DNA from: a virus
Length of the DNA stretch: 64,000 nucleotides
Reading direction: 5' to 3' (one strand)
IMG/VR virus record: IMGVR_UViG_3300032174_000075
Coordinates: 1-64,000 of that record
Shown piece after piece: positions 1-64,000 of the stretch (positions within the stretch are counted from its first letter, which is position 1; each line of letters starts with the position of its first letter). The translations under genes were made by a program, and so were the position numbers. The notes beneath the pieces are model-generated. The model saw only the letters and a program-made list of their open reading frames with translations, had not been told where the DNA came from and ran no database searches.

Positions 1-288
1 GATCCGACCACGCGCAACCGCCAGGGCAACGACATCGGCACCAGCTATCGTTCCGCGATCTTCTATGCCGATGACGAGCAGAAGCGGATCGCCGAGGATA
101 CGATCGCCGATGTCGACGCGTCGGGGCTGTGGCCCGGTAAGGTGGTGACGCAAGTCGCGCCCGCCGGCGACTTCTGGCAAGCCGAGCCCGAGCATCAGGA
201 CTATCTGGAGCGGATTCCCGACGGCTACACCTGCCACTTCATCCGCCCGAACTGGAGATTGCCGGTTCGGCGCAAGGCCGCTTCCTAG
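1..288 (+). CDS. msrA: peptide-methionine (S)-S-oxide reductase, C-terminal part (runs off left edge)
   Basis: Frame 1 reads [21 protein letters not shown]...[12 protein letters not shown]...GYTCH, matching the MsrA signatures RQGND.G..YRS and AE.EHQ.Y; TAG at 286-288. Confidence 0.95.
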
Positions 289-353
289 GAGTTCGCCGGC
301 GGCTTCGTGCAACGCCGCGGCGCGGCGGCTATGCTGACGGCAACGGTGCGGCG

Positions 354-1610
354 ATGACGGCCATGGAACTGTTCGAGCGGCTGGGACTGGCGCTCGCCAT
401 CGGCCTGCTTTTCGGGGTCGAACGCGGCTGGCAGGAGCGCGAGGGCAAGCCCGGCTCGCGCGCCGCCGGCATCCGCACCTTCGCGCTGATCGGCCTGCTC
501 GGCGGCATCTGGGGGTTGCTCGCCCAGGTCGCCGGCGACGTCGTGCTGGGACTCGCGGCGCTGGGCTTCGCCGGCTGGTTCGGGTTCTTCCAATGGCGCG
601 AGACCGAGTCGGTCGGCAGCCACTCCGCGACCGGTTTCGTGACCGGCCTGCTGGCCTTCGCGCTCGGCGCCTATGCGATGGTGGGCGACAAGGCCGCGGC
701 CGGATCGGTCGCGGTCGCGGCGACCTTCATCCTGGCGGAGCGCCAGGCGCTTCACGGCTTCCTCGAGAAATTGAAATGGGTCGAGCTGCGTGCCGCGCTG
801 ATGCTGCTGGTGATGACGTTCGTCCTGTTGCCGGTTCTTCCCGACGTCGCGATCGACCCTTGGGGCGCCGTCAATCCGCACCAGCTCTGGCTGCTGAGCA
901 TCCTGACCGCGGCGATTTCCTATGCCGGCTATCTCGCCGTCAACCTCGCAGGCGCGCGCAAAGGCCTGCTCTACGCCGGCGCGGCCGGCGGACTGGTGTC
1001 GTCCACGACGGTGACCTGGACCTATGCGCGCCTGTCGCGGCAGAACGCGCAGGGCCGCACCGATCTGGCGGTCGGGATCGTCGCCAGCTGGACGGTGTCG
1101 CTGATCCGCATGACGGCGATCGCCACCGCGCTGGCGCCGTCGCTGGCGATTGCGCTTGGCGCCCCCGTCGCTGCGGCCGTCTGCGTCACGCTCGCGAGCC
1201 TCGTGCTGCTCTATCGCCGCTCGACGCAGCAAGGTGCGGCCGTCGAGCTCGCGCTGACCGACCCGTTCGACATCTGGACGATCCTGCAGTTCACCGCGCT
1301 GCTGGCGGTGGTGATGCTCGCCGCGAAGGTGCTTTCGGCCGGCTTCGGCGAGGGCAGCCTGCTGGGCCTTGCGGCGCTGTCGGGCCTGGCCGACGTCGAT
1401 CCGATCACGCTGTCCATGGCGAAGGACGCCGGCTCGAGCGTGGCGGTGGAGCAGGCCGCGCTCGTCATCCTTGTCGCCGCGGCGGCGAACCTGGTCGCCA
1501 AATGCGCTCTCGCCGCGTCCTTCGGCGGCATGCGCTTCGCCGCGCCGCTGGCCGCCATCGCGTCGCTCGCCATCGTCGCGGCCGGATCGGTGGCGCTTTT
1601 CCTGCGCTGA
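354..1610 (+). CDS. MgtC/SapB-family, DUF4010 multi-pass membrane protein (host)
   Basis: GLLFGVERGW...AGIRTF MgtC motif, GGLVSST and GLADVD DUF4010-type motifs, many TM segments, host-like high GC3. Confidence 0.9.
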   Translation: MTAMELFERLGLALAIGLLFGVERGWQEREGKPGSRAAGIRTFALIGLLGGIWGLLAQVAGDVVLGLAALGFAGWFGFFQWRETESVGSHSATGFVTGLLAFALGAYAMVGDKAAAGSVAVAATFILAERQALHGFLEKLKWVELRAALMLLVMTFVLLPVLPDVAIDPWGAVNPHQLWLLSILTAAISYAGYLAVNLAGARKGLLYAGAAGGLVSSTTVTWTYARLSRQNAQGRTDLAVGIVASWTVSLIRMTAIATALAPSLAIALGAPVAAAVCVTLASLVLLYRRSTQQGAAVELALTDPFDIWTILQFTALLAVVMLAAKVLSAGFGEGSLLGLAALSGLADVDPITLSMAKDAGSSVAVEQAALVILVAAAANLVAKCALAASFGGMRFAAPLAAIASLAIVAAGSVALFLR

Positions 1611-1751
1611 TCAGGAGGCGGGATGACGCTTGCAGAAAGCGGATTTTGCGACCTTGGCAAGGACGGGACAGGGCGCGGTCGTCGCAGCAAGAAACTGCGC
1701 AAGCCCCGTTCAGGCACTCAGGGAGCGTCTGAAGGGGAAACCCTCCCGCCC

Positions 1752-1807
1752 AGGTGTGCTTGCTGCACAATGGAGCGCCTGTTCGGCATCAGGTAGCAAG
1801 CACACCT
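1752..1807. repeat. 24-bp imperfect inverted repeat around an 8-bp core (end-mimic / CGCCTGTT / IS left end)
   Basis: Reverse complement of 1752-1775 (CTCCATTGTGCAGCAAGCACACCT) matches 1784-1807 (CGGCATCAGGTAGCAAGCACACCT) at 18/24, and the 13 distal bases are identical. Confidence 0.85.
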
Positions 1808-1867
1808 AACCGACCGCTCTGCCACTATCGGTTTACATACCCGTCAGACTCGCAATAAAGCTGCGCC

Positions 1868-2650
1868 ATGAGCGAAAGCTATTGGCGACTAGTCCTGCGC
1901 GATGCCGCTGACCATTGGAGCGGCGAAACGTTCGATCATTGGGGCCGCCGGTTGATAGGCTATATCGTCGAATCCGCTATCCTATTCCTGATCCTCTTGA
2001 ATCTCCCGATTCTGGGAGACGTGCAAGGCGAGGAACGGCTGGCCGTTGCGGGCGCGCTGGCCGCTATCGGTGGTGGTGGACTTTTGTTTTTGTTTGACCT
2101 TGTGACCGCTCCGAAGCGGCTGCACAGAGCTATGGAAACGCGCCTACGTGTGAGACACGACATAATTCTCAACTTTTGGGATTCCGAACGAAGCCTGAGA
2201 ATCCTGGATGTCCTGCAAACGGAGGGAAGGAACGTCTATCGCGATCTGAGTGACATCACGCGGTATGAAGATCGATTCAATGCGTGGGATGAAAAGGTAG
2301 TGGCAGTTCTAAAAGCCGGGTTTTCGATAACCACGCTATACGACTACCAGAACAGCTATGGTGGCGTGTCGGGAATGCTGGGCGGCTATTATAAGATCGA
2401 CAACCTTGACGCCGAATGGGAAGAAAAAAATCAGGAATTGTTAGCTAGGTTCTCGGCACGTCTTGAAGCGCTCGTGGATCTGATAAAGCGCGGCGGCGGC
2501 GTATATGTCGGGCCTATAATGGCTATCCGCGAAATGCTGCACGACGAAGAACAACAAGGGCTCGCGCCCCTTCCGGATGCGACGAGCGACATGAATACGC
2601 TATTAAGCATTGCGGAGGACAAACAGCACGACGCATCCCGTCCTACGTGA
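1868..2650 (+). CDS. IS passenger: two N-terminal TM helices plus helical C-terminal domain, unknown function
   Basis: 260-aa ORF, lower GC than host, two hydrophobic segments. Confidence 0.7.
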   Translation: MSESYWRLVLRDAADHWSGETFDHWGRRLIGYIVESAILFLILLNLPILGDVQGEERLAVAGALAAIGGGGLLFLFDLVTAPKRLHRAMETRLRVRHDIILNFWDSERSLRILDVLQTEGRNVYRDLSDITRYEDRFNAWDEKVVAVLKAGFSITTLYDYQNSYGGVSGMLGGYYKIDNLDAEWEEKNQELLARFSARLEALVDLIKRGGGVYVGPIMAIREMLHDEEQQGLAPLPDATSDMNTLLSIAEDKQHDASRPT

Positions 2651-2873
2651 GGCGTAGATCGCGGACGCCGATTGCCTCAAGGCATTGCAGGAAATAGGCA
2701 GCGGTAAAAGCCCCACGCGACAGCTTGTTGCGGACATTGACTTCCTTTTCATCAACCCCGATTTCAGCCAGTTTTTCGACCAGCGCTCCGTAGGTCAGCC
2801 CGTGCCTTTTTAGTTCTGATTTCAATAGGTTAGCGGCCCTGGCGTTCCAGTCCACTTTTGGAGCTTTTGCCAC
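2643..2873 (-). CDS. small HTH regulator (DUF6471-like), divergent from the transposase
   Basis: W...A.NLLKSELKRHGLTY..L.EKL...GV.E.E.N..NKLSRG.F.A.YFLQCL pattern. Confidence 0.8.
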   Translation of the reverse strand: MAKAPKVDWNARAANLLKSELKRHGLTYGALVEKLAEIGVDEKEVNVRNKLSRGAFTAAYFLQCLEAIGVRDLRLT

Positions 2874-2976
2874 GTATCACCTATAGTAAAAGAAGTATCG
2901 AATACAGTATTTATGCCCTTGTATTGGCCACGTCAACGTACTACATTCGTTACAGACGTAACGGATTTAGTACCAA

Positions 2977-3948
2977 ATGGCGCAGCACTTCCTTCTAAGC
3001 ACAAAGGCCCGGACGCTCAGTCTGGCAAAGGTGCTGCGCCTTTCGGATCAGGAAGCGTATGACGCCTTCCGGGCGATCCGCTGGGCCGATAACGACGGCA
3101 AACCCTATTGCCCGAGGTGCGGTTGCGTAACGGTCTATGAGTTCGAGACGCGCAAGATTTTCAAGTGCAAGGGATGCCAGTCGCAATTCTCGCTTACGTC
3201 CGGGACGATCTTCGCGAGCCGGAAGCTCAACGTGCGCGACATTCTCGCCGCTATCGCAATCTTCGTGAACGGTGCGAAGGGCTACAGCGCGCTCCAATTG
3301 AGCCGCGATCTCGACGTACAGTACAAGACGGCCTTCGTTCTCGCGCACAAGCTTCGCGAAGTGCTCGGCAAGGAACAGGAAGCGGCGAAGCTCAAGGGCG
3401 ACGTTGAAATAGACTCCGCGTATTTCGGCGGATACGTGAAGCCTGCGAACATCAAAGAGCATCGCCTTGACCGCCGCTTGCTCGAAAACAAATCCGGCAA
3501 GCGCCAGTCCGTTGTCATCGTGCGGGAGCGCAACGGTAACTCGCTTCCGGCAGTCTTCAAGTCGGAAGGCGCGGCGCTGGCCTGGATCAAGAGCCGGATC
3601 AGCCTGGGAACGGTCGTGAACGCCGACGATGCGAGCGGGTGGAACGATCTAGCGTCCAAATACGAAATGAAGCGCATCAACCATCAAGAGGCGTATTCAC
3701 TCGACGGCGCGTGCACCAATCAAGCCGAGTCGTATTTCAGCCGCCTGCGTCGCGCAGAAATGGGTCATCACCATCACGTCAGCGGGCCGTACCTGCTTCG
3801 CTATGCCCAGGAAAGCGCGTGGCGCGAGGATGCCCGTCGCGTCGATAACGGCGCCCAGGTCCGCCGCGTGACGGAACTGGCGTTAAAGCGTGGGCCGTCA
3901 GTGGACTTCAGCGGCTACTATCAGCGCCACGTCAGGGCGGCGGGTTGA
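2977..3948 (+). CDS. IS1595-family DDE transposase
   Basis: Zn ribbon CPRCG...CKGC, SLTSGTIF, HTH SALQLSRDLDVQYKTAF, catalytic VEIDSAYFGG / NADD / NQAESYF; TTGTAT-17-TACATT promoter-like motif at 2919-2947. Confidence 0.95.
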   Translation: MAQHFLLSTKARTLSLAKVLRLSDQEAYDAFRAIRWADNDGKPYCPRCGCVTVYEFETRKIFKCKGCQSQFSLTSGTIFASRKLNVRDILAAIAIFVNGAKGYSALQLSRDLDVQYKTAFVLAHKLREVLGKEQEAAKLKGDVEIDSAYFGGYVKPANIKEHRLDRRLLENKSGKRQSVVIVRERNGNSLPAVFKSEGAALAWIKSRISLGTVVNADDASGWNDLASKYEMKRINHQEAYSLDGACTNQAESYFSRLRRAEMGHHHHVSGPYLLRYAQESAWREDARRVDNGAQVRRVTELALKRGPSVDFSGYYQRHVRAAG

Positions 3949-3980
3949 GCCAACAAAATTGGTGCTATCATGCTTCAGGC

Positions 3981-4547
3981 TTACTTGCTCGTGCTCGCGT
4001 CAGTTTTTGTAATGGGCGCGACAGTCACATGCCTCTTAATGGTGATCCGTCTATCGCGAATACTGAGCGTCCTGCTAGATATTCGCAGCTCAATTTCAAC
4101 CGTTCCGCTCGACCACCCCAGCGGCGGTGTGAAATAGAATTGATGGGGGAGTGCATCACCCCAAGTAAGTGGCACCCTTCGTTCTGAGCCGACCGGGTCG
4201 ATAGTCCATTGCAAAGGCAATTTCCGGTGCGGGCTGGGGAAGTATTCTAGGCGTCCGCTCATATAGTCCTCACGACAGATCGTCATTTTAGATGGTCTAA
4301 CAACGCGGATGGAATCTAAGACTATTGTTTCGTAGCCCATGTTTCTGGCAACCACCCGGAGACCTAGCAGCCCAGCGTGCTTGGATTTTCCCCACTCGAA
4401 ATTCGCTTCGATTATTGGATCATCGCGCCGCCTGTCGCGGCGAAGAGAAAGCCAAGCAAAAAGCCCCGTGAGAAAGGCCGCAATGCCTGTGATCGCGGTC
4501 GAAACTGCCGTAATCCAATTCGGAAGGTCTTGAGGGTTCTGAGCCAT
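3981..4547 (-). CDS. IS passenger: single N-terminal TM protein with beta-rich domain
   Basis: 188-aa ORF with TM (WITAVSTAITGIAAFLTGLFAWL), convergent with the transposase. Confidence 0.65.
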   Translation of the reverse strand: MAQNPQDLPNWITAVSTAITGIAAFLTGLFAWLSLRRDRRRDDPIIEANFEWGKSKHAGLLGLRVVARNMGYETIVLDSIRVVRPSKMTICREDYMSGRLEYFPSPHRKLPLQWTIDPVGSERRVPLTWGDALPHQFYFTPPLGWSSGTVEIELRISSRTLSIRDRRITIKRHVTVAPITKTDASTSK

Positions 4548-4603
4548 TAATTCGTCAACCTAATGGTCGGTCGGTGCTGGCGCAATTCGGGCCGCGCCTG
4601 TCG

Positions 4604-5029
4604 CTAGGGCAACGCCCAAACCCTCGCGCCCTTCAGCTTTCCGGCGTCGGCAATCTGGCCCCGTAAGTGCTGGGCGCGCATGGCCTGTACGATCTTGAAC
4701 GCCACGGCCGTCGCCAGCACCTTGTCGCGCGCGTCCAGGCCACTCGCTTTCATGGCACGTTCCGCCAGCGCCCGCGTGCAAAGCGGCCCCTCGTCTCTCA
4801 GGAAGCCCTTACAGAGGACCATGAGCCCGCCGCGCTTCCATATCCGGTGAATGTCCACATAGGCCAGCATGTCGGCGTGGTCGCCGCTGGCGTCGAATAT
4901 GGCGATAGCGGCGGTTATGTGGGCGAGATCGGCTCGGGCCTGTTTCAGCCGCGCCTCGTAGCCGACTATGGCTTTCTCTATTTCGACCCTCTTTGACCGG
5001 AGTGTCGTGACGGTTCGAATCTCTGCCAC
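4604..5029 (-). CDS. hypothetical coiled-coil plus winged-helix-like protein
   Basis: 141-aa ORF, N-terminal heptads, wHTH-like C-terminus ending RVWALP. Confidence 0.6.
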   Translation of the reverse strand: MAEIRTVTTLRSKRVEIEKAIVGYEARLKQARADLAHITAAIAIFDASGDHADMLAYVDIHRIWKRGGLMVLCKGFLRDEGPLCTRALAERAMKASGLDARDKVLATAVAFKIVQAMRAQHLRGQIADAGKLKGARVWALP

Positions 5030-5033
5030 GGGC

Positions 5034-5288
5034 CTAGGGCGCCTCGACGATGGCCCATAGCCGGTGCTGGCGGGTGCCGGTCATGGCGACGCCGCGACCT
5101 TCAAGCCGCCTCAGACAGCGCCGGACCTGGCCTGCCACCAGCGGCAACGAGGCGTCGCCATAGCCCACGATCCGCACGACCGAGGCGACAACCTCGACGG
5201 TCGGGACAGGTGCCGGGGAGCGCCGTAGGGCCGTCGTGACAGCCTGGGCTAGCGATGCGTTCTCAAGGCGGGTGCGGTTCCTCGGCAT
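5034..5288 (-). CDS. small winged-helix-like hypothetical protein
   Basis: 84-aa ORF co-oriented with and abutting 4604-5029. Confidence 0.5.
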   Translation of the reverse strand: MPRNRTRLENASLAQAVTTALRRSPAPVPTVEVVASVVRIVGYGDASLPLVAGQVRRCLRRLEGRGVAMTGTRQHRLWAIVEAP

Positions 5289-5407
5289 TGCGCCAAGGTA
5301 GAGGGTGGCCTAGATTCTGGCTTCACCCTTTGCGCCAACATACCGGATTTTCGATCTAATCGCGAGTGCGGAAAATCAATTCTCTATCAAGGTACTAGGA
5401 ATTAAAC

Positions 5408-5737
5408 GTGGCACAGCGCGGAAATCCTCATCCTACAGGCGGCAAGCCGGACAAAAGGATGCGCGATGCCTTGATGATAGCCCTTAACCGAGAGGCTGTA
5501 GATAACGAAGGCCGGCCGACTAAGAAACTCTCCTTGATCGCGGACAAGCTGGTGGACTTGGCTATTGATGGCGATGTTCAGGCAATCCGCGAGATTAACG
5601 ACCGGATAGACGGCCGTTCCATTCAGGGCATCAGCGTGAATGATGGTGCGGGCATGAAGATCGTAATCGAGGGCGGTTTGCCGCAGGAAACGGATGCGCC
5701 CCCCGTAGACGACTCACTCGCGAACATGCGTGGCTGA
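5408..5737 (+). CDS. terS: terminase small subunit (putative)
   Basis: GNP..GGKP N-terminus, GDVQAIREI.DRIDG motif, overlaps the terL start. Confidence 0.75.
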   Translation: MAQRGNPHPTGGKPDKRMRDALMIALNREAVDNEGRPTKKLSLIADKLVDLAIDGDVQAIREINDRIDGRSIQGISVNDGAGMKIVIEGGLPQETDAPPVDDSLANMRG

Positions 5738-7001
5738 AGCCAGGGTCATCCTGCCGACTTTTCACAGGGCACAGGCAGAGATTTACCGGAACCGTGCGCG
5801 CTTCAATGTTCTTCGCTGCGGGCGCCGGTTCGGCAAAGACATCATGATGATCACGATGGCTGCGGACGATGCGGCCAGGGGCAAGAGGGCGGGGCTGTTC
5901 GCCCCCGAGTACAAGCAGCTCATCGAACCATTCGACGCGTTGGACGAGATACTGGCTCCGATCAGGAAACGGGCCAGCCGCAACGAAGGGTCGATCAGGA
6001 CGAAATCGGGTGGCGTTGTCGATTTCTGGTATCTGGATGACAACGAGTTGGCGGGACGTGGTCGAGAATACGACTGCGTCTACATCAATGAAGCGGCGTT
6101 CTCCAAATCACCCGACACGATAGACATTTGGAAGAAGTCGATCCGACCAACGCTTTTGACCCGCCGTGGCTCTGCCTGGGTCTTTGGCACTCCAAAGGGT
6201 ATTGACCCGGAGAACTTCTTCTACGCGTGCTGCACCGATCCGAAATACGGGTTCAAAGAGTTCCACGTACCGAGCAACGCCAATCCCTATGTTCCCCCGG
6301 AGGAGTTTGAACGGGAACGACTGTCGAATGATCCACTGATCTTTCAGCAGGAATTTCTCGCGGAATTTGTGGATTGGAGCGGGCATGCGTTCTTCGAGCG
6401 GGACAAACTGCTTGTAGACGGACAGCCAGTCAAAGCGCCCACACAGTGCGATGCGGTGTTCGCGGTGCTGGACACCGCCGTCAAGACTGGCAAAGAACAC
6501 GACGCCACAGCCGTTCTGTTTTGTGCGCGGTCTCGATTTGGCGGACACCCGCTGGTGCTGCTGGACTGGGATATTCTGCAAATCGAGGGCTCGCTGCTCG
6601 AAACCTGGCTTCCCACCGTCTACGAGAGATTGGAGAGTTTCGCGAAGGCGTGCGGTGCGAGAATGGGATCGCTCGGGGCTTTCATCGAGGACAAGGCCAG
6701 CGGAACGATCCTACTGCAACAGGCGGCGCGTCGCGGCTGGCAGGCCAGGGCGATAGACTCAAAGCTTACCGCAGTCGGTAAAGACGAGCGCGCCATTGCG
6801 GTGTCGGGGCATGTCTACAAAGGCATGGTGAAGCTGAGCGATCAGGCGTTCACGAAAACCTCGACATACAAGGGCGCTACCAGAAACCATCTCTTAGGCC
6901 AGGTCATAGGCTTCCGCATCGGCGACAAGGACGCTACGCGCCAAGACGATTTGCTCGACACGTTCTGCTATGCGGCGGCTATAGCTTTGGGGGATGAGTG
7001 A
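5730..7001 (+). CDS. terL: terminase large subunit
   Basis: Walker A CGRRFGKD, GRGREYD..YINEAA, motif III GTP, QQEFLAEF, nuclease DTA.K.G..HD and DDLLD. Confidence 0.95.
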   Translation: MAEARVILPTFHRAQAEIYRNRARFNVLRCGRRFGKDIMMITMAADDAARGKRAGLFAPEYKQLIEPFDALDEILAPIRKRASRNEGSIRTKSGGVVDFWYLDDNELAGRGREYDCVYINEAAFSKSPDTIDIWKKSIRPTLLTRRGSAWVFGTPKGIDPENFFYACCTDPKYGFKEFHVPSNANPYVPPEEFERERLSNDPLIFQQEFLAEFVDWSGHAFFERDKLLVDGQPVKAPTQCDAVFAVLDTAVKTGKEHDATAVLFCARSRFGGHPLVLLDWDILQIEGSLLETWLPTVYERLESFAKACGARMGSLGAFIEDKASGTILLQQAARRGWQARAIDSKLTAVGKDERAIAVSGHVYKGMVKLSDQAFTKTSTYKGATRNHLLGQVIGFRIGDKDATRQDDLLDTFCYAAAIALGDE

Positions 7002-7012
7002 CGAACCATTTC

Positions 7013-7351
7013 TCACTCCTTCCTCTTCTTCGCGCTCGCCCGCCAGCGCTTCTGCGCCTCAGCCTTGCGCTTACGGCGTGCGGCTTTTTCGGCCTCAAGC
7101 TCGGCAATGCGGAGGACTAGATCGTCAGGGTCGTACTCCTTGCGGACGCGCGTGAGGTAGTCGTGGCCAATGATTGTTGCGGGCTGTTCCTTGGCGAGGC
7201 CTGCTAAGGCCTTTGTCTTTGCGGCTACCTCGGCCGCCCGCGCATCAGCCAACGCCTTGCCGCGCGCGACCTTTTCTTGTTTATCCAGAGGACATCGTTG
7301 CGTTGACCAGTGAGCAGTATTGCAGCGGCGGCATGTGGGAGGCTTAGGCAT
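7013..7351 (-). CDS. hypothetical protein with N-terminal Zn knuckle (CRRC...H...C)
   Basis: 112-aa ORF antisense within the packaging operon. Confidence 0.6.
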   Translation of the reverse strand: MPKPPTCRRCNTAHWSTQRCPLDKQEKVARGKALADARAAEVAAKTKALAGLAKEQPATIIGHDYLTRVRKEYDPDDLVLRIAELEAEKAARRKRKAEAQKRWRASAKKRKE

Positions 7352-7625
7352 GGGCGCGTTTCTTGCGCCAATGGGTGATGTATTGAGAATTTAATTCGGT
7401 AGGTGACCCGCGATATTGGTGAAGCCACTTTCCATCGCTGTACCACGCATCCGGAACGCCAAAGCTATCAGCAACCCCAAATGACATTGGGGTGGCACAG
7501 ATTTTCAGCCACACATCGACCACGGCCCCGTCTTTTGGCGCAGATTCTATCTTGCGCCACCCTCGGGGGGACCCTTCGATAAAGCCGCCGCTTGAAGTAT
7601 CTACGAGCGCCATCATCCTCTCCAA
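7344..7625 (-). CDS. DUF551-like small phage protein
   Basis: W..IESAPKDG...ITHW motif. Confidence 0.65.
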   Translation of the reverse strand: MERMMALVDTSSGGFIEGSPRGWRKIESAPKDGAVVDVWLKICATPMSFGVADSFGVPDAWYSDGKWLHQYRGSPTELNSQYITHWRKKRAHA

Positions 7626-7874
7626 ACCCAGTGATGCAGGCCGGGCGTTACTCCGGCTACGGGGCGTAGGTTTCCTGTCACAGTTTCAGGCGTAGCCCGT
7701 ATGCATCCGGGGGCACGCTCTCCACAATAACCGTCCCGCTGGCTTCTCCTCTGCGTCTTGGCAGCACTCTCCATGAGCTATCTACACAGGCGCGTCCACT
7801 TACCGCGCTGCTGCATCACGTAGATACTACGCGTAGAAACTACGCCACGCAACTGAAATCTGGACAGCCCAAGC

Positions 7875-9386
7875 ATGGCGACCATCAATATCCAGGGCTC
7901 CAGTCTTGGGAATGCGCTCCAAGACCTCTTGATGGCGGATGACCTTGAACCGGGCGATGGTCCCGCCTACGCGACGTGCAAAGCTATATTCTCGTACCAT
8001 CCGCTCGGCCAGAAGATCGCCGACGCTCCGGTGGCCATGGCGATGAGTCAGGAAAGGAGAATCGCCGTCCCCGGAAGCCCCGAAGAGCGCGTCGTAGACA
8101 GGTTCAAGAGAACCTGGAAGGCGATGGGGATTGACCACCATATCTTCAACACGAAGCGGCTGTCACGGGTCTATGGCATCGCTTCCGTGGCGATGGTGGC
8201 GGATGGCGTAACCCCTAGCGAGCCGATAGAGTATGACCGGCTTCCTACTCTCAATCTCTCGTTCAACGTGATCGACCCGCTGAACTCGGCAGGCTCGTTA
8301 GTTCTCAGCCAGGACCCGAATGCGATAGACTTTCAAAAGCCGGGAGCGATTACAGTCAACGGCACGGCCTATCATCCTTCCCGCACCTGTACAGTGCTGA
8401 ACGAGGACCCGATCTATCTGGACTACACGCGCTCCGCCTTCGGGTACGTCGGGCGCTCGGTCTACCAACGGGCTCTATTCCCGCTCAAGAGCTTCATCAA
8501 CACCATGCAGACGGACGACATGGTGTCCCGCAAGGCGGGGCTGCTCATCGCGTTCATGAAGATGCCGGGCTCGATCATAGACGGCATTATGGCTGCGGTA
8601 GCGGGTGTCAAGCGTGCCCTTCTTCAGCAAGGCGTCACTGACAACGTTCTCTCCATGGGGAGTGAGGACAAGGTCGAGAGCCTGAATCTGCAGAACATTG
8701 ACGGCGCCTCTAGTGCAGCCCGCCGAAACATCCTGGAGAACATCGCCTCGGCTGTGCCCATGCCGGCGAAGCTTTTGCTTCAGGAAACCTTCGCAGAAGG
8801 CTTTGGCGAGGGCACCGAGGATGCAAAATACATCGCCCAATTTATCGACCGCATCCGTATCGAGATGCAGCCTCTCTACGACTACTTCGACCCTATCGTC
8901 ATGTACAGAGCATGGACGAAGGATTGGTACGAGACGATCCAGAAAGATTTTCCCGAAGAGTTCAGTGGGGTAGACTTCACGACGGCCTTCTACCGCTTCA
9001 AGAACGCATTCACGGCCGTGTGGCCGAACCTGCTTGAGGAGCCGGAAAGCGAGAAGGTCAAGATCGACGAAGTGCGACTGCGCGCGCTGATCTCGATTGT
9101 TCAGGTCCTCATTCCGAACCTCGATCAAGCAAACCGCGCAACCGTCATTCAAACAGCGCTCGACAACATCAACCAGAACAAGGTGCTGTTCCAATCTCCC
9201 TTCGTGCTGGATTACGATGCCTTGAAGAAGTACGAGCCTGCTGAAGCGGAATCCGATACCGGAAGCCCACGGCCCTATACAATCGCCGACAGCGATCCCG
9301 TCAGATCAGCCCTGGACAGCCTCTCGGCCTCTGTTGCAAGACTGCCGGATCGCCGCACAGCCCCCAAGCGGATCGCCGCGCAGTGA
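7875..9386 (+). CDS. portal protein (DUF1073 family)
   Basis: 503 aa after terL; HPLGQKIADAP, SRVYG, YHPSR, G.SVYQRA and F.EGTED motifs. Confidence 0.88.
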   Translation: MATINIQGSSLGNALQDLLMADDLEPGDGPAYATCKAIFSYHPLGQKIADAPVAMAMSQERRIAVPGSPEERVVDRFKRTWKAMGIDHHIFNTKRLSRVYGIASVAMVADGVTPSEPIEYDRLPTLNLSFNVIDPLNSAGSLVLSQDPNAIDFQKPGAITVNGTAYHPSRTCTVLNEDPIYLDYTRSAFGYVGRSVYQRALFPLKSFINTMQTDDMVSRKAGLLIAFMKMPGSIIDGIMAAVAGVKRALLQQGVTDNVLSMGSEDKVESLNLQNIDGASSAARRNILENIASAVPMPAKLLLQETFAEGFGEGTEDAKYIAQFIDRIRIEMQPLYDYFDPIVMYRAWTKDWYETIQKDFPEEFSGVDFTTAFYRFKNAFTAVWPNLLEEPESEKVKIDEVRLRALISIVQVLIPNLDQANRATVIQTALDNINQNKVLFQSPFVLDYDALKKYEPAEAESDTGSPRPYTIADSDPVRSALDSLSASVARLPDRRTAPKRIAAQ

Positions 9387-9595
9387 CGCTTGCGACCGAC
9401 ATGCACAAGTCGCTAGTGGCTGCAAACCGCGCGAACGAGTTGTACGGGTGCGCCATGCAGGTATTCCAGGCCAACGCACAGCGTTTCGAGTTCGCAGCCG
9501 CAGAAGAAGAGCGCCCCAATCTTCATGCGCTGCTGGATATCTACCTCGACCATTTCCTGGCGGCGAACAAAAGGATGGAAGTGGAGGGCCGCTAA
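9383..9595 (+). CDS. hypothetical protein
   Basis: 70 aa, GTGA overlap with the portal, abuts the next gene. Confidence 0.55.
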   Translation: MTLATDMHKSLVAANRANELYGCAMQVFQANAQRFEFAAAEEERPNLHALLDIYLDHFLAANKRMEVEGR

Positions 9596-10426
9596 ATGCC
9601 TTCCCGCGACGATCTCTACTCCACCATCACGGACGCCATAAACGATTTTGTCGAGAACGGCTTCACGTCGGCGGAGCGTCTGGCGTACTGGCAGCGCAAG
9701 ATCAAGGACGCAGCCAACCGCACGCTCAAGACACAAGCCCAAATGGAGCAAATGCTCCGGGACGTTCTGGCGGCATCCTATCGGCGGTATGTAGATCGCG
9801 GCGAGATTCTGAAGTTTCACCAAGGCGTAAAGCGATTTACGCTGGACATGGTCAAGCCACAGCTAAGGGCTGAACTGGACCGCCGCATTCTGGCCTCGGC
9901 TGATCTGATCAAGCTCAATCGCGACCAAGCTATTGCAAAAACGCTACGGCGGTTCTCTGGCTGGTCTACCTCGATTCCAAAGGGCGGGACCGACGTAGCG
10001 CAGCGGGCGAAGGTCAAAGAGGGAATCCGCAAGCCGCTTGTCTCGCTCCCGTTCGAGGAACGGCGCGTTCTCATAGATCAGGGGCATAAGCTCGTCGCTT
10101 CTATCAGCGATATAGTCGCCAAGGATGGCGGTGCAATCGCGGCAGTTTGGGAGCACGTCCACCAGGCGGGCTATGACGGACGGCCAGAGCATATCGCCAG
10201 AGACAGGCATGTATTTCTCGTCAAGGATTCGTGGGCTCACCAGAAGGGATTCGTGAAGCCTGGAAATGATGGCTACACGGATGAAGTTGATCAGCCCGCC
10301 CAAAAAATTAATTGCCGATGCCGTTGGCGCTGGGTCTACAATCTGCGCTCTGTCCCGGCTGGCATGCTGACGAAGAAAGGCGAGCTTGCGCTTGCCGAGG
10401 CGCGGGAAAAACTCAATGCCGCTTAG
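9596..10426 (+). CDS. head morphogenesis protein (MuF/SPP1 gp7-like)
   Basis: DQGHKL, R.EH..RD and terminal P...INCRC motifs. Confidence 0.85.
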   Translation: MPSRDDLYSTITDAINDFVENGFTSAERLAYWQRKIKDAANRTLKTQAQMEQMLRDVLAASYRRYVDRGEILKFHQGVKRFTLDMVKPQLRAELDRRILASADLIKLNRDQAIAKTLRRFSGWSTSIPKGGTDVAQRAKVKEGIRKPLVSLPFEERRVLIDQGHKLVASISDIVAKDGGAIAAVWEHVHQAGYDGRPEHIARDRHVFLVKDSWAHQKGFVKPGNDGYTDEVDQPAQKINCRCRWRWVYNLRSVPAGMLTKKGELALAEAREKLNAA

Positions 10427-10483
10427 CGTCGTTCACCCGGCAACAGCGAAGTGCGCGAAGATCGACGCGGATTTGGGTTGCGC

Positions 10484-11596
10484 ATGACTATTGCTGCGGG
10501 GGTGCTGTTTCTCACGCCTGGGGTGCCAAAGCCACGGGCTCTGTTCCTGAAGCGTGGTTCTGGAGGTGATTTTTCTGGGCACTGGTGCTTTCCCGGAGGA
10601 CGCCAAGAGGACGGCGAGACGATAGAACAGACTGCCGAGCGTGAGGCTGCGGAAGAAATCGGCTTCCTGCCGAAAGGGTCGCGAACGCCCCTCACGCGCT
10701 CGATATCAATGCCGGAAAGCCCGGCCCCACTCTCCGCTCCCAGCGCGGAGACAATGGCGGGCGAGGCTGTTGTCACCCCCCCGGCAGTCTCGCCCGTCGA
10801 TTACACGACCTTCCTGCAAAAAGTGCCGGAAGAGTTCGCACCGAAGGTCAACGGCGAGCATGTAGGCTGGGCTTGGGCGCCGGTAGACGAGCCTCCCCAG
10901 CCAATGCACCCGGGCTGCCAGATAGCTCTGGACCGCCTGACGATGGACGAGCTGGGCGTGGCAAGGGCGATGGCCGATGGACGGCTTACGAGCCCGCAGG
11001 CTTACGAGAACGTCACGCTTTTCGCCATTCGGATTACGGGAACCGGCCTGGCCTACCGCCGCGCGCATGACGAGTTCGTGTGGCGCGAGCCGGATATCTA
11101 CCTGAACGACGAGTTCCTAGCCCGCTGCAATGGGCTTCCGGTGATTTTCGAGCATCCGAAGAATGCCCTGCTCGACAGCAAAGAGTTCAACGACAGGATC
11201 ATAGGAACGGTCTTGCTGCCCTACATCATGAACAGCGAAGTGTGGGGCATCGCGAAGGTTTACGACCGCGCCGCCATCGCGATCATGATGGAAGACCGAG
11301 ACGATATCTCGACTTCTCCGGCTGTGTCGTGGCGGGATATTTCGGTCAACACCGTCGTCAAGACGGAAGACGGCTCAAAGCTTTTGATTGAAGGCAAGCC
11401 CTCCATCGTGGATCACATCGCGATCTGCTCGCCTAAGGGCGTGTGGGACAAAGGCGGAGATGCACAGGGCGTGCGTATTGATGCGCAGCGCACCACAAGG
11501 TCCAAGCCTATCGAGTTTCCTTCAGCAAAGCTCGATCTAGCGCTTTCAAAAGCGCGCAACCTCGCGCTCGATGAAGCGCTGCGCTCGTTCCGCTGA
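10484..11596 (+). CDS. NUDIX hydrolase fused to DUF2213 capsid-maturation protease
   Basis: Nudix box GGRQEDGETIEQTAEREAAEEIG; C-terminal AIRITGTG, P....HP, STSP, DHIAIC..GVWD; ATG 10484 preferred. Confidence 0.85.
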   Translation: MTIAAGVLFLTPGVPKPRALFLKRGSGGDFSGHWCFPGGRQEDGETIEQTAEREAAEEIGFLPKGSRTPLTRSISMPESPAPLSAPSAETMAGEAVVTPPAVSPVDYTTFLQKVPEEFAPKVNGEHVGWAWAPVDEPPQPMHPGCQIALDRLTMDELGVARAMADGRLTSPQAYENVTLFAIRITGTGLAYRRAHDEFVWREPDIYLNDEFLARCNGLPVIFEHPKNALLDSKEFNDRIIGTVLLPYIMNSEVWGIAKVYDRAAIAIMMEDRDDISTSPAVSWRDISVNTVVKTEDGSKLLIEGKPSIVDHIAICSPKGVWDKGGDAQGVRIDAQRTTRSKPIEFPSAKLDLALSKARNLALDEALRSFR

Positions 11597-11635
11597 GACG
11601 GGCAATCAATCCCAACCTGTCAGAAGGACATTGTC

Positions 11636-12481
11636 ATGACCGAAGAAGAAGAGAAAAAGGCCCGTGAGGATCGCGCCAAGGCCGACGCTGAGGCCGGCGA
11701 GAAGCTGGACAAGCTGCTGAGCCATATGGACTCGTTCGGTAGCCGCATGGACGCTATCGACAAGCGGCTTGACGCCTACGACGAAAAGGAAAAGGCCCGC
11801 ACCGACGCTGAAAGGGCGAAGGCCGATGCTGATGCAAAGGCGAAAGAAGACCCCGACAACATCGCGGCCGACAAGAAGCGCAAGGACGCGGAGGAAGCCG
11901 AGAAAAAGGCGTCCGAAGAGAAAGCTAAGGCCGACGCTGAGGCTGAGACCAAAGCCAAAGAGGAAGAAGAAAAGAAGCGCTCCGACGCGGCCCGTGCTGA
12001 TTCGGCCAGCTTCTCCGACATCAAGGCGGAGATTGCCGCCCTTAAGGCCCGCACGCCTCGCCTCATGACGGACGATGACCACGCTACGTTCTCGACCGTC
12101 CAGGCTCGCGCCGATGGCGTCTATCAGATGTTCGGGGGGCACGCTCCGCCGCCGATGCAGTCGGAGGACTTGAACGCCTACCGTCTGCGGCTTGCCAGCG
12201 CTTTCCAGAGCCATTCTCCCAGGTGGAAGGACGCCAATCTCGTCAAGGTGGCCGTGGACTCCACCACGCTCACCAATGCGGAAGACGATATCTACGAGGC
12301 TGCCCGCCGTGCGGCGCTCGACCCTGCGGACGTTCCCGAAGGCCGCGAGCGCGTAGTCACGCGCGTAGACCGCGAGACGAACCGGCGCACCCTTGAGTTC
12401 GCCCGCAAGGACAGCTTCGTGAAGGACTTCGGCCTACCGCCCCAGTACATCACGAAGTTCATCACTGAACGCCCCAACTAA
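11636..12481 (+). CDS. capsid scaffolding protein (putative)
   Basis: Highly charged KADAE repeats, between protease and capsid genes. Confidence 0.7.
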   Translation: MTEEEEKKAREDRAKADAEAGEKLDKLLSHMDSFGSRMDAIDKRLDAYDEKEKARTDAERAKADADAKAKEDPDNIAADKKRKDAEEAEKKASEEKAKADAEAETKAKEEEEKKRSDAARADSASFSDIKAEIAALKARTPRLMTDDDHATFSTVQARADGVYQMFGGHAPPPMQSEDLNAYRLRLASAFQSHSPRWKDANLVKVAVDSTTLTNAEDDIYEAARRAALDPADVPEGRERVVTRVDRETNRRTLEFARKDSFVKDFGLPPQYITKFITERPN

Positions 12482-12495
12482 AGGAACCATACCCC

Positions 12496-13398
12496 ATGGT
12501 CGCGAATCCTGCTTTCAACCCGTACACTCAGACGAATGCGACGGGCTCCTTCAACATCTCCGCCTCGGGCTTGGTTCAGGGCACGGCGATGGACGATCCC
12601 GCCACCCGCTACAGGCTCGCGGGCGGCTATCTCGCCACGGCTGAAACGCTTCCCATGTGGGGCGGCGTCGGTATCAGCGAATTGGTGCCCGCGCAGAACG
12701 TGTCTCCGTTCCCGCCCAATGCCACGCTCGGCGGCGCCATCTCGCGTGCGACAACGCTCACCGCGCAGGCGGCGGGGCAGCTCACCGGATTTTCGGTCTT
12801 CGACCAGAACTACTCGGCCGTGCAGTCTCCGCAATCTCCGGTTCCGCTCGTCGGCACGGGGGCGACGCTCAATTTCTACCGCCTCGGCTCACTCGCGCGC
12901 GTCAATCTCGCATGCGACCCGTCGCTTGTGTCTCTCGACGGCGGGCTGATCACGCAGCTTGTCTCGTGGGACTTCACCAACCAGCGCCTCATTCCGTATT
13001 CTGCGACCTATCCGCAGACGACGATCACGGGCGCGGTTTGGGCGAGCACGGCTGGCGGACAGACCACATTCACGGTCGGAACCGATCTCACCTCGTACAT
13101 CAATGCCGGCGACGACATTCAGGTGTCCGGCGTGGTTTCGACAGGCGGAACCGGCGTCGGCTTCAACGGCTCGTTCACGGTGGTTTCGATCACTTCGACA
13201 ACCATTGTCGTCACGCAGGCTGCGGCGTCGTCTCCGGGCACCTATTCGTCCGGCGGCATCGTCGTTGCCGGCGGCGGTGCATTGCCCGTGAAGATTCTTC
13301 GTGTCTCGGTCGGCGATTGCATGACCGTCAACTACAATTCGACCAGCGGTTTCGCGACCTGGAACTACCAGGGCTCGTGCGCCACGGTCCAGATTTAA
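12496..13398 (+). CDS. head decoration/cement protein with an inserted beta domain
   Basis: G.VQG.A.DDPA.R..L.GG and PMWGGV.I.E motifs, directly before the capsid gene. Confidence 0.7.
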   Translation: MVANPAFNPYTQTNATGSFNISASGLVQGTAMDDPATRYRLAGGYLATAETLPMWGGVGISELVPAQNVSPFPPNATLGGAISRATTLTAQAAGQLTGFSVFDQNYSAVQSPQSPVPLVGTGATLNFYRLGSLARVNLACDPSLVSLDGGLITQLVSWDFTNQRLIPYSATYPQTTITGAVWASTAGGQTTFTVGTDLTSYINAGDDIQVSGVVSTGGTGVGFNGSFTVVSITSTTIVVTQAAASSPGTYSSGGIVVAGGGALPVKILRVSVGDCMTVNYNSTSGFATWNYQGSCATVQI

Positions 13399-13416
13399 GA
13401 ACCAGGAGAAACGGCA

Positions 13417-14436
13417 ATGCCCAATATCGCTCCGGCCTATGTCACGATCAACCCGTCCTTCACAATGCCGGAGCTGCTGTTGCCATACAGCCAAGCCTCC
13501 GGTGCGTTCGATCTTCTGCCCGATGGGCAGCCGCTTGTGCGCCTTTCGGAAGGCGATCTCGTGGCCTACATCAATCGCATTGATCTTCGCACGCGCATGG
13601 CGTCCGGCCAGTCGGCATACAACGAACTGCCGTCCGTCACGCCCGTGCTGTCGCAGATCAGCGCTCCGTCCTACCTGCTTCGCGTTCGCGCGGAGTACGA
13701 CCATCACGACACGGCCGCGATGAGCCGTCGTGGAGTGAGCATCGTCGAGGCCCAGCGTCTCGGCATGCGGCAGGGCCACTTCCAGCTTCTTCGCACGATG
13801 CTCCTGGACGGCATGAACCCCGCCAACGGCGAGGGCCTGCTGAACACGAACGGCGCCACGGCGACGACGCTCCCGGCCGATTCCAACGGCAACACGACCG
13901 TGCTGACCTACGACAACGGCCAGATGGCCTTCTATCTTGCCCAGCAGATTCAGGCGCTCAAGTCGCGCACCAATCAGCTTGGCATCGGCAAGGAGTTCAC
14001 CATCCTTGGCCCGCAGCGCACCCTCGGCACGTTCGAGTACAACGTCGTCCAACTCACGCAGTATCAGCGCGTGGGCGCGGGCACGGCCTCGACCGCTGGG
14101 ACCGTCAAGGAAATCCTGATGGCAAACGGCGACAAGATCGCCTGGTGCTATGACGATACCTTGATCGGCAAGGGCGCCGGCGGAACCGACGCGGTCATCA
14201 TCTGCATGCCCAAGGTGACGAAGCCGAACGGCGGCACGATCAACACCAACGAGTTCGCCAAGCTTGCGCCGGGCCTGGAAGCGTGTACGCTTCAGCTTTG
14301 CGACATGGCGGCGCCGCGTGAAATCCCGACTCCGATCCCGGGCGGCGCCATCGACATCGTGAGCGAACTGCGCGCTACGTCAGGCTGGGGCGTTCGCGGC
14401 GAAGCGGTGACGATCATCAGCATGGCGTACTCGTAA
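13417..14436 (+). CDS. major capsid protein
   Basis: 339 aa, strong RBS, highly biased codons, GEGLLN motif, position in head operon. Confidence 0.8.
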   Translation: MPNIAPAYVTINPSFTMPELLLPYSQASGAFDLLPDGQPLVRLSEGDLVAYINRIDLRTRMASGQSAYNELPSVTPVLSQISAPSYLLRVRAEYDHHDTAAMSRRGVSIVEAQRLGMRQGHFQLLRTMLLDGMNPANGEGLLNTNGATATTLPADSNGNTTVLTYDNGQMAFYLAQQIQALKSRTNQLGIGKEFTILGPQRTLGTFEYNVVQLTQYQRVGAGTASTAGTVKEILMANGDKIAWCYDDTLIGKGAGGTDAVIICMPKVTKPNGGTINTNEFAKLAPGLEACTLQLCDMAAPREIPTPIPGGAIDIVSELRATSGWGVRGEAVTIISMAYS

Positions 14437-14463
14437 GAGCCAACCCAAGGAGGGTAACCCCGA

Positions 14464-15000
14464 ATGTCTACCTTGTACGTCGCCAACGCGACGAAGCACT
14501 ACCAGGAAATCGTGTACCGGCTTCCCGAGACGCCCGGCGCACGGCGCCAGACCTTGCGTCCCGGAGGGCAAGTCGGAATCCGCGATCTGTCCACCTTGGA
14601 TGTAGAGGCCATCATTCGCCAGAACGTCCCTTATGGCTGGACGGATGTTTCGGCGGTGGACCGCGTGAAGCCCTTTGTCGGCATCGTCTATTCGGCCGAC
14701 AAGCCGGTCAAGGCGGACAAGATCGAAGGCGTGATGGAGCACAACCTGGGAGTCCTGGTCAATCGAGGGCGCCAGAACCGCGAGATGGCGGCGGTTGCCA
14801 CGAACGACATGCTTGAGCGCCAGTTCGAAGCAACGAACATCGCCGACCTCAAGTCCATGGTGATGACCATTGAGGAAGAGGACACCAAGACGCACAGCGC
14901 GGAACTGTCCGAACACTTCACGGTGGATCGGCATGCGGAAGCGGCGCGAACGGAAAGCCAGCGCCCGAAACGCGCAGCCCACGGCGGCGGGCGGAAGTAA
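14464..15000 (+). CDS. hypothetical virion-associated protein
   Basis: LYVANAT N-terminus, RBS, follows capsid gene. Confidence 0.65.
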   Translation: MSTLYVANATKHYQEIVYRLPETPGARRQTLRPGGQVGIRDLSTLDVEAIIRQNVPYGWTDVSAVDRVKPFVGIVYSADKPVKADKIEGVMEHNLGVLVNRGRQNREMAAVATNDMLERQFEATNIADLKSMVMTIEEEDTKTHSAELSEHFTVDRHAEAARTESQRPKRAAHGGGRK

Positions 15001-15522
15001 GTGGCGCTTGTAGGCCCCACCTATGCCGGGTTTGTTGTTTTCCTGAGAACCGTTGTCGGAATCTCGACCTCTGTTCTGCCCGATAGCGCTCCCGTCATTC
15101 CTGTGGCCTACAGCGTTGCTTTACAGACGGTCAATCCGCAATTGGCTATGGTGGCTTGCGCGCTTCCTGGTGCTCCACTCCCGGACAATACGCCGTCCAT
15201 GTATGCGCTTGCGGTGTACAATCTCGGCGCGGACAACATCATCAATTACGCTCCGGATGTTTCCCCGCCAGTGGCGTACAATGCAGCGGACAACAAGGAC
15301 AACTTGCCCTACTTCGCGTACTTCCGGGCTAAGTGGAAGTGCCTCGATTTTGTCTCTGGTGTCGTCCAGTCGAGCGGAGACGAAGGAACGAACGTTGGAC
15401 TTGTCGTGCCGGAGCAGATGAAAGAGTTGACGCTTGGGAATTTAGCCAATTTGAAAACTCCTTATGGGAGGCGGTACTTGGGAATTGCACAGTCTGTCGG
15501 CACGAACTGGGGGCTGACGTGA
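15001..15522 (+). CDS. head-tail adaptor (DUF4054-like)
   Basis: YALAVYNLG, GVVQSSGDEG and KTPYGRRYL motifs. Confidence 0.7.
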   Translation: MALVGPTYAGFVVFLRTVVGISTSVLPDSAPVIPVAYSVALQTVNPQLAMVACALPGAPLPDNTPSMYALAVYNLGADNIINYAPDVSPPVAYNAADNKDNLPYFAYFRAKWKCLDFVSGVVQSSGDEGTNVGLVVPEQMKELTLGNLANLKTPYGRRYLGIAQSVGTNWGLT

Positions 15523-16010
15523 CGGTGCTTCGCTTGGGGGTAATCGACATTCCCTATGCGAACGCATCCGAGGAGACAGGAAAGCAGCGCTCCGCCAGAT
15601 TGCGCAAGGGCAAGACCGCTCCGAAGATGAAGTCGGAAAGCATCACGACCGGGGACGTGGCGGAGATTCTGGAAGCCAAGTATCACCCGATAGAAATCTA
15701 TTGGGAACTGCACGGGCAAGCGGTTGCGGACAAGATGACTGAAGGCCTTGTCGGCGCAATGGAGAATCTTCTATCCGGCGCACCTTTGGGTGGTAGCCCA
15801 TTCGCGGAAGCCGAAGAGCATATCGACTCCGGGTACAAGGAGTTCATCAATTCCGGGGAGCTCGACCGTCTCGGCTATCCCGGCCTGCCGACGAAAGCCG
15901 CGATCAAAGGTGTCAGCCACCGTTTCAAGAAGAAGCGCGGCGGACAGAGGCCGAGCCTCGTAGACACAGGCCTGTACGTTGCAGCGTTCAAGTCCGAGAT
16001 TGAAGAGTAA
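15519..16010 (+). CDS. neck/tail-completion protein
   Basis: GTG overlapping the previous stop; LGVIDIPY, TTGDVAEILEAKY, RPSLVDTGLY. Confidence 0.7.
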   Translation: MTVLRLGVIDIPYANASEETGKQRSARLRKGKTAPKMKSESITTGDVAEILEAKYHPIEIYWELHGQAVADKMTEGLVGAMENLLSGAPLGGSPFAEAEEHIDSGYKEFINSGELDRLGYPGLPTKAAIKGVSHRFKKKRGGQRPSLVDTGLYVAAFKSEIEE

Positions 16011-17048
16011 ATGTCCTCCATCGGAGAGGCGGGACTACAACAAGCGACGCAAATGCATGCGGCCCTAAGCGAGGGCTTGGATGCAGTCTCGAACTTCCAG
16101 AAGGTCACATTCGAACAATATGTTCGCCTGATTCTGCCGATGGACGGGTCGGTCTTCTGGGTGAAGTCGGCGCTCTTGTGCGATCAGATGCTATTCTCCG
16201 CCTATCGGTTCAATGCGGCGGCACTTCAGGAAGCGGCATCGTCTCGCACATCGTCAAAGCTTGTCGTCGCCGAGGGCGATTTGCACTACGCGACGCAGAA
16301 CACGCAGGGCGAGAGCGACGCGGACGTTATGAACCGGGTCGTATTCACGTCGAAAACGCTTATCGAGGGCCTTCAGGAAGTCGGCCCCTACGTCACGTAC
16401 ATGGCGGAAATCGACGGCATAAGGTTCGCGTTCTCATCCCGTGGGCAGCTTCAGCAGAATGCCGACCTCTATCACTACGTCGGCACCGCCGTTTACGCCA
16501 CGATGGATACACAGGTCATAGACAATCCAGGGGAATTGGACGTTCAAAACGTCGTGGTCTCCAATAGCCTGCCGATCTTCCTTGCCATGAACTACTACGT
16601 GCCGGAAGTGTATGAGGACTTCGGCAACCTGACGCTCCCGATCTATCCGTCCTACTTGGTTCCGAACAATCTGCCGCCGCCGTTCGCGGCCGTGCATATC
16701 GAGCCCTGGGCAACCGAGGCATTGGCGAGTGCGCCGCTTCTGGACAGCACGCTTTCGCATTCGCAGCTTGCACGGGACCGCGTGAAGATCACGCTTTACG
16801 GCAAACGCAATGGCGATGCGCAGGACTTCATGGACTTCCTCTTTCAGCAGTCCATCAATTACGATCAGTTCGGCATGATGGGCCTGCCTATCCTTCGAGA
16901 TGAGAAGAAGACCCAGGTGGAGCTAGGAACCGTGGCGCAGAAGAAGTCGTTCGAGTTCGATATCTCCTACTACCAGACGCGGGCACGAGACATCGCCCGC
17001 CAATTGATCGAAAGTGCCCCTGTCACGGCGCTGGGCAACCCCCTCTAA
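16011..17048 (+). CDS. head-closure/tail-terminator-type structural protein
   Basis: 345 aa, coupled to neighbours, before the sheath gene. Confidence 0.55.
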   Translation: MSSIGEAGLQQATQMHAALSEGLDAVSNFQKVTFEQYVRLILPMDGSVFWVKSALLCDQMLFSAYRFNAAALQEAASSRTSSKLVVAEGDLHYATQNTQGESDADVMNRVVFTSKTLIEGLQEVGPYVTYMAEIDGIRFAFSSRGQLQQNADLYHYVGTAVYATMDTQVIDNPGELDVQNVVVSNSLPIFLAMNYYVPEVYEDFGNLTLPIYPSYLVPNNLPPPFAAVHIEPWATEALASAPLLDSTLSHSQLARDRVKITLYGKRNGDAQDFMDFLFQQSINYDQFGMMGLPILRDEKKTQVELGTVAQKKSFEFDISYYQTRARDIARQLIESAPVTALGNPL

Positions 17049-17069
17049 AATTCCAAGGAGTCTTACGTC

Positions 17070-17681
17070 ATGTCGCAGAACCCCATCGCGGCGCTGATCT
17101 ATGCGCTGTTGCCAACGAATGTTTCCGCTCCGCTTCACGCCGATGCACAGGGCGCAATCGCCGCGTCGGAAGCGCACGGCAACATCTATACGCCGACCAA
17201 AGCCGGGCGGGTGATGATGGGCGCGAACCAGACTGGCGCGACGACTTCCGCCGCTCTGGCAACGACCTACACAGGCCTGTGCCTGTCCAATCCGGCGGCG
17301 AGCGGGGTCAATCTCTCGCTGCTGCGCGTGAACGTCTCGCTCAACGTCGCACCAGCGGCGCTGACGGCATTCGGCCTGATCGCGGGCTATGCAGCGGGCG
17401 GCGTTACCGTTCACACGACGCCGATCACGCCGTTCAACTCGTTCCTGAACGGCACTGCCCCGCTCGCCAAACTCGACGCGGCGTGTACGCTTGTCGGAAC
17501 CGCAGCCTGGGCGCGCTGGCTCGGCGAGACACCGGCTACCACGTCCGTCACGACGTTCAGCGACATGACCAACGGCGGAATCATCATCCCGCCGGGTGGA
17601 TACGTTGCCATCGGCACGACGATTGCCGGTCCAACCGCAGGGCTGCTCGCGTCGTTCCAGTGGGAAGAATGCCCTCAATGA
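17070..17681 (+). CDS. hypothetical beta-rich structural protein
   Basis: 203 aa, T/A/G-rich, strong RBS AAGGAG. Confidence 0.6.
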   Translation: MSQNPIAALIYALLPTNVSAPLHADAQGAIAASEAHGNIYTPTKAGRVMMGANQTGATTSAALATTYTGLCLSNPAASGVNLSLLRVNVSLNVAPAALTAFGLIAGYAAGGVTVHTTPITPFNSFLNGTAPLAKLDAACTLVGTAAWARWLGETPATTSVTTFSDMTNGGIIIPPGGYVAIGTTIAGPTAGLLASFQWEECPQ

Positions 17682-17715
17682 GCCACCCGCTTAAGGGCCG
17701 CAAGGAAATCTCCGC

Positions 17716-19128
17716 ATGACAAACAACATCGTTACCGTCAACGTCTCGGTCACGCAGGCGCCGACGCCGAGCAACCTGCAAAAGTCGGGTTGCTTCGTGA
17801 CGCAAGGGGGCACGACCGGGGCCGCTGGCACGCAAACGCTCCTGACGCAGCTATCGGACCTGACCGCCATCCTCACCCCCGCCAAAGCCATCACGACGCT
17901 TGCATGGGCTTCTGGAACGGTGACGGCTACCGTGGCGGCACACGGACTCGGGTCCTCGGGAACCTTTTATGTGACGATCTCCGGGGCTGTTCCGGCTGCT
18001 TACAACGGCACGTTCCTGGCGACGCTCACGAACGGCACGCATTTCACCTACCCGCTGGCGTCCGACCCAGGTGCGGAGACTACGCCCGGCACCTACCAGC
18101 TCGCATCCGCCGTGCAATTGCTTCAGAAGGCCACCACGTTCTTTGCCCAAGGGGCGGGGCAGGCGGTCTATGTGAACGAGTTGGGATTCGGAAACCCGGC
18201 CGCCGGCGTGACAGCGCTCAATACCTGGATCGGGAACAACCCGAGCGTCTATTATTCCTATCTACTCGATAGAGAATGGGCGTCGGAATCGACCTATCTC
18301 ACGTTCCTGGCGCAGTTCGAAGCGCTCACGTCGAAGACGTTTTTCTTCACGACGATGACGAACAGCAACTACACGGCGTTCACCTCCGCCATGAACTGCG
18401 TCGTCGGCATGATCGAAGCGCCTGCGGTGGCTGCGGCAAACAGTGCCCTAGCGGGAGCCACGGTCGCAGGAACGGAGTTCTCGCTTGCGGCGGCGTTCTG
18501 GGTCTCGCTCAACTACACGCCTTCGTCCACGTCGCGCGTCACGCCTTACGCATTCTCGTTCCTCTATGGCGTCACGGCGTACCCGCTTTCTGGGAATGGA
18601 GCGCTGTTCACGGCCTGGAAGGCGGCGGGCGTCAATTGGGTCGGTTCCGGTTCGGAAGGCGGGCTCACCAATACGATCCTGTATTGGGGCACGACCATGG
18701 ATGGCCGTTCGTTCAATTACTGGTACTCGGTCGATTGGGCGCAGATCAACATCGACATCGACGTTTCAAACGCGATCATCAACGGCTCGAACAATCCGCA
18801 GAACCCGCTCTATCTCAATCAGGACGGAATCAATCGTCTTCAGGCCGTTGCCGCGCGCACGCTTTCGAACGGCATCAGCTACGGGCTCATCTTCGGCAAG
18901 CTTCAGCAGACCGCGCTTACGCCGTCAGCATTCACGGCGGCATATGCGGCGGGACAATTCTCCGGCTCAGCCGTCGTCAACGCCGACCCGTTCACGGATT
19001 ACTACCGCACCAATCCGAGCAATTACCGGCTCGGCGTGTATGGCGGGTTCTCCGTGGTCTACACACCGCTGCTCGGCTTCACGCAGGTTATCTTCAACAT
19101 CAACGTGACGGACTTTGTAGTCCAATAA
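17716..19128 (+). CDS. tail sheath protein with an inserted beta domain
   Basis: NIVTVNVS N-terminus, F.YWYSVDW.QIN, NPLY.NQDGINRLQ. Confidence 0.85.
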   Translation: MTNNIVTVNVSVTQAPTPSNLQKSGCFVTQGGTTGAAGTQTLLTQLSDLTAILTPAKAITTLAWASGTVTATVAAHGLGSSGTFYVTISGAVPAAYNGTFLATLTNGTHFTYPLASDPGAETTPGTYQLASAVQLLQKATTFFAQGAGQAVYVNELGFGNPAAGVTALNTWIGNNPSVYYSYLLDREWASESTYLTFLAQFEALTSKTFFFTTMTNSNYTAFTSAMNCVVGMIEAPAVAAANSALAGATVAGTEFSLAAAFWVSLNYTPSSTSRVTPYAFSFLYGVTAYPLSGNGALFTAWKAAGVNWVGSGSEGGLTNTILYWGTTMDGRSFNYWYSVDWAQINIDIDVSNAIINGSNNPQNPLYLNQDGINRLQAVAARTLSNGISYGLIFGKLQQTALTPSAFTAAYAAGQFSGSAVVNADPFTDYYRTNPSNYRLGVYGGFSVVYTPLLGFTQVIFNINVTDFVVQ

Positions 19129-19187
19129 ATGCTACAAGCGCCCTTTCAAGTTCTTGAAGAACTTGGGGTGTACGCGAAGGAACAACA

Positions 19188-19631
19188 ATGGTCGGAAACC
19201 CGCTCACGAACCAAGGCACACTGAACCGGCTTCTTGCCTCGGTCATCATTCCCGCCTTTCCGGAACTGAATGTCACTTCGTCTTTTTTGGGCAAGGAAGG
19301 CGTGACGATCTCGTTCCAGGGGGACATTACGTTGATGATCCCGACGATGACCGGGACCGTGACCTCGCCGGAGCCGTACCAGATGGCTACCGTGCTCGTG
19401 CGGCTCTTGCGCACGCAGCCTTTGGCCGATGCTTTCAAGCAGCAGCTTGAAACCACGGCCCTCATCGGCGATATTACGGTTCGCCCGGATAGCCGCGCAC
19501 TATCCCCCTATCAGTTCATCAATTGCGCGATATCGACGGTGGGCGACTTGGTCCTGAACGGCACGGATGCTGGATACGGCGTCTCCATCGTCGGATACTA
19601 CCCGGTGAACAGTTCGCTATTCGACGGGTAG
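19188..19631 (+). CDS. tail tube protein
   Basis: 147 aa after the sheath; NP...QGTLNR, TMTG.V.SPEPY. Confidence 0.8.
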   Translation: MVGNPLTNQGTLNRLLASVIIPAFPELNVTSSFLGKEGVTISFQGDITLMIPTMTGTVTSPEPYQMATVLVRLLRTQPLADAFKQQLETTALIGDITVRPDSRALSPYQFINCAISTVGDLVLNGTDAGYGVSIVGYYPVNSSLFDG

Positions 19632-19650
19632 GCAATAAGGATACTAGCCG

Positions 19651-19860
19651 ATGCGGCTTGAAGTCGGAGTTCTCTACGAAGCGGAAGGCGGCACATTCGG
19701 GCTCTGTACGCAGAGTGATGGCGAAGTGTTTGGCCTCGCCTTCGTCGCTCCGAAAGGTGCACGCGAGCCAATGACCTATCGCATCTACCGCGCAGACGGA
19801 ACAAATGATGGCAACCCTCCAATCGTCGAAGAACTTTGGCGGCTGAGTAAAGGAAGGTAG
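19651..19860 (+). CDS. small hypothetical protein
   Basis: 69 aa with RBS, between tube and chaperone genes. Confidence 0.45.
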   Translation: MRLEVGVLYEAEGGTFGLCTQSDGEVFGLAFVAPKGAREPMTYRIYRADGTNDGNPPIVEELWRLSKGR

Positions 19861-19863
19861 AAT

Positions 19864-20442
19864 TTGAAACTGGACAGAAAGCTCAATTTGGTCATTCCGG
19901 TAACGCAGGACAACAACGTCACCGTTTACGTTCACGCCGCTCCGATCTCCCGCGAGGTGTTCGAGCGGTATTTTCTTGTCATCTCCAAGACGCACGCTCA
20001 AATCCTCGGTGCCGGACTAGGCTGGTCCATCGCGCCGCGTGTCGCGAGCATGATGCTGGAAAAGGTGGCGAAGGAGGACGATTCATGGGAAGGCCCGGCG
20101 GGCGTAGCGCGCGGGCTCATCGGCGACATAGTGCGCCTTGCCAATGTGGCGGTGCCGGATGAAAAGGGCGGGTGGACGACCATCCCGCTTCAGCAGGCGC
20201 TTGATCAAAGCTATTTTTCCGAGGATGACACGGCAGAGATCAAGAATGCCGTGGTTTTTTTTACTGTCGCCTCGTGGATGTATCCCAGAGCGGATCGGAA
20301 CGCGATTCTGAGCGAGGCGATGAAGCTCTGGGGCGGGCGTACCGAATCATCGAACTCTACGGAGTTCGTGAGTTCTTTGCCGATATCGACAGAGACCGCC
20401 AATTCTGGCGCGACGGAGACAGCATCGTCCATTCCACACTAG
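19864..20442 (+). CDS. tail assembly chaperone (G); probable -1 frameshift product (GT) ends at 20558
   Basis: Lies between tube and TMP; T8 run at 20255-20262 in slippery register; the -1 frame is open to the TAG overlapping the TMP start. Confidence 0.75.
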   Translation: MKLDRKLNLVIPVTQDNNVTVYVHAAPISREVFERYFLVISKTHAQILGAGLGWSIAPRVASMMLEKVAKEDDSWEGPAGVARGLIGDIVRLANVAVPDEKGGWTTIPLQQALDQSYFSEDDTAEIKNAVVFFTVASWMYPRADRNAILSEAMKLWGGRTESSNSTEFVSSLPISTETANSGATETASSIPH

Positions 20443-20557
20443 ATTGGGCCGCGAACGAAGGGTTCTCTCAGGTGTGCGACATGCTCGACTTGTCGTGGGG
20501 CTCCGCGCATGAGTTCCGACAACGGCATTTGATACGGGCGCTTAAGGAGAACTCCTA

Positions 20558-22606
20558 GTGGCGATCCGTTCCGTTGTCGAAATCGACGTTCATTCCGAGC
20601 AGTTCAAGGCTTTCTCGGAAAGGTTCGAAAAGTACCAGGAACTGCTTGCAAAGAGCACAGGCTCTTGGTCCAAGACCGACAAGTCCGTCAAGGCGGTTGC
20701 CGATCATCTCACCGCTGCCATCCTCACGCAGACCGACATGCTCGCCAAGGTCATCAAGGGCGAGAATGCCGTAGAGCAATCTTCGAAAAAGACCGCATCC
20801 TCGTGGCGCGACTTCGCCAAAAGCTCAAAGACCGTCGCCGGCAATATCAAGGATGCGACACTTTCGCTTCTGAAGTGGGCGTCAATCGGCGGCATCATTT
20901 CCGGCTTAGCAGGCGTCGGCGGCCTATTTGGAATTGATGCGCTTGCCCGTGGCGTCGGAGATACGCGCCGTCAGTCTCTCGGTCTTGGCACGACGTATGG
21001 AGAGAAGAAGGCATTCGACATAAATTACGGGCGGGTTGTTGACAGCGACTCTTACCTCTCCAACGTCAATGAAGCCCTCCACGACCCAAATAAAAGATCG
21101 ACACTGCTTAGCTTGGGCTTGAACGAGAAGGACCTGCAAGGCGACACGGCTGAGGTGGCTGTTAAGGCGCTGGAAAAGATAAAGGCACTAGCGGACAGGA
21201 CTGACCCGAGGCTTTATAAGTCCACGATGGAAGCGTTTGGTGTCGATAAATTAGTTGGCCTCCAAGATTTCGAGCGTCTAGCCAATCTCTCAAAGCCAGA
21301 GTTTGCTTCCTATCGCAGCCCATATGAGCGCGATAAAAAGACACTCAATCTAGACCAGCGCAATACACGGGCATGGCAAGATTTTGCCAACCAGCTAAAG
21401 CGCGCCGGAGAGCAAATAGAGAATATTTTCGTGCGCAGACTGACTGCGCTCGTTGGGCCGCTCGATAAGTTCTCTCAAGCTGTTGTGAAGTCGATTGACA
21501 CTTTCGTAAACAGCAAGGAATTTGATAAGTGGATAAAAGCATTTGCCGACGATATCAAATGGGCGGCAACTACGCTCGGGTCGCAAAAATTCCAAGACGA
21601 CATCAAAGCGTTCGCGACTAACATAAGTTTGGCGGCGAAGGGGATTGTAGACGCACTGAAGTTTCTCGGAATAATTCCGAAGTCGAAAGAGGAAACTCTA
21701 AAGGGCGCGCAAGCGGGGCCACCAAACGCTCACATTCCCGGACAGCCAGTCTATACCGAGAAGGACATTGCCCAAATCAAGGCTGCCAACGGAGGAGACT
21801 ATAAAAACGCGCGCGCAATCATAGATGCTGCTGAAAAGCGGCACCATCTCCCAAGCGGCTTTCTGTGGAACCAATTCGGTGCCGAGTCCGGCTATGGCAA
21901 GCACCTGAAAAGCCCTGCTGGCGCCCAAGGGCCTATGCAGTTAATGCCCGCAACGTCCAAGCGGTTCAACGTGAAGAACCCTTACTCTCTTGACGAGAGC
22001 GCGGAAGCCGCAGCAAAATACGACGAACTCCTGCTAAAGAGATTTAAGGGAAGCCTGGCTAAGACTGCGGCAGCTTATAATTGGGGCGAAGGAAACGTCG
22101 ATAAAGACGTAACACGCCACGGCGATAATTGGGCCTTGCCGAAACATCTCCCGAATGAAACCAAGGACTATATCGACAAAATCGTTTCCGGAAAGGGGTT
22201 GTCGCAAGGCGTAAAAATACAGACTGACCAATCCCAGACCGTGATAGCCGAAGATTCAGAGGCTCGGGCGCAACGTGACCGAGCCATGGGTGCAGCCGAG
22301 GCCAGTTCCAAAAGCCTCAAGCGCATTTCTGAGCATCTTACGCGGGAGATTGGTAGCTGGCGCATTCCTTTCAGAGCTCCTGCGAAAGAAGAGAAGCCAT
22401 CTCACGCCGATATCAAGGCGTTGGCGCAGGCTTACTCAGATGGGGCAGGAAAGAATCGCGCCACAAGAGCGCCACAGGACAAATCAGTTAGCCCAACGCG
22501 CCCAATGCCCAAGACCCAGCCGGACACGGCGCGCGCAGTCCGCATAGACATCAACAACAACACTGGCGGAAACGCTGTCATAATCGCGAGCCAGTTGCCA
22601 CAATGA
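20558..22606 (+). CDS. tape measure protein with lytic transglycosylase (SLT) domain
   Basis: Helical N-terminus; AES...SPAGAQGPMQLMP, AAAYNWGEGN, ETKDYI SLT motifs. Confidence 0.9.
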   Translation: MAIRSVVEIDVHSEQFKAFSERFEKYQELLAKSTGSWSKTDKSVKAVADHLTAAILTQTDMLAKVIKGENAVEQSSKKTASSWRDFAKSSKTVAGNIKDATLSLLKWASIGGIISGLAGVGGLFGIDALARGVGDTRRQSLGLGTTYGEKKAFDINYGRVVDSDSYLSNVNEALHDPNKRSTLLSLGLNEKDLQGDTAEVAVKALEKIKALADRTDPRLYKSTMEAFGVDKLVGLQDFERLANLSKPEFASYRSPYERDKKTLNLDQRNTRAWQDFANQLKRAGEQIENIFVRRLTALVGPLDKFSQAVVKSIDTFVNSKEFDKWIKAFADDIKWAATTLGSQKFQDDIKAFATNISLAAKGIVDALKFLGIIPKSKEETLKGAQAGPPNAHIPGQPVYTEKDIAQIKAANGGDYKNARAIIDAAEKRHHLPSGFLWNQFGAESGYGKHLKSPAGAQGPMQLMPATSKRFNVKNPYSLDESAEAAAKYDELLLKRFKGSLAKTAAAYNWGEGNVDKDVTRHGDNWALPKHLPNETKDYIDKIVSGKGLSQGVKIQTDQSQTVIAEDSEARAQRDRAMGAAEASSKSLKRISEHLTREIGSWRIPFRAPAKEEKPSHADIKALAQAYSDGAGKNRATRAPQDKSVSPTRPMPKTQPDTARAVRIDINNNTGGNAVIIASQLPQ

Positions 22607-23322
22607 GCGGACTCGGAAAATCCGTCTTCCAACTCGCATTCCAAAGCAGCCCGATCATTTTAGTGGATGGGATTGCAACAGGTCTGCCAACGGGCAGCAT
22701 GTTGCCGATTATCGCGATTACAGAGCCTTTGAACCTATTGGGAGGAATTTTGACGGGTGGCGATCTATCGCCAGACAACTTCTTTGCTAGTTTCTCCCCC
22801 GTACCTGGGGCAACACTGATCGACCAGCAGGTTGGACATTATCCGTTTGCGAATCAGGCTGTTGCGGCGAACGCTGTGATTGCTCAACCTCTGACAATTT
22901 CCTTGAAAATGACGTGCCCCGTCCGCCTCGGGCTTGGATATTTTACCAAACTCGCAACCATGATTACATTGCAAACAGTCCTGGCGAAACACAATGGAAT
23001 GGGCGGCACATACATCATAGCCACCCCGTCCTTTTTTTATACAAACTGCATTATGCTGCGAATGAGCGATGTTTCCGGCGGCGACAGCAATCAAGTTCAA
23101 ACGACGTGGCAACTAGATTTTGAAAAGCCGCTCCTCACACTCAACGATGCACAAGAGGCCCAAAGCTCGCTCTTGCAAAAGCTGACTAATGGCACAAAGA
23201 TTTTAGGTATCCCCCTCTGGTCCGGCTTTGAGTCTCTTCTAGGAGATGCAGGAAGTCTCGGCGGCATAGGCTCTGTGCAATCCGCTCAAGGGGTTGCGGG
23301 CGCGGCAATCCCTCCGTCATAA
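22603..23322 (+). CDS. baseplate/tail-tube initiator protein
   Basis: FQ.SPIILV.G and YPFANQAVAANA motifs, ATGA overlap with the TMP. Confidence 0.65.
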   Translation: MSGLGKSVFQLAFQSSPIILVDGIATGLPTGSMLPIIAITEPLNLLGGILTGGDLSPDNFFASFSPVPGATLIDQQVGHYPFANQAVAANAVIAQPLTISLKMTCPVRLGLGYFTKLATMITLQTVLAKHNGMGGTYIIATPSFFYTNCIMLRMSDVSGGDSNQVQTTWQLDFEKPLLTLNDAQEAQSSLLQKLTNGTKILGIPLWSGFESLLGDAGSLGGIGSVQSAQGVAGAAIPPS

Positions 23323-23336
23323 GGCACAGGCTACTT

Positions 23337-23606
23337 ATGGCCCAACTCATTCTCTTTCAGCCAGGTCAGACCAACCCGCCATTCCAGTTCCAGGCGACGC
23401 TAGACGGGATACAGTACACAGCGACGGTGCGGTGGGGCTTGATGGGGCAGCGGTGGTATCTCAGTCTTTTTACGCTCGACGGCGTCCGTGTTTTCACACT
23501 CCCGATGGTCAGTAGCCCGGATAACTATGACATCTCTCTGACGGCCGGGTATTTCGCCACGAAACTGATCCTCCGCGAAGCGTCGCAGACTTTTGAGATT
23601 GACTAG
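23337..23606 (+). CDS. small baseplate protein
   Basis: PFQFQATLDG..Y...V.W....QRWY motif. Confidence 0.65.
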   Translation: MAQLILFQPGQTNPPFQFQATLDGIQYTATVRWGLMGQRWYLSLFTLDGVRVFTLPMVSSPDNYDISLTAGYFATKLILREASQTFEID

Positions 23607-23609
23607 CCC

Positions 23610-24650
23610 GTGCGATACTATTCCATCATTATCAAAAACTCCGATGCCTCTATCTACCGGCCTCCATCGCTTGCTTCACTGAAGCTCCCCGCAAGTTGGA
23701 CTAGTTTTGTCAACAACCAGACCATTCCCGGCGCGCTCGATATTCAAATAGAGGCTTATCTCGCGGCGTTTAATGCGCCAGTGGCCGGAACATTTGTTCG
23801 CGTATGGGGAATCTCTATCGAGGAGATAGGCCAGGCTAGTGACCTTCGAGGGAAAAATATTCAAGTTTTTGCCGGGATGCAAAAGGGACTCCCGCTAGCG
23901 AATCCGGCGCAGTCAGGTCTTATCCTTCAAGGCTATATCTTCAAGTCGTTTGGGAACTGGGTTGGCACAGACCAGACATTGGATTTGATTGTTGTGGCCG
24001 GCGATAGTCCGTTCGGAACTGGGTCTAAGGCCTCTCCAAAAAACATAATCCATCTGTGGGCCAAAGGCACGCCGCTTTCAGAGGCGATTAAGTCAACGCT
24101 GACGACCGCCTTTCCGGGCTATGAAGTGGATATTAGCATAAACCCAAAGCTCGTATTGACAGAACAAGATACTGGCTACTACGAATCTGCAACACAGTAT
24201 GCGCAGTATATTCAAGCTCTCAGTAAGTCGATTATAAACGACCAAGCTTATTTAGGGGTTTCGATTGTACTGAAAGAAAAAAAATTCACCGTCTATGACG
24301 GGACGACAAAAACAACGGCCACGACCATAGATTTCAAGGACCTAATCGGGCAGCCAACTTGGATAGGCCCGCAGGAAATTCAGGTCAAAACTGTTATGCG
24401 GGCAGATATCGCGGTGGGGGCTTATGTCAAGCTTCCGGTTACGCAAACGACGACGACCTCGGAAGGGGCGCTTCCGGCCGGTAACGCACCACGGGCAAAT
24501 AGCATCTTTCAAGGGGAGTTTTTCGTAAAGAGCATGAGCCATTTTGGCCGGTTTCGTCAGCCTGACGCCGCAAGCTGGAATACGATACTTGACCTCGTGG
24601 CGCCTCCGGGTGCGGCGGGGACAGGTGACGACCTCGGAAGGGGCGCTTAA
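23610..24650 (+). CDS. baseplate hub protein
   Basis: MRYY.I, GM.KGLPLANP.Q.G, FGNW.G, DLIGQPTWI, MRADI motifs. Confidence 0.75.
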   Translation: MRYYSIIIKNSDASIYRPPSLASLKLPASWTSFVNNQTIPGALDIQIEAYLAAFNAPVAGTFVRVWGISIEEIGQASDLRGKNIQVFAGMQKGLPLANPAQSGLILQGYIFKSFGNWVGTDQTLDLIVVAGDSPFGTGSKASPKNIIHLWAKGTPLSEAIKSTLTTAFPGYEVDISINPKLVLTEQDTGYYESATQYAQYIQALSKSIINDQAYLGVSIVLKEKKFTVYDGTTKTTATTIDFKDLIGQPTWIGPQEIQVKTVMRADIAVGAYVKLPVTQTTTTSEGALPAGNAPRANSIFQGEFFVKSMSHFGRFRQPDAASWNTILDLVAPPGAAGTGDDLGRGA

Positions 24651-25318
24651 TGGCTGACAACGCTCAGAAAACGCCATTTGCCCAATCCATTCAGACCTTC
24701 GTCGAAGGCAAGGTCCAGGACGGCATACAGCTACTTGGCAAAGCTTTTCCCGTCTCCATCGTCACGATCAACGATTGGTCGGCAGTCGTCAAATTCGAGA
24801 TGAACGCAGCGCCGTTCACGTTGCCGAACATAGAAGTTCCACTTGCCCTCTCCGTGTACGAAAGGCCGCCGCTTCAGGTGGGGGATAAGGGATGGGTCCG
24901 TGCTGCCGACGTTCGATTGGGCGGCGTTACCGGGCTAGGCAGTGGCGTTCCTGGACTCACACTGCCGGCAAACCTCTCCGCGTTGGTGTTTGAGCCCATA
25001 TCGAACATCACTTGGGATGCCCCGCCAGACAAAAATGCGTATCTCATTCAGGGACCGAACGGGTTCATTTTCCGCAACGTCGCCAACGACTATTCGATCA
25101 TCGGCAACGGCTCGCACATTCAAGTAAAATACGGAGGGCGGACTTTCACGGTAGATGGAGCGCAGCTTGTAATGGCTTACGACTCCTCAAATTCCGTGAC
25201 CGTCGATTCGTCCGGTGTCGCCATCCTGGGAACCTTGACGATCAACGGCGCCCCCTATCTGGCGCATGTTCATTCCGACGTTACGAGCGGAACCGATTCG
25301 ACAGGTCCGGTGGCATGA
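24650..25318 (+). CDS. baseplate central spike (gp138/gpV-like)
   Basis: OB-fold-like start, P.QVGDKG, C-terminal HVH metal-binding tip. Confidence 0.8.
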   Translation: MADNAQKTPFAQSIQTFVEGKVQDGIQLLGKAFPVSIVTINDWSAVVKFEMNAAPFTLPNIEVPLALSVYERPPLQVGDKGWVRAADVRLGGVTGLGSGVPGLTLPANLSALVFEPISNITWDAPPDKNAYLIQGPNGFIFRNVANDYSIIGNGSHIQVKYGGRTFTVDGAQLVMAYDSSNSVTVDSSGVAILGTLTINGAPYLAHVHSDVTSGTDSTGPVA

Positions 25319-25920
25319 TTTTGAGGCACAAAGTCTGCACTAAATGCAAGATAGAAAAGTCCTTAGAAGAGTACGCCAAACACGCGTCTCTTAAAGACGG
25401 GAGACAAGTTCAGTGCAGAGCATGCCACAAAGCATACAATGCTCAAAACAAAGCGCGGATCGCAGCACAGAGGAGAGATTGCTATCGGAAGAATCCTGAC
25501 AGGATTAAAGCGAAAACTAGGGAATGGTATCGCAACAACCGACGGGCGGCTATTCAGTATCAGGCCGAATATCGCCGCGAGAACGCGGCGTCTCTTCAAG
25601 AGAAGGACGCAAAACGGCATGCCAAGAATAAGGCCGCTGCAAAAACGTGGCGGCATAACAGAAAGGCCAGGGTCAGAAATTCCGGCGAAAGGCTTTCTCC
25701 GGATATCGTGACAAAACTTTTGTCCGAGCAGAATTTCAAATGTCCGTACTGCCTTGGAGACTTGCGCGTGGTCGGACATCATATTGATCATTATGTTCCG
25801 ATCATTCTTGGCGGGGGAAATTCGGATGATAATGTTCAGCTTACTTGCCCGCTTTGCAACCTAAGAAAGGGAAGCAAGCACCCGATGAATTTTTTACCAA
25901 AGATTGGGTCGTGTCATTAG
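25315..25920 (+). CDS. HNH (homing) endonuclease
   Basis: ATG 25315; CTKC..CRAC Zn finger, CPYC..HIDHYVP..LGG.N...N.QLTC..CN.RK. Confidence 0.88.
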   Translation: MILRHKVCTKCKIEKSLEEYAKHASLKDGRQVQCRACHKAYNAQNKARIAAQRRDCYRKNPDRIKAKTREWYRNNRRAAIQYQAEYRRENAASLQEKDAKRHAKNKAAAKTWRHNRKARVRNSGERLSPDIVTKLLSEQNFKCPYCLGDLRVVGHHIDHYVPIILGGGNSDDNVQLTCPLCNLRKGSKHPMNFLPKIGSCH

Positions 25921-26263
25921 AACATGGGGACGCGTGCCAGACAATAACGGCGGGCTTACACAGTGGGTGATGGTAGAGACAGCTCAAGACGGGTCAAACG
26001 ACCTCATATGGCTCGTGACGCTAATCCAGTGCCTAAAATTGAACCTTAATGAAAGTCCATTTTATGCTGGCTATGGCATCCCCGCCAAGCAATCCGTGAT
26101 CCAGCAAGTCGCGCCTGATTTCAACGTCGCCTTGACGCAGCAACAGTTCTCGCAATATTTCGCCGCGCTGTCGGTGACGAAGCGCAACCTGCCAACGCCA
26201 ACCTATGATATCCGGGTGACGACGAATCAGGGCGTTTCGATAACGACGACGGTTCCCGTATGA
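25904..26263 (+). CDS. baseplate wedge / sheath initiator
   Basis: RTWGR, LKLNL.ESPFYA.YGIPA motifs, precedes baseplate J. Confidence 0.7.
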   Translation: MGRVIRTWGRVPDNNGGLTQWVMVETAQDGSNDLIWLVTLIQCLKLNLNESPFYAGYGIPAKQSVIQQVAPDFNVALTQQQFSQYFAALSVTKRNLPTPTYDIRVTTNQGVSITTTVPV

Positions 26264-27690
26264 GCGATTTGCCGACGATCATAACCAAGGATGGATTACA
26301 GCCGCAGACGCCAGCGGAACTTCGCGCCCAACTCATCGCATTGGCCGTCGCCGAAAGTCCCGGCCTCACCGCTACTCTCCCGGGCGCGCTTATCGAGGAT
26401 ATCGCCTCGACACAGGTAGCTGGCCTGACGCTGATCGACAGTGCCAGAGTGGAAACGGTCGATTCTCTGACGCCTTACGGGGCAAACGCATTTCTGCTGA
26501 ACGAGCTTGGTCAGATTTACGGCGTCCAGCAGGGCAAGCAGACAAGCACCTCCGTCTACGAAGTGTTCTCCGGGACGGTCGGGTTTATCGTCCCGCGCGG
26601 ATTTACGGTCAGCGACGGCACGCATCAATTCATCGTTCAAGACGGAGGGGTCGTTCAATCCGGTGGCTCGACAGCGCCTCTCTTCTGCCTAGCGACAGTC
26701 ACGGATTCATTCGCCGTCCCGGCAGGAACCGTTACGACGCTCATCACGTCCGTTCCTGGGAGCATCACCCTTTCTTGCACAAATCCGCAGGAAGGAATCC
26801 CAGGGACCGGCATGCAGAGCGAGAGTGACTATCGAGCCCAAGTGCTACAGGCCGGCAAAGCCGCCGCACAGGGCATGCCAACGTTCCTGAAGACGCTGGT
26901 AGGGCAGGTATTCGGCGTCCAGCAGCGCCTCATCTCCATGCGCCAAGCGAACGGAGGCTGGGAAGTCATCGTTGGCGGGGGCGATCCCTATGCCGTGGCA
27001 TATGCGATTTTCCAGGCCCTGTTCAACATCAACAATCTTGTCGGCTCGACGATTGCGATTACAGCGGTCACCAAGGCCAATCCCGGCGTTGCGACAACCG
27101 ATCTCAACCACGGCCTAGTGACCGGGCAGAACAACGTCAACATCGCCAACGCGGCAGGCGGCGGCTTTACGGTGATCAATGGCGGACCATACACGGTTAC
27201 CGTCATAGACGAAAAGAGATTCAGCTTTGCCGTCGATACGTCCGGATACTCCGGCACGTACACGGCAGGGACCGGAACTGTCACGCCGAATGCCCGCAAT
27301 ATCGCCGTCTCGGTCAACGACTATCCCGACACGTATTCGATCCCCTTTGTGGTTCCGCCTCAGCAGTCGGTCACAATCGGCCTGACATGGAACACGACGG
27401 CGACAAACTCCGTTTCCGCAACGGCGGTAGCAGAGGCCGGGGCACACGCTATCGCGAACTATGTGAACTCCATCCCTGTAGGAAGCCCGATCAACCTATT
27501 CGAGCTGCAATCGGTGTTTCAGGTGGCGGTGGCGGATTTGATCCCGACGCCGCTCTTGTCGCGGATGATCTTCACGGTTTCGGTCAATGGCGTGCCGACG
27601 ACTGTGGATTCCGGCACGGGCCTTTTTGAGGGAGACCCTGAGAGCTTTTTCCAGATGAGCCCCACCGACTGCGTAATCGTGCAAGGGTGA
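26260..27690 (+). CDS. baseplate J-like protein with an inserted beta domain
   Basis: LPG.LIEDIAST, G....SESDYRA.V, GGGDPY.VA.AI. Confidence 0.85.
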   Translation: MSDLPTIITKDGLQPQTPAELRAQLIALAVAESPGLTATLPGALIEDIASTQVAGLTLIDSARVETVDSLTPYGANAFLLNELGQIYGVQQGKQTSTSVYEVFSGTVGFIVPRGFTVSDGTHQFIVQDGGVVQSGGSTAPLFCLATVTDSFAVPAGTVTTLITSVPGSITLSCTNPQEGIPGTGMQSESDYRAQVLQAGKAAAQGMPTFLKTLVGQVFGVQQRLISMRQANGGWEVIVGGGDPYAVAYAIFQALFNINNLVGSTIAITAVTKANPGVATTDLNHGLVTGQNNVNIANAAGGGFTVINGGPYTVTVIDEKRFSFAVDTSGYSGTYTAGTGTVTPNARNIAVSVNDYPDTYSIPFVVPPQQSVTIGLTWNTTATNSVSATAVAEAGAHAIANYVNSIPVGSPINLFELQSVFQVAVADLIPTPLLSRMIFTVSVNGVPTTVDSGTGLFEGDPESFFQMSPTDCVIVQG

Positions 27691-27694
27691 GCGC

Positions 27695-28297
27695 GTGCTG
27701 ACGCAGATCATAAAACCCTATTTGTACGAAGAATACGCCGATGACGAAAACATTCAGGCTCTTGTGGACGCATGGTCTACGATTGCCCAGCAATACATGG
27801 ATTGGTTTGTCACCGTAAACCTTCCAATTTACACGGGGCCAGTCGTCTCAGGCGCGCTTCTGGACTGGGTAGGGCAAGGCCTTTATGGGATTGCCCGGCC
27901 CGTCCTTCCCTTTGGCGAGGCATCGGACGACGGGCTCTACAACGCGCTTCTATTCGACGAGCTGACATTCGACGACTCGGATATCACCAGCTCAGGGTCG
28001 TTCATCACAGACGACGACACGTACAGGCGCGTCATCACTTGGCACTTCTTCAAGGGGGATGGCAGGCAGTTCACGATTCCCTGGCTGAAGCGCCGCATCA
28101 TGCAGTTCCTGACTGGTGTGAACGGCATTCCCATCAACATCGACCAAACTTACGACGTGTCCGTGATGATCAGCGGAACGATAGCCACCATCACAATCCC
28201 AGCATCGTATTCGTTCGCCAATATCTTTCAGGCGGCGGTTGATGCTGGGGCATTGGAATTGCCATTTCAGTTTTCCTGGGCTGTCACGGTGGTATAA
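27695..28297 (+). CDS. baseplate wedge protein (DUF2612-like)
   Basis: G.LLDWVG.GLYG..RP and DDDTYRR..TW motifs. Confidence 0.75.
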   Translation: MLTQIIKPYLYEEYADDENIQALVDAWSTIAQQYMDWFVTVNLPIYTGPVVSGALLDWVGQGLYGIARPVLPFGEASDDGLYNALLFDELTFDDSDITSSGSFITDDDTYRRVITWHFFKGDGRQFTIPWLKRRIMQFLTGVNGIPINIDQTYDVSVMISGTIATITIPASYSFANIFQAAVDAGALELPFQFSWAVTVV

Positions 28298-28306
28298 GGA
28301 TAGGCA

Positions 28307-30850
28307 ATGGCCGCGACGAAATATCAGCTAGCCGCCAACCTTGCGAAGTCCACGCTCGCCTCGAATCTTTCATCCGGCGGCACGACGATCTCGCTTGCGC
28401 CGGGCACGGGCGCATTGTTTCCGTCACCTGGGGCGAACCAGTATTTCACCTTAACCTTGAAGGACGCCGCGACAGGGACATTCACCGAGATTGTCTGGTG
28501 CACGGCCCGAACCACGGATACGCTGACGGTCATCCGCGCCCAGGAAGGAACGACGGCACGGGCTTGGCTTGCGGGCGATCAGGCGAACAATCTATGGACG
28601 GCAGGCTCGTTCCAAAACCTGACGCAGCCAACCGACCTTCAGCAGCAGGCGCCGAACTACGCCCTGACGACCGGCGACAATACCCTGGTTGCCACATTGT
28701 CAGTCGTCCCGGCTGCATATGTGGCGGGCCTCACATTGCGGCTCACCAAGAACGCAAATCCCAATACGACAGCGGTCACCCTGAACGTCAATTCCTTGGG
28801 GGCTAAGTCTGTTGTTCATACGGACGGAACTGCGCTCGCGTCCGGCGATCTTCCGGGAAACTCGACGTTTATTGTCGTCTATGACGGCACGAAGTTTGTT
28901 CTACAGGGCCTTTCTACCGCCGCTGGCATTTCAACGTCGCAGCTCCAGCAACAGGCCGGCAATTACGCCCCCGATACAGGAAGTGCAAATTCCCTTGTCG
29001 TAACGCTCAATCCCGTTCCGGCGAACCTTGCCTTTCTCGTCGGCGTTCCGATTCGGATCAAAAAGAGCGCGGCTGCGAACACAGGCGGCTGCACGCTCGC
29101 GGTCAATGGCCTTGCTGCTACGGTCATGAAATACGCCGATGGCTCGACGCTGAAAGCCGGAGACTTGCCCGCGAATGGTGTTTTCGAGGCGGTCTATGAT
29201 GGCACACAGTTTGTGCTTCAAGGCCCGACAGGCGCGGCACAGACCGACAATCTCGCTGCTGGGGCCATACAACAGCAGGCCGGGAACTTCGCGGTCGATA
29301 CGGGCACGGCAAACGCCTTAGTCGTCACGCTATCGCCTGTTCCCGCTTCCTTGGCGTCGATCTTGGGCTCGCCCATTCGCATCCAGAAAGGAGCCGCCGC
29401 GAATACGAGCACTTGCACGCTGGCAGTGAATGGACTGACAGCGACCGCGATAAAATACGCAGACGGAACTTCGCTGAAGGCTTCCGACCTCCCGGCAAAT
29501 GGAGTCTTGGAAGTCAGCTACGACGGCACGCAGTTCATTCTGCTTTCCGTCTCAGGCAGTTCGCAGGTTGGCTCTTTGGCTGCGTCCGCCATACAGCTTC
29601 AAACCGGAAACTATGCCGTCGATAGCGGAAGCGCGAACGCGCTGGCCGTGACGTTGAGCCCTGTTCCGGCGAACTTGGCAGCGCTGGTCGGGACTCCGAT
29701 CCGCATCAAGAAATCCGGCTCGGCGAATACGGGGAGCTGCACCTTGGCCGTCAACGGGTTCACGGCAACGGCTGTGAAGTACGCCGATGGTACGTCCTTG
29801 AAGGCGGGCGATCTTCCCGCCAGCGGGGCGATAGAGGTTGTTTACGATGGGACGCAATTCGTCCTTCTATCGGTTACCGGCGCGACGCAGGTTGGAGGAC
29901 TTGCTGGTGCTGCAATCCAGGCTCAAGCAGGAAACTATGCGCTAACGACCGGAGACAATACGCTTGTCGCGACGCTGTCGCCGGTTCCGGGAGCATATGC
30001 CGCTGGATTGACGCTCCGTCTGACGAAGAATGCGAACGCGAACAGCACGGCTGTGACGCTGAATGTGAACAGCCTTGGTGCAAAGAATGTCGTGCATAGC
30101 GATGGCTCGGCGCTGGCTGCTGGTGATTTGCCTGCCAATTCGACCTTTGTAGTCGTCTACGACGGCACGAGTTTTGTTCTGCAAGGTCTTTCGGCAGTTG
30201 CCGGGGTAACAGAAACACAATTACAGCAGCAAGCCGGAAATTACGCGGTGGATACAGGGTCAGCCCTGAATGCCATAACGATCACGCTGGACCCTGTTCC
30301 GACATTGACGGAACTGATTGGCGCTCCGATCAGAGTCAAAAAGAGTGCGAACTCAAACAGCGGCGCCTGCACGCTCAATGTGAACAGTCTTGGCGCGATA
30401 GAGATCAAATACGCCGATGGCGCAAGCATGCGGAGCGCCGATCTTTATTCGAACAGCCTTTTTACTGTCATCTATAACGGGACCGTTTTTGTTTTGCAGA
30501 GCATTACCGGCACGCGGCAGATAGTAAATCTGCTCGGCGACAGGGCGATCACCGATAATGGGTTTCTGCGGATAGGTTCGCTGCTCCTGCAATGGGGACT
30601 GACACTGCCGTTTTCGACCGCAGACGGTGTTCAGACGATCAATTTCAACACAGCCTATACCGTCAAGTGTTACGGCGTGAGTCTTGTCGGCATCAACCCA
30701 TCTGGCGGAACAGCCTTGAGTTTTGATACCTTCCCTGAAGCAGTGGACTTCAGTTCTTCCACGGCCAGCTTCACGGCACTAATGCAGGCAACGGACGGCT
30801 CCGCTACGAATACGCAGAAAGCTGTCGCTTGGTTCGCTTGGGGGGATTAG
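28307..30850 (+). CDS. tail fibre with six internal repeats and a gp53-like C-terminal domain
   Basis: N-terminal EIV..TAR..DTLTV.RAQEGT.AR; repeats; NGF.RIG.LLLQWG. Confidence 0.85.
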   Translation: MAATKYQLAANLAKSTLASNLSSGGTTISLAPGTGALFPSPGANQYFTLTLKDAATGTFTEIVWCTARTTDTLTVIRAQEGTTARAWLAGDQANNLWTAGSFQNLTQPTDLQQQAPNYALTTGDNTLVATLSVVPAAYVAGLTLRLTKNANPNTTAVTLNVNSLGAKSVVHTDGTALASGDLPGNSTFIVVYDGTKFVLQGLSTAAGISTSQLQQQAGNYAPDTGSANSLVVTLNPVPANLAFLVGVPIRIKKSAAANTGGCTLAVNGLAATVMKYADGSTLKAGDLPANGVFEAVYDGTQFVLQGPTGAAQTDNLAAGAIQQQAGNFAVDTGTANALVVTLSPVPASLASILGSPIRIQKGAAANTSTCTLAVNGLTATAIKYADGTSLKASDLPANGVLEVSYDGTQFILLSVSGSSQVGSLAASAIQLQTGNYAVDSGSANALAVTLSPVPANLAALVGTPIRIKKSGSANTGSCTLAVNGFTATAVKYADGTSLKAGDLPASGAIEVVYDGTQFVLLSVTGATQVGGLAGAAIQAQAGNYALTTGDNTLVATLSPVPGAYAAGLTLRLTKNANANSTAVTLNVNSLGAKNVVHSDGSALAAGDLPANSTFVVVYDGTSFVLQGLSAVAGVTETQLQQQAGNYAVDTGSALNAITITLDPVPTLTELIGAPIRVKKSANSNSGACTLNVNSLGAIEIKYADGASMRSADLYSNSLFTVIYNGTVFVLQSITGTRQIVNLLGDRAITDNGFLRIGSLLLQWGLTLPFSTADGVQTINFNTAYTVKCYGVSLVGINPSGGTALSFDTFPEAVDFSSSTASFTALMQATDGSATNTQKAVAWFAWGD
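28640..30500 (+). repeat. six tandem 102/108-aa domain repeats in A-B-B-B-A-B order
   Basis: Units start at 28640, 28946, 29270, 29594, 29918 and 30224 (spacing 306/324/324/324/306 nt). Confidence 0.9.
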
Positions 30851-30878
30851 AATATCATGAGGTCGAAGGAACTTTGAC

Positions 30879-32315
30879 ATGAACATTTTCCGATGCGTGG
30901 TTGGCGCAACGTTGGTCGCGCTTGGTTTAGCGACTGGGGCTGGTGCGCAAACTCAGACCGCGCCAGTGCCGCAGTGCCAGTATCAGCCGAGCGGCGTCCA
31001 AGGTGGCACGCCGTCGTCGTGCGGCAATCTTCAAGGCTTTATCGGCAGCGACGGGAAGGTTCATCAAGTCTCGTCAACGGACCCCCTGCCAACGGCCGCC
31101 AGCAGCGGCGGAACGGTCAACCAGGGCACGCCTAACGCTGGCGGGACTGCCTCATGGTGGACGCGCCTTGTCGACAATCTCGGGTCTGCGATTACCTCGA
31201 CACTGAATGGCGGCAAGCAATCTCTCGACGTGAACGTGAGCGGGTCGGCGCTGCCAGCGAACGCGGCGCAGGAAACCGGGGGAAATCTCGCCACTATCGC
31301 GACCAATACGACGGGGGGTGCGACTGCTGTAAGACAGGATACCGGCAATGCGTCGCTTTCTACGATTGCGACCAACACAACTGGTGCATCAACATCAGCG
31401 AAACAGGACACCGGAAATACATCACTGTCTTCAATCGACACGAAGTTGTCGTCACAGGCAACGGCCGCGAATCAAACTACTGGCAATACATCACTTTCAA
31501 GCATCGACACGAAACTCACCAGCCAGGCGACGGCGGCAAATCAGACGACGGCGAATGGTTCACTCTCGACGATTGCCACGAATACGACCGGGTCCTCTAC
31601 CGCAGCGAACCAATCTGCGATTCAGGCGCCCGTTGCCCCTGCCACAGCAACGGCGACGAAGTCTGTTCTCGGCGGGTGCCAATACAATTCGGCCGGCATT
31701 ACGCCTACAGATGGGCAACAGTTCGCACTCCAATGCGGGCCGAAGGGCGGCCTCAGCGTTGGCGGTAGTGTCGCTTCTGCGGCGACGGACAACGGAAACC
31801 CCGTCAAGACGGGAGCGGTGTACAATTCATCGGTTCCTACGGTCACGACAGGACAGCGGGTCGATACGCAGGCCGACGCGCACGGCGACACGAAGATCGT
31901 CCCTGCGGATGCAAATGGCGTGCCTATCGACCCCACGCAGCCTGCGCCGATTTATGCCGCGCCTTGTGCGACGAATGCTTGCGGAATTTCCCGCGTTGCA
32001 TCTACGGCGGTCGAATCCGGCCATGTCATCAAGGCCAGTGCCGGAAATCTCTATGACCTACAGGTCACGACGGGGGCGGGCGCTGGAAACGTCATGGTAT
32101 TCAATTCGACGACGGTTCCGGGTGACGGAGCGGTTACGCCGGTCATCTGCGCGCCTGTTGCTGCGAACTCGATGATCGACATTGGCGCTGGCGGCGACCC
32201 GCCTGGGTACTTCACGACGGGGATATCCGTCGCATTTTCAACTGCGGCAGGTAGCGCCGCATGTCTAACCAAAACGGCCTCCTCGACTGCATTCTTCTCT
32301 TGGAAGTCACAGTGA
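30879..32315 (+). CDS. Sec-signal protein with ~23-aa Q.TGN.SLS.I.T repeats and a C-terminal beta domain
   Basis: N-terminal hydrophobic stretch ending AGA|Q; repeats at about 31270-31620; paired cysteines. Confidence 0.75.
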   Translation: MNIFRCVVGATLVALGLATGAGAQTQTAPVPQCQYQPSGVQGGTPSSCGNLQGFIGSDGKVHQVSSTDPLPTAASSGGTVNQGTPNAGGTASWWTRLVDNLGSAITSTLNGGKQSLDVNVSGSALPANAAQETGGNLATIATNTTGGATAVRQDTGNASLSTIATNTTGASTSAKQDTGNTSLSSIDTKLSSQATAANQTTGNTSLSSIDTKLTSQATAANQTTANGSLSTIATNTTGSSTAANQSAIQAPVAPATATATKSVLGGCQYNSAGITPTDGQQFALQCGPKGGLSVGGSVASAATDNGNPVKTGAVYNSSVPTVTTGQRVDTQADAHGDTKIVPADANGVPIDPTQPAPIYAAPCATNACGISRVASTAVESGHVIKASAGNLYDLQVTTGAGAGNVMVFNSTTVPGDGAVTPVICAPVAANSMIDIGAGGDPPGYFTTGISVAFSTAAGSAACLTKTASSTAFFSWKSQ

Positions 32316-32776
32316 TGCGCAAAACGCTCTTGCTTGTTGCCGTCGCATTCTGCGTTGGGCTTATATCGCATTCCAGCGCTGACACTGCCTCGGTCAGCGG
32401 TGTGCCGGCGAAGACGACGAACATTGTCTCGGCCAAAAGCGTCAACCTTCAATCGACGGGCGATCAAGGCACGATCTCGATCCCACCGCAGATTACGAAG
32501 TACGCGGTCACGGCCGTACAGATCACGAATTGCTCCGCTACGCCTATTCTGGCCCAGCCCGCGATCTACACGGGAGCCAGCGCGTCCGGGACGAACATTG
32601 TGGCTGCGGCTGTCATTACGACGGCGACGGCGACAACAAAAGTTGTCAATTCTACGGTCGTAGCAGGAACGCTGACCACGGCACTCACGGCCTCGACGCT
32701 CTACATCAACGTCACTGTCGCGAACTCCGGGGCGTTGACGTGTGATTTTTACGTTGTCCTGAATGACCTGAGCTAG
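32315..32776 (+). CDS. Sec-signal beta-sandwich protein
   Basis: ATG overlapping previous TGA; MRKTLLLVAVAFCVGLISHSSA|D. Confidence 0.7.
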   Translation: MRKTLLLVAVAFCVGLISHSSADTASVSGVPAKTTNIVSAKSVNLQSTGDQGTISIPPQITKYAVTAVQITNCSATPILAQPAIYTGASASGTNIVAAAVITTATATTKVVNSTVVAGTLTTALTASTLYINVTVANSGALTCDFYVVLNDLS

Positions 32777-32784
32777 GGGGCTGC

Positions 32785-33630
32785 ATGAACCGCCGCGATC
32801 TACTCAAGGCCATGGCGACGGCTCCGATCATCGGGGCGCCGAATATCGCTCGCGCGGGCTACATATACGGCCGCAAACCTTGGGTGCCGACAGACCTTGG
32901 CACACAACTCGTCGCATGGTGGCGCGCGCAAGACTACACGCTTATGGTCGATGATGGCTCGGGGCTGATATCGAGTTGGAAGGACTATATCGGCGGTCTC
33001 ACCGTTACGGCGACGACCACGGCACGTCCCACCTGGAGCGCGACAAGCTTCAACAGCAGCTACCCCGGACTAACCTTCGATGGATCAGCAAACTGTTTCG
33101 TTGCAACCTCATTCGGCGCTTTGCCGACCGGCTCGACGGCCGGAGAGATTTGGTGCGTGGCGACGCAGACCGTCGCGCAGATAGGCTATGTCTGTTCCTA
33201 TGGCGGCACCGCTGGCGGGACTCTTCGCCGAGCCGGCGTCAACGCGACATTCCATCCGAACGGTGGCGATGGCACGACAGCTCTTGCCGATAGCGGAACC
33301 AATCTGGTTTCATCTCCGGCGATTTGGGGGATTCAGTTCAGCGGGACGACGGCAAATGGTTGGATCAACGGAACAGCCTTCAATTCAAACCCGACGACCA
33401 TTGGTTCGCTCAATACGCTCACGACACGCCTTCGCATCGGCTCAAACAACGGCTCGTCAGCCGCAAGTTTCTTCGGCGGCGTGGGCAGCGATATTCTGGT
33501 AGTGAGCCCCACTTTATCGACAGCGAATCGGCAAAATCTTGAAGGCTATTTCGCTTGGGCGCGGGGCATGCAGACGGCTTCGAACTCATTCCTTCCTGCC
33601 TCGCAGCCCTACAGATATGCTCCGCCCTAA
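32785..33630 (+). CDS. Tat-signal LamG/ConA-like jelly-roll protein
   Basis: MNRRDLLK...ARA|G twin-arginine signal; W.P.DL...LVAWW.A.D...ISSW.D; LEGYFAW. Confidence 0.75.
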   Translation: MNRRDLLKAMATAPIIGAPNIARAGYIYGRKPWVPTDLGTQLVAWWRAQDYTLMVDDGSGLISSWKDYIGGLTVTATTTARPTWSATSFNSSYPGLTFDGSANCFVATSFGALPTGSTAGEIWCVATQTVAQIGYVCSYGGTAGGTLRRAGVNATFHPNGGDGTTALADSGTNLVSSPAIWGIQFSGTTANGWINGTAFNSNPTTIGSLNTLTTRLRIGSNNGSSAASFFGGVGSDILVVSPTLSTANRQNLEGYFAWARGMQTASNSFLPASQPYRYAPP

Positions 33631-33645
33631 GCCAGAGATATTGAA

Positions 33646-36156
33646 ATGACCGTTGGCACTCAATCCGTGACGATCATCGGCAATGCCACAGGGCCTCGCG
33701 GTCCTGCCGGGCCTCAAGCGCCTGCGCCGACCGTTGCGGACGTGGAAACCTTTCGTAAGTCGAGCTTTGGCGATACCAGCGCGATCTTCGTCTCTGGGTA
33801 TTACGGCTTCGGCACGCCCGGGGGTGGGTTGTTCTTGTATGATCTAGCCGCCGGTGCCGACAATGGCGGAACGGTCTTGCATGATTCCGGAGGACGCCCC
33901 TTCGTCCGGCAGAACTACACAGGCTCCATCTATGAGTGGGGCGCGAAATGTGACGGCGTGATGTCCACTGCGCCAGGGGCGATAACCATAGGGTCCAGTA
34001 CATTTACGTCTCCAATTGCGTTGACGCAGGCCGATATCGGAAAGCCGATTGCCATTGTCGGCGCTGGGGCTAGCGATGGAACGCTCGCCACTACGATTTT
34101 GAACGTCGATGTTACTGGGTTAATTCTGACCCTTTCCACTCCCGCAGTTTCGACCGTTCCGACATATCTAGCGCGCGCCGCAGGGGCAATCGTCACGCCT
34201 GGCTCGGCTTATGTGGTCGGCGATCAAAGCGTTATGTCGGACGGCACGACTATCTTTGTTGCTTCCGTTGGTTCGTCCGGAGAGATCACAAAATTCCTTG
34301 TCATGGCGCAGGGTGCCAATATTGCGACGTTACCCGGCACGCTCACGCAAAGCAGCACGACAGGCGCTGGGCATGATTTTACATGCACGCTTTCATACAC
34401 TGCCAGCGGGCAGTTTGCCTATGCAACAAACGACGGCGCAATTCTGAATACCGCGCTGGCTTGGACCGCAGCAAATCCAAATGCGCCCGATGTAAGTATT
34501 CCACGAAAAGTTCTCGCGACCACGACGCCGATCTTGATGCCGTCCGGAGAAGTTCATCTTCGTGGTGGAGGAGGATTGAGTCTAAACAGCAACGCGGGGG
34601 CGGGCATTCTTGCTTTGGCGCCTATGAGCACGGGCGTCGTCTATCGCTCTTCGACGGCCGGAACAGGCGGGGGTGGCGTTCACAGCCTTTGGGTCGATGC
34701 TTACCAGCTCGCCCCATCCGCGACTGAACATGCCGGCGGACGAGATTTCATCTGGGAAAGCGTTTCTTCGCGAAATGGCCTAGTCCAGAACCACTATGCC
34801 CACGGCTCGACCACGGATGCTTGCGCGGGCGTGCTGTATACGCGGCCAGATGCGCGCGTTATCACGCAAACCTTCGCCAGAATCGACAAGGCCGCCCTCT
34901 ACGGGTTCAATTTCCAATCGAACGGAGGACCCGGAACTATCAATTCCCCGGCCTCATCGAACAGTCTGACCTCGGCTATCGAAGATGCGACCTCGGGACT
35001 TCATATCTCCAGCGGCAATATCTTCGGGGCATGGCCTTACGCGCCGCAATACGGGATCAATGTCACTGGGCAGGCAACCCTAATTGGAAATCAAACCGGA
35101 GGCCCGAGGATCGCGGGAGTGCGCGTCGCCGCCGGAAGGGTTCTGTGCCAAAATACTTACGTCCAGTTTGGCGCAACCACATATGCTGGCCCTGGAACTT
35201 ATGGCGTCCTGATCGAGGCTACTGGGTCCCCTTATTTTACCAACGATTGCGTGGTCATGGGGACGACGACCGATAGCGATATCGGCGCTGGCAATGTTAT
35301 CCACCAAAACGGTTCGCCAGGAACTGGGACCGTCGTCCAGAATAATGCCAACGCGACATATTCTTGGCCCCCGGCCTCGAATGCCTCTACCGCTTCGATA
35401 TGGGCTCAGCCGACGACAAATGGCCTAGCCTCGGAAGCGGCAACCCTTTTGTCGCCAGCAATGGGATTCACGCAGTTCAATCTCTATGACACGTTGTTCC
35501 GCGCGATAGGGCCAAGCATCCTTGCGAAGCTTGATTTGCTGTATGTCTTTGTCGCCTTGGACGAGATAACGGCGCTCATCAATATCGCGAACCCAAGTGG
35601 TCCGGTATGCCTGAAGGTCGGGGCGCCAATCTTCACGGCCCTTGGCGGGTATACTGGCAACGGTTCTGGTTATCTCGACAATCAGATCATCACGAGCACG
35701 CTCACCAAGTTCGTGTTGAACGATGCTTCAATGTTCGTTTGGACGGGGGATGATCAGGCCGCGAACAATTCGTATGCTGTAGGGCAAGCCAGTTCTCCGC
35801 GCTCGCGCATCAATCCAAGAACGGCCTCTTTGAAACTTCTTACGCGCTCGCAAAGCGCGACGGACGACTCTACGGTCGGCAACGTAGCAAACAGCATCGG
35901 TATGACTGGTTGGACGAGAAACGCAGCGCCGAGCTACACGCAATACAAGGACGCTGTTGTAGTCGGAACGCCGGCCACAGCTTCTACAGCGCGCGGAAAC
36001 GCCGACATGACATTTCTTTCCGATTCGCTGGCTACTTTCTCGACGCGAAACATTCAAGCATTTGCGTGCGGCGGTTATCTGACGCCCACGGAGGTGACGG
36101 GGCTATTCACTCCGATGCGCGCCTACCTCGTGTCGCAAGGCCAGCCGGTGACCTAA
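33646..36156 (+). CDS. tailspike / polysaccharide depolymerase (beta-helix) with a C-terminal lectin-like domain
   Basis: GYY...GGG.F...DNGGT head motif, WGAK.DG and D..ILN.AL pectate-lyase-3-like elements, N/G/T-rich helix. Confidence 0.75.
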   Translation: MTVGTQSVTIIGNATGPRGPAGPQAPAPTVADVETFRKSSFGDTSAIFVSGYYGFGTPGGGLFLYDLAAGADNGGTVLHDSGGRPFVRQNYTGSIYEWGAKCDGVMSTAPGAITIGSSTFTSPIALTQADIGKPIAIVGAGASDGTLATTILNVDVTGLILTLSTPAVSTVPTYLARAAGAIVTPGSAYVVGDQSVMSDGTTIFVASVGSSGEITKFLVMAQGANIATLPGTLTQSSTTGAGHDFTCTLSYTASGQFAYATNDGAILNTALAWTAANPNAPDVSIPRKVLATTTPILMPSGEVHLRGGGGLSLNSNAGAGILALAPMSTGVVYRSSTAGTGGGGVHSLWVDAYQLAPSATEHAGGRDFIWESVSSRNGLVQNHYAHGSTTDACAGVLYTRPDARVITQTFARIDKAALYGFNFQSNGGPGTINSPASSNSLTSAIEDATSGLHISSGNIFGAWPYAPQYGINVTGQATLIGNQTGGPRIAGVRVAAGRVLCQNTYVQFGATTYAGPGTYGVLIEATGSPYFTNDCVVMGTTTDSDIGAGNVIHQNGSPGTGTVVQNNANATYSWPPASNASTASIWAQPTTNGLASEAATLLSPAMGFTQFNLYDTLFRAIGPSILAKLDLLYVFVALDEITALINIANPSGPVCLKVGAPIFTALGGYTGNGSGYLDNQIITSTLTKFVLNDASMFVWTGDDQAANNSYAVGQASSPRSRINPRTASLKLLTRSQSATDDSTVGNVANSIGMTGWTRNAAPSYTQYKDAVVVGTPATASTARGNADMTFLSDSLATFSTRNIQAFACGGYLTPTEVTGLFTPMRAYLVSQGQPVT

Positions 36157-36518
36157 TGGCGCAGAACAACGCCGACTACAACGGAGTCCTGAGTTGTGTT
36201 CAGGACGACCGAGTCACGCCGATCTACCTGACGGCAGACGGAACGTCAGGCGGGACGCCGCTGCATCTTGAACTGTGGCTGCGCCAATCTCCGGGCGGCC
36301 CAGTCGTGGCGGAGTTTTCCACGGTAGACAATACCCTTGTTATTCTTGAGCCTCCGAACGACAATCAAATATCCTGGCACATTCCGTTCACGACGATGCA
36401 GACACTCGCGGCAAATCTCTATTACGGCGACGTGCTCGCGTTGGTGTCGGATACGTCTAGGCTTGGATACGGCTCGCTCTTGTTTCCAGTAGAGCAAGGA
36501 TCGACGGAAATGGAGTAG
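36156..36518 (+). CDS. hypothetical tail-associated protein
   Basis: ATG overlapping the tailspike TAA, 120 aa. Confidence 0.6.
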   Translation: MAQNNADYNGVLSCVQDDRVTPIYLTADGTSGGTPLHLELWLRQSPGGPVVAEFSTVDNTLVILEPPNDNQISWHIPFTTMQTLAANLYYGDVLALVSDTSRLGYGSLLFPVEQGSTEME

Positions 36519-36592
36519 AAGACAGCCTGTCTCTGAGGTGCCGCGCCCGGTCACGCTTGAATGCTGGCCGGGCTTTGCATATCCGGGCGATT

Positions 36593-37429
36593 TCAAAAAT
36601 GCATCCTGTCGCTATCTATGGTGTCGATCATCCGCAAGCCGTCGGTGCCGGGTATTTCTTGGTCCAGCGAGATCGGCGCGAATAAAAATGGATGCATTCT
36701 CCGCACACGAGCCAGCGCCTTCGGAACAGCCGTCTTCATTTCACCGGGACGGAGTGAGCCCTCTAAGATCGCAAGGATGATGTCTTGGCAGACATCCGCT
36801 CGAATGAAGTGAGGGACCTGCGCCGGAACCATCCGATTGACCATTGCTAGAAGGCCAGTCGGGTCGTCGCGTTCGCTGTCCAAATATGGATAGCATTTTT
36901 CCCGCGTTGGCGTATGGCGAAGGTCGTTTTCGCGATTGACGAGCTTTCGCCTGTTCCTGATTACCGAGCACAACGACTTGCTTATCCCAAGGCGTTCGCA
37001 TATCTCAGTTGGCCTGATGCCTTGATGGCTGAGCGCTATCACGGCCTTTGTTGTTTCGTTAAATTCCCGCGCGCTATATCGACGAATCTTTATGCCAGTG
37101 TCGGCCAAAATTCGCTTCACTTTATCTATTGAAACCAAAAACTTCTCTCCGACCTTTTCAAGCGTCGCGCCAGACAGATATTCGGCGACAATTTCCGCCG
37201 TCGGAAACGTCGCCCTTTCTTGCTGATAGCGCTTCTTGATTAGATCGAAGCCATGGCGTTCTGTAACGCCGTTGCGAATGGCGACTTGGCGAATTGTCTC
37301 CCGCGAAAGCCCATATACACTCGCTATTGACTGCAACGAATGCTCTCCGCTTTGTAACATCGCAATGATTTCGCAGTTCCTCGCGGTCCTGTCGGCACAT
37401 GGGGGAGGCTTTTTGCGAGCGCCTGTCAC
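36593..37429 (-). CDS. multi-HTH protein with a C-terminal sigma-70 region 2/3.2-like segment
   Basis: Three HTHs (SLQSIASVYGLSRETIRQ, TLEKVGEKFLVSIDKVKRIL, RPTEICERLGISKS); RADVCQDIILAILE...ISLDQEIPGTDG. Confidence 0.65.
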   Translation of the reverse strand: MTGARKKPPPCADRTARNCEIIAMLQSGEHSLQSIASVYGLSRETIRQVAIRNGVTERHGFDLIKKRYQQERATFPTAEIVAEYLSGATLEKVGEKFLVSIDKVKRILADTGIKIRRYSAREFNETTKAVIALSHQGIRPTEICERLGISKSLCSVIRNRRKLVNRENDLRHTPTREKCYPYLDSERDDPTGLLAMVNRMVPAQVPHFIRADVCQDIILAILEGSLRPGEMKTAVPKALARVRRMHPFLFAPISLDQEIPGTDGLRMIDTIDSDRMHF

Positions 37430-37617
37430 TGCCTCTTCAACTCCTGTATCCTCTCCAGCGCCTCCATGAGGGCGATGATCTGGGGGGATGGTGAGCGTAA
37501 TCCGGTTTCCATTTCTCGCACTCGCTTGTTCGGGCTTTCGAGGCGGAGCTTTTCGCCGAACTGAGTCACGGATAGCCCGAGGCGGAGACGGAGCGCGCGG
37601 ATTTCAAAAGGGGTCAT
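37426..37617 (-). CDS. Xre/HigA-like HTH protein
   Basis: MTP.EIRALR.RLGLS..QF...L......V..ME.G.R.PS; ATGA overlaps on both sides. Confidence 0.8.
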   Translation of the reverse strand: MTPFEIRALRLRLGLSVTQFGEKLRLESPNKRVREMETGLRSPSPQIIALMEALERIQELKRQ

Positions 37618-39344
37618 TTGAATGCTGCCTCCGCTAAGGCCATGACCTTCTCCCGATAGGTTTTGGGCCGGCCTTCGTCAGTAGGCGGCAGAACAGTCAT
37701 AAGCGTTGCTTTCTCTGCGTCAAAAACAATTCGCACATTTTTACCCCGCACTCGTATCCATCCCTCGAAAGCGTAGCCGTGATCATCGCCTTTGTGCGCC
37801 GACTTCACACCAGACACTCTTCCTTCTGAGACCGCCGCGCGCATCTCCCGGTTTACAGCCGTTGTCCATTTGATCCCATAGCGCTCTTCTAATCTGGCAT
37901 GATTGTGCAACGTGCCATCGTCTAAATGCCGCAACTGTTTGGGGTCGAGATTCTGGAGAATTTCCTCGGCGTCAAAATAATCTACGTATTGATCATCTTT
38001 CATATGTAGACGGCGCTGTTCGTCGCGCACCTGATGATGGTAGACATCATCGACCTGTGATGGCGGATAGAAGCGGTGGTCAATCGCATCCCAAGCGCGC
38101 CGTTTCTCGTTCATCTGCTCGACGCGCCACTCATCTTGAGAAATCGACGCTTCAAGGCGGTCATATTCATCGCCGTCATTCTCGGCAGTTAATGACAGCG
38201 CGTGACCCGCTTGTTCAAAATTTTCCCTATAGAACTTCGTCACAAACCAACGGACGTTTGTCTGCTTGGCCTTAAGTTCGGCTATCGTGACGCGTCCTTC
38301 TAGCATCGCCAGCATAATCTCTTGTACGATATCGGAGCGCATATGAGGCGGGATAGATTTTGGTATAAGAGAGTTCGCTTCCAAGAGATCGGCGTGCTCG
38401 TCACGAACCTTCGCGATATATGGAAACTGTAGCAGTTCGGCGCCAGCATGATTGTGAAGGCGAAGGACCTTCTTGGGCTGCGGCAATATTTGCCGCCAAG
38501 TATATGACGGCTGAAAGCCCTTATCGAGAGCGTACCTCACGATTGATTGCGGAGAACGCCCAAGCGCATTTGCCGCTAATTCGACGTTCGCATTGTTCTC
38601 ACAGAACCTTTCAAGCGCAGTCTTTTCGGATTGAGTCCACCAAGTTCGCGTACTCATCCAAGCGCCGCCGACGTAGCGGTTTTGCCCTATTTCGTAATTG
38701 TGCGCTCTGGCGTCTCGCTCTGCGAACATGAAAGAGCGAAGCTTTTTACGGGCTGTGCAAGAACTTTTCTTCCCATAGCCGACATGCGCCTCTAAAACTT
38801 TCCCCCACGATGATCCGTTATTTACATCGTTGATCGCAACGATGGTCATAAGAACCTGCTTCCACGTCAGTTTTGTGGCGCGAAACGGCGTGCCTGATGT
38901 AAGTGAGTAACTGTACCCGCATCTCTGGCACTTAAAGAGGTGCCTCCCCGTATCTCTCGTAATATGATAGCTCACCCCATGGGCGCACTCTGGGCATATC
39001 GGCTCTCCGTCGGTTTCTGGCCAACGAAGCTGTTTGAAAAGTTCGCGAGCCGCCCATTCCGAAAGAGGTTCAATCGCCTCTGGAGTGAGGGCCTTTGCGG
39101 CAGGGCTAGTCATGAAAGCGCTGCCGGAAGTGTAGCAAGAGCGGCATACTCCAATGCTGCCGGGAAACTTATTGGCCCCACATTTTTTGCACGTTGAATA
39201 TGCTTCTTCTCGGTCCTCCTTAAGGAGATTTGCTGCGTCGCTTTCATTTGCCGCCAATATGGCGTTGTTCGATATAAACGCGCCGCCGTGTTCCTTGTAG
39301 AGCGGCTTACGGCCTTTGTTGTGTCGCGACCTACGCGTGCCCAT
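37614..39344 (-). CDS. multidomain protein: Zn finger, IS1595-type Zn ribbon/HTH (no DDE), Myb/GcrA-like HTH, sigma-like segment, RelE-like domain
   Basis: LRWP..DGEPICPEC...FKCQRC..SLTSGTPF aligns with both transposases in the window; see findings. Confidence 0.7.
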   Translation of the reverse strand: MGTRRSRHNKGRKPLYKEHGGAFISNNAILAANESDAANLLKEDREEAYSTCKKCGANKFPGSIGVCRSCYTSGSAFMTSPAAKALTPEAIEPLSEWAARELFKQLRWPETDGEPICPECAHGVSYHITRDTGRHLFKCQRCGYSYSLTSGTPFRATKLTWKQVLMTIVAINDVNNGSSWGKVLEAHVGYGKKSSCTARKKLRSFMFAERDARAHNYEIGQNRYVGGAWMSTRTWWTQSEKTALERFCENNANVELAANALGRSPQSIVRYALDKGFQPSYTWRQILPQPKKVLRLHNHAGAELLQFPYIAKVRDEHADLLEANSLIPKSIPPHMRSDIVQEIMLAMLEGRVTIAELKAKQTNVRWFVTKFYRENFEQAGHALSLTAENDGDEYDRLEASISQDEWRVEQMNEKRRAWDAIDHRFYPPSQVDDVYHHQVRDEQRRLHMKDDQYVDYFDAEEILQNLDPKQLRHLDDGTLHNHARLEERYGIKWTTAVNREMRAAVSEGRVSGVKSAHKGDDHGYAFEGWIRVRGKNVRIVFDAEKATLMTVLPPTDEGRPKTYREKVMALAEAAFK

Positions 39345-39510
39345 GGCGCCCTTCCTCCATGAGCGTCACGTTGTATTTCTCGGTCAGGTCTGAAATCCAG
39401 TCGCGCAGAAGATCGGCGCGCAGCACCCAATCGAGCGATTCCCAGTCGGCCGGAAACTGGACGGAACCTTCGCCATCCGCGAAACTTGCGAGCAATTTGG
39501 GCTTTGTCAT
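39331..39510 (-). CDS. 59-aa hypothetical protein, first gene of the antisense operon
   Basis: Not in ORF track; GAGGAG RBS, MTKPKLLASFADGEGSVQFPADW...GHA*, overlaps the start at 39344. Confidence 0.6.
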   Translation of the reverse strand: MTKPKLLASFADGEGSVQFPADWESLDWVLRADLLRDWISDLTEKYNVTLMEEGRHGHA

Positions 39511-39532
39511 CTTCGACTCCTCGCCCTCGTTA

Positions 39533-39860
39533 GGGCTGTAGCGGCGCGGGTGGTGCGCCTATCGACGGCTAGGATTGAGCCACAGCCCCGTTGACAGGTC
39601 AAGGCTGAAAGCGCACATTTCCGCTCGGGAACGCCGCCGCTACAGCTAGGCGTGGCTTGGCCGGGAGAGACGGCTGTGTCGCTGCATCGGCGAGCCTTTG
39701 CCTTAACGGCAATCCTTCACGGAGGGTTGAAGCCTATCGTAACAGACGGCTTGCGCAAAGGCTCACCGCTGCAACGATAATCGGAGACGGGCATGCGCGA
39801 GAAAACTTGCATCGGCGACGGCGGCTCTTCGTTCGTCGGCGCTGGCAACTCCGCCTAACC
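39533..39860. ncRNA. candidate structured non-coding/leader RNA
   Basis: Perfect 12-bp stem 39535-39546/39635-39646 and long stem ~39683-39701/39755-39773, each enclosing several hairpins; no credible ORF. Confidence 0.5.
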
Positions 39861-39879
39861 ACCAAGGAGAACATCCCTC

Positions 39880-40206
39880 ATGGCCGCGCCCTCCGCTCCG
39901 GTTATCGTCGCCACGAAGTCAGCGTGGCTTTCAAAGACGAATTGGGTTGCTGGCCTGACAGGTCTTGGAGCGATCGTCACGCAGTTCACGCCACTATTGC
40001 CGCCAGAGTGGCAAGGGAAGGCGACGGCCTTTGTCGCGCTGCTTGGTGCGGTCGGGGTGTGGATCACAAGGACGTTTTTCACTACCAGTCTCACGCCATC
40101 ATCTACGGCTGACCTTCCTTCCGCTGCCAATGCCATCCGAGCCTCTGGCGCATCCGAGGCGCAGGTTGTGGACGCCTTGAACGCCGCTCAGATTACCGCG
40201 AAATAG
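39880..40206 (+). CDS. holin-like two-TM protein
   Basis: KSAWLSKTNW motif, two TMs, strong RBS. Confidence 0.65.
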   Translation: MAAPSAPVIVATKSAWLSKTNWVAGLTGLGAIVTQFTPLLPPEWQGKATAFVALLGAVGVWITRTFFTTSLTPSSTADLPSAANAIRASGASEAQVVDALNAAQITAK

Positions 40207-40216
40207 GAGTGCTATC

Positions 40217-40426
40217 GTGACTGCGTGGTTTCTGATAATGAGCATACTCATTTACTCAGGCGATGATGGATCTTGGCATAGACAATACCAAGTCCGGGAT
40301 CAGGCCTTTCCATCTCAGGAAGAATGCGAAGTCGCGCGTTATCACAGGACGCACAACGACTATTTCGACGGCGATCTACAAACCGCTTGCGTCGAAGTGA
40401 CACTGCTTCCGAAGATCGACAGATAG
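40217..40426 (+). CDS. small exported hypothetical protein
   Basis: Hydrophobic N-terminus, F.S.EEC motif, RBS. Confidence 0.5.
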   Translation: MTAWFLIMSILIYSGDDGSWHRQYQVRDQAFPSQEECEVARYHRTHNDYFDGDLQTACVEVTLLPKIDR

Positions 40427-40434
40427 GAGTCCCC

Positions 40435-40818
40435 ATGAATCCCCTCAAATCCCTCGCCCTGGCCTCCGTAGTGGCAACCTCCCTTGGCGGCTGTCAGACA
40501 GTCGCCAGCCTTCTGACGGGCCAGAGCGTGGCCCAGGTGGCGCCTACGACCATCGCGGACGCGGAGAAAGCGTTAACGATTGCGCACTTGGCCTATCAGG
40601 CCCTCGGGGAAACTCTCAAGTCAGGGGCGGATAGCGGCATTCTCCATGGTCCCAATGCTGCAACTGCGAAGAGCTACTATGACAAAGCTGGCGACTACCT
40701 CGACGTAGCGGACAAGGCCGATGCGGCTGCGAACGCGCAGGGTATTTTCTCCGCTGTCGCCAGCGCCGAGTCGTTCATCACGCAGGCCAAGGCGCTTGTG
40801 CCGAGTACGAGCCACTGA
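40435..40818 (+). CDS. lipoprotein (spanin-like position)
   Basis: ATG 40435 with RBS; lipobox LGGC; helical mature part. Confidence 0.65.
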   Translation: MNPLKSLALASVVATSLGGCQTVASLLTGQSVAQVAPTTIADAEKALTIAHLAYQALGETLKSGADSGILHGPNAATAKSYYDKAGDYLDVADKADAAANAQGIFSAVASAESFITQAKALVPSTSH

Positions 40819-41060
40819 GCCGTCATGAACGAGGAGCTTCTGAGCGCGTTTCGTGAGTGGTGGCACCAGAAGGCCCGCCACGGCGAGACGGCCTCCGCTG
40901 CTGCGACTTCTTTGGAGAAGCACCTTTTGGAGCGCGGCTTCATGATCGTGCGCGCGGAACGCCATCTTGCCGCCACTGAATGGAGTCTCGATCCTGAAAG
41001 GGTGTGAATCGCTACGATGGCCCTTTCCTTCCCCGCCCGCTAACGCCTAGGAGCCCTCCC

Positions 41061-41267
41061 ATGGACGCCACACAGATTGTCTCCCTCATCACCTCCCTCG
41101 CCGATCTTGTCGCCAAGCTCGCCCCGCTGGCGACTCAGGGTGGAGCGGTCCTTTCCGAAACCGATGCGAACGCCGTTCATGGCGCCCTTCTCAAAGCCGA
41201 GGAAGCCACAGCGGCGCTCCGCCCCCAGGTTGACGCCGCCCTGGACGCTGCCGCCGCCCGAGGCTGA
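41061..41267 (+). CDS. small helical hypothetical protein
   Basis: RBS AGGAG, MDATQIVSLITSLADLV. Confidence 0.5.
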   Translation: MDATQIVSLITSLADLVAKLAPLATQGGAVLSETDANAVHGALLKAEEATAALRPQVDAALDAAAARG

Positions 41268-41299
41268 GACTTACACCCGCTAGGGGCGTTTACTCCGGT

Positions 41300-41722
41300 A
41301 TGACATTGCATGAGCGCTTTTCGGCTGGCTCAAGTGCCGCTATACCTAGTGGCACGAGGAACGGTTCGCGCTATAGTTGGAAGGCGCTGTTAACGAGGGC
41401 TTGGGAGGCAATGGGCGGGATAAACCTCAGCGCGGGCCAGTTCAACATCGCAAGCTTCCTGTCCGTGATCGCAGTCGCGGCGGTCCTTTGGTTCGGCAAC
41501 CTCGTGACCGGGGACCATGAGAAGATTTCCGGGATTGCAGGCGGCGTCCAGAATATCCAGACTTCCGTCGCCGGCATGCAGGCGCAGGTATCGACTCTAC
41601 AGGGCCAGGTCACGGCATTCCAGGGCGATCTTGCCGAGATGCGCGCCCGGCTCGATTGCGCCCAAGGCGTCGGGACCGTGGCAGGATGCGAACGCAAGCG
41701 CCGGATGGCGCCAACGCAATGA
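41300..41722 (+). CDS. TM plus coiled-coil protein
   Basis: Hydrophobic FLSVIAVAAVLWF followed by heptads; start uncertain. Confidence 0.55.
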   Translation: MTLHERFSAGSSAAIPSGTRNGSRYSWKALLTRAWEAMGGINLSAGQFNIASFLSVIAVAAVLWFGNLVTGDHEKISGIAGGVQNIQTSVAGMQAQVSTLQGQVTAFQGDLAEMRARLDCAQGVGTVAGCERKRRMAPTQ

Positions 41723-42030
41723 GCGACGCTGGTGGATTGTCTGCGCCAGGAAGTGCGACGGTCACAAACGACGAGCGCCTGACCAATACGAATGGCACGC
41801 TGGTTTCCGTCCGACTCGGGGAGGATGAACGTCGGGCGCTCCGCTGGCTTTCTCCTCTCTTGATCTTCGTCGGCTTCAATCTCGCGCTAAGCCTTGTGCT
41901 CTATTTCGAGTGGCAGCGCGCCGCGACCAATTACGCGCTTGTCTATAGCCACCAGCTTAAGGAAGAGGCATACTTGGCGGCGCATGGGGTGGACGTGACC
42001 AAGTTCGGTGACGCTCTGCCAGAGCCGTAG
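41719..42030 (+). CDS. single-TM hypothetical protein
   Basis: ATGA overlap; TM WLSPLLIFVGFNLALSLVLYF. Confidence 0.55.
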   Translation: MSDAGGLSAPGSATVTNDERLTNTNGTLVSVRLGEDERRALRWLSPLLIFVGFNLALSLVLYFEWQRAATNYALVYSHQLKEEAYLAAHGVDVTKFGDALPEP

Positions 42031-42038
42031 GAACGACT

Positions 42039-42428
42039 ATGGGTTGGGCAGTCGGTGAAGGCAAGGACGGCCGCGATATCGGGTACGGCGTTCCTGCGCT
42101 GTGTGATCATCCGTGCTGCAATGCGAGAATCAATCGCGGTCTCTCTTTCGTCTGTGGAATGATAAATTCGCCTGGCGAGGATCGCGGCTGCGGTTTGCAT
42201 TTCTGCCTGGACCACCTTCGCCATTCGCAGCGCTTTGGGCAACTCTGCCCCCGGCGCTGGCCGAAGAAGCTTGAGCCTTTCGAGCGCAAGCCGGACTTAC
42301 ACGAATGGACCTCCCATAAGATGACAGATGAGACTTGGCAGGAATGGCGCAACACGCATCTTGCGGAAGTCGAGGATTACCATCGCAGAATCGGCGGCGA
42401 AGAAATGCCGCATGTCGAAAGCACATAG
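42039..42428 (+). CDS. Cys/His-rich phage protein
   Basis: MGW...RDIGYGVPA.CDHP.C...I.RGL..VCG...GCGL.FC..H. Confidence 0.7.
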   Translation: MGWAVGEGKDGRDIGYGVPALCDHPCCNARINRGLSFVCGMINSPGEDRGCGLHFCLDHLRHSQRFGQLCPRRWPKKLEPFERKPDLHEWTSHKMTDETWQEWRNTHLAEVEDYHRRIGGEEMPHVEST

Positions 42429-43868
42429 AGGAACGGCGCTGGCAATGGATTGGCGCGAAGATACCAGCCGTGAGAATGAAGCGCATGCTGGCGATATATT
42501 AATCGCAGCCCGGCGCCTTAACAGGCTGGCAGTGCAAATGAAGGCACTCGGATATGTGGACATAAAGCCGACGCTCGGGGACGTTCAGAATGTTCCAATC
42601 AACAAAGTCTATGACGCGCTATCCGACATGCTTGAAGAGGCTCTAAACCGAATAGGAGATTTGCAATGTCCGGTGACGATGACGACGTGATCATTCACAG
42701 GGTCCAGCACAACACCACAACCGACACGGCGACACCCGTAACGGGCTCACGAGCCGACATGGCCGCGCTCATGTCGCATATCAATATCCCAGCGCTCCCA
42801 AGCCAGTCTCAGAAGGACTTGGCGAATGCAATTGTGGCGCTCACGGCGTGAGGGCAATCTGAGAAACCGCCGCGCGACGGCTTCGCGCATAGCAGAAGAA
42901 GCAGTAGGAGAAGAAGCATGTTCACGATCAAACTTTACAAATACGACGGTGCCAACCAGAAGGTTTTCGCGGCCGAGAGCTTTTCGATTTTGCGCGGGAG
43001 GAACTCTGGGAGCACTGACGGCCCATGTAGTTCCTGGTCGGAAATTACCGCGCATATGAAGAACCAAAACGACGCCGTGAGGTTCGATATCGGCGACAGC
43101 CCCTATCAGCCAAGCGGCGGGGTTTGGGAAAGGGCCATCATCGAAAACGCCGCCGGCCGCACGACAGAGATAATCGGAGCGGACCAGCCCTATAAGGCGC
43201 CAGTGGCCCAAGCCTAGTCGCCCTTTCCCCCTAGACGTGCTACAAGAGCCCCGCTGGGCGACTGGCGGGGCTTTGCCTTTGAGTGCGCGCGGCAGGCGAG
43301 GAACAATCATGATAGATAACGAACTGCTTGGTTTGGTCGTGGCGCAGCAAGGTAGGAAATACCTTACGCGTGGCGGTAAGGTTGTCGGCCCGCTTCGTCT
43401 AGGCGGGGAAGGGATGGAAGACCATTATCTGAGCGGCGGCCACGCGTGGCATTCGTCTGGAGAGGGCTGCGGTGATCCCGATTATGACCTTGTGCAGGAA
43501 GTCTCTGAATGAGTGGCCGCGCGGGCATTAGTTGCAAGCCTCCTCGCCAATTTGAGGAAGGATGGGTGTCGGTACTCACCGCCTGTTCGATGGCCGCTGA
43601 GTATGTGAAGCGTGCTGGGCTGTCTCTGCGCTATCGAAGCGCGAAGAGCGAGGCCTGTTATTACATCATGCCTGGTCGATTTGGGCTACTGCGAATCGCC
43701 ACCCATTCGAAGGGTGGCAAGAACCCAGACATGAAAGACGGACCGGCCATCGTCAGCGTCACATTCCCGGAAGCCAACCTGCGTGGCTTCACAAGAGAGC
43801 ACGTCGAGAACCATGCAGCGAACGGGATTGGTCTGTATCTCATTCGTTCGAAACGAACAGACTCATAG
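42412..43868 (+). other. cluster of small phage hypothetical genes (42412-42690, 42666-42851, 42918-43217, 43309-43512, 43509-43868)
   Basis: Short co-oriented ORFs with RBSs or overlaps; no recognisable domains. Confidence 0.5.
43244..43280 (+). terminator. intrinsic terminator-like hairpin
   Basis: AGCCCCGC-TGGGCGACTG-GCGGGGCT followed by TTGCCTTT. Confidence 0.55.
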
Positions 43869-43880
43869 AAGGGCTAGAAC

Positions 43881-44315
43881 ATGGCTGACGACACCGACGA
43901 ATCAGACGGACTCCAGCGGCTCCGGGAGATCAGCGGAAAGCTGGTTGACATGGACCCGGACCTGTTCCAGCAGATTATCGACGCGCTGCCCGACGCGCTT
44001 TTGATTGCGGATGCGCAGTCGAAAATCCTGCTCGTCAACAAGCAATTGGAACTCATGTTCGGCTGGCCGCGCACAATGCTCATGGGCCAGCGCCTCGACA
44101 TGCTCATGCCCGAGGAGGTCCGCACAATCCACAAGGCGCATTTCGACGATTACTTCATGAATCCGTCCGCGCGCCCGATGAACATGGGCAAGCACCTCAC
44201 GGGGCTGCGCCGGGACGGCCGCTTGGTCACCGTGCAAATCAGCCTCGGCCCGATCATCAGCCCGCAAGGAACATGGGGGCTCGCACTTATCCGGCGTGCC
44301 ATAGACGGCAAGTAA
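43881..44315 (+). CDS. stand-alone PAS domain protein (FixL heme-PAS-like)
   Basis: IIDALPDALLIAD...I..VN.Q.E.MFGW....L.GQ.L.MLMPE..R..H...G.RRDG....V.ISL. Confidence 0.88.
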   Translation: MADDTDESDGLQRLREISGKLVDMDPDLFQQIIDALPDALLIADAQSKILLVNKQLELMFGWPRTMLMGQRLDMLMPEEVRTIHKAHFDDYFMNPSARPMNMGKHLTGLRRDGRLVTVQISLGPIISPQGTWGLALIRRAIDGK

Positions 44316-44687
44316 ATGGTCGGGGAGGTGAATAGCGATTTTCGCGAAACTCTCATCCGCCAACTTGAAAATCAGGAGCGGGCGTTTGAACGGCTTGAAG
44401 CGAAGGTGGACCAGCTCCGCGTCGAGAAATTGGCAGAGATCAGAACCGAGATAAACGACGCACGCCGGGAGTCCGCATCGGCGGTTTCTCTCGCTAGGGC
44501 GGATGCTGCGTCCGAGATAGCCCGCGTTCGATCCGATGCTGCTGCTGATGCTGCCACTCTTCGCACCACGACCAGCGAAAAGCTTGCGGCCCTTCAGGTG
44601 CGGTCTGGGCTATGGGGCGGCATGTCTGGCGGAATTGCAGCCCTCCTCGCAGCGCTGGCGGTCTATGTCGCCAAGGGCGGCCATTAG
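44316..44687 (+). CDS. coiled-coil protein with a C-terminal TM anchor
   Basis: Starts right after the PAS stop (TAAATG); heptads then GLWGGMSGGIAALLAALAVYV. Confidence 0.7.
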   Translation: MVGEVNSDFRETLIRQLENQERAFERLEAKVDQLRVEKLAEIRTEINDARRESASAVSLARADAASEIARVRSDAAADAATLRTTTSEKLAALQVRSGLWGGMSGGIAALLAALAVYVAKGGH

Positions 44688-47200
44688 CTCAGCGGCGTCC
44701 ATGCCCAAGCATCGGGGCAATCTCCGCGCTTATAGAACCACGCCGCAGCCCCGTTTATCGAGTTCGTGATCTTGAGAATTACGCGGTTCAAGTCCCCGTA
44801 AGAATCTTCCGCGCCGAGTTTGATCGCGAGCGCCTTCGCTCTGTCCTCGTTCTTCGTCAGGAATGTTCTGCGTGAATGCGTGCGAAGATTGTAGACGCTG
44901 CCGTGCCATGGAAGCGCGGATTTCTCTTCTGAGGACGGCAATCGCGCAGGCAGAAAGCTTTCCGGTGCTGGCGGCAAGTTCCCGCCAAAGAAGCGCGGGC
45001 GCCCCTTCCCGATCTTCGATGTCTTGCTCGCAATCTACAGGCGGTCCTACTTCTTCGTCTGTTTCTCAGGCAGCTTTCCGAGCGCGCCAACGCAGACCTG
45101 ATAGCGCCCGCCACCTTCATCAAGCAGACCAATGCCGCCCAGGACAACAGCCGTCCCGCCATTCGCGTGTATCCAACGCTGCGCCGCGCAGACGAGGTTA
45201 TGAGCATGATCGCCTTTGCGGTATCGCAACCACGTCCACTTTGCTTTGCGCTTCTTCACGGGCGTCGCTCTTCTGCTCATTTCGACACCGCCCTTTGCTG
45301 CGTTATCGCTATGGCCGCATCTATTAGTGCTTCAGAGCGCTTCCCATTTATCGCGGACGCGAAGGCGTCCGTCTGAACTTGTCGAGACGGGTCAGCCTTG
45401 GACACAAGGTACGCAGCCCTCATGAGAGCGCTCTCTCGCCTATTCTTCTCGTTTTTCCTGTTGCGCTCGTTTGTCGAATCCGTTCGAGCTCGCCGTTTTG
45501 CGAGGACGGTGCACGCCTCTTGGATTTGATCTTTCGTGCCTTTCAAAAGTACACGCACTGCGGCGCTCCTAGCTAGTTGTCCGTTCGCCACCAGCGAGCC
45601 GGAAGTAAACGATATCGTCAGGGTGGAGTTCGTAGCTGCGCTCCGGTTGCGTCCCGTAAGCCGCCGCTTCGATCTGAAAGCGATCCATTGCCGTGCGATG
45701 CGTGTTGATCTTGTTGGCGCATTCTTGGAGTCGCCCTTGCAGGGTAGGATCGAGAACGATCTGCACGTTCTTCCCGCCGGTCACCTCGTATTCCCGCACT
45801 TCGACACCGGCCGCTTTGGCGGCGCCAATCGCTTTATCTTGCTCATGGCCCCACCAGTTCAGGCGCTCCGTGTGGTAGTCGCACTCACGAGCAGCCGCAT
45901 CGCTGATCTGCTTGCCTGTGAATTGAAATGTGTGCTCTTGGCGTTTCATTTCTAAAGTCTCCTAGCTTTTCTCTTGCGCAGGTGGCGGCTGATCTGCTCT
46001 GGATATTCTTCGATCAGCCGGTCAAGGATTCGCATGTCTTCTGCGAATTTGGCCGACGCCTTTTCGAAGTTCTTGGCAAATCGCTCTTGGCGATCCCAGT
46101 CTCTCTGCGTCACTTCGCGCGGCATGGCGTCTCCTATTGTGTCATCCGTAGTACGGTAGAGAAAACCATTCTTTTTCTGACAGCACGAAAGGCATGGCAC
46201 GCGTCTTGCGCACCATCACGTATCCTTTCGCACGCGCCATGAGCGTGACGCGTCCTCCGCGAAACACACGCGGCCTCTTGAGCGCCTGAATGCAGTCCTC
46301 GCATTCATCGTTGATCTTGTGAGGCTTCAACATTTCGGTCTCCTTAAATGTCTGCGTCGAACGGCGAGATGATGGATACCGCCGACGCGCTGATGACGGT
46401 ATCGACCGACACGTTGAAGCGGTTCTCTATATCGACGCGCATTCGGCCAGACACCAGAACCCGTACGCGATCTCCAAAGCTCAGATACACATTCACATCC
46501 GTCTTGAACCAACCCGGCATGATCGCGGCTTTCTCGTTCGCATCCACGTCCGGGAAGTTTCTGCGGAAGCCGAAAAGGCGGCGTGCGTGATCTCGCCACG
46601 TTGGAATATGCGTCATGCAAAAGGTGTCCGGCGCCTCGTCTTGAGCGGTCATCACGCATTTCCCTTCGCTTTGAGATGGTCCTTCGCAAACTGCTTGATG
46701 AAGTCCTGTAGCTCGGCCTCGATCAAAGACATGCGCCGAAGGTCGCGGTCGGTCGCATCCTCGCCGGAATCGAGAAACGTCATGATGCTGCCGAACAGGT
46801 GTTGTGCGCCGGCGAAGAATGCCATCCGCATTTCGCGAACCTGATCCTCTGGCGCATCCTTCGCCATAGCGGTCATGCGGAGTCCAACGAACCCAGCCTC
46901 GATGATTTTGCCGCTATCGCTGAGCGCCTTTGTGAGCTTGGCGGCTTCTTCGTTGACGTTGATGGTCATGCTCGGCGCTCCGCTCAGGTTGTCTGTTTCT
47001 TGCCCCGTACATTCCCACGTTCCCAGGCTTTCGATAGCTCTGGTGTCGCAAAGAATGAGAAGTGGCAATTGATCTGGTTCGGACCATCTTTGCGCGCCAG
47101 GTATCCAGCCCTCTCGGCTTGCTCTTCCGAACGAGATTCGGGCTTGAGGCGATGCGCGAGTGATTGATCGGCCATCTTCCGTGCTCCTAACGTTTTGTCT
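44684..47200 (-). other. cluster of short minus-strand phage hypothetical genes (e.g. 45047-45280, 45569-45949, 46142-46333, 46344-46655, 46652-46969)
   Basis: Tightly packed or overlapping ORFs with RBSs; no recognisable enzymes. Confidence 0.55.
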
Positions 47201-47203
47201 GCT

Positions 47204-47599
47204 TCAACATGGACGCTGATATTGTTCGGCGAACTTCTGCGCGCTGAGAACGCTGAACACGCCCTCTGCATCGCGAATGATCACGTCGCCGATCTCCGCG
47301 CGCAGATGGCCACCACGCTGCTTGATCAGAATATAGGGCGGATAATGATCCGGCTTTCGCAGCGATTTGAGATATGCCGCGAGGTCTCCCTTCAAAGAAA
47401 ACCATTCGCTATGAACGCGATATTGCATGAAGCGATGGTGAAGATGACGTTCTTCATGGACGCCGCCGCGACGAACGCGCAGCAAAATACATTCTTTGTG
47501 GTTATGCGTCTGGATGGACGCTAGGCGCCTGAACACGTCTTTCGCGTGCCCGATCTTCACTGGGCCACGGTCGCCAGCCTGGATGAAATAGATGGTCAC
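47204..47599 (-). CDS. GIY-YIG-like (T5orf172/MUG113) protein
   Basis: IYFIQ....GPVKIG......RRL..IQT...E..LH.RF...RV..EWF. Confidence 0.85.
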   Translation of the reverse strand: MTIYFIQAGDRGPVKIGHAKDVFRRLASIQTHNHKECILLRVRRGGVHEERHLHHRFMQYRVHSEWFSLKGDLAAYLKSLRKPDHYPPYILIKQRGGHLRAEIGDVIIRDAEGVFSVLSAQKFAEQYQRPC

Positions 47600-47751
47600 T
47601 TGCGCTCGACTTCTTTCAAAGCCAATTCCAGGCCGCGCAATAAAATTTGCGTGATGGATGGCGCATACGGGTCTTTTGAGCGGTCCGTAGCTTTTTCCAG
47701 CCGCGCCGCCTGGGAGTCTGGGATTCGGATAGTCGCGGTTCTGTCAGCCAT
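47596..47751 (-). CDS. 51-aa ribbon-helix-helix-like regulator
   Basis: Not in ORF track; MADRTATIRIPDSQAARLEKA...SITQILLRGLELALKEVERK; TTGACA (minus, 47786-47781) upstream. Confidence 0.6.
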   Translation of the reverse strand: MADRTATIRIPDSQAARLEKATDRSKDPYAPSITQILLRGLELALKEVERK

Positions 47752-47980
47752 GATTATTTTGTAGGACAAGCTTTACAAGTTGTCAAGTCCGTACTATATC
47801 ACCCGGGAGATGGAGGCCGCAGATGCCTAGTTTGACCGAAAATGAACTGCAGAATCTGCACAGGCTACCGTTCGCGGAACGCAGCCTGATCTCGATGCGG
47901 TGTCATATCGCGCGGAATGAGCCGCGGGCGGTGCGCGACCAAATCCTTCGCGACGCAATCAATAGCTGAGGCCTCTGACC

Positions 47981-48175
47981 ATGACAATTTTTCGAGTGAG
48001 GTTCCAAGTGCAAGGCGGCCATGTGCATTGTCGCCTGTTCGCCGCTGCGCAGCGTGGCGTGACGTTCGCCAAGTGCGGCGACTTCGTCGTGCGCAAAGGC
48101 GCGGAGTTTCGTGACTTTGTGGCGGCTTTCGAGAATGCTGATTCGGAACTATGCACTTGGGAAACCCAAGCCTAG
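47981..48175 (+). CDS. small hypothetical protein
   Basis: GGHVHCRLF...GVTFAKCG. Confidence 0.5.
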   Translation: MTIFRVRFQVQGGHVHCRLFAAAQRGVTFAKCGDFVVRKGAEFRDFVAAFENADSELCTWETQA

Positions 48176-48287
48176 GTCTAGCGGCAAGTTGTGGACACCA
48201 TGACGGACCGTGACCGCTCCTCCACAGCGACTCAGATACCATTCCCGGAATGGTGGCAGCATCGGGCTGCTGATGAAGGGCGTGTAG

Positions 48288-49058
48288 ATGGCGCGCGACA
48301 CGATACTTGGGCTCGGGCTTACGTTCGCGCTTCTGTTTATTCAGTATCGGTATAGAGACATGCCCGCTCCAATTACGGCGGCCGGCATTGCCTTTGGGGT
48401 CGCGCTGATGCTTTGGCCCTACTTGCCCTTTCCACAGAAATACAATGCGCCCATTTTTGTGGCCCTCTGTTTGTTGGCTTTGTGCGTAGGCGTGGCTGAT
48501 TGGGTGTACGAGATATATAGTCAGACGGAGATCACCGAGCGGCCCATTCAAAATGCCCGTCCGGTAACGCCAAAGGCATCACCGCAGCATGCAACCAGCG
48601 CCGCAGGGTCGCCTGTTGTAGCCCCCGAGAAGCCTCACGTTGACCCGCGACGAAGATTCGTCGTTCCACTTCGCGCGTTCTATGCTGAGGGCGATGAAAT
48701 TATTCGCTTTTTGGCCGGCGCAAATACAGAAGATGAATTTAAGAAAAGGCAAGACCGGTTGTGGGATTGGACGACTCGCATCGGACTGTGGACATGCAAG
48801 AACATGGGGGAATCTGCGATGGCCAAAGCAATACCCCTTACACTTGATCCTTATGTTGCCGCCGCCCATCCTATTCCCGGGGAAGAATTGCTCTCTGCGC
48901 AAAAGAACGCGCTGCTGACTATGATAGGCGTTGTTCAAGAAAGATTGTCGTCTCTAATAGAGCACGACACATGGGACCCAATTGGCGAGCCAATCTTACC
49001 AAAGGAAGGGTGTGAGGCTGTGGTTGGAAAGGCAACCGATCCGGCGGCAAAGTTCTGA
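48288..49058 (+). CDS. IS-associated passenger: three N-terminal TMs plus helical domain
   Basis: Lower GC, convergent with the second transposase. Confidence 0.7.
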   Translation: MARDTILGLGLTFALLFIQYRYRDMPAPITAAGIAFGVALMLWPYLPFPQKYNAPIFVALCLLALCVGVADWVYEIYSQTEITERPIQNARPVTPKASPQHATSAAGSPVVAPEKPHVDPRRRFVVPLRAFYAEGDEIIRFLAGANTEDEFKKRQDRLWDWTTRIGLWTCKNMGESAMAKAIPLTLDPYVAAAHPIPGEELLSAQKNALLTMIGVVQERLSSLIEHDTWDPIGEPILPKEGCEAVVGKATDPAAKF

Positions 49059-49061
49059 CGT

Positions 49062-49988
49062 TCATGCAGCCCGCTTCCGAATTGGGTCCTGATACATCAA
49101 CCGTGCGCCTGCGCTAAGTGCAATCGCCTTCATGGTTCGCTCCGCGTCCGAACTCTTGCGCTCGTTCCAGCGATAGGAGAACTCGTTGCAGTAGCGGTGC
49201 AGGTGGGTCTTGCTGACGCTGTGGAATGAGCCGGTGATACCGCGCTTAAGCAGCGCGAAATAAGACTCCGCATCGTTTGTCGAGACGCCGTCGCGGGCAT
49301 ACTCGAACTTCGCATGATTGACCGTCTCGTGGCCGCCCTCGAACCACTTGCCCACGCCACGATAAGAAATGAGCTGGTCGGTCTGGATTTGCGAAGACGG
49401 ATGCACATTGTTGCGGATCGCGTCTTGCAACGTCTTGGCGGTGATATTCGCAATCGGCCAAGAGCGGACGCGCCCGCCACGCTCGACCAATGCGACGACG
49501 GGAGCCTTATCGGTCCCGCGACCTTCCTTGGACTTCTTGCCGCTATGTTTGCGCGGCTTGCCGCCGACATAGGTTTCATCCGCGACCACGATGCCTTGAA
49601 GGAGCCCCTTCAATGGATTTTGCGCCATCGCGTGCCGGATGCGGTGGTTCAAGTGCCACGCGGTGCGATAGGAACCGAGGCCAAGCTGGCGCTGCAATTG
49701 AAGGGCGCTTACGCCTTTCTTTGAAGAACACATGATCGAGAAAGCCATGAGCCAAATCCTGATCGGAAGGTGCGAGGCTTCCATGATCGTGTTCACGGTG
49801 ACGCTGAATTGCTGCGCGCAGCCATTGTTGCATTTCCAAACGCCGGGACGATGCTTCTTGCCCTTGAATTTTGTGTGGCCTTCGACGCAGCCGCAATGCG
49901 GACAAACCGGACCCTTCGGCCAGACGATGCCCTCTAGCGTTTCGCGGGCTTGATCTTCGGTCATTTTGGACAGTTCGGAGAGGTTCAT
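49062..49988 (-). CDS. IS1595-family DDE transposase (second, distinct subgroup)
   Basis: CPHCG...WKC...C, SKKGVSALQLQRQLG, VVADETYVGG, IQTD, TNDAESYF, HLHRYCNEF. Confidence 0.95.
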   Translation of the reverse strand: MNLSELSKMTEDQARETLEGIVWPKGPVCPHCGCVEGHTKFKGKKHRPGVWKCNNGCAQQFSVTVNTIMEASHLPIRIWLMAFSIMCSSKKGVSALQLQRQLGLGSYRTAWHLNHRIRHAMAQNPLKGLLQGIVVADETYVGGKPRKHSGKKSKEGRGTDKAPVVALVERGGRVRSWPIANITAKTLQDAIRNNVHPSSQIQTDQLISYRGVGKWFEGGHETVNHAKFEYARDGVSTNDAESYFALLKRGITGSFHSVSKTHLHRYCNEFSYRWNERKSSDAERTMKAIALSAGARLMYQDPIRKRAA

Positions 49989-50056
49989 CGGTTCGGCCCT
50001 TGATCGTGTATGCAGTATGTAATACATTCGAAGCCGTTGTCAAGCGGAGTGCATAC

Positions 50057-50275
50057 ATGGATTTCAAGAAAGCTACCGATGAGTTGCTGGCCGGGATCAG
50101 CCATCAGGAATTGGCGGATGCCTTGGGCTGTTCGGTGCCAACCGTGCGGCAGGCCAGGCTGGACGAAGGCGCCAAGGCCCGCAGGAGCCCGCCAGAGGGC
50201 TGGCAGGCGGTTGTGGCGAAGCTTGCCAAGGCGCGGGCGGCTGGGCTCCTACGGCTCGCGGGTCGGCTCCAATAG
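50057..50275 (+). CDS. small HTH protein divergent from the transposase
   Basis: SHQELADALGCSVPTVRQAR HTH; GGAG RBS. Confidence 0.75.
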   Translation: MDFKKATDELLAGISHQELADALGCSVPTVRQARLDEGAKARRSPPEGWQAVVAKLAKARAAGLLRLAGRLQ

Positions 50276-50293
50276 GCCGGTTGACAAGAATCG

Positions 50294-50383
50294 TGCCCGC
50301 AGCGAGACTCGAACTCGCACGGCTCCGGCGAAGGAACCGGGGGATTCCAGGTCCCCCGCGTCTACCAGTTCCGCCATACGGGC
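50294..50383 (-). tRNA. tRNA-Leu-type body (class II) with TGG anticodon, C33 and no encoded CCA
   Basis: GCCCGTA TG GCG GAACTGGTAGA CGC G GGGGA CCTGGAA TCCCC CGGTTCCTTCGCCGGAGCCG T GCGAG TTCGAGT CTCGC TGCGGGC A; all stems pair. Confidence 0.8.
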
Positions 50384-50438
50384 CACGATTGAGGGCTTCT
50401 CCGGCCCGGGTAGGACCAAGACCGGAGAGCCTGTCAGC

Positions 50439-50468
50439 GACGCCGCCTTCGGGCGGCGTTTTGCTTTC
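50439..50468 (+). terminator. intrinsic terminator-like hairpin
   Basis: GACGCCGCC-TTCG-GGCGGCGTT followed by TTGCTTT. Confidence 0.65.
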
Positions 50469-50653
50469 TAGAGGCTGCTAAGGCGGTTCCATGGGCGAAT
50501 CTCCTGGGGTTGCCTTCGGAGATTGGCGAGACGGGATTTCGCCGTCGAAATCCGCGCGTAATTCGCCGCCATTTCGCCGCCGATTTTGGCAAGCATTGAT
50601 TTCAAAGAGTTTTTTAGATCGAAACCCGCCGGAAGGTGTCGAAAATTCGCCAC

Positions 50654-51778
50654 TTAGACGTTCTTTGCGGTTGGCTTCCGCCCCCTTTTTAGGGTGCCTG
50701 TACCGCGAAGTTTGCGAATCGCCGCTCGGGTTACAGATTTCCCTGGAAACATGCCTTCCGCCGATTTCCACGCATGGTCTTCTGTTTGCTCGGCCTCAGT
50801 AAAAAGCTTGGTGTAGAGCGCGTACCATTCTTTCAGGTGGCCTTCTGCTACCGGTCGCCCGTTTTCTTCTTCTTGTTCTGCGATCTCTGTCGTTGGCGAA
50901 GGATCGGGAGCCGCGGAAGGTCCCGCTTGAGGATTGAAGTCTTTCGGAAGCAAAGCGCGAACGCCGTTTGGTTCAAATCTAACGCCGCAATACCTCACCG
51001 TCGTAGGGTCGGCTACCAGTCTACTGGTCGGATCAAGGTAGATTGTCGCATCGCCGGTTTTCCAAAAGCTGTGCTTCGAATCTATACCCTGAATGTGACC
51101 CCAAAAGTCGCCGTCAATAGGCACGAACTCGGATAGTTCGGGTGGGTTGAATCCAGTTTTCCACGATTCTATGGCAGCTGCAGATTTGAGGACACTGCCT
51201 CGCAAGCGCTCCATAATTGCGGTCACGGCCGCTTCCGCACCTAGCGCCCGTTGAAGGACAGCCAACGACTCGTTCGGTGCCAGCCACGCAAGGAACTCTT
51301 CGGGCGAGATGGTTTTGTCAGGCGCGGTTTCGGTGCGCACCGGGAGGTCGACCGTCGCGACCTTCTCTTTTTGCGTTGGCAATATTGGAAATGGCTTCGG
51401 CAAATCAGCAATCATTGCGCTGATGCCAGCGGGATCAAATCGTATGCCAAATACCCTTACCGTTCGGTGCATAGAATGCTTTGAGCCGGCGAAAAGATGA
51501 AGAGAGAAATTGATGTCGGCTGTATCCCACCAGTCGGGGGATTTGCTTGACACTTGAGACCAATACCTTTGAGGAATGAGAAACCCTAGTTTGAGTTCAG
51601 TCGGATTTTCAAATGCTGCGGATTTGGAAGCTGCTCGTATCTGTCCCCCTTTTAGACGTTCCAGAATCGCGCGCGACGCAACACCAATATCCGGAATGCG
51701 CTCTTGAATAAGGGTCAAGGCCTGTCTGGGTAAGAGCCAGGTAACGAGCTCGTCGGCTGCTAAGCCGCTATCTGACAT
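50654..51778 (-). CDS. hypothetical protein with two tandem homologous domains and a C-terminal HTH-like tail
   Basis: Start MSDSG at 51778; duplicated W....AL...AI.ERL.G...W...W.T.D...G.RF.P.G motif. Confidence 0.65.
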
Positions 51779-51895
51779 TCCCCACTCCGGCAGGGCTCCG
51801 AGATGTGAGAGGGGAAGCGCGCCGGAGTGCCGCGCTTGTCGGATGGCCGTCCTATCCCCTGCACAAGTTATAGCTGAATCGGGTATGCTTGGGAC

Positions 51896-52027
51896 ATGGC
51901 AAAAGCGAAAACCAAGAAGCCGCCAGCCGAGAACAAGCCCATTGGGTTTGAAGACTTTGTCCGCGCCGCCATGGCGACAGGGAAGCCGCCAAAAGCCAAG
52001 CCCAAGAAGCGGAAGGCGAAAAAATGA
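51896..52027 (+). CDS. 43-aa basic peptide
   Basis: MAKAKTKKPPAENKPIGFEDFVRAAMATGKPPKAKPKKRKAKK*, ATGA-coupled to the next gene. Confidence 0.5.
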   Translation: MAKAKTKKPPAENKPIGFEDFVRAAMATGKPPKAKPKKRKAKK

Positions 52028-52314
52028 GAACCTATGGCGCGGTTGCGGTCGCAATCATTCTGGCTAGCTGTGGCGGTCCATCCAAAAAGCAGGACGTGGC
52101 TTCCTGCAACCTGGAAGCCCTGCGGGTCTATAGCCATGAGCACGGCCCCGACCTAAGCGGCCTCATCGGCCAATACACGGCCACCTGCATGGAGGCGAAG
52201 GGCTACAAGATGACCTTCACGGCGAGAGAATGTGCCGCCCATGGCGGCGACTTCTTGCTCCAGGAAATTGAAGCAGACTGCTACGTCAGGGAAAATTCCC
52301 TTTGGGCACAATAG
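52024..52314 (+). CDS. small lipoprotein
   Basis: Lipobox LASC; CMEAKGY motif. Confidence 0.65.
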   Translation: MRTYGAVAVAIILASCGGPSKKQDVASCNLEALRVYSHEHGPDLSGLIGQYTATCMEAKGYKMTFTARECAAHGGDFLLQEIEADCYVRENSLWAQ

Positions 52315-52318
52315 GTTG

Positions 52319-52683
52319 ATGCCGGTTTGCGAAGTGCATAGTTCCGTCCGAAGAAACCCTGCGCCGAATGTCCATGGCGTCGCGATGTAAAGCCTGGCCG
52401 CTTTCCGCCAGAGAGATACCGCGCCTTGGCATGCACTGCTGAGGATATGAGCAGCCACATCTTCGCGTGTCACAAGAGCGCGGACGACAAGCCTACCGCC
52501 TGCGCAGGATTTATCCTTCGTGGCGCGGATCACAATTTGTCCTTGCGCCTCGCATATTGCCATGGCGAAGTGGGCGAGATATCGGATGGTGGCTATCCGC
52601 TTTTCGAGAACTATCGGCAGATGGCACATGCGAACGGGGTGAAGCCTAATGACCCCGCGCTTAGAAACTGCAGGGATCGTTAG
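52319..52683 (+). pseudogene. DUF6283-like Cys-rich gene with an apparent 1-nt frameshift near the 5' end
   Basis: PCAECPWR...FACH...CAGF frame lacks its own start (TAG at 52339); ATG 52319 is one base out of frame. Confidence 0.55.
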
Positions 52684-53354
52684 AGAGTTCGCCATGGCGA
52701 AAGACCAATACCCCAAGGACTACAACCCTCCCGAACGCGGCACGTGCGAAGTGTGCGGCTATGTCACGAAGGGCTGGACGAAGAAGTGGCTGGCGCGCTG
52801 TCCCAAGCACTGGCAGGCGCTATTGCCCGAAGGCCATCTCGGATCGCTTGCATGACTTCACCGCTTGATCAGATGATCCTAGCCGCTGTCCGCTGTACCA
52901 AGTGCGGCGCGCAGGGCTATGGAAAATGCGGTTGCTGGACTCGGTGCCAGAAGTGCCAATGCATGTACGAAACCGGGAAAGAGTGTAGGCGCTGTGCTGG
53001 CGAGCCTCTGACGATCGTCGCCTCGACGAGCAAGCCGAGCAGGCGAAAGAGAAACCGGGCATAGCGCCCGCGTTATACTCACTCCGCGCCCTGCGTATAC
53101 ACGCTGACTTTCACTTAATCCTTTTCGGGCCATGCTTTGTCAAGAGGTAGACGTTGCCTTCGCTATCCGTCATGCAAAGTACGTCATCGGCGCCGACCTG
53201 ATTTCGTGGTTCTGAGTCGAAGCATGGCACAGTTGCTCGCGGGCCAGCCGCAGTCGTAGTTGTAGTTCGTCGCTGTTCAGTGACCCGCTGTCCGCATCCT
53301 AATATCGCCACAGCAATAGCGCAGAATGCAGCATAGCATAGGACGCGGATCGCG

Positions 53355-53726
53355 CTAGTCATCGCGTAGCTGCCTTACGTTCGGCTTCCAGTCTTGGCGC
53401 ATGGGGCGGGAGGGCCAGGGGCGCTTGCTTGCTTTCGGCAGAATGTGTTTCTTGCGCTTGGCGTATATGGATGATTTCTCGGCAACGTCGGCCGCGTTCT
53501 TGTCCGGGAGGCAATTACAGCACGTCAGACAGAGATTGTCTTCTGCATTCCGACCTGAATTTACTAGGGCGACGCGATGCTCAAGCGTCCATTTCTCGCC
53601 GGCACGGATTAGCCGTGCGCAGCTATGGCATCGACCCTGCTCGCGTTCGAAGACACGCAGTCGCACGCGTGGCGGAGCTGGCGTATCGTCCGTTCTTCCG
53701 CTCCACGGCTTCACGCTGCGCGGCAT
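53355..53726 (-). CDS. HNH endonuclease-like protein
   Basis: RVRLRVF....GRCHSC...W..EH..AL..SG.N.E.NL...C..C. Confidence 0.8.
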   Translation of the reverse strand: MPRSVKPWSGRTDDTPAPPRVRLRVFEREQGRCHSCARLIRAGEKWTLEHRVALVNSGRNAEDNLCLTCCNCLPDKNAADVAEKSSIYAKRKKHILPKASKRPWPSRPMRQDWKPNVRQLRDD

Positions 53727-53729
53727 ATC

Positions 53730-54032
53730 TTATCGCTCGCTGCTTTTTGTAAGATTTGAAACGGCGATGATGGCCGCAATGTCAGCCCTGAGCTTTTCCG
53801 CAGCCGCAACGATATTCTCCGCTGAGTTCAAGAGCTGCTTCCCGCCACCAGAGTAAACGATAGCCTCAAGCTCCCCTACTTGATATTCTCGGGTTGCTAC
53901 TCGGGTCCCGCACTTCTTGCACACTTTGCGACGGTATACGGAATTGTTGCGCCCCTGGCGACTGTCGCAAGTATACATCGGTGCCCCGCATTTCGGGCAC
54001 ATAATTCCGTGAGCCTTACGGGCCATCCCCAC
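53730..54032 (-). CDS. Zn-ribbon (NrdR/Ogr-like) protein
   Basis: CPKCG...DSR......RRK.C..CG.R..T.E. Confidence 0.7.
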   Translation of the reverse strand: MGMARKAHGIMCPKCGAPMYTCDSRQGRNNSVYRRKVCKKCGTRVATREYQVGELEAIVYSGGGKQLLNSAENIVAAAEKLRADIAAIIAVSNLTKSSER

Positions 54033-54035
54033 GAT

Positions 54036-54470
54036 CTACCCGCCCTCTTGTGCTTGTGCGGAGAGGGAGGTGGAGGCATCTTGCTCTTGCCCGTCATGGA
54101 ACGTCACGCCGTTGCTCGCGCCCCACGCTGCGATACATTCGATAAGATCGCTCATTTCCTGCTTGGAAAGATCGGACGAGCGATAGCCGAGCGGGATGAC
54201 TGTAGCACCGTCCAGGGCTGGGATGAACTCGACTTCGCAGCCGAGCGCCTTCATGAAAAGAACTTTCCAAATATGCGGCGGATACTTGCGGCCGTTGTGC
54301 TCCTTCTGCGCCGCCACGTCGGTCAGCATGGCCCACATGCGGTCATTTTGGGGCAAACTTCTTTTCTGCGCCTTGAACTCAACCCGTGTCCCGAACGGTG
54401 CCGCTTTCACGTAGCGGCATGCGCGCTCTTTGACGGCGGTGCTGTTGAGAACGAGGAGATGGCGGCTCAC
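54036..54470 (-). CDS. ninB: NinB/Orf-family recombination protein
   Basis: KRSLPQNDRMWAMLTDVA.Q...WK..F...SSDLSK.EMSDLIE.I.AWGA..GV.F. Confidence 0.9.
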   Translation of the reverse strand: MSRHLLVLNSTAVKERACRYVKAAPFGTRVEFKAQKRSLPQNDRMWAMLTDVAAQKEHNGRKYPPHIWKVLFMKALGCEVEFIPALDGATVIPLGYRSSDLSKQEMSDLIECIAAWGASNGVTFHDGQEQDASTSLSAQAQEGG

Positions 54471-55570
54471 CTTTTCTTTGCCTCTTTGAACAGCGCAGTA
54501 GATTTATCGGCGCAGGCTTCTTTCCATGCGGCGACTTCGGCAGGCATATCGCCTAGGTCAGACAGGACCGCATCGCGCAAGGCTTCAATCTCGCGCTCCG
54601 ACGTAAAGCCCTTCAATTCCTCGTACTGATCGGAAAGCCAGTCTTTGAATGCGGCGGCTTTGTCCTGTTCCGTGGCCCGAGCGACGGTAACTGTCTCTGC
54701 CTGTGGAGCGACAAAAGATTGCTCGCCGAGGGTCTCGCGCATGTCCGCTTGAGGACTGTGTTCAAGCTTAGGGGCTGGCGGCGGCGCTGGGGGCGGCGTC
54801 AATGCAATAGTTTCCGGCCTATCTGAGAAGTCGAAATTCGCCTCATCGTCGCGCTGGATAATCTCGCGCATCTGATCGCTCACAGGAACTGTCTTGACGC
54901 CGCGCCGGAGAACGGATTTGCGGTAGCCCTCGCTCTGGAACTTCGTCCACATGAGAGAGTTCTTCGCCTTCGATTGCTCCCGCGTCTGTTCTATTTGAGT
55001 GCAGTCCATGACTTCGCGGTGAAGAATCGTGCCGTCCTCGCGCTTGTAAATGCAGTAGGCGCCGATCATCTTGCCACGGTCTGTCCCGAGGCGAGCGGGC
55101 TCATGCTCGATTTTCGGGTCATCTCCCTGGTGCCAAATGAAGCGGTCAGCCTCATGCACGACTTCTGCGTTGGCTATGATTCCGTCCAGTTCGCGAAGGC
55201 GCTTGCGAAGGCCTGCAGCCATCGGATTCCACTGCGCCTGCTTTTCCCACCTGTCCGGCTGGCCTTTCTTGGCGACGTTCACATTGTAGACGGCGATATG
55301 GCCTTCGCGACCATCAGGCACCAAGCCGTCCTGCGCCGCACGAACAACGGACGCCATGACCGTTCGCATTGACGCTTGGAGAATTGCCGGGTCTTGCCGC
55401 ACCGCCGCGATGACTGTATTTTTGAATCGAGCTGGCGAAATCGTTGACGGCAGCATCGAAGCAAGTGAGGCGGCGCGCTCTTCGAGCTCCGCCTCAAATT
55501 GCTTGTAGATCGTAAGCGCCCCGTCCTTCCGAGCGCCGGGCGCGCCCTCATAGTGGCTTTGGTCGCTCAC
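54467..55570 (-). CDS. recT: RecT-family single-strand annealing protein
   Basis: AAQDGL.PDGRE...V.Y, V.E.D.F, GAY, W......M/Y.KSVLRR..K..P. Confidence 0.88.
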   Translation of the reverse strand: MSDQSHYEGAPGARKDGALTIYKQFEAELEERAASLASMLPSTISPARFKNTVIAAVRQDPAILQASMRTVMASVVRAAQDGLVPDGREGHIAVYNVNVAKKGQPDRWEKQAQWNPMAAGLRKRLRELDGIIANAEVVHEADRFIWHQGDDPKIEHEPARLGTDRGKMIGAYCIYKREDGTILHREVMDCTQIEQTREQSKAKNSLMWTKFQSEGYRKSVLRRGVKTVPVSDQMREIIQRDDEANFDFSDRPETIALTPPPAPPPAPKLEHSPQADMRETLGEQSFVAPQAETVTVARATEQDKAAAFKDWLSDQYEELKGFTSEREIEALRDAVLSDLGDMPAEVAAWKEACADKSTALFKEAKKR

Positions 55571-56514
55571 CGCACGTCCTTTTCCGTTGTGACCGTCACG
55601 CCTGGAACGGTATGGCCAGCGTCCACAGCCCGCTGTGCGAGCCTGGCGATAAGATCGACAAGTTCTCTGTGGCCCCGAAGGAAATTGTAGACGGCGTCTT
55701 GATCCGTGACTGTTGCGCGCTTGACTTCCTTGATCGTCGCGGCGCGGCCGTAGGCTCCCTTGATTGCCGTGATGGGCACAGGGGCAGCCTCGGGAGGCGG
55801 CGGTAGCGGCGGAGGCGGAGCTTCCGGGTGCGCCGCCAATTGCTCGGCCAAGGCCTTCTTACGGGTCTCCTCAGCGGCGAGGCGCGCTTGCTCGGCTGCT
55901 CGGGCCTTACGGGTCTCGTATGCTCCCAGCGCGGCCCTGAGGGCGTCTGCGGCTTCCTTGGCCCGCTTCACGATAGGCTGCCAGCGGGCGTCCACGGCCT
56001 TCCCGGCTTCCAGGTGAGGCTTTTTGAGGGCTTCCCGGCGCTTGTCGGCTTGGCCGCTCAATTCGTTCAGGCGAGCCCGTGCGGACTGCGCCTTTGCCGC
56101 CGTCTCATCGTCTTTGATATCGACATAATCTTGCGCGTTGGCGGCGGCGGATTCGATCTGCCCGGACAGAACGTCAGCCTCATCCTGCGGAGGATCGTTG
56201 TGGCCTGCTGGCGGGGGAGATAGCGAAGCGGTTACGGCCGCATCCTCATCGAACCATATGCCAGTCTCGACGCGGCTACGGTAGGCTTCCTCGGTCACGG
56301 GCTTGTCGCACACGAAGTTCCAAATCCTCGCCGGATCGGAACTGGCGCCATCAACGAGCGCCACGAGTTTGCCTTCGTGTTCCCAAATGGCGACGGGTAG
56401 AAGGGCGCCCCCTTTGGCGGCGCGCATTCTGTAAAACCCCGGCTGCGCATCGCCATCATGAACGGGCGGCGAGTTTCCCGCGAGCGCGCTCTGCCAGAAA
56501 TCATATCCTGTCAT
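55567..56514 (-). CDS. phage coiled-coil protein upstream of recT
   Basis: Start MTGYDFW; QPGFYR, PVAIW, GHN.PP, K.P.L.AGK.VD..W, VPGV motifs. Confidence 0.7.
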   Translation of the reverse strand: MTGYDFWQSALAGNSPPVHDGDAQPGFYRMRAAKGGALLPVAIWEHEGKLVALVDGASSDPARIWNFVCDKPVTEEAYRSRVETGIWFDEDAAVTASLSPPPAGHNDPPQDEADVLSGQIESAAANAQDYVDIKDDETAAKAQSARARLNELSGQADKRREALKKPHLEAGKAVDARWQPIVKRAKEAADALRAALGAYETRKARAAEQARLAAEETRKKALAEQLAAHPEAPPPPLPPPPEAAPVPITAIKGAYGRAATIKEVKRATVTDQDAVYNFLRGHRELVDLIARLAQRAVDAGHTVPGVTVTTEKDVR

Positions 56515-56528
56515 CGTTTTCTCTCTGT

Positions 56529-56966
56529 CTACGGCGTGTGCCGAGGGTGCATCTTGTCGTAGGCTTGGCCTACCGCGAAAGGAACCATTGTGCTGTGAGG
56601 TATTGGCTGTTCCACAACGGCGCAGTCGAGACGCTTGGGAGGACGGAAGCATTCGTTATTTTCCTTCCAGCATCTCATTTCCCATTGAGATTCATTATAG
56701 ACCACCGTCCAGTCTTCTATTGAAGTAGTCTGGTAAGGGCGGAAGGCAGAAAAGTTGCTGTGAGTCTTGAAGCTGGGGCGGCCGCTTCCAATCTTTCTTT
56801 CCCTGCCAGCACAATCGAAAATCGAGACTATGCCGACGCCGTTTCGGGCAACCTCGATTTTAAGCCACGGATTCCCCCATTGGTCGGGCGCCGTGATCGT
56901 AAAACTTGTGAAGCTGCTAACAGCGGCGGCTTGGAGAGCCACTGCTAGAAATATTGCCGTGCTCAT
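56529..56966 (-). CDS. exported hypothetical protein
   Basis: MSTAIFLAVALQAAAV signal-like start, GGAG RBS. Confidence 0.5.
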   Translation of the reverse strand: MSTAIFLAVALQAAAVSSFTSFTITAPDQWGNPWLKIEVARNGVGIVSIFDCAGRERKIGSGRPSFKTHSNFSAFRPYQTTSIEDWTVVYNESQWEMRCWKENNECFRPPKRLDCAVVEQPIPHSTMVPFAVGQAYDKMHPRHTP

Positions 56967-56976
56967 TCCGTCTCCT

Positions 56977-57285
56977 TTATTTCGCCGTTGCGGCGAAAAG
57001 CTTCTTCGGGTCCAGGCATAGCGCCTTTGCGAAGGCGAATACGTCGGAAAGCAGCACACGCTGGCGCCCAAGCTCGATATTGGCGATGGAGCCGCGAGAG
57101 TACCCGAGCCTGTCGGCCAATTCCTGTTGCGAAAGCTCCATGTCGAGACGCGCTTCCCGTACCGCAGCCCCGAACAGAACATAGGGCCGCTCGCATTGCA
57201 ATACCTCGCGTGTTACATTGACGACGCGGTAGACCCTGCGCTGGCCGGAGACTGTCCGCTTGGTTTTGACCCGCCTCGGGCTCAT
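56977..57285 (-). CDS. Xre-family HTH regulator
   Basis: FGAAVREAR....LSQQELADRLGYSRGSIANIELGRQ. Confidence 0.85.
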   Translation of the reverse strand: MSPRRVKTKRTVSGQRRVYRVVNVTREVLQCERPYVLFGAAVREARLDMELSQQELADRLGYSRGSIANIELGRQRVLLSDVFAFAKALCLDPKKLFAATAK

Positions 57286-60003
57286 CCGCCCCTCGCCTCC
57301 GCTATGGCCTCTTGCCATGCTGTATCGGATGGAGTGTTGTCGGAGATGGCGGCGAGGAGTTGATCAAGCTGTTCCTGGACCGCAGTTATGCCGCACAGAG
57401 CTTGTGCATTCTGCATCGCAGAGACATACGTTGCCGTTGCATCCTTGACCATCCTGCGCGCGCGGCGTTCTGCATCCGCTTGGTCATCGCTTATGCCGGA
57501 GTGGTGGGTGGAATCGTGGTAGAGGGGTATGGCACTCATGGCTCCGAACAGCTCCCAGTTTCGCGGATATTTTCAGCCGCCAAAACAAGGGCTTTGGCCA
57601 TACGGACTTGTTCCTCGGTGGGGACATCTTCGTAATCTCGGTCATCATCTTCCGAGAAGTAGTCCGTGATTTGATGAGCGAGCCACATGAGGTCAGCAAA
57701 CGGCATGGCCGAGATGCAGGACATATACTCTTTGTGTTCCCTGGTTGTGCTGATTGAGTCGCTGCTCATTCTGTCCTCCAGATGCGGTACTGGTTGTTAT
57801 GCTTGCCGTGAACGAATTTCTTTGGCGCGTTCCGAACACAAGCAGATTTTGCTGCTGCTGCTGCTGGGCCCGCGCCCTTCGATGGGAACAGAAAGCTATC
57901 TCCTACTTCCATCTTGGCCCACGGATACTTTGTGATGCGTCCGCGCGGCGGCAGTGGGATGCCTCGGTCAATTTGTATTTCATCGCTCATAGATTCTCCT
58001 GCCTCTTCGGCTCGTCGGTTTTTGGACCTCAATTACCGCCTCATCATCCCGCCGTATCTCCTCCGGCCTCGCTCCGCAGTCTGCACAATCTCCCGTCTCA
58101 TCGGTGAATGTGTGCATGCAGCGGCCAGAGAGGGCGAGTTCGATCTTGTCGAGCAAGGGCTTTAGATCGGAGAGGGCGTCGTGTGTCATGTCTCAGGCCT
58201 GTGCGTTGCTAAGCAGCCATGCCAGGAAACACGCGGCTGACCTGAATTTTCCGGTCTTTTACATGCGGGTCTTTTGCGACAGCCCGAGGCCCGCTTTTGT
58301 ATAGGTGCGTTGCGAGGTTAACCGCAGCGCCCCATTGTGCGCCGGAAAGCCCGAGCACCTTGACCCGCTCGTTTGCGAAGCCGTTCTTTTCGATGGCGGC
58401 CCGATCCTTGGCCCACGCTTCCGCATCTTCCCACTTCGCGGCGTCATATTTCGCCGCAAGTAAATGGCGGAGAATTTCAGCCGCAGTGATTTGGATGCAT
58501 TGTTCATAGCCAGGGCCTAAGCCCCCCATCTCGATTGACCAGACTGAAACGCCGTCATCCCATCGCTTGAGCCAGTCTGCCGCGTCAGCACCGTAACGCT
58601 GAATATCGCTGTACTCTTCGTCTTCAGCCTCGGTTCGATACCAAGCCTTCTGTCCGTTGACGAACAGCCCGCGCACCCGACGCCCAAGGTTGTCTTTCGG
58701 GTAGAACCGCGCAGTTTCGCCCGTGTGCGGCGCGCCGTGGAAATCTTTACCGCAATGGATAGTCCAGCCGCCGCACGTGATGGCATAGCCACCACCGCTG
58801 TCTTGCGATACGTTGTCGATTGCCATCTCTTCGAAATCGTCGTCGTTTTGCGGGTAAGAGGTCATCTCGTGGGCTCCTGTGTCTTTCGGGGTCGTTTTCA
58901 TTGTGGCCTCATGAATGCAATCGCTGCCCCTATCGCAAGAGCAAGCGGGACAAGACGCCAGAAGATGGGCCAGCCGGTCACTTTTTACCTCTTCCTAAGT
59001 TGATGCCGGCCAGGAAGGATTCCATGATTGCCCAACCGTAAAAGACTGGCGAGCCGTATAACTCTCCGTCCGCGCGGGGGAAGAGAGTTTTGCGAAAAGC
59101 GTCTGCCGCTTGGAAATCTTCATCTGGCCTATCCAGCGGGGTAACTCTTTTGCGTGGCTTTCGCGGGCGACCGTCCCGACGAATTGGGTTCTTTGCGGTC
59201 GGGCTGCGGCTTCTGCCTTGCAAATATTTCATCTCTGTTCTACCTCCCGCTCATCATCAAAAGCCATCCCACTATCCCCACAAGAGCCATAGCGCCAGCG
59301 AGTACAGCAGGGACGGTAATCCATGCGGGGAATAAACGCGGCTCGCGTCGCCATTTCTGGCGCCAATGGTTGCTCATCGTGCCGCCTCCCTTTATTTGAC
59401 CGCAAGATTGCGGCGCAGATTTTCCAAAAGCTCTTTCGCGGCCTTCTTTCCGGCGCACGATCCGCATAAATCGTCAGTACGACATTGCCATGCGATAGAG
59501 CCATACTGGTAGTTGAGCTTTGCGCGGCATTCGTCGCAATGCACCCAGCCGCGCGGAGTAGTGTAACATACTAAGCGACGCCGCCCGTCAGCTGACATAG
59601 TCCACTTTCTTGTCATCCAGTTCACGGCCGCTCCTCAATCTTTTTCTGCTTCGGGATGCTCACGCCGCGCTTTACCAAGCGCCGCAAGATATACAGCCGC
59701 GCACTTTTCAACGAGCACGAGGACTTCCGGGTCCATCCGCTCAAGCACAGACGCTGCAAACGGTCGTAAAGTAAATCTCACCGCCCATGCCGCACTCCAT
59801 CATCGTCCCGCCTCCTTCAGCGCCTTATAGCCCTTCGCCGACAAGCTGACGCGACTTAGCGGACCCCAGAGATAGCCGTCGTCGATCAATCGTTTCGCCA
59901 GGGTGCGTGTTTCCAGATTGCTCTTTGTCGAGAGGTCAATCGGATTTGGATTCTCGCGGATGACGGAGAGGAAATCGAGGTCGGAGGGGGAGAGGGGCGT
60001 CAT
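57282..60003 (-). other. early-left operon: short hypothetical genes (57282-57539, 57536-57769, 57980-58189, 58209-58865, 58978-59232, 59800-60003 and others)
   Basis: Densely overlapping minus-strand ORFs typical of temperate phage early regions. Confidence 0.55.
57766..57990 (-). CDS. small putative DNA-binding protein (I..GIPLP...KYPW..MEVGDSF...RIWR)
   Basis: Recurrent phage motif; paralogous to 63436-63644. Confidence 0.65.
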   Translation of the reverse strand: MSDEIQIDRGIPLPPRGRITKYPWAKMEVGDSFLFPSKGAGPAAAAAKSACVRNAPKKFVHGKHNNQYRIWRTE

Positions 60004-60014
60004 GCCGTGCGGCC

Positions 60015-60557
60015 TTATTGCGCCTGCTCGTGTTGTGTAGTGTCGATCACCAGGGGCTTGATGGTGAGATCGAACGGCTTGTCAGAGTAGAGATAGTCGC
60101 CGGACCATTGCCAGTATCGTCCATCGGCACCGAAGCAATAGATGTAGGGCTCAGACTGCCCATATACGCCGTCTTCGCCGGGACCATCCATGAGTTGGTA
60201 ATTCCCGCTTCTGTCGCTGTCCTTGTCGGTGTCGGCGATGCCGGGGTAAGGCATCCACTCGTATTGCTTGGTTTGCGTGATCCGCTTTCCGGCGGAGGTG
60301 CATTTGCCAGAGACTGTGAGATATTGAACCGGCTGACCGGACTGGTTCAAGAAAACCACATATCCGATGATGCCAGGTTTCCCGAATAGAAGGCGCCGGT
60401 GCTTGATGTTCTCGATTTCGTAGCTGTAGGTCTGCTCCTTGGAAACTTCGGCGTCGGCCTGACGACGCTGTGCCTCGACGGCGCTACGCGGAGGAGGCTG
60501 CTGGTCGCACCCGAACAGCGCGACGGCGATTGTGATCAATAGAATTGCTCTTTTCAC
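60015..60557 (-). CDS. lipoprotein
   Basis: MKRAILLITIAVALFGC lipobox; GKCTS, DGVYG and YLYSD.P motifs. Confidence 0.75.
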   Translation of the reverse strand: MKRAILLITIAVALFGCDQQPPPRSAVEAQRRQADAEVSKEQTYSYEIENIKHRRLLFGKPGIIGYVVFLNQSGQPVQYLTVSGKCTSAGKRITQTKQYEWMPYPGIADTDKDSDRSGNYQLMDGPGEDGVYGQSEPYIYCFGADGRYWQWSGDYLYSDKPFDLTIKPLVIDTTQHEQAQ

Positions 60558-61036
60558 TGATTTTCTCCTTGGCAGTAGGAAGGGCTATACGAAACCGGAA
60601 GTGGCTCGTAAGCCTCAGTTGAGATAGGTAGATAGTGCTCCGGGTTTTTGAAAATTCCGGCATCGAGTCGCGATGCGCGCGAATTGTAGTCCGCAACGAG
60701 ACTCTGGCAGACTTGTTTGATCCCAGTCAGTTCAGTCATTCGCGCCGATGCGCGTTCGGGCGTGTGGGCCTCCGCGTAATGCAGGTTTTCTTCTGCTTCA
60801 TGGATTTGCGCCGGGAAAACCTGTAGCCTTGCGTTCGCGTCGTGGAAGTACCGATATTGCATGAGTGCGTTGTCGGGGTCGATGATACGTCGAGCGACGG
60901 TCGTTCCGCTGTTCACCACGGAGAACGGGAGTGTGATAACGCCGAAAGCGCATCCCGCCATCACCAGAAAAAACAGCGCGGCGAAGGTCCAGAAAGCCCA
61001 CTTCACAACAATGCCGACAGTAATCTCTTCGTCCAT
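60554..61036 (-). CDS. membrane-anchored helical protein
   Basis: N-terminal TM; Y.YF.D...L.GI.Q.C...VADYN; overlaps the lipoprotein start. Confidence 0.7.
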   Translation of the reverse strand: MDEEITVGIVVKWAFWTFAALFFLVMAGCAFGVITLPFSVVNSGTTVARRIIDPDNALMQYRYFHDANARLQVFPAQIHEAEENLHYAEAHTPERASARMTELTGIKQVCQSLVADYNSRASRLDAGIFKNPEHYLPISTEAYEPLPVSYSPSYCQGENQ

Positions 61037-61067
61037 GCCGTCCTCCTATGGAGTTTGCTGTTCGTCG

Positions 61068-62329
61068 CTATGCCGTCTTGGAATCTAGTTTTTCCATCCT
61101 TGCCGCCTCTACCTCCGCAAAGCAGCGCAGAATCTTCAGCAGTTCGACGGCATAGATGCGCTCGGGCCCGGTCTCGCTGCGCTTGATCTCCCCAGCCTCA
61201 TCGGCGATCCTGATGGCGCGGGCAGATTCGCGGAGTTGGGCGAGGAGGGGTTCGAGAGTGTGTAGGATGGCAATTAATTTACCCCTGTCACAGTGAGCCT
61301 TGAACCCGTCCGGATCAAAGAAGGATGCTGCGGTCGTGTTCTCGTCATCATCATAGATGACGTGACGTGCCTCGATTTCCAACAAATCAAGGCCAGCTGT
61401 GGTCAGTCTACCAAACTCTTCCGCCGCGAGAAGGGTGCGGATCGCAGCAGCGGCACGTCGGGCGAGCGGATCGCCAGGCGACAGGTCCAAGCCCATGCGG
61501 CCTTCTGCATCAAGATCGCGCAGCAGCGATTCCAAATCTAGCGCGTCAGTAGAGGCGGTCATGACTCGCCCCTCTCCGCGACGCTGTAAAACTCTCTGAC
61601 GATCTGAAGCGAGCTTTGTAGGTTTTGCCCGCGTTCGCAGGCTTTGTAGCCCAACTCAAACACAAGCTCGATAGTCGCCATTTGGCTTCTGGTGACTAGG
61701 GGCTTAGCGCTATCTCTTGTGGGAGCGCTCATCCCTCTACCTCATCCGGGTTGGCAGGCGCAGGCTCGGTAGCCTTCTCATTGACGACTCTCACCTGGAC
61801 CTCATACTTCGTGCCGTTGAAGTCGGTGAACAGCATCGCATAGCGGCAGTCTCCAACCGTCTCTATAGCGCCGACGCTGGTAAAGACCTTCTCCGTGTCG
61901 CCAGGAAGAACCGCGCGCTTGATGAGCGAGGCTAGATAGGCTGGGTAGACGAGCGTTCGCGGTGCCGTAACAGCGCGGAGCATGTTGTTTATCTCGGCCA
62001 CGAGGTCAAACATTGTGACCGCCGCGAGCAAGCGCACGAGCGCGGGTTAGGGCCGCTGCGTAGGTTGGCATCCCTAAGTGGGCTGTGTGAGATATCGCGC
62101 GGTAGTCGGCCTTCACCGTATCGCAAGCGTGGATAAAGTGGAGAGGCTTCCCCGCTATCGCAGATGCAAAGCGACAGATCAGACAGTCCTTAGAGCTTAG
62201 CGGGTCATATGCCGTGCTCGCGTCTTGCGTCTCCAACCAAGCGATCAGCCCATGCAGATCGGGCGTGAACTTGCGCGCTGGCGCATCGGTTGTGGGCATT
62301 TCGATTGGGAGGCGGGATTTGAGGAACAT
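61068..62329 (-). other. hypothetical early genes (61068-61562, 61729-62037, 62006-62329)
   Basis: Co-oriented ORFs with RBSs. Confidence 0.5.
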
Positions 62330-62340
62330 GGTGCGATCTC

Positions 62341-63252
62341 CTAATCAGTCCAACTGACCGTACCGACAGGCGTTGTCCCGTTCGCTTCGTGCTGCGCCAT
62401 TTCTTCGATGTAGGCGAGCGCCCAATCATCCGGGATCGCGCCGTAGTTCTGCTGCGGCCAGCCAGGATGCGACATGTCGTGGATCAAAGAGGCCGCTCCA
62501 GCAAAACCGTATTTGTCTTTCAGCTTCCATCCGGCGGCACCAGCCATGTTCACGAGATGGCCAGCCGTGCACATTGGCGTGTTGCAGATATTCGGCTCCG
62601 GCGTCGGGCGTTCTGGCCCGAAGGTCGATTGCTTGAATGCCCGCTTCTTCGCTTGAATGTCAGCCAGAAGATGCGTGTAGGGTTTTTCGAGGACAGGGAT
62701 ATCTCCGAACGCCGCTCTCAGGGCGCTCGGGGTCCAGCCCGCCGCGATCAGGGCGCTCGGGGTCCAGCCCGCCGCTCTCAGGGCGCTCGGGGTCCAGCCC
62801 GCCGCTCTCAGGGCGCTCGGGGTCCAGCCCGCCGCTCTCAGGGCGCTCGGGGTCCAGCCCGCCGCGATCAGGGCGCTCGGGGTCCAGCCCGCCGCGATCA
62901 GGGCGCTCGGGGTCCAGCCCGCCGCTCTCAGGGCGCTCGGGGTCCAGCCCGCCGCGATCAGGGCGGAGAATTGGCGGCTCGCCATCAAAGCCAATTCGTG
63001 CCGTGTAAATTCCTTCGCCATTGTCATTCCTCTCTCGCCTGAGTGGGCGGGGGGGGGGTAGGCTAGAACGTCGTTGTCGTTATATTTTCCGGCTGGGCAT
63101 GTCGTGAAGAAATGCTCCTCGACGCCACGCCTCATAACTGCCATGTTGACAATCGCGTCGGCGTTCTGCTCGCTCTTGTTTCTTTCAAGAACGCGGACGT
63201 GATGCGGCGCCCTGATCTCCACTTCGATCACGTCAACCATGGACATCTTCAT
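62341..63252 (-). CDS. repeat protein (AAGWTPSAL[R/I])x8.5; probably two genes joined through a C10 run
   Basis: Internal RBS and ATG at about 63027; C-terminal C.TPMC.AGH domain. Confidence 0.65.
   Translation of the reverse strand: MKMSMVDVIEVEIRAPHHVRVLERNKSEQNADAIVNMAVMRRGVEEHFFTTCPAGKYNDNDVLAYPPPAHSGERGMTMAKEFTRHELALMASRQFSALIAAGWTPSALRAAGWTPSALIAAGWTPSALIAAGWTPSALRAAGWTPSALRAAGWTPSALRAAGWTPSALIAAGWTPSALRAAFGDIPVLEKPYTHLLADIQAKKRAFKQSTFGPERPTPEPNICNTPMCTAGHLVNMAGAAGWKLKDKYGFAGAASLIHDMSHPGWPQQNYGAIPDDWALAYIEEMAQHEANGTTPVGTVSWTD
62711..62965. repeat. 30-bp tandem repeat, 8.5 copies, two variants
   Basis: GCCGC(TC/GA)TCAGGGCGCTCGGGGTCCAGCCC; order on + strand R I R R R I I R I(partial). 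Confidence 0.97.
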
Positions 63253-63346
63253 CTCCTCAGAAACTGTCTCCGCCGACCTGGGCTCTCTCGGGGGCTGTCG
63301 AAGGGGCTAGGGATATCCGAGAGGACCCAGGCCGGGGAGTGAGGGG

Positions 63347-63427
63347 AAGGTAGACGGGGCTATTTCGGTTGTCAAGCATGTTAATCTGATAAAAGCGCTT
63401 GACCGATACAATTTCTTTCGGTAAGCA
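63347..63427. promoter_or_regulatory. back-to-back divergent sigma70-type promoters (early switch)
   Basis: Minus: TTGACA (63375-63370)-17-TACCTT; plus: TTGACC (63399-63404)-17-TAAGCA; gene orientation flips here. Confidence 0.65.
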
Positions 63428-63435
63428 GAATTTTA

Positions 63436-63644
63436 TGCCAATCAAACATTCTGACCCGCCGCCTCCGCGCCGTCCGAACTACTCCAAGCAGGTGTTCGAT
63501 ATGAAGGTGGGGGCAACCCTTCTATTCGACGGTGCAAAGCCACGAAGCATCCAAGCTATCTGTTCACGCATCGGGGCTGACGAAGAACGCAAATACGTCA
63601 CCGAAAAGCAGAATGGTGGCGTGCGCGTGTGGAGGCTCGAATGA
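63436..63644 (+). CDS. small putative DNA-binding protein in the Cro position
   Basis: MPIK..DPPP.R..Y....F.MKVG......GVRVWRLE; similar to 57766-57990. Confidence 0.65.
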
Positions 63645-64000
63645 GCGTTCCCTACGCTGGCGCTATGAGCGGCGGTAAGGCTCGTGACGAAATCACCCGG
63701 CTCCTGCAACGGTTCGGGTGCGAGTCTGTCGGATTCATGGATGACTTCGCCGAGCGTTCGGTTTTGCTCGCCTTCGTGCATCGCGGGCGTCCGATACAAC
63801 TCCGCGCTTCTGCTAAGGGCTGGGCGCAAATGTACCTCAAGGAGCATCCATATACGCACCGGATGAGAAAGTCCCGCCCCGAGCACGAACAGGATGCGCT
63901 CGCGCAAGGCACCATCGCCATTAATTCAGTCCTCCGGGATTGGGTGAAGGGCCAATTGACCGCCGTGGAAACGGGGATTCTCTCGTTTGAGGCCGTCTTC
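63641..64000 (+). CDS. phage hypothetical protein (runs off right edge)
   Basis: ATGA-coupled; MSVPYAGA.SG.KARDEI.RLL.RFGC..VGFMDD...LRDWVKGQ.TAVETGIL.FEAVF, open to the window end. Confidence 0.7.
   Translation, partial: MSVPYAGAMSGGKARDEITRLLQRFGCESVGFMDDFAERSVLLAFVHRGRPIQLRASAKGWAQMYLKEHPYTHRMRKSRPEHEQDALAQGTIAINSVLRDWVKGQLTAVETGILSFEAVF

Follow-up and report, generated by a model that had tools for sequence, protein, structure and literature searches.

A cargo-carrying IS1595-family transporter insertion sequence at a host-phage junction, adjoining an end-like host sequence

In the window analysed here, the first 64,000 nucleotides of IMG/VR virus record IMGVR_UViG_3300032174_000075, host DNA meets the genome of a tailed phage at an insertion sequence (IS) of the IS1595 family, which raises the question of whether the transposase has acted as the integrase of the phage. 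The first-pass annotation had proposed that the transposase may pick an end-like chromosomal site and act on the whole phage as its integrase, with the true right end lying beyond 64 kb. Our analysis supported the choice of an end-like site and did not support whole-phage integration through a distal end.

Boundaries and gene content of the insertion sequence

The segment 1784-5345 is a single cargo-carrying transporter IS of the IS1595 family, ISNha5-like (Table 1). An end matrix was built from the ends of relatives and used to score 149,340 positions over the whole contig; 5345 on the minus strand ranked first and 1784 on the plus strand ranked second. The left end had already been placed at 1784, and both this rank and an independent Logan assembly that forks at this base confirmed the assignment. 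The branching at 1783/1784 was seen in the IMG/VR contig and in the Logan contigs (Logan data for the runs being k=31 contigs), where record 7 stops at 1813 and record 8 begins at 1784.

Table 1 Features of the host tail, the insertion sequence and the adjoining phage genes
Feature	Position	Strand	Remarks
Host chromosome tail	1..1783	+	69% GC
Conserved gene fragment in host tail	1-288		
Membrane-protein gene, 418 aa, in host tail	354-1610		
Fossil IS end in host intergenic region	1752..1775	-	right-end orientation, outer tip 1775
8-bp spacer CGCCTGTT	1776..1783	.	spacing as in L037, L038, L051, L053
Transporter insertion sequence, IS1595 family, ISNha5-like	1784..5345	+	3,562 bp, 57.5% GC
Left terminal inverted repeat CGGCATCAGGTAGCAAGCACACCT	1784..1807	+	end matrix; assembly branch points
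Cargo ORF, 260 aa	1868..2650	+	52% GC region; no known family
DUF6471 gene, 76 aa	2643..2873	-	PF20075, E 2e-28; divergent from transposase gene
Transposase, 323 aa, Zn ribbon + IS1595-type DDE	2977..3948	+	PF12762, PF12760, phrog_25593
Cargo ORF, 188 aa	3981..4547	-	no Pfam or PHROG match
Accessory gene, 141 aa, conserved	4604..5029	-	no known family
Accessory gene, 84 aa, adjoining right end	5034..5288	-	conserved in relatives
Right terminal inverted repeat, tip-first CGGTATGTTGGCGCAAAGGGTGAA	5322..5345	-	best matrix score in contig
Probable small terminase subunit gene	5408..5737	+	by position only; overlaps terL start; no PHROG match
Large terminase subunit gene	5730..7001	+	~50% identity to Pantoea, Yersinia and Klebsiella phage large terminases
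Portal protein gene	7875..9386	+	phrog_146, E 1e-50
Second IS1595-type gene	49062..50027	-	divergent, ~25-30% aa identity to first

A different right end had been suggested within 4571..4602, with the end at 4594 followed by a near-copy of the core, CGCCTGTC, at 4595-4602. This candidate was rejected as a chance resemblance: 4594 ranked 32,941st of the 149,340 positions, CGCCTGTT with at most one mismatch occurs 42 times on the plus strand of the contig, and the segment immediately precedes the stop codon of a gene found inside the elements of relatives. Beyond 4594, the genes at 4604-5029 and 5034-5288 are conserved inside these elements. In six independent metagenomic elements, homology breaks off at 5345-5347, and the 18-mer of the right repeat was found exactly in 72 metagenome stretches and three viral stretches. 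The size and gene content of the IS fit those of relatives of 3.0-4.6 kb. The ends of ISNha5-group or transporter IS have the form CGGnnTT (ISfinder); the tips of the window IS, CGGCATC and CGGTATG, each agree with it at six of seven positions, and most relatives have CGGTATT or CGGCATT.

The order within the element is left repeat, 260-aa ORF, DUF6471 gene, transposase, 188-aa ORF, two small genes and right repeat. Five ORFs thus stand beside the transposase gene in 3,562 bp, the several kilobases with unrelated passengers that characterise a transporter IS. The catalytic domain of the transposase matched PF12762 over its full length (E 1.2e-34, profile positions 1-153 of 153), the N-terminal Zn ribbon matched PF12760 at residues 23-70 (E 5e-13), and the match to phrog_25593 had an E value of 9e-70. 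Relatives with 56-72% identity were found on 17 viral contigs and, within the family of the host, in 44 of 201 genomes with one to three copies each; judged from the latter, the IS lineage appears to be native to the host lineage.

The DUF6471 gene is a conserved partner in this IS lineage: 12 of the 17 relatives on viral contigs have it at the same position, as do most genome copies. The 260-aa cargo ORF gave no Pfam or PHROG match, and no homologue was found in the elements of relatives. In loci L025 (twice), L030, L036, L208, L210, L212, L215 and L217, homologues of the 141-aa gene occupy the interval from the transposase gene to the right end, and an Atlas search with its product returned 'hypothetical protein' clusters only. 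The segment 4603-5347 showed 82.7% nucleotide identity to L093. For the 84-aa gene, DNA homology to L064/L101, L095, L075, L060 and L084 stops at the IS terminus, the product has 71% amino acid identity in L213, and many of the 72 loci have a start codon at a conserved distance of about 57 nt from the IS end.

The end-like host site and target choice in the family

A Rhizomicrobium sp. MAG is 81% identical to window 343-1641, and window 1-280 gave matches of 75-84% in many genomes of the family of this MAG. At the border of the host tail, the inverted match between 1752-1775 and the left repeat (1784-1807) that had been reported earlier is real, with 18 of 24 positions identical across 8 bp (1776-1783) and a perfect 13-bp arm within it (1752-1764/1795-1807). 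The family end matrix ranked 1752-1775 at 121 of 149,340 despite its mutated tip, which reads CTCC outward-in versus the family tip CGG. A contig of a related host (run X2) retains 1695-1783 and diverges from the window exactly after 1783, and this stop point of the alignment suggests an empty site in the relative. The spacer CGCCTGTT is the probable target of the IS insertion, and a second CGCCTGTT is expected behind the right end of a host-borne copy.

When the family was examined, perfect 8-bp duplications were found in 17 of the 23 relatives whose repeats are identical at 20 or more of 24 positions. Among about 170 family ends at 92 loci, end pairs facing each other at 60 bp or less occurred only at exactly 8 bp, in three strict cases, in L038 and in the window; in L037, the neighbouring element has this 8-bp spacer as its target duplication. 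The loci contain 19 tRNA genes, of which twelve have an IS end 5-8 nt away on the side of the tRNA 3' end, the same placement was seen in L207 and L213, and many family copies are located 6 nt beyond a tRNA 3' end. The restriction of facing ends to 8 bp and the copies 6 nt past tRNA 3' ends therefore support the choice of end-like sites, in agreement with the L037 spacer and with the departure of the X2 relative after 1783. No description of strict placement 8 bp from resident ends or 6 nt from tRNA 3' ends was found in the literature searched.

From these patterns, we infer the following order of events and targeting mechanism. The succession of end-like sequence, 8 bp and IS end would be the footprint of target choice in this lineage. 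The IS would make a staggered cut of 8 bp and insert immediately next to an existing end of the same type, here the decayed fossil end at 1752-1775 in intergenic DNA of the host. Transposase bound at the resident end would direct strand transfer into the 8 bp next to it. Other family members insert 6 nt past the 3' ends of tRNA genes.

The window copy itself is atypical. Its left and right repeats are identical at 10 of 24 positions (20-24 of 24 in relatives), and an 8-bp target-site duplication is absent, the left flank being CGCCTGTT in the host or GAAATGTG in the ring described below and the right flank GATTTTCG. With duplications in 17 of 23 relatives, the lineage makes 8-bp duplications, and the flanks of the window copy come from different contexts. 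There is no duplication in either the ring or the host/phage context; the flanks have therefore been reshuffled.

The phage ring and the nature of the junction

The contig extends 10.8 kb beyond the window to a length of 74,820 bp, and its last segment (74694-74820) is identical to 1784-1910 at 127 of 127 positions. It therefore consists of a 1.78-kb host tail and a 72,910-bp ring, which comprises the IS and a 69.3-kb tailed-phage genome; the same ring junction is carried by a Logan contig of run X1. A 58-kb prophage with an end beyond 64 kb, as first envisaged, was replaced by a closed ring in which the contig returns to the IS left end. The IS lies in the ring between a NusG-like antiterminator gene on one side and the terminase genes on the other. 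Because its right end is 5345, the phage starts 63 bp before the ORF taken as terS, instead of the 0.8 kb previously allowed for; this ORF has no family match of its own, and homologues of it are located upstream of terL in L113 and L036.

The second IS1595-type gene noted in the first-pass annotation is present, no terminal repeats were found around it (49062-50027), and the contig carries a third one beyond the window, at 70573-71463. The phage carries RecT and exonuclease genes. The reported lack of a tyrosine or serine recombinase was borne out by six-frame searches of the 74.8 kb, in which PF00589, PF00239 and PF07508 were absent and the control genomes were positive; an rve-type transposase (PF00665) was not found in the same 74.8 kb either. 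A set of 30 ORFs, chiefly the larger ones on either side of the ring junction and those of the early region, yielded no recombinase in Pfam scans, and neither ParB nor a protelomerase was found in the ring. The phage has no recognisable integration or plasmid-maintenance gene. A Mu-like transposable phage was also considered and rejected, with no PF00665 and no end-like sequence at 74693.

In the Logan contigs of run X1, the host tail had a depth of 5-7 and the phage a depth of 14.8. Record 7 is unbroken over 1488-1813 at host depth (5.1), and the phage record, record 8, begins at the first base of the IS. Host and phage DNA are linked only via the IS, and the junction is therefore an IS junction and not an att site. 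The GC content of the phage is 12 points below that of the host tail, which argues against a long-resident prophage. It is probable that the same IS is present in the host chromosome and in the phage genome as two copies and that the assembler, following the 3.6-kb repeat, passed from the one into the other. The reading that we favour is thus one of physically separate copies giving a chimeric assembly path, with identity between the host-linked and phage-linked copies seen directly over 127 bp only. The second host junction expected here (right repeat, CGCCTGTT and host DNA) was not seen, and Logan record 8 is unbroken across 5345; at a host depth of about 5x, an assembler may clip such a branch as a short low-coverage tip.

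It is possible, though in our view unlikely, that the phage ring lies in the chromosome as a cointegrate of the order host, IS, phage, IS, host, with the IS as the integration module. Such a structure could have arisen in two ways. The IS carried by the phage could have transposed replicatively into the 8 bp adjoining the fossil end, or two copies of the IS, one in the chromosome and one in the phage, could have undergone homologous recombination, in which the phage RecT and exonuclease could help. The order of the contig (host, CGCCTGTT, left repeat through right repeat, phage 5346-74693, left repeat) fits a cointegrate with the phage as donor, and the host-IS, IS-replicon and replicon-IS junctions are all present. 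In X1, the host-IS junction has the full depth of the host and no branch for an empty site was seen; RecT and exonuclease are present, the searches gave no further function in integration or maintenance, and IS1595-type DDE enzymes are the integrases of MTnSag1 and tISCpe8 (PMC5704250). However, a cointegrate and two separate copies predict identical short-read junctions, so the data do not favour the cointegrate; moreover, the phage has about three times the depth of the host and a GC content 12 points lower, and the relatives are overwhelmingly simple insertions with duplications. Nor is there a recurrent pairing of this IS lineage with terminase borders: the co-occurrence of terL with IS1595 that had been proposed as a check was not observed, related terminase loci and related IS loci occurring apart.

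An ordinary site-specific prophage, in which 1784 would be the edge of an att core (attL/attP) and the recombinase too divergent to detect, is highly improbable. The host tail and the ring do share sequence rightwards from 1784, like attL and attP, and the binding arms of a recombinase would look similar to the 13-bp dyad; however, a conserved IS terminal repeat, present in dozens of unrelated contexts, starts at 1784, the X2 relative shows no shared core after 1783, and the 30 nt between the arms are more than a recombinase core site would generally span. Four recombinase families searched in six frames were not found, and the 30-ORF Pfam scans were negative. Direct att repeats at both host junctions were not found in the contig, which contains one host junction and has the 127-bp ring overlap as its only long repeat.

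Scarcely credible is the model originally put forward, in which the transposase treats the whole phage as a transposon bounded by 1784 and a distal right end with repeat and core: 1784 is a true IS end next to an end-like site of the host, and no integrase was found, but the IS forms a separate unit of 3.56 kb whose proper right end lies at 5345, the contig, known to 74,820 bp, re-enters the IS left end at 1784, the extremity 74693 is not end-like (rank 93,342 of 149,340, background level), and an inverted copy of the left repeat was not found elsewhere in the ring.

Relation to known mobile elements

Elements of the IS1595 family produce 8-bp duplications and encode a transposase with a Zn ribbon and a DDE domain (PMC8101967), and transporter IS with regulator passengers include ISNha5 (PMC11891212). 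For transporter IS (tIS) of the IS1595 family and the ISNha5 group, both PMC11891212 and PMC8101967 cite Siguier, Gagnevin and Chandler (2009). The window IS resembles the ISNha5-group tIS in its Zn ribbon and DDE_Tnp_IS1595 domain, its CGG tips, the 8-bp duplications of its relatives, its length of several kilobases and its passenger genes, which include small regulator-like proteins; it differs in the heterologous ends (10/24) of the window copy, which has no duplication.

MTnSag1 and tISCpe8 are mobilizable elements with an IS1595-type DDE integrase, 25-bp repeats and 8-bp duplications, and a circular intermediate has been reported for MTnSag1 (PMC5704250). As in the readings considered above, an IS1595-type enzyme there moves a unit larger than a plain IS; however, these are resistance elements of 2-5 kb moved by conjugation, and there is no sign of the enzyme moving a 69-kb phage. 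IS30-type elements insert beside a copy of their own end, which gives abutted right and left ends. The window lineage shares with IS30 the insertion adjoining a sequence like its own end, but its spacer equals the length of the 8-bp duplication, its partner may be a dead fossil end, and its enzyme belongs to another family.

Replicon fusion through a shared IS is known from Hfr formation by the F plasmid and from P1 integration at IS1, and a circular replicon and a chromosome with a common IS can fuse to give the order chromosome, IS, replicon, IS, chromosome. Compared with such fusions, what is seen here, in assembled contigs, is a compatible set of junctions. That a 69-kb phage without an integrase, a partition system or a protelomerase lysogenises via replicative transposition of a resident IS beside a fossil end seems to us rather doubtful; if it does, a cargo IS would also be the module by which a phage integrates, and sequence would guide it to the target.

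Contig architecture and phage gene content

The complete record spans 74,820 bp, the window being its first 64,000, and its last 127 bp are identical to positions 1784-1910 (127/127). Apart from this repeat and a tandem decapeptide-coding array, the contig held no long repeats. As 127 is the largest k-mer in common use by metagenome assemblers, the terminal identity reveals that the contig is a 'lollipop', in which a 1,783-bp host tail runs into a closed path, or ring, of 72,910 bp (1784-74693). As an independent check, the Logan assembly (k=31) of X1, a soil run that is probably that of the source sample, gave the same graph as the IMG/VR contig: a 326-nt contig (depth 5.1) ran unbroken over 1488-1813, a 50.6-kb contig (depth 14.8) began exactly at 1784, and a further contig entered 1784 out of the sequence of contig positions 74660-74689. 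Because these contigs cross both joins, the one from host to 1784 and the one that closes the ring are each real in the reads, with depths in X1 of ~5x for the host and ~15x for the phage. The GC content drops from 69% to ~57% at the boundary between host and insertion sequence (IS), and the host level is never regained rightwards. Between the host tail (1-1783, 69%) and the phage (5346-64000, 57%), the gap amounts to 12 points; at 57.5%, the IS resembles the phage, unlike the host tail.

The ring encodes a large terminase with ~50% identity to annotated terminases, a portal, a structural module common to 78 viral contigs, RecT with an exonuclease, and methyltransferases, while a NusG-like antiterminator gene sits just before the ring junction. 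The flanks of the 78 terminase relatives have only the structural module in common, not the region upstream of terS. In six-frame searches of the ring, for which control genomes were positive, no small or large serine recombinase, tyrosine recombinase, rve transposase, ParB, or protelomerase was found, which bears out the first-pass annotation, where tyrosine and serine recombinases had been reported as lacking. Two further IS1595-type genes in the ring are very divergent (~25-30% identity, without DNA similarity), and no convincing terminal repeats were found around either; for the second gene, this leaves room for a unit that may be decayed or domesticated. This second gene is accompanied by a divergent small HTH gene of its own and is separated by 266 nt from the 3' end of a phage tRNA-Pro. 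With a protein that retains only the Zn ribbon, one phage carries three transposase-type genes and one derivative. The gene for the decapeptide repeat protein lies within the replication/recombination module.

Features of the contig and of related loci
Feature	Location	Strand	Remarks
Fossil family end	window 1752-1775		host 24-mer
IS	window 1784-5345		3,562 bp
Left repeat of IS	window 1784-1807
Right repeat of IS	window 5322-5345
Transposase gene of IS	window 2977-3948		full IS1595 DDE domain and Zn ribbon
141-aa gene of IS	window 4604-5029
84-aa gene of IS	window 5034-5288
576-aa protein	window 37614-39344	-	IS1595 Zn ribbon only (residues 95-144), without DDE domain
Second IS1595-type gene	window 49062-50027	-	with its HTH gene and tRNA-Pro in 49062-50383
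Small HTH gene	window 50057-50275		72 aa
tRNA-Pro	window 50293-50383
Decapeptide repeat protein (PF25296)	window 62341-63252	-	30-nt tandem repeats ~62710-62930
Perfect 17-nt inverted repeat	contig 68747-68763 / 72926-72942 (L004 6747-6763 / 10926-10942)		beyond the window; brackets 4.2 kb that include methyltransferase genes, a gene for a trypsin-like protease, and the third IS1595-type gene
Non-autonomous family derivative	L037 2703-4130		1.43 kb; DUF6471 gene, without transposase; perfect 8-bp duplication; full element abuts 8 bp away
tRNA-adjacent relatives, metagenome	L040, L043, L068, L072, L073, L075, L077, L085, L090, L094, L095, L097
tRNA-adjacent relatives, genomes	L207, L213		chromosomal copies

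Boundaries and family of the insertion sequence

The object at the host/phage join of this metagenomic contig is an ISNha5-like transporter IS, a kind already known. Seventeen relatives of its transposase were found in viral contigs (56-65% amino acid identity), in units of 1.6-7.1 kb, mostly 3-4 kb, with repeats of the form CGGyATTATGTAGCAA. When 149,340 contig positions were scored with a position matrix derived from 112 distinct ends of relatives, position 5345 (minus strand) ranked first and 1784 (plus strand) second, so that the left end proposed at 1784 is genuine, and the right end proposed at 4594 (rank 32,941) gives way to 5345. Six independent metagenomic elements (L093, L064/L101, L095, L075, L060, and L084) are homologous at the DNA level as far as 5345-5347 and no further. 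In at least nine relatives, the 141-aa gene, whose protein matched only unnamed clusters in an Atlas search, has the transposase gene on one side and the right repeat on the other, and protein or DNA homologues of the 84-aa gene lie beside the right repeat in several others. An 18-mer of the right repeat occurs exactly in 72 metagenome and 3 viral stretches; the left-repeat 24-mer had no matches in viral contigs. Taken together, the matrix ranks, the homology stops, the internal genes, and the right-repeat matches define the element. The supposed right end and core at 4594 is a chance resemblance, made up of GCCG and, directly after it, CGCCTGTC; with one mismatch allowed, the plus strand of the contig contains this 8-mer 42 times.

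The family behaves as canonical IS1595-type transporter ISs. Among 23 relatives with two repeats matching at least 20/24, which were drawn from contigs of viruses and metagenomes as well as from chromosomes of the host's own family, 17 had perfect 8-bp duplications. Transposase relatives were present in 44 of 201 sampled genomes of that family, at one to three copies each; the tally takes in two unpublished genomes (G110 and G115), on which nothing stated at sequence level depends. These features agree with the published definition: IS1595 elements are described there as making 8-bp duplications and as having a transposase that combines a Zn ribbon with a DDE domain, with ISNha5 among the groups (PMC8101967). 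A further paper names ISNha5 as an example of a transporter IS with regulator passengers (PMC11891212).

This copy is atypical in two respects. Its repeats are heterologous (10/24 shared), the left one belonging to the subtype found in the host 24-mer at 1752-1775, the right one to the widespread CGGTATGTTGGCGCAAAGGG subtype, that of the closest transposase relatives; and it shows no 8-bp duplication in its ring context (GAAATGTG versus GATTTTCG). Judging from its ends and flanks, it seems to have arisen by recombination between two family members, with its flanks reshuffled.

The join between host and phage

The left flank of the IS is host DNA in one path and phage DNA in the other, and the right flank is phage DNA. 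The same set of junctions is produced by separate IS copies and by a cointegrate, which short contigs cannot tell apart. We favour separate copies, one chromosomal beside the fossil end and one in the phage, in which case the assembler would have passed from host to phage through the 3.6-kb repeat. This preference is based on the relatives being overwhelmingly simple insertions, on the threefold greater depth of the phage and its GC content 12 points below that of the host, and on an IS lineage without a recurrent tie to terminase borders. The first-pass suggestion to look for IS1595 at the borders of terL relatives yielded no recurrent pattern: a single IS1595-type gene turned up in 78 terminase loci, and a single terS homologue in 92 IS loci.

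A cointegrate (host - IS - phage - IS - host) is a possible alternative; it would arise by replicative transposition of the phage IS copy into the host site, or by recombination of two copies. Some small mobilizable elements are known to have an IS1595-type enzyme as their integrase, and a circular intermediate has been reported for one of them (PMC5704250), but the evidence that favours separate copies counts against this arrangement. The host-right junction expected of a chromosomal IS copy (right repeat to host) was not seen in X1, which at ~5x host depth is uninformative. The X1 phage contig covers 5345 unbroken; as tips of low coverage may be lost to clipping, this was counted neither for nor against, and the absence of phage cover in run X2 was likewise given no weight. 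The break of the same contig at ~52.3 kb, considered as an exit to host DNA, carries no repeat or end-like motif. The reading of the IS transposase as phage integrase acting on a distal right end finds no support, as the phage extremity (74693) ranks 93,342 of 149,340 and the contig returns to 1784.

Target choice

The inverted match between 1752-1775 and 1784-1807 (18/24) was confirmed. The two 24-mers contain perfect 13-bp arms (AGGTGTGCTTGCT and AGCAAGCACACCT) and are separated by the 8-bp spacer CGCCTGTT; a perfect 13-bp inverted repeat within 60 bp is not chance. By its sequence, the host 24-mer is a fossil end of the family: it retains family subterminal sequence (19/24 to one L025 end) with a mutated tip, and ranks 121 of 149,340. 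It had no matches in metagenome contigs. A 100-bp MITE at 1676-1775 was rejected, as the candidate for its left end scores no better than background and no second copy of the stretch exists elsewhere.

Among ~170 family ends at 92 loci, a search for right ends facing left ends within 60 bp returned three strict cases, all exactly 8 bp apart, to which L038 and the window add two more. In L037, the spacer CAGGCTTC is found again at the opposite edge of the adjacent non-autonomous element of 1.4 kb, which identifies it as that element's own target duplication. The idea of an end mimic thus holds for target choice, facing ends being found at a spacing of 8 bp only, but not for phage integration via a distal end.

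A contig of run X2 from a ~92%-identical host keeps 1695-1783 and continues into 84 bases that no longer match the window beyond 1783; an unoccupied site would give such an alignment stop, and the site there may be empty. The related host lacks the 69 nt at window 1626-1694, in the intergenic region downstream of a membrane-protein gene. Across the 201 family genomes (including unpublished G110), no relative closer than 81% keeps the intergenic region, and of two ring-flank 18-mers searched in viral contigs, one gave a chance match without further homology and the other none. Neither an IS-free phage variant nor an empty host site was retrieved by the host-24-mer, ring-flank, and family-genome searches.

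A second favoured target emerged as well: for 12 of 19 tRNA genes in metagenome loci, an IS end is found at a distance of 5-8 nt, in most cases 6. Sites next to Arg, Gln, Met, and Glu tRNA genes were found, with the 3' end facing the IS in every case, and in both chromosomal copies the 8-bp duplication overlaps the last two tRNA bases. On the pattern of its insertion sites, the ISNha5-like lineage is strongly site-selective, with insertions placed either at a distance of exactly 8 bp from a resident end or ~6 nt beyond the 3' end of a tRNA.

The first-pass observation was largely right, but its right end and distal-end integrase reading find no support, and the result so far is a correction whose main use lies in annotation. 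In a metagenomic 'provirus', the junction of host and virus can be an IS common to two replicons, and lysogeny and host assignment should not be read from such a join without long reads. The remaining interest lies in the strict end- and tRNA-adjacent targeting and in a possible IS-bridged, integrase-free prophage; such a cointegrate, if shown to be real, would give a phage a way to lysogenize with no integrase at all. Such site selectivity is unusual among DDE insertion sequences, making the lineage a tractable system for how a simple transposase picks its targets.

What the first reader, a model, noticed from the sequence alone, without database searches (positions are those of the whole stretch)
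50281..50468. tRNA with leucine identity elements but a proline (UGG) anticodon
Seen: a complete 90-nt cloverleaf on the minus strand with a Leu-type D arm, A15:U48, a long variable arm and A73. The anticodon loop reads CC-TGG-AA, against CT-TAA-AA or CT-CAA-AA in Leu tRNAs with this GGGGA/TCCCC stem. All stems are intact, so the changes concentrate in the loop. U33 is C, CCA is not encoded, the flanks (AATCGT/ACGATT) extend the acceptor stem, and two more hairpins lie 5'. Established: bacterial LeuRS largely ignores the anticodon. Inference: a Pro-to-Leu mistranslating tRNA, an anticodon-nuclease-resistant decoy, or a repurposed tRNA-like RNA.
Basis: partly seen in the sequence, partly recalled or inferred. 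Interest (0 to 1): 0.75.

Follow-up and report, generated by a model that had tools for sequence, protein, structure and literature searches.

The report
Transposon-borne leucine-type tRNA reading proline codons
The odd tRNA is real: it is built like a leucine tRNA, carries a proline anticodon, and rides inside a 4.2-kb jumping gene in a soil phage whose transposase gene keeps the matching CCA codon at two fixed positions, so the element seems to decode part of its own gene with a private tRNA.

Summary
Window 50294-50383(-) is an intact 90-nt class II tRNA with a leucine-type D arm, A15:U48, A73, loop CCUGGAA and no encoded CCA.

It is not a lone phage tRNA. It is cargo of a 4,203-bp IS1595-family transposon (48144-52346, 23-nt terminal inverted repeats).

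When relatives were chosen by transposase alone (160 loci), 22 carried a leucine-type tRNA next to the transposase. Their anticodons were UGG 16, AGG 3, UUA 1, GUC 1 and GGA 1. None had a leucine anticodon. The stems covary strongly, so the gene is not decaying.

The anticodon matches fixed codons in the element's own transposase:
- CCA in 39 of 43 proline codons at three alignment columns, against 19% elsewhere.
- CCU in AGG elements.
- A stop codon at the same site in both UUA elements.

The window's transposase has exactly two CCA codons, both at these sites.

My best reading is that host LeuRS charges the tRNA and that it recodes those codons, with general Pro-to-Leu misreading as a side effect. 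Charging and its effect on the protein are inferred, not shown.

This scan found the family at least eight times before on other DNA; one such report partly failed a later check. I found no paper describing it.

The parts
50294..50383 (-). Leucine-type class II tRNA gene with anticodon UGG (50347-50349), C33 (50350), A37, A73 (50294) and no encoded CCA
   Evidence: ARAGORN; Rfam tRNA 48.3 bits; family model R1 81.2 bits; sequence read
48144..52346 (-). Whole IS1595-family transposon (4,203 bp) that carries the tRNA. No 8-bp target duplication is seen: the flanks are tcttcgga and aatcagca.
   Evidence: Inverted repeats found; same architecture in 8 other loci; right end 96% identical to that of L349
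52324..52346 (-). Left terminal inverted repeat (CGGAACTATGCACTTCGCAAACC, read on the - strand)
48144..48166 (+). Right terminal inverted repeat (CGGAACTATGCACTTGGGAAACC)
   Evidence: 96% identical to the end of the related element in L349
49062..50027 (-). IS1595-family DDE transposase, 321 aa, downstream of the tRNA on the same strand
   Evidence: Pfam PF12762 (1.5e-36) and PF12760 (3.1e-12); 79% identical to the L349 transposase
49614..49616 (-). CCA codon for P138 of the transposase (motif AMAQNP). Family-fixed site, alignment column 436.
49083..49085 (-). CCA codon for P315 of the transposase (motif RLMYQDP). Family-fixed site, alignment column 738. This and P138 are the only two CCA among the gene's 12 proline codons.
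50436..50465 (-). First 5' hairpin. On the + strand it is followed by a T run, so it resembles an intrinsic terminator for the opposite strand.
   Evidence: the same A-run plus GC hairpin lies upstream of the L349 tRNA
50394..50431 (-). Second 5' hairpin, directly upstream of the tRNA
50654..52054 (-). Cargo ORF of 466 aa, function unknown, not shared with other elements of the family
   Evidence: no Pfam family reached its curated cut-off (only a weak sub-threshold DUF6597 match) and no PHROG hit; no relative in viral contigs; not in any shared cluster
48288..49058 (+). Cargo ORF of 256 aa with a hydrophobic N-terminal region, function unknown

Best explanation
The gene encodes a functional tRNA with the body of a bacterial leucine tRNA and a proline anticodon (UGG). 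It is a passenger of a 4.2-kb IS1595-family transposon that has landed in a soil phage. It belongs to a widespread family of such transposon-borne tRNAs.

The proposed mechanism is as follows. The host leucyl-tRNA synthetase ignores the anticodon and charges the tRNA with leucine. On the ribosome the tRNA competes with host tRNA-Pro for CCA codons. The element keeps CCA at two fixed sites of its own transposase (P138 and P315 here). The transposon can therefore make a leucine-substituted form of its transposase whose share depends on its own tRNA. This would be programmed missense recoding, comparable in logic to the frameshift control of IS1 and IS3 transposases. Low-level Pro-to-Leu misreading of host and phage proteins would be a side effect, possibly damped by C33.

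Shown here: the intact tRNA, the transposon cargo, the family, the conserved anticodon and the codon-anticodon co-variation. Inferred: charging with leucine, and what the substitution does to the transposase.
For: 1. The tRNA is real and leucine-type. Canonical tRNA-Leu genes of five host genomes score 70-85 bits on the family model, the same range as family members. Each of those genomes has a full tRNA-Leu set with encoded CCA, plus one extra UGG species without CCA.
2. It is cargo. An IS1595 transposase lies next to the tRNA in 15 of 36 loci found by the tRNA alone. Terminal inverted repeats enclose both tRNA and transposase in 9 loci, including the window.
3. The unbiased test used 160 loci chosen by transposase only. 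They hold 22 adjacent leucine-type tRNAs: UGG 16, AGG 3, UUA 1, GUC 1, GGA 1, and no leucine anticodon.
4. The tRNA fold is under selection. 98.4% of cells pair, 18 of 20 pairs show double changes, and the covariation score is 0.72 against 0.19 in shuffles.
5. Codon matches anticodon. In 24 UGG elements CCA fills 39 of 43 proline codons at columns 237, 436 and 738, against 45 of 238 elsewhere (p 8e-20). Columns chosen on 14 elements were confirmed on 10 others (17/18 against 18/85, p 6e-9). AGG elements have CCT at 5 of 5 such sites against 2 of 38 elsewhere. Both UUA elements have a stop codon exactly at column 738 (TAA in L489, TAG in L234). Relatives without a tRNA but with 5-kb flanks lack CCA there.
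6. Charging must be anticodon-independent. The ochre-suppressor tRNA L141 has nearly the same body as the UGG tRNA of L349, the window's closest relative.
7. Literature: E. coli LeuRS uses the A15-U48 pair, G18G19 and A20a and not the anticodon according to PMC9976931 (the role of A73 is from my own knowledge). Yeast tRNA-Leu with UGG is leucylated in vivo and harmful (PMC11028032). Nematode class II tRNAs with non-leucine anticodons are charged only with leucine (PMC3333845). Natural mistranslators often lack U33 (PMC11415595).
Against: - No aminoacylation or expression data exist; no RNA run holds the sequence.
- In relatives without a tRNA, the residues at the fixed sites are Pro, Thr, Asn, Gly, Ser or Asp, and hardly ever Leu. 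Leucine is therefore not the ancestral residue there.
- The C-terminal tail after column 738 is short and variable. L434 ends at that site without a suppressor, so the effect on the protein is unclear.
- Two elements carry UGG on other bodies with CCA at the same sites: a serine-type body in L394 and a class I body in L381. The inserted amino acid may therefore not be what matters.
- The match is statistical, not absolute. L300 has no CCA, and L457, L400 and L505 lack it at column 738.
- CCA makes up about 21% of proline codons in this phage, so efficient misreading would be costly.
- An earlier report of this scan making the same claim was marked 'part of it fell' on a later check. Which part failed is not stated.
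Confidence: 0.55

Rival explanations
1. It works as a proline tRNA. Host ProRS charges it through G35, G36 and A73, and the transposon supplies its own decoder for CCA codons placed at control points of its transposase. This would be gating by a private tRNA, like bldA and UUA codons in Streptomyces, with no amino-acid change.
For: The fixed sites are proline or turn positions in relatives. 19 of 22 element tRNAs keep NGG. About 40% of members have G37, as true tRNA-Pro does. G35, G36 and A73 are bacterial proline determinants (PMC9976931).
Against: The window tRNA has C72, A15:U48 and A37, where bacterial ProRS uses G72, G15:C48 and G37 (PMC9976931). G1:C72 occurs in 43 of 45 members, whereas true tRNA-Pro genes in the same data start C1:G72. 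Sister tRNAs on the same body carry UUA, GUC or GGA, and a stop codon sits at the same transposase site in the UUA elements. Hosts already decode CCA, so a private proline decoder would add little.
Confidence: 0.2
2. Its main role is proteome-wide Pro-to-Leu mistranslation of host or phage proteins, as stress diversification or host damage. The codons in the transposase would be incidental or merely tolerated.
For: The tRNA has a leucine body with a proline anticodon. Non-U33 occurs in known natural mistranslators (PMC11415595). The family spreads across many phyla on mobile DNA.
Against: This reading does not predict site-specific enrichment of the cognate codon, its switch to CCU with AGG, or a stop codon with UUA. 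Other proline sites of the same transposase genes still use CCA at 19%, so there is no general purge.
Confidence: 0.15
3. It is a non-translational RNA: a decoy for an anticodon nuclease or other tRNA-directed toxin, or a regulatory tRNA-like RNA.
For: Related elements carry toxin-antitoxin-like or tRNA-related cargo: an MqsA-like antitoxin, XRE plus M78 peptidase, a Schlafen AlbA_2 protein, and PIN/VapC toxins in plasmid relatives. Some members have an altered T loop with U55C. Mukai et al. raised this idea for allo-tRNAs (PMC5389517).
Against: Codon-anticodon co-variation with the element's own ORF implies decoding. The window copy has a standard T loop, A73 and an intact fold. A decoy would have no reason to avoid leucine anticodons.
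Confidence: 0.07
4. It is a decaying tRNA-Leu pseudogene or an assembly error in the loop.
For: C33 is rare and CCA is not encoded.
Against: All stems are intact and covary across 45 diverse members. The same loop occurs in L360, L246, L277 and L328, and in related contigs from three other studies. An independent assembly of the source run is identical.
Confidence: 0.02

Closest known systems
Allo-tRNAs and polycistrons of irregular tRNAs of Acidobacteria and soil metagenomes (Mukai et al. 2017, PMC5389517)
   Same: They are natural bacterial tRNAs whose anticodon does not fit their identity. They are candidate missense or nonsense suppressors, occur in soil bacteria, and are sometimes found near transposon-related ORFs and toxin-antitoxin genes.
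   Different: Allo-tRNAs have an 8/4 or 9/3 acceptor/T architecture and mostly serine or alanine identity. This tRNA is a standard 7/5 leucine-type. That paper does not mention UGG, tRNA-Leu bodies, IS1595 cargo or any match to transposase codons.
Nematode nev-tRNAs (Hamashima et al. 2012, PMC3333845)
   Same: They are class II tRNAs derived from tRNA-Leu that carry non-leucine anticodons. They are charged only with leucine in vitro and decode the foreign codon as leucine in vitro.
   Different: They are eukaryotic and chromosomal, with Gly or Ile anticodons. They are not on a mobile element and have no linked target gene.
tRNA-ProX family of Streptomyces and Kitasatospora (PMC10404621; review PMC11415595)
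   Same: [quoted passage not shown]
   Different: The arrangement is the mirror image: a proline body with Ala, Asn or Thr anticodons, paired with a dedicated ProRS isoform. Here a leucine body carries a proline anticodon, there is no dedicated synthetase, and the gene is transposon-borne.
Cargo-carrying ('transporter') insertion sequences of the IS1595 family
   Same: Both have a DDE_Tnp_IS1595 transposase with a zinc ribbon, terminal inverted repeats and passenger genes between them.
   Different: I found no paper linking IS1595 to a tRNA passenger. Here the tRNA is the only recurrent cargo, and it is matched to codons of the transposase.
Programmed recoding of transposase genes (frameshifting in IS1 and IS3) and phage suppressor tRNAs that read in-frame stop codons (from my own knowledge)
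   Same: A mobile element makes its key protein through a non-standard decoding event, and in the phage case carries the tRNA that does it.
   Different: Here the recoded codon is mostly a sense codon (CCA or CCU), the tRNA is encoded by the transposon itself, and only two or three sites are involved.

Membership tests
Bacterial tRNA-Leu (LeuRS substrate) | Class II shape with a long variable arm | tested here: met
   6-bp variable-arm stem; scores 81 bits on model R1, which canonical tRNA-Leu genes match at 70-85 bits
Bacterial tRNA-Leu (LeuRS substrate) | A73, the A15:U48 pair, and G18G19 and A20a in a Leu-type D loop (A15:U48, G18G19 and A20a from the E. coli identity set in PMC9976931; A73 from my own knowledge) | tested here: met
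   Read. The D arm is identical to that of a canonical tRNA-Leu(GAG). A73 is invariant, and A15 and U48 are nearly invariant, in 45 members.
Bacterial tRNA-Leu (LeuRS substrate) | Leucine anticodon (NAG or YAA) | tested here: not met
   The anticodon is UGG. None of 22 element-borne members has a leucine anticodon.
Bacterial tRNA-Leu (LeuRS substrate) | Actually charged with leucine | not testable with these tools
   Needs an aminoacylation assay
Bacterial tRNA-Pro | Anticodon G35 G36 and discriminator A73 | tested here: met
Bacterial tRNA-Pro | G72 (C1:G72), G15:C48, G37 and class I shape (PMC9976931) | tested here: not met
   The window tRNA has G1:C72, A15:U48, A37 and a long variable arm. 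True tRNA-Pro genes in the same loci start C1:G72.
IS1595-family insertion sequence | DDE_Tnp_IS1595 transposase with an N-terminal zinc ribbon | tested here: met
   PF12762 at 1.5e-36 and PF12760 at 3.1e-12
IS1595-family insertion sequence | Terminal inverted repeats | tested here: met
   23-nt repeats at 48144-48166 and 52324-52346; related repeats in 8 other loci
IS1595-family insertion sequence | 8-bp target-site duplication | tested here: not met
The flanks tcttcgga and aatcagca differ.
Allo-tRNA | 8/4 or 9/3 acceptor/T-stem architecture | tested here: not met
   The tRNA has a standard 7-bp acceptor stem and 5-bp T stem
Transposon-borne leucine-type tRNA family with a non-leucine anticodon (this scan's own family; no paper describing it was found in the searches run here) | Lies inside the inverted repeats of an IS1595-type element, and the anticodon is cognate to codons at fixed transposase columns | tested here: met
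   The window's two CCA codons are at columns 436 and 738.

The most novel reading that the evidence does not exclude
A transposon controls or diversifies its own transposase through a private, mis-acylated tRNA. The element carries a leucine-accepting tRNA whose anticodon co-evolves with two or three 'signature' codons (CCA, CCU or a stop codon) in its transposase gene. This would be programmed sense-codon recoding encoded in cis by a mobile element. It would also spread a source of genetic-code ambiguity across bacterial phyla and their phages.
Probability: 0.45. Interest if true: 0.9.

Novelty: new variant of a known kind. Interest (0 to 1): 0.8.

Why it matters
Natural tRNAs whose anticodon contradicts their identity are rare and are mostly known from single lineages. 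This one is a diverse family that moves on transposons through Acidobacteriota, Gemmatimonadota, Planctomycetota, Verrucomicrobiota, Actinomycetota, Alphaproteobacteria and their phages.

Its anticodon tracks particular codons of the transposase next to it. If the tRNA is leucylated, this would be the first case I know of in which a mobile element carries the tRNA that recodes sense codons in its own gene. That would be a new way of regulating transposition, and a natural, portable orthogonal-like tRNA and codon pair.

It also matters for annotation. Standard tools call these genes tRNA-Pro.

The hypothesis can be tested directly with ordinary assays in harmless soil bacteria.

Tried and rejected
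- **Lone phage tRNA.** Rejected: the tRNA lies inside the transposon's inverted repeats.
- **IS merely targets the 3' flank of a tRNA gene.** Rejected for the same reason in 9 loci.
- **Transposase needs CCN read as Leu at conserved leucine positions.** Rejected: there is no Pro at the 11 conserved-Leu columns in tRNA-bearing elements. The coupling lies at other, variable sites.
- **Exact anticodon arm.** No match in viral contigs.
- **Neighbouring 466-aa ORF.** No relatives in viral contigs; no Pfam family above its cut-off and no PHROG hit.
- **DNA search of the region against isolated phages.** No match.
- **Protein search against isolated phages.** Two unannotated fecal contigs only.
- **Plasmid relatives of the transposase.** Mesorhizobium, Roseomonas and Methylobacterium plasmids at 39-47% identity carry no family tRNA.
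- **Leader-trailer pairing as a family feature.** Not supported.
- **Flanking partial ORFs at the transposon ends.** No Pfam hit, so the disrupted phage genes could not be named.
- **RNA evidence.** No RNA holder is listed, so nothing can be said about expression.
- **Pattern false positives.** Many hits to the D-arm-plus-TGGAA pattern were group I intron-containing tRNA-Leu(UAA) genes or chance coding matches.
- **One script call returned no answer** and was repeated.
- **tRNAscan-SE isotype models.** Not available here.

Full report
**1. The observation**

The 74.8-kb record that holds the window is a viral record with a single tRNA gene. ARAGORN places it at 50293-50383(-) with anticodon tgg. 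Rfam's tRNA model scores 48.3 bits over 50294-50383, although the fast whole-window scan missed it.

- a leucine-type D arm;
- the A15:U48 pair;
- a long variable arm;
- A73;
- loop CCUGGAA with C33;
- no encoded CCA;
- a leader and trailer that can pair;
- two strong hairpins 5' of the gene, the first of which looks like a terminator for the opposite strand.

Logan's independent contig of the source run is identical. Related contigs from three other studies cover the loop without any difference.

**2. It is not alone**

I scanned viral contigs for the D-arm motif followed by TGGAA. This found six more intact leucine-shaped tRNAs with UGG. Their stems are unrelated to the window's but are compensated.

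I also scanned for the motif with any non-A35 anticodon. The D arm is shared by phage tRNAs of several identities. Among A73, long-arm bodies, UGG is the commonest foreign anticodon, followed by UUA.

The same pattern found 24 intact members in the species-representative bacterial genomes, spread over many phyla. Five host genomes each hold a full canonical tRNA-Leu set, all with encoded CCA, plus one extra UGG species without CCA.

**3. The context is a transposon**

I clustered the ORFs around 36 tRNA loci. One protein recurred in 15 of them: the IS1595-family transposase that lies 267 nt downstream of the window's tRNA.

Terminal inverted repeats with a shared core (CGGAAsTATG...) enclose both tRNA and transposase in nine loci. 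In the window the repeats lie at 52346-52324 and 48144-48166, which defines a 4,203-bp element. The element holds:
- a 466-aa orphan ORF;
- the tRNA;
- the transposase;
- a 256-aa ORF with a hydrophobic N-terminal region.

The flanks show no target duplication. The metagenome contig L349 carries a transposase 79% identical to the window's. It has the same gene order, a right end 96% identical, and a tRNA with the same acceptor stem but compensated anticodon and T stems and loop CUUGGGG.

Other cargo varies between elements: XRE plus M78 peptidase, a DNA methylase, a Schlafen-like protein and an MqsA-like antitoxin. The tRNA is the only recurrent passenger.

**4. Unbiased test of the anticodon**

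The first scans required TGG, so they could not test whether the anticodon is conserved. I therefore fetched 160 loci by transposase similarity alone and searched them with a covariance model of the family.

Twenty-two of these loci carry a leucine-type class II tRNA beside the transposase:

| Anticodon | Count |
|---|---|
| UGG | 16 |
| AGG | 3 |
| UUA | 1 |
| GUC | 1 |
| GGA | 1 |
| Any leucine anticodon | 0 |

Loop positions 32, 33, 37 and 38 vary while NGG stays. The window's loop CCUGGAA recurs in L360, L246, L277 and L328.

Across 45 members, 98.4% of helix cells pair and 18 of 20 pairs show compensatory changes. This rules out decay.

tRNA-bearing elements are concentrated in one half of the transposase tree. 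Many apparent absences in that half are on short contigs.

**5. Coupling to the transposase**

I first tested whether tRNA-bearing transposases have proline codons where relatives have conserved leucine. They do not.

Earlier notes of this scan claim that the anticodon matches fixed codons of the transposase. One of those reports later partly failed a check, so I tested the claim myself on 154 aligned transposases.

- The cognate codon sits at column 738 (motif GKRLMYRxP) in 20 of 28 tRNA-bearing genes. CCA occurs there in only 6 of 116 genes without a detected tRNA. Columns 436 and 237 behave alike.
- Within the 24 UGG elements, CCA fills 39 of 43 proline codons at these columns, against 45 of 238 elsewhere (p 8e-20).
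- Columns picked on 14 genome and metagenome elements were confirmed on 10 viral ones (17/18 against 18/85, p 6e-9).
- The AGG elements use CCT at 5 of 5 such sites, against 2 of 38 elsewhere.
- Both UUA elements have a stop codon exactly at column 738, followed by a short open tail.
- Close relatives with 5-kb flanks and no tRNA lack CCA at these sites.
- The window's transposase has 12 proline codons. Its only two CCA codons are P138 and P315, which are these sites.

The match is strong but not absolute. It also holds for two elements whose UGG tRNA has a different body (L394, L381).

**6. Which amino acid?**

This step is inferred, not shown.

For leucine:
- The leucine identity elements read from the sequence (A73, the A15:U48 pair and a Leu-type D loop) are all present (PMC9976931, plus my own knowledge for A73).
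- Bacterial proline determinants G72, G15:C48 and G37 are absent in the window copy.
- The ochre-suppressor sister tRNA on nearly the same body must be charged independently of its anticodon.
- Leucine tRNAs given foreign anticodons are leucylated in yeast and in nematodes (PMC11028032, PMC3333845).

Against a simple reading:
- The fixed sites are proline or turn positions in relatives, not leucine positions.
- The C-terminal tail seems dispensable.
- The phage uses CCA for about a fifth of its prolines.

**7. Comparison and novelty**

The closest published systems are:
- allo-tRNAs and irregular tRNA polycistrons of soil bacteria (PMC5389517);
- nematode nev-tRNAs (PMC3333845);
- the tRNA-ProX family (PMC10404621).

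None of these is a 7/5 leucine-type tRNA with a proline anticodon on an IS1595 element, and none is matched to codons of a neighbouring gene. Searches for such a link found nothing.

This scan has met the family at least eight times on other DNA. It also noted the 4.2-kb element in this genome.

**8. Verdict**

The tRNA is real and is conserved transposon cargo, and its anticodon is tied to its own transposase. The mechanism, leucine insertion at signature codons, is the best-supported reading at about 0.55. It needs biochemistry to confirm.

Noticed in passing
L269, L273, L274, L278, L280, L290, L345 (genome loci); L006, L027, L088 (viral loci): These loci hold tRNA-Leu genes interrupted right after U34 by an insert of well over 100 nt that starts GGAA, like the classic group I intron site of tRNA-Leu(UAA). 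L006 instead has a 32-nt hairpin insert in the anticodon loop. These inserts caused false hits to the TGGAA pattern.
   Followed up: partly
L148, L170, L195, L220 (viral loci): These are phage tRNAs with a GUU (Asn) anticodon and G73, but with a long variable arm and the same D arm as leucine tRNAs. They look like class II asparagine tRNAs.
   Followed up: no
L011:1614-1687, L012:8567-8640, L509 (next to the UGG tRNA), L482:9773-9845, L397:44-114: A second odd tRNA often lies next to the leucine-type one. It is class I (71-75 nt) with an ACU, GCU or AGU anticodon, and ARAGORN calls several of them 'Ser'. It may be a second family of mismatched tRNAs on the same elements.
   Followed up: no
L394:4415-4822: Three odd class II tRNAs lie beside one transposase. 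One has a serine-type body (G73) with UGG, and two carry GAG. That transposase still has CCA at columns 237 and 738.
   Followed up: partly
L248, L284, L394 (T loops): Several members have UCCGA instead of UUCGA in the T loop (U55 replaced by C). L328 has an even more altered T loop together with the CCUGGAA anticodon loop.
   Followed up: no
L246:7517-7680 and the same place in L268, L277, L294: Four Gemmatimonadota genomes share a conserved block: a hairpin, the UGG tRNA and a small lysine-rich ORF (MGKKK...GPKPETLKIEGDW...RGKP) whose codons change at third positions. The flanks outside the block are unrelated.
   Followed up: partly
L540 (Roseomonas marmotae plasmid), L541 (Methylobacterium oryzae pMOC1): Plasmid-borne relatives of the transposase without the tRNA carry a PIN/VapC-family toxin gene two genes downstream. 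That toxin family is known to cut tRNAs.
   Followed up: no
window 50294-50383: The whole-window Rfam scan at gathering threshold returned nothing, although the tRNA scores 48 bits against a gathering score of 29 when the region is scanned alone. The speed filters lost it.
   Followed up: yes
window 62650-63009: A tandem array with a 30-nt period has at least nine overlapping 120-nt register copies at 62-98% identity.
   Followed up: no
window 47865-48143 and 52347-52716: Open frames run across both transposon ends and there is no target duplication. Phage DNA may have been lost or rearranged at the insertion. Neither partial frame has a Pfam hit.
   Followed up: partly
L349:1950-2327: Just outside the related element's right end lies a gcrA-like gene (MNWTDDRVEQLKNLW...). 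This points to an alphaproteobacterial or alphaproteobacterial-phage setting for the window's closest relative.
   Followed up: no
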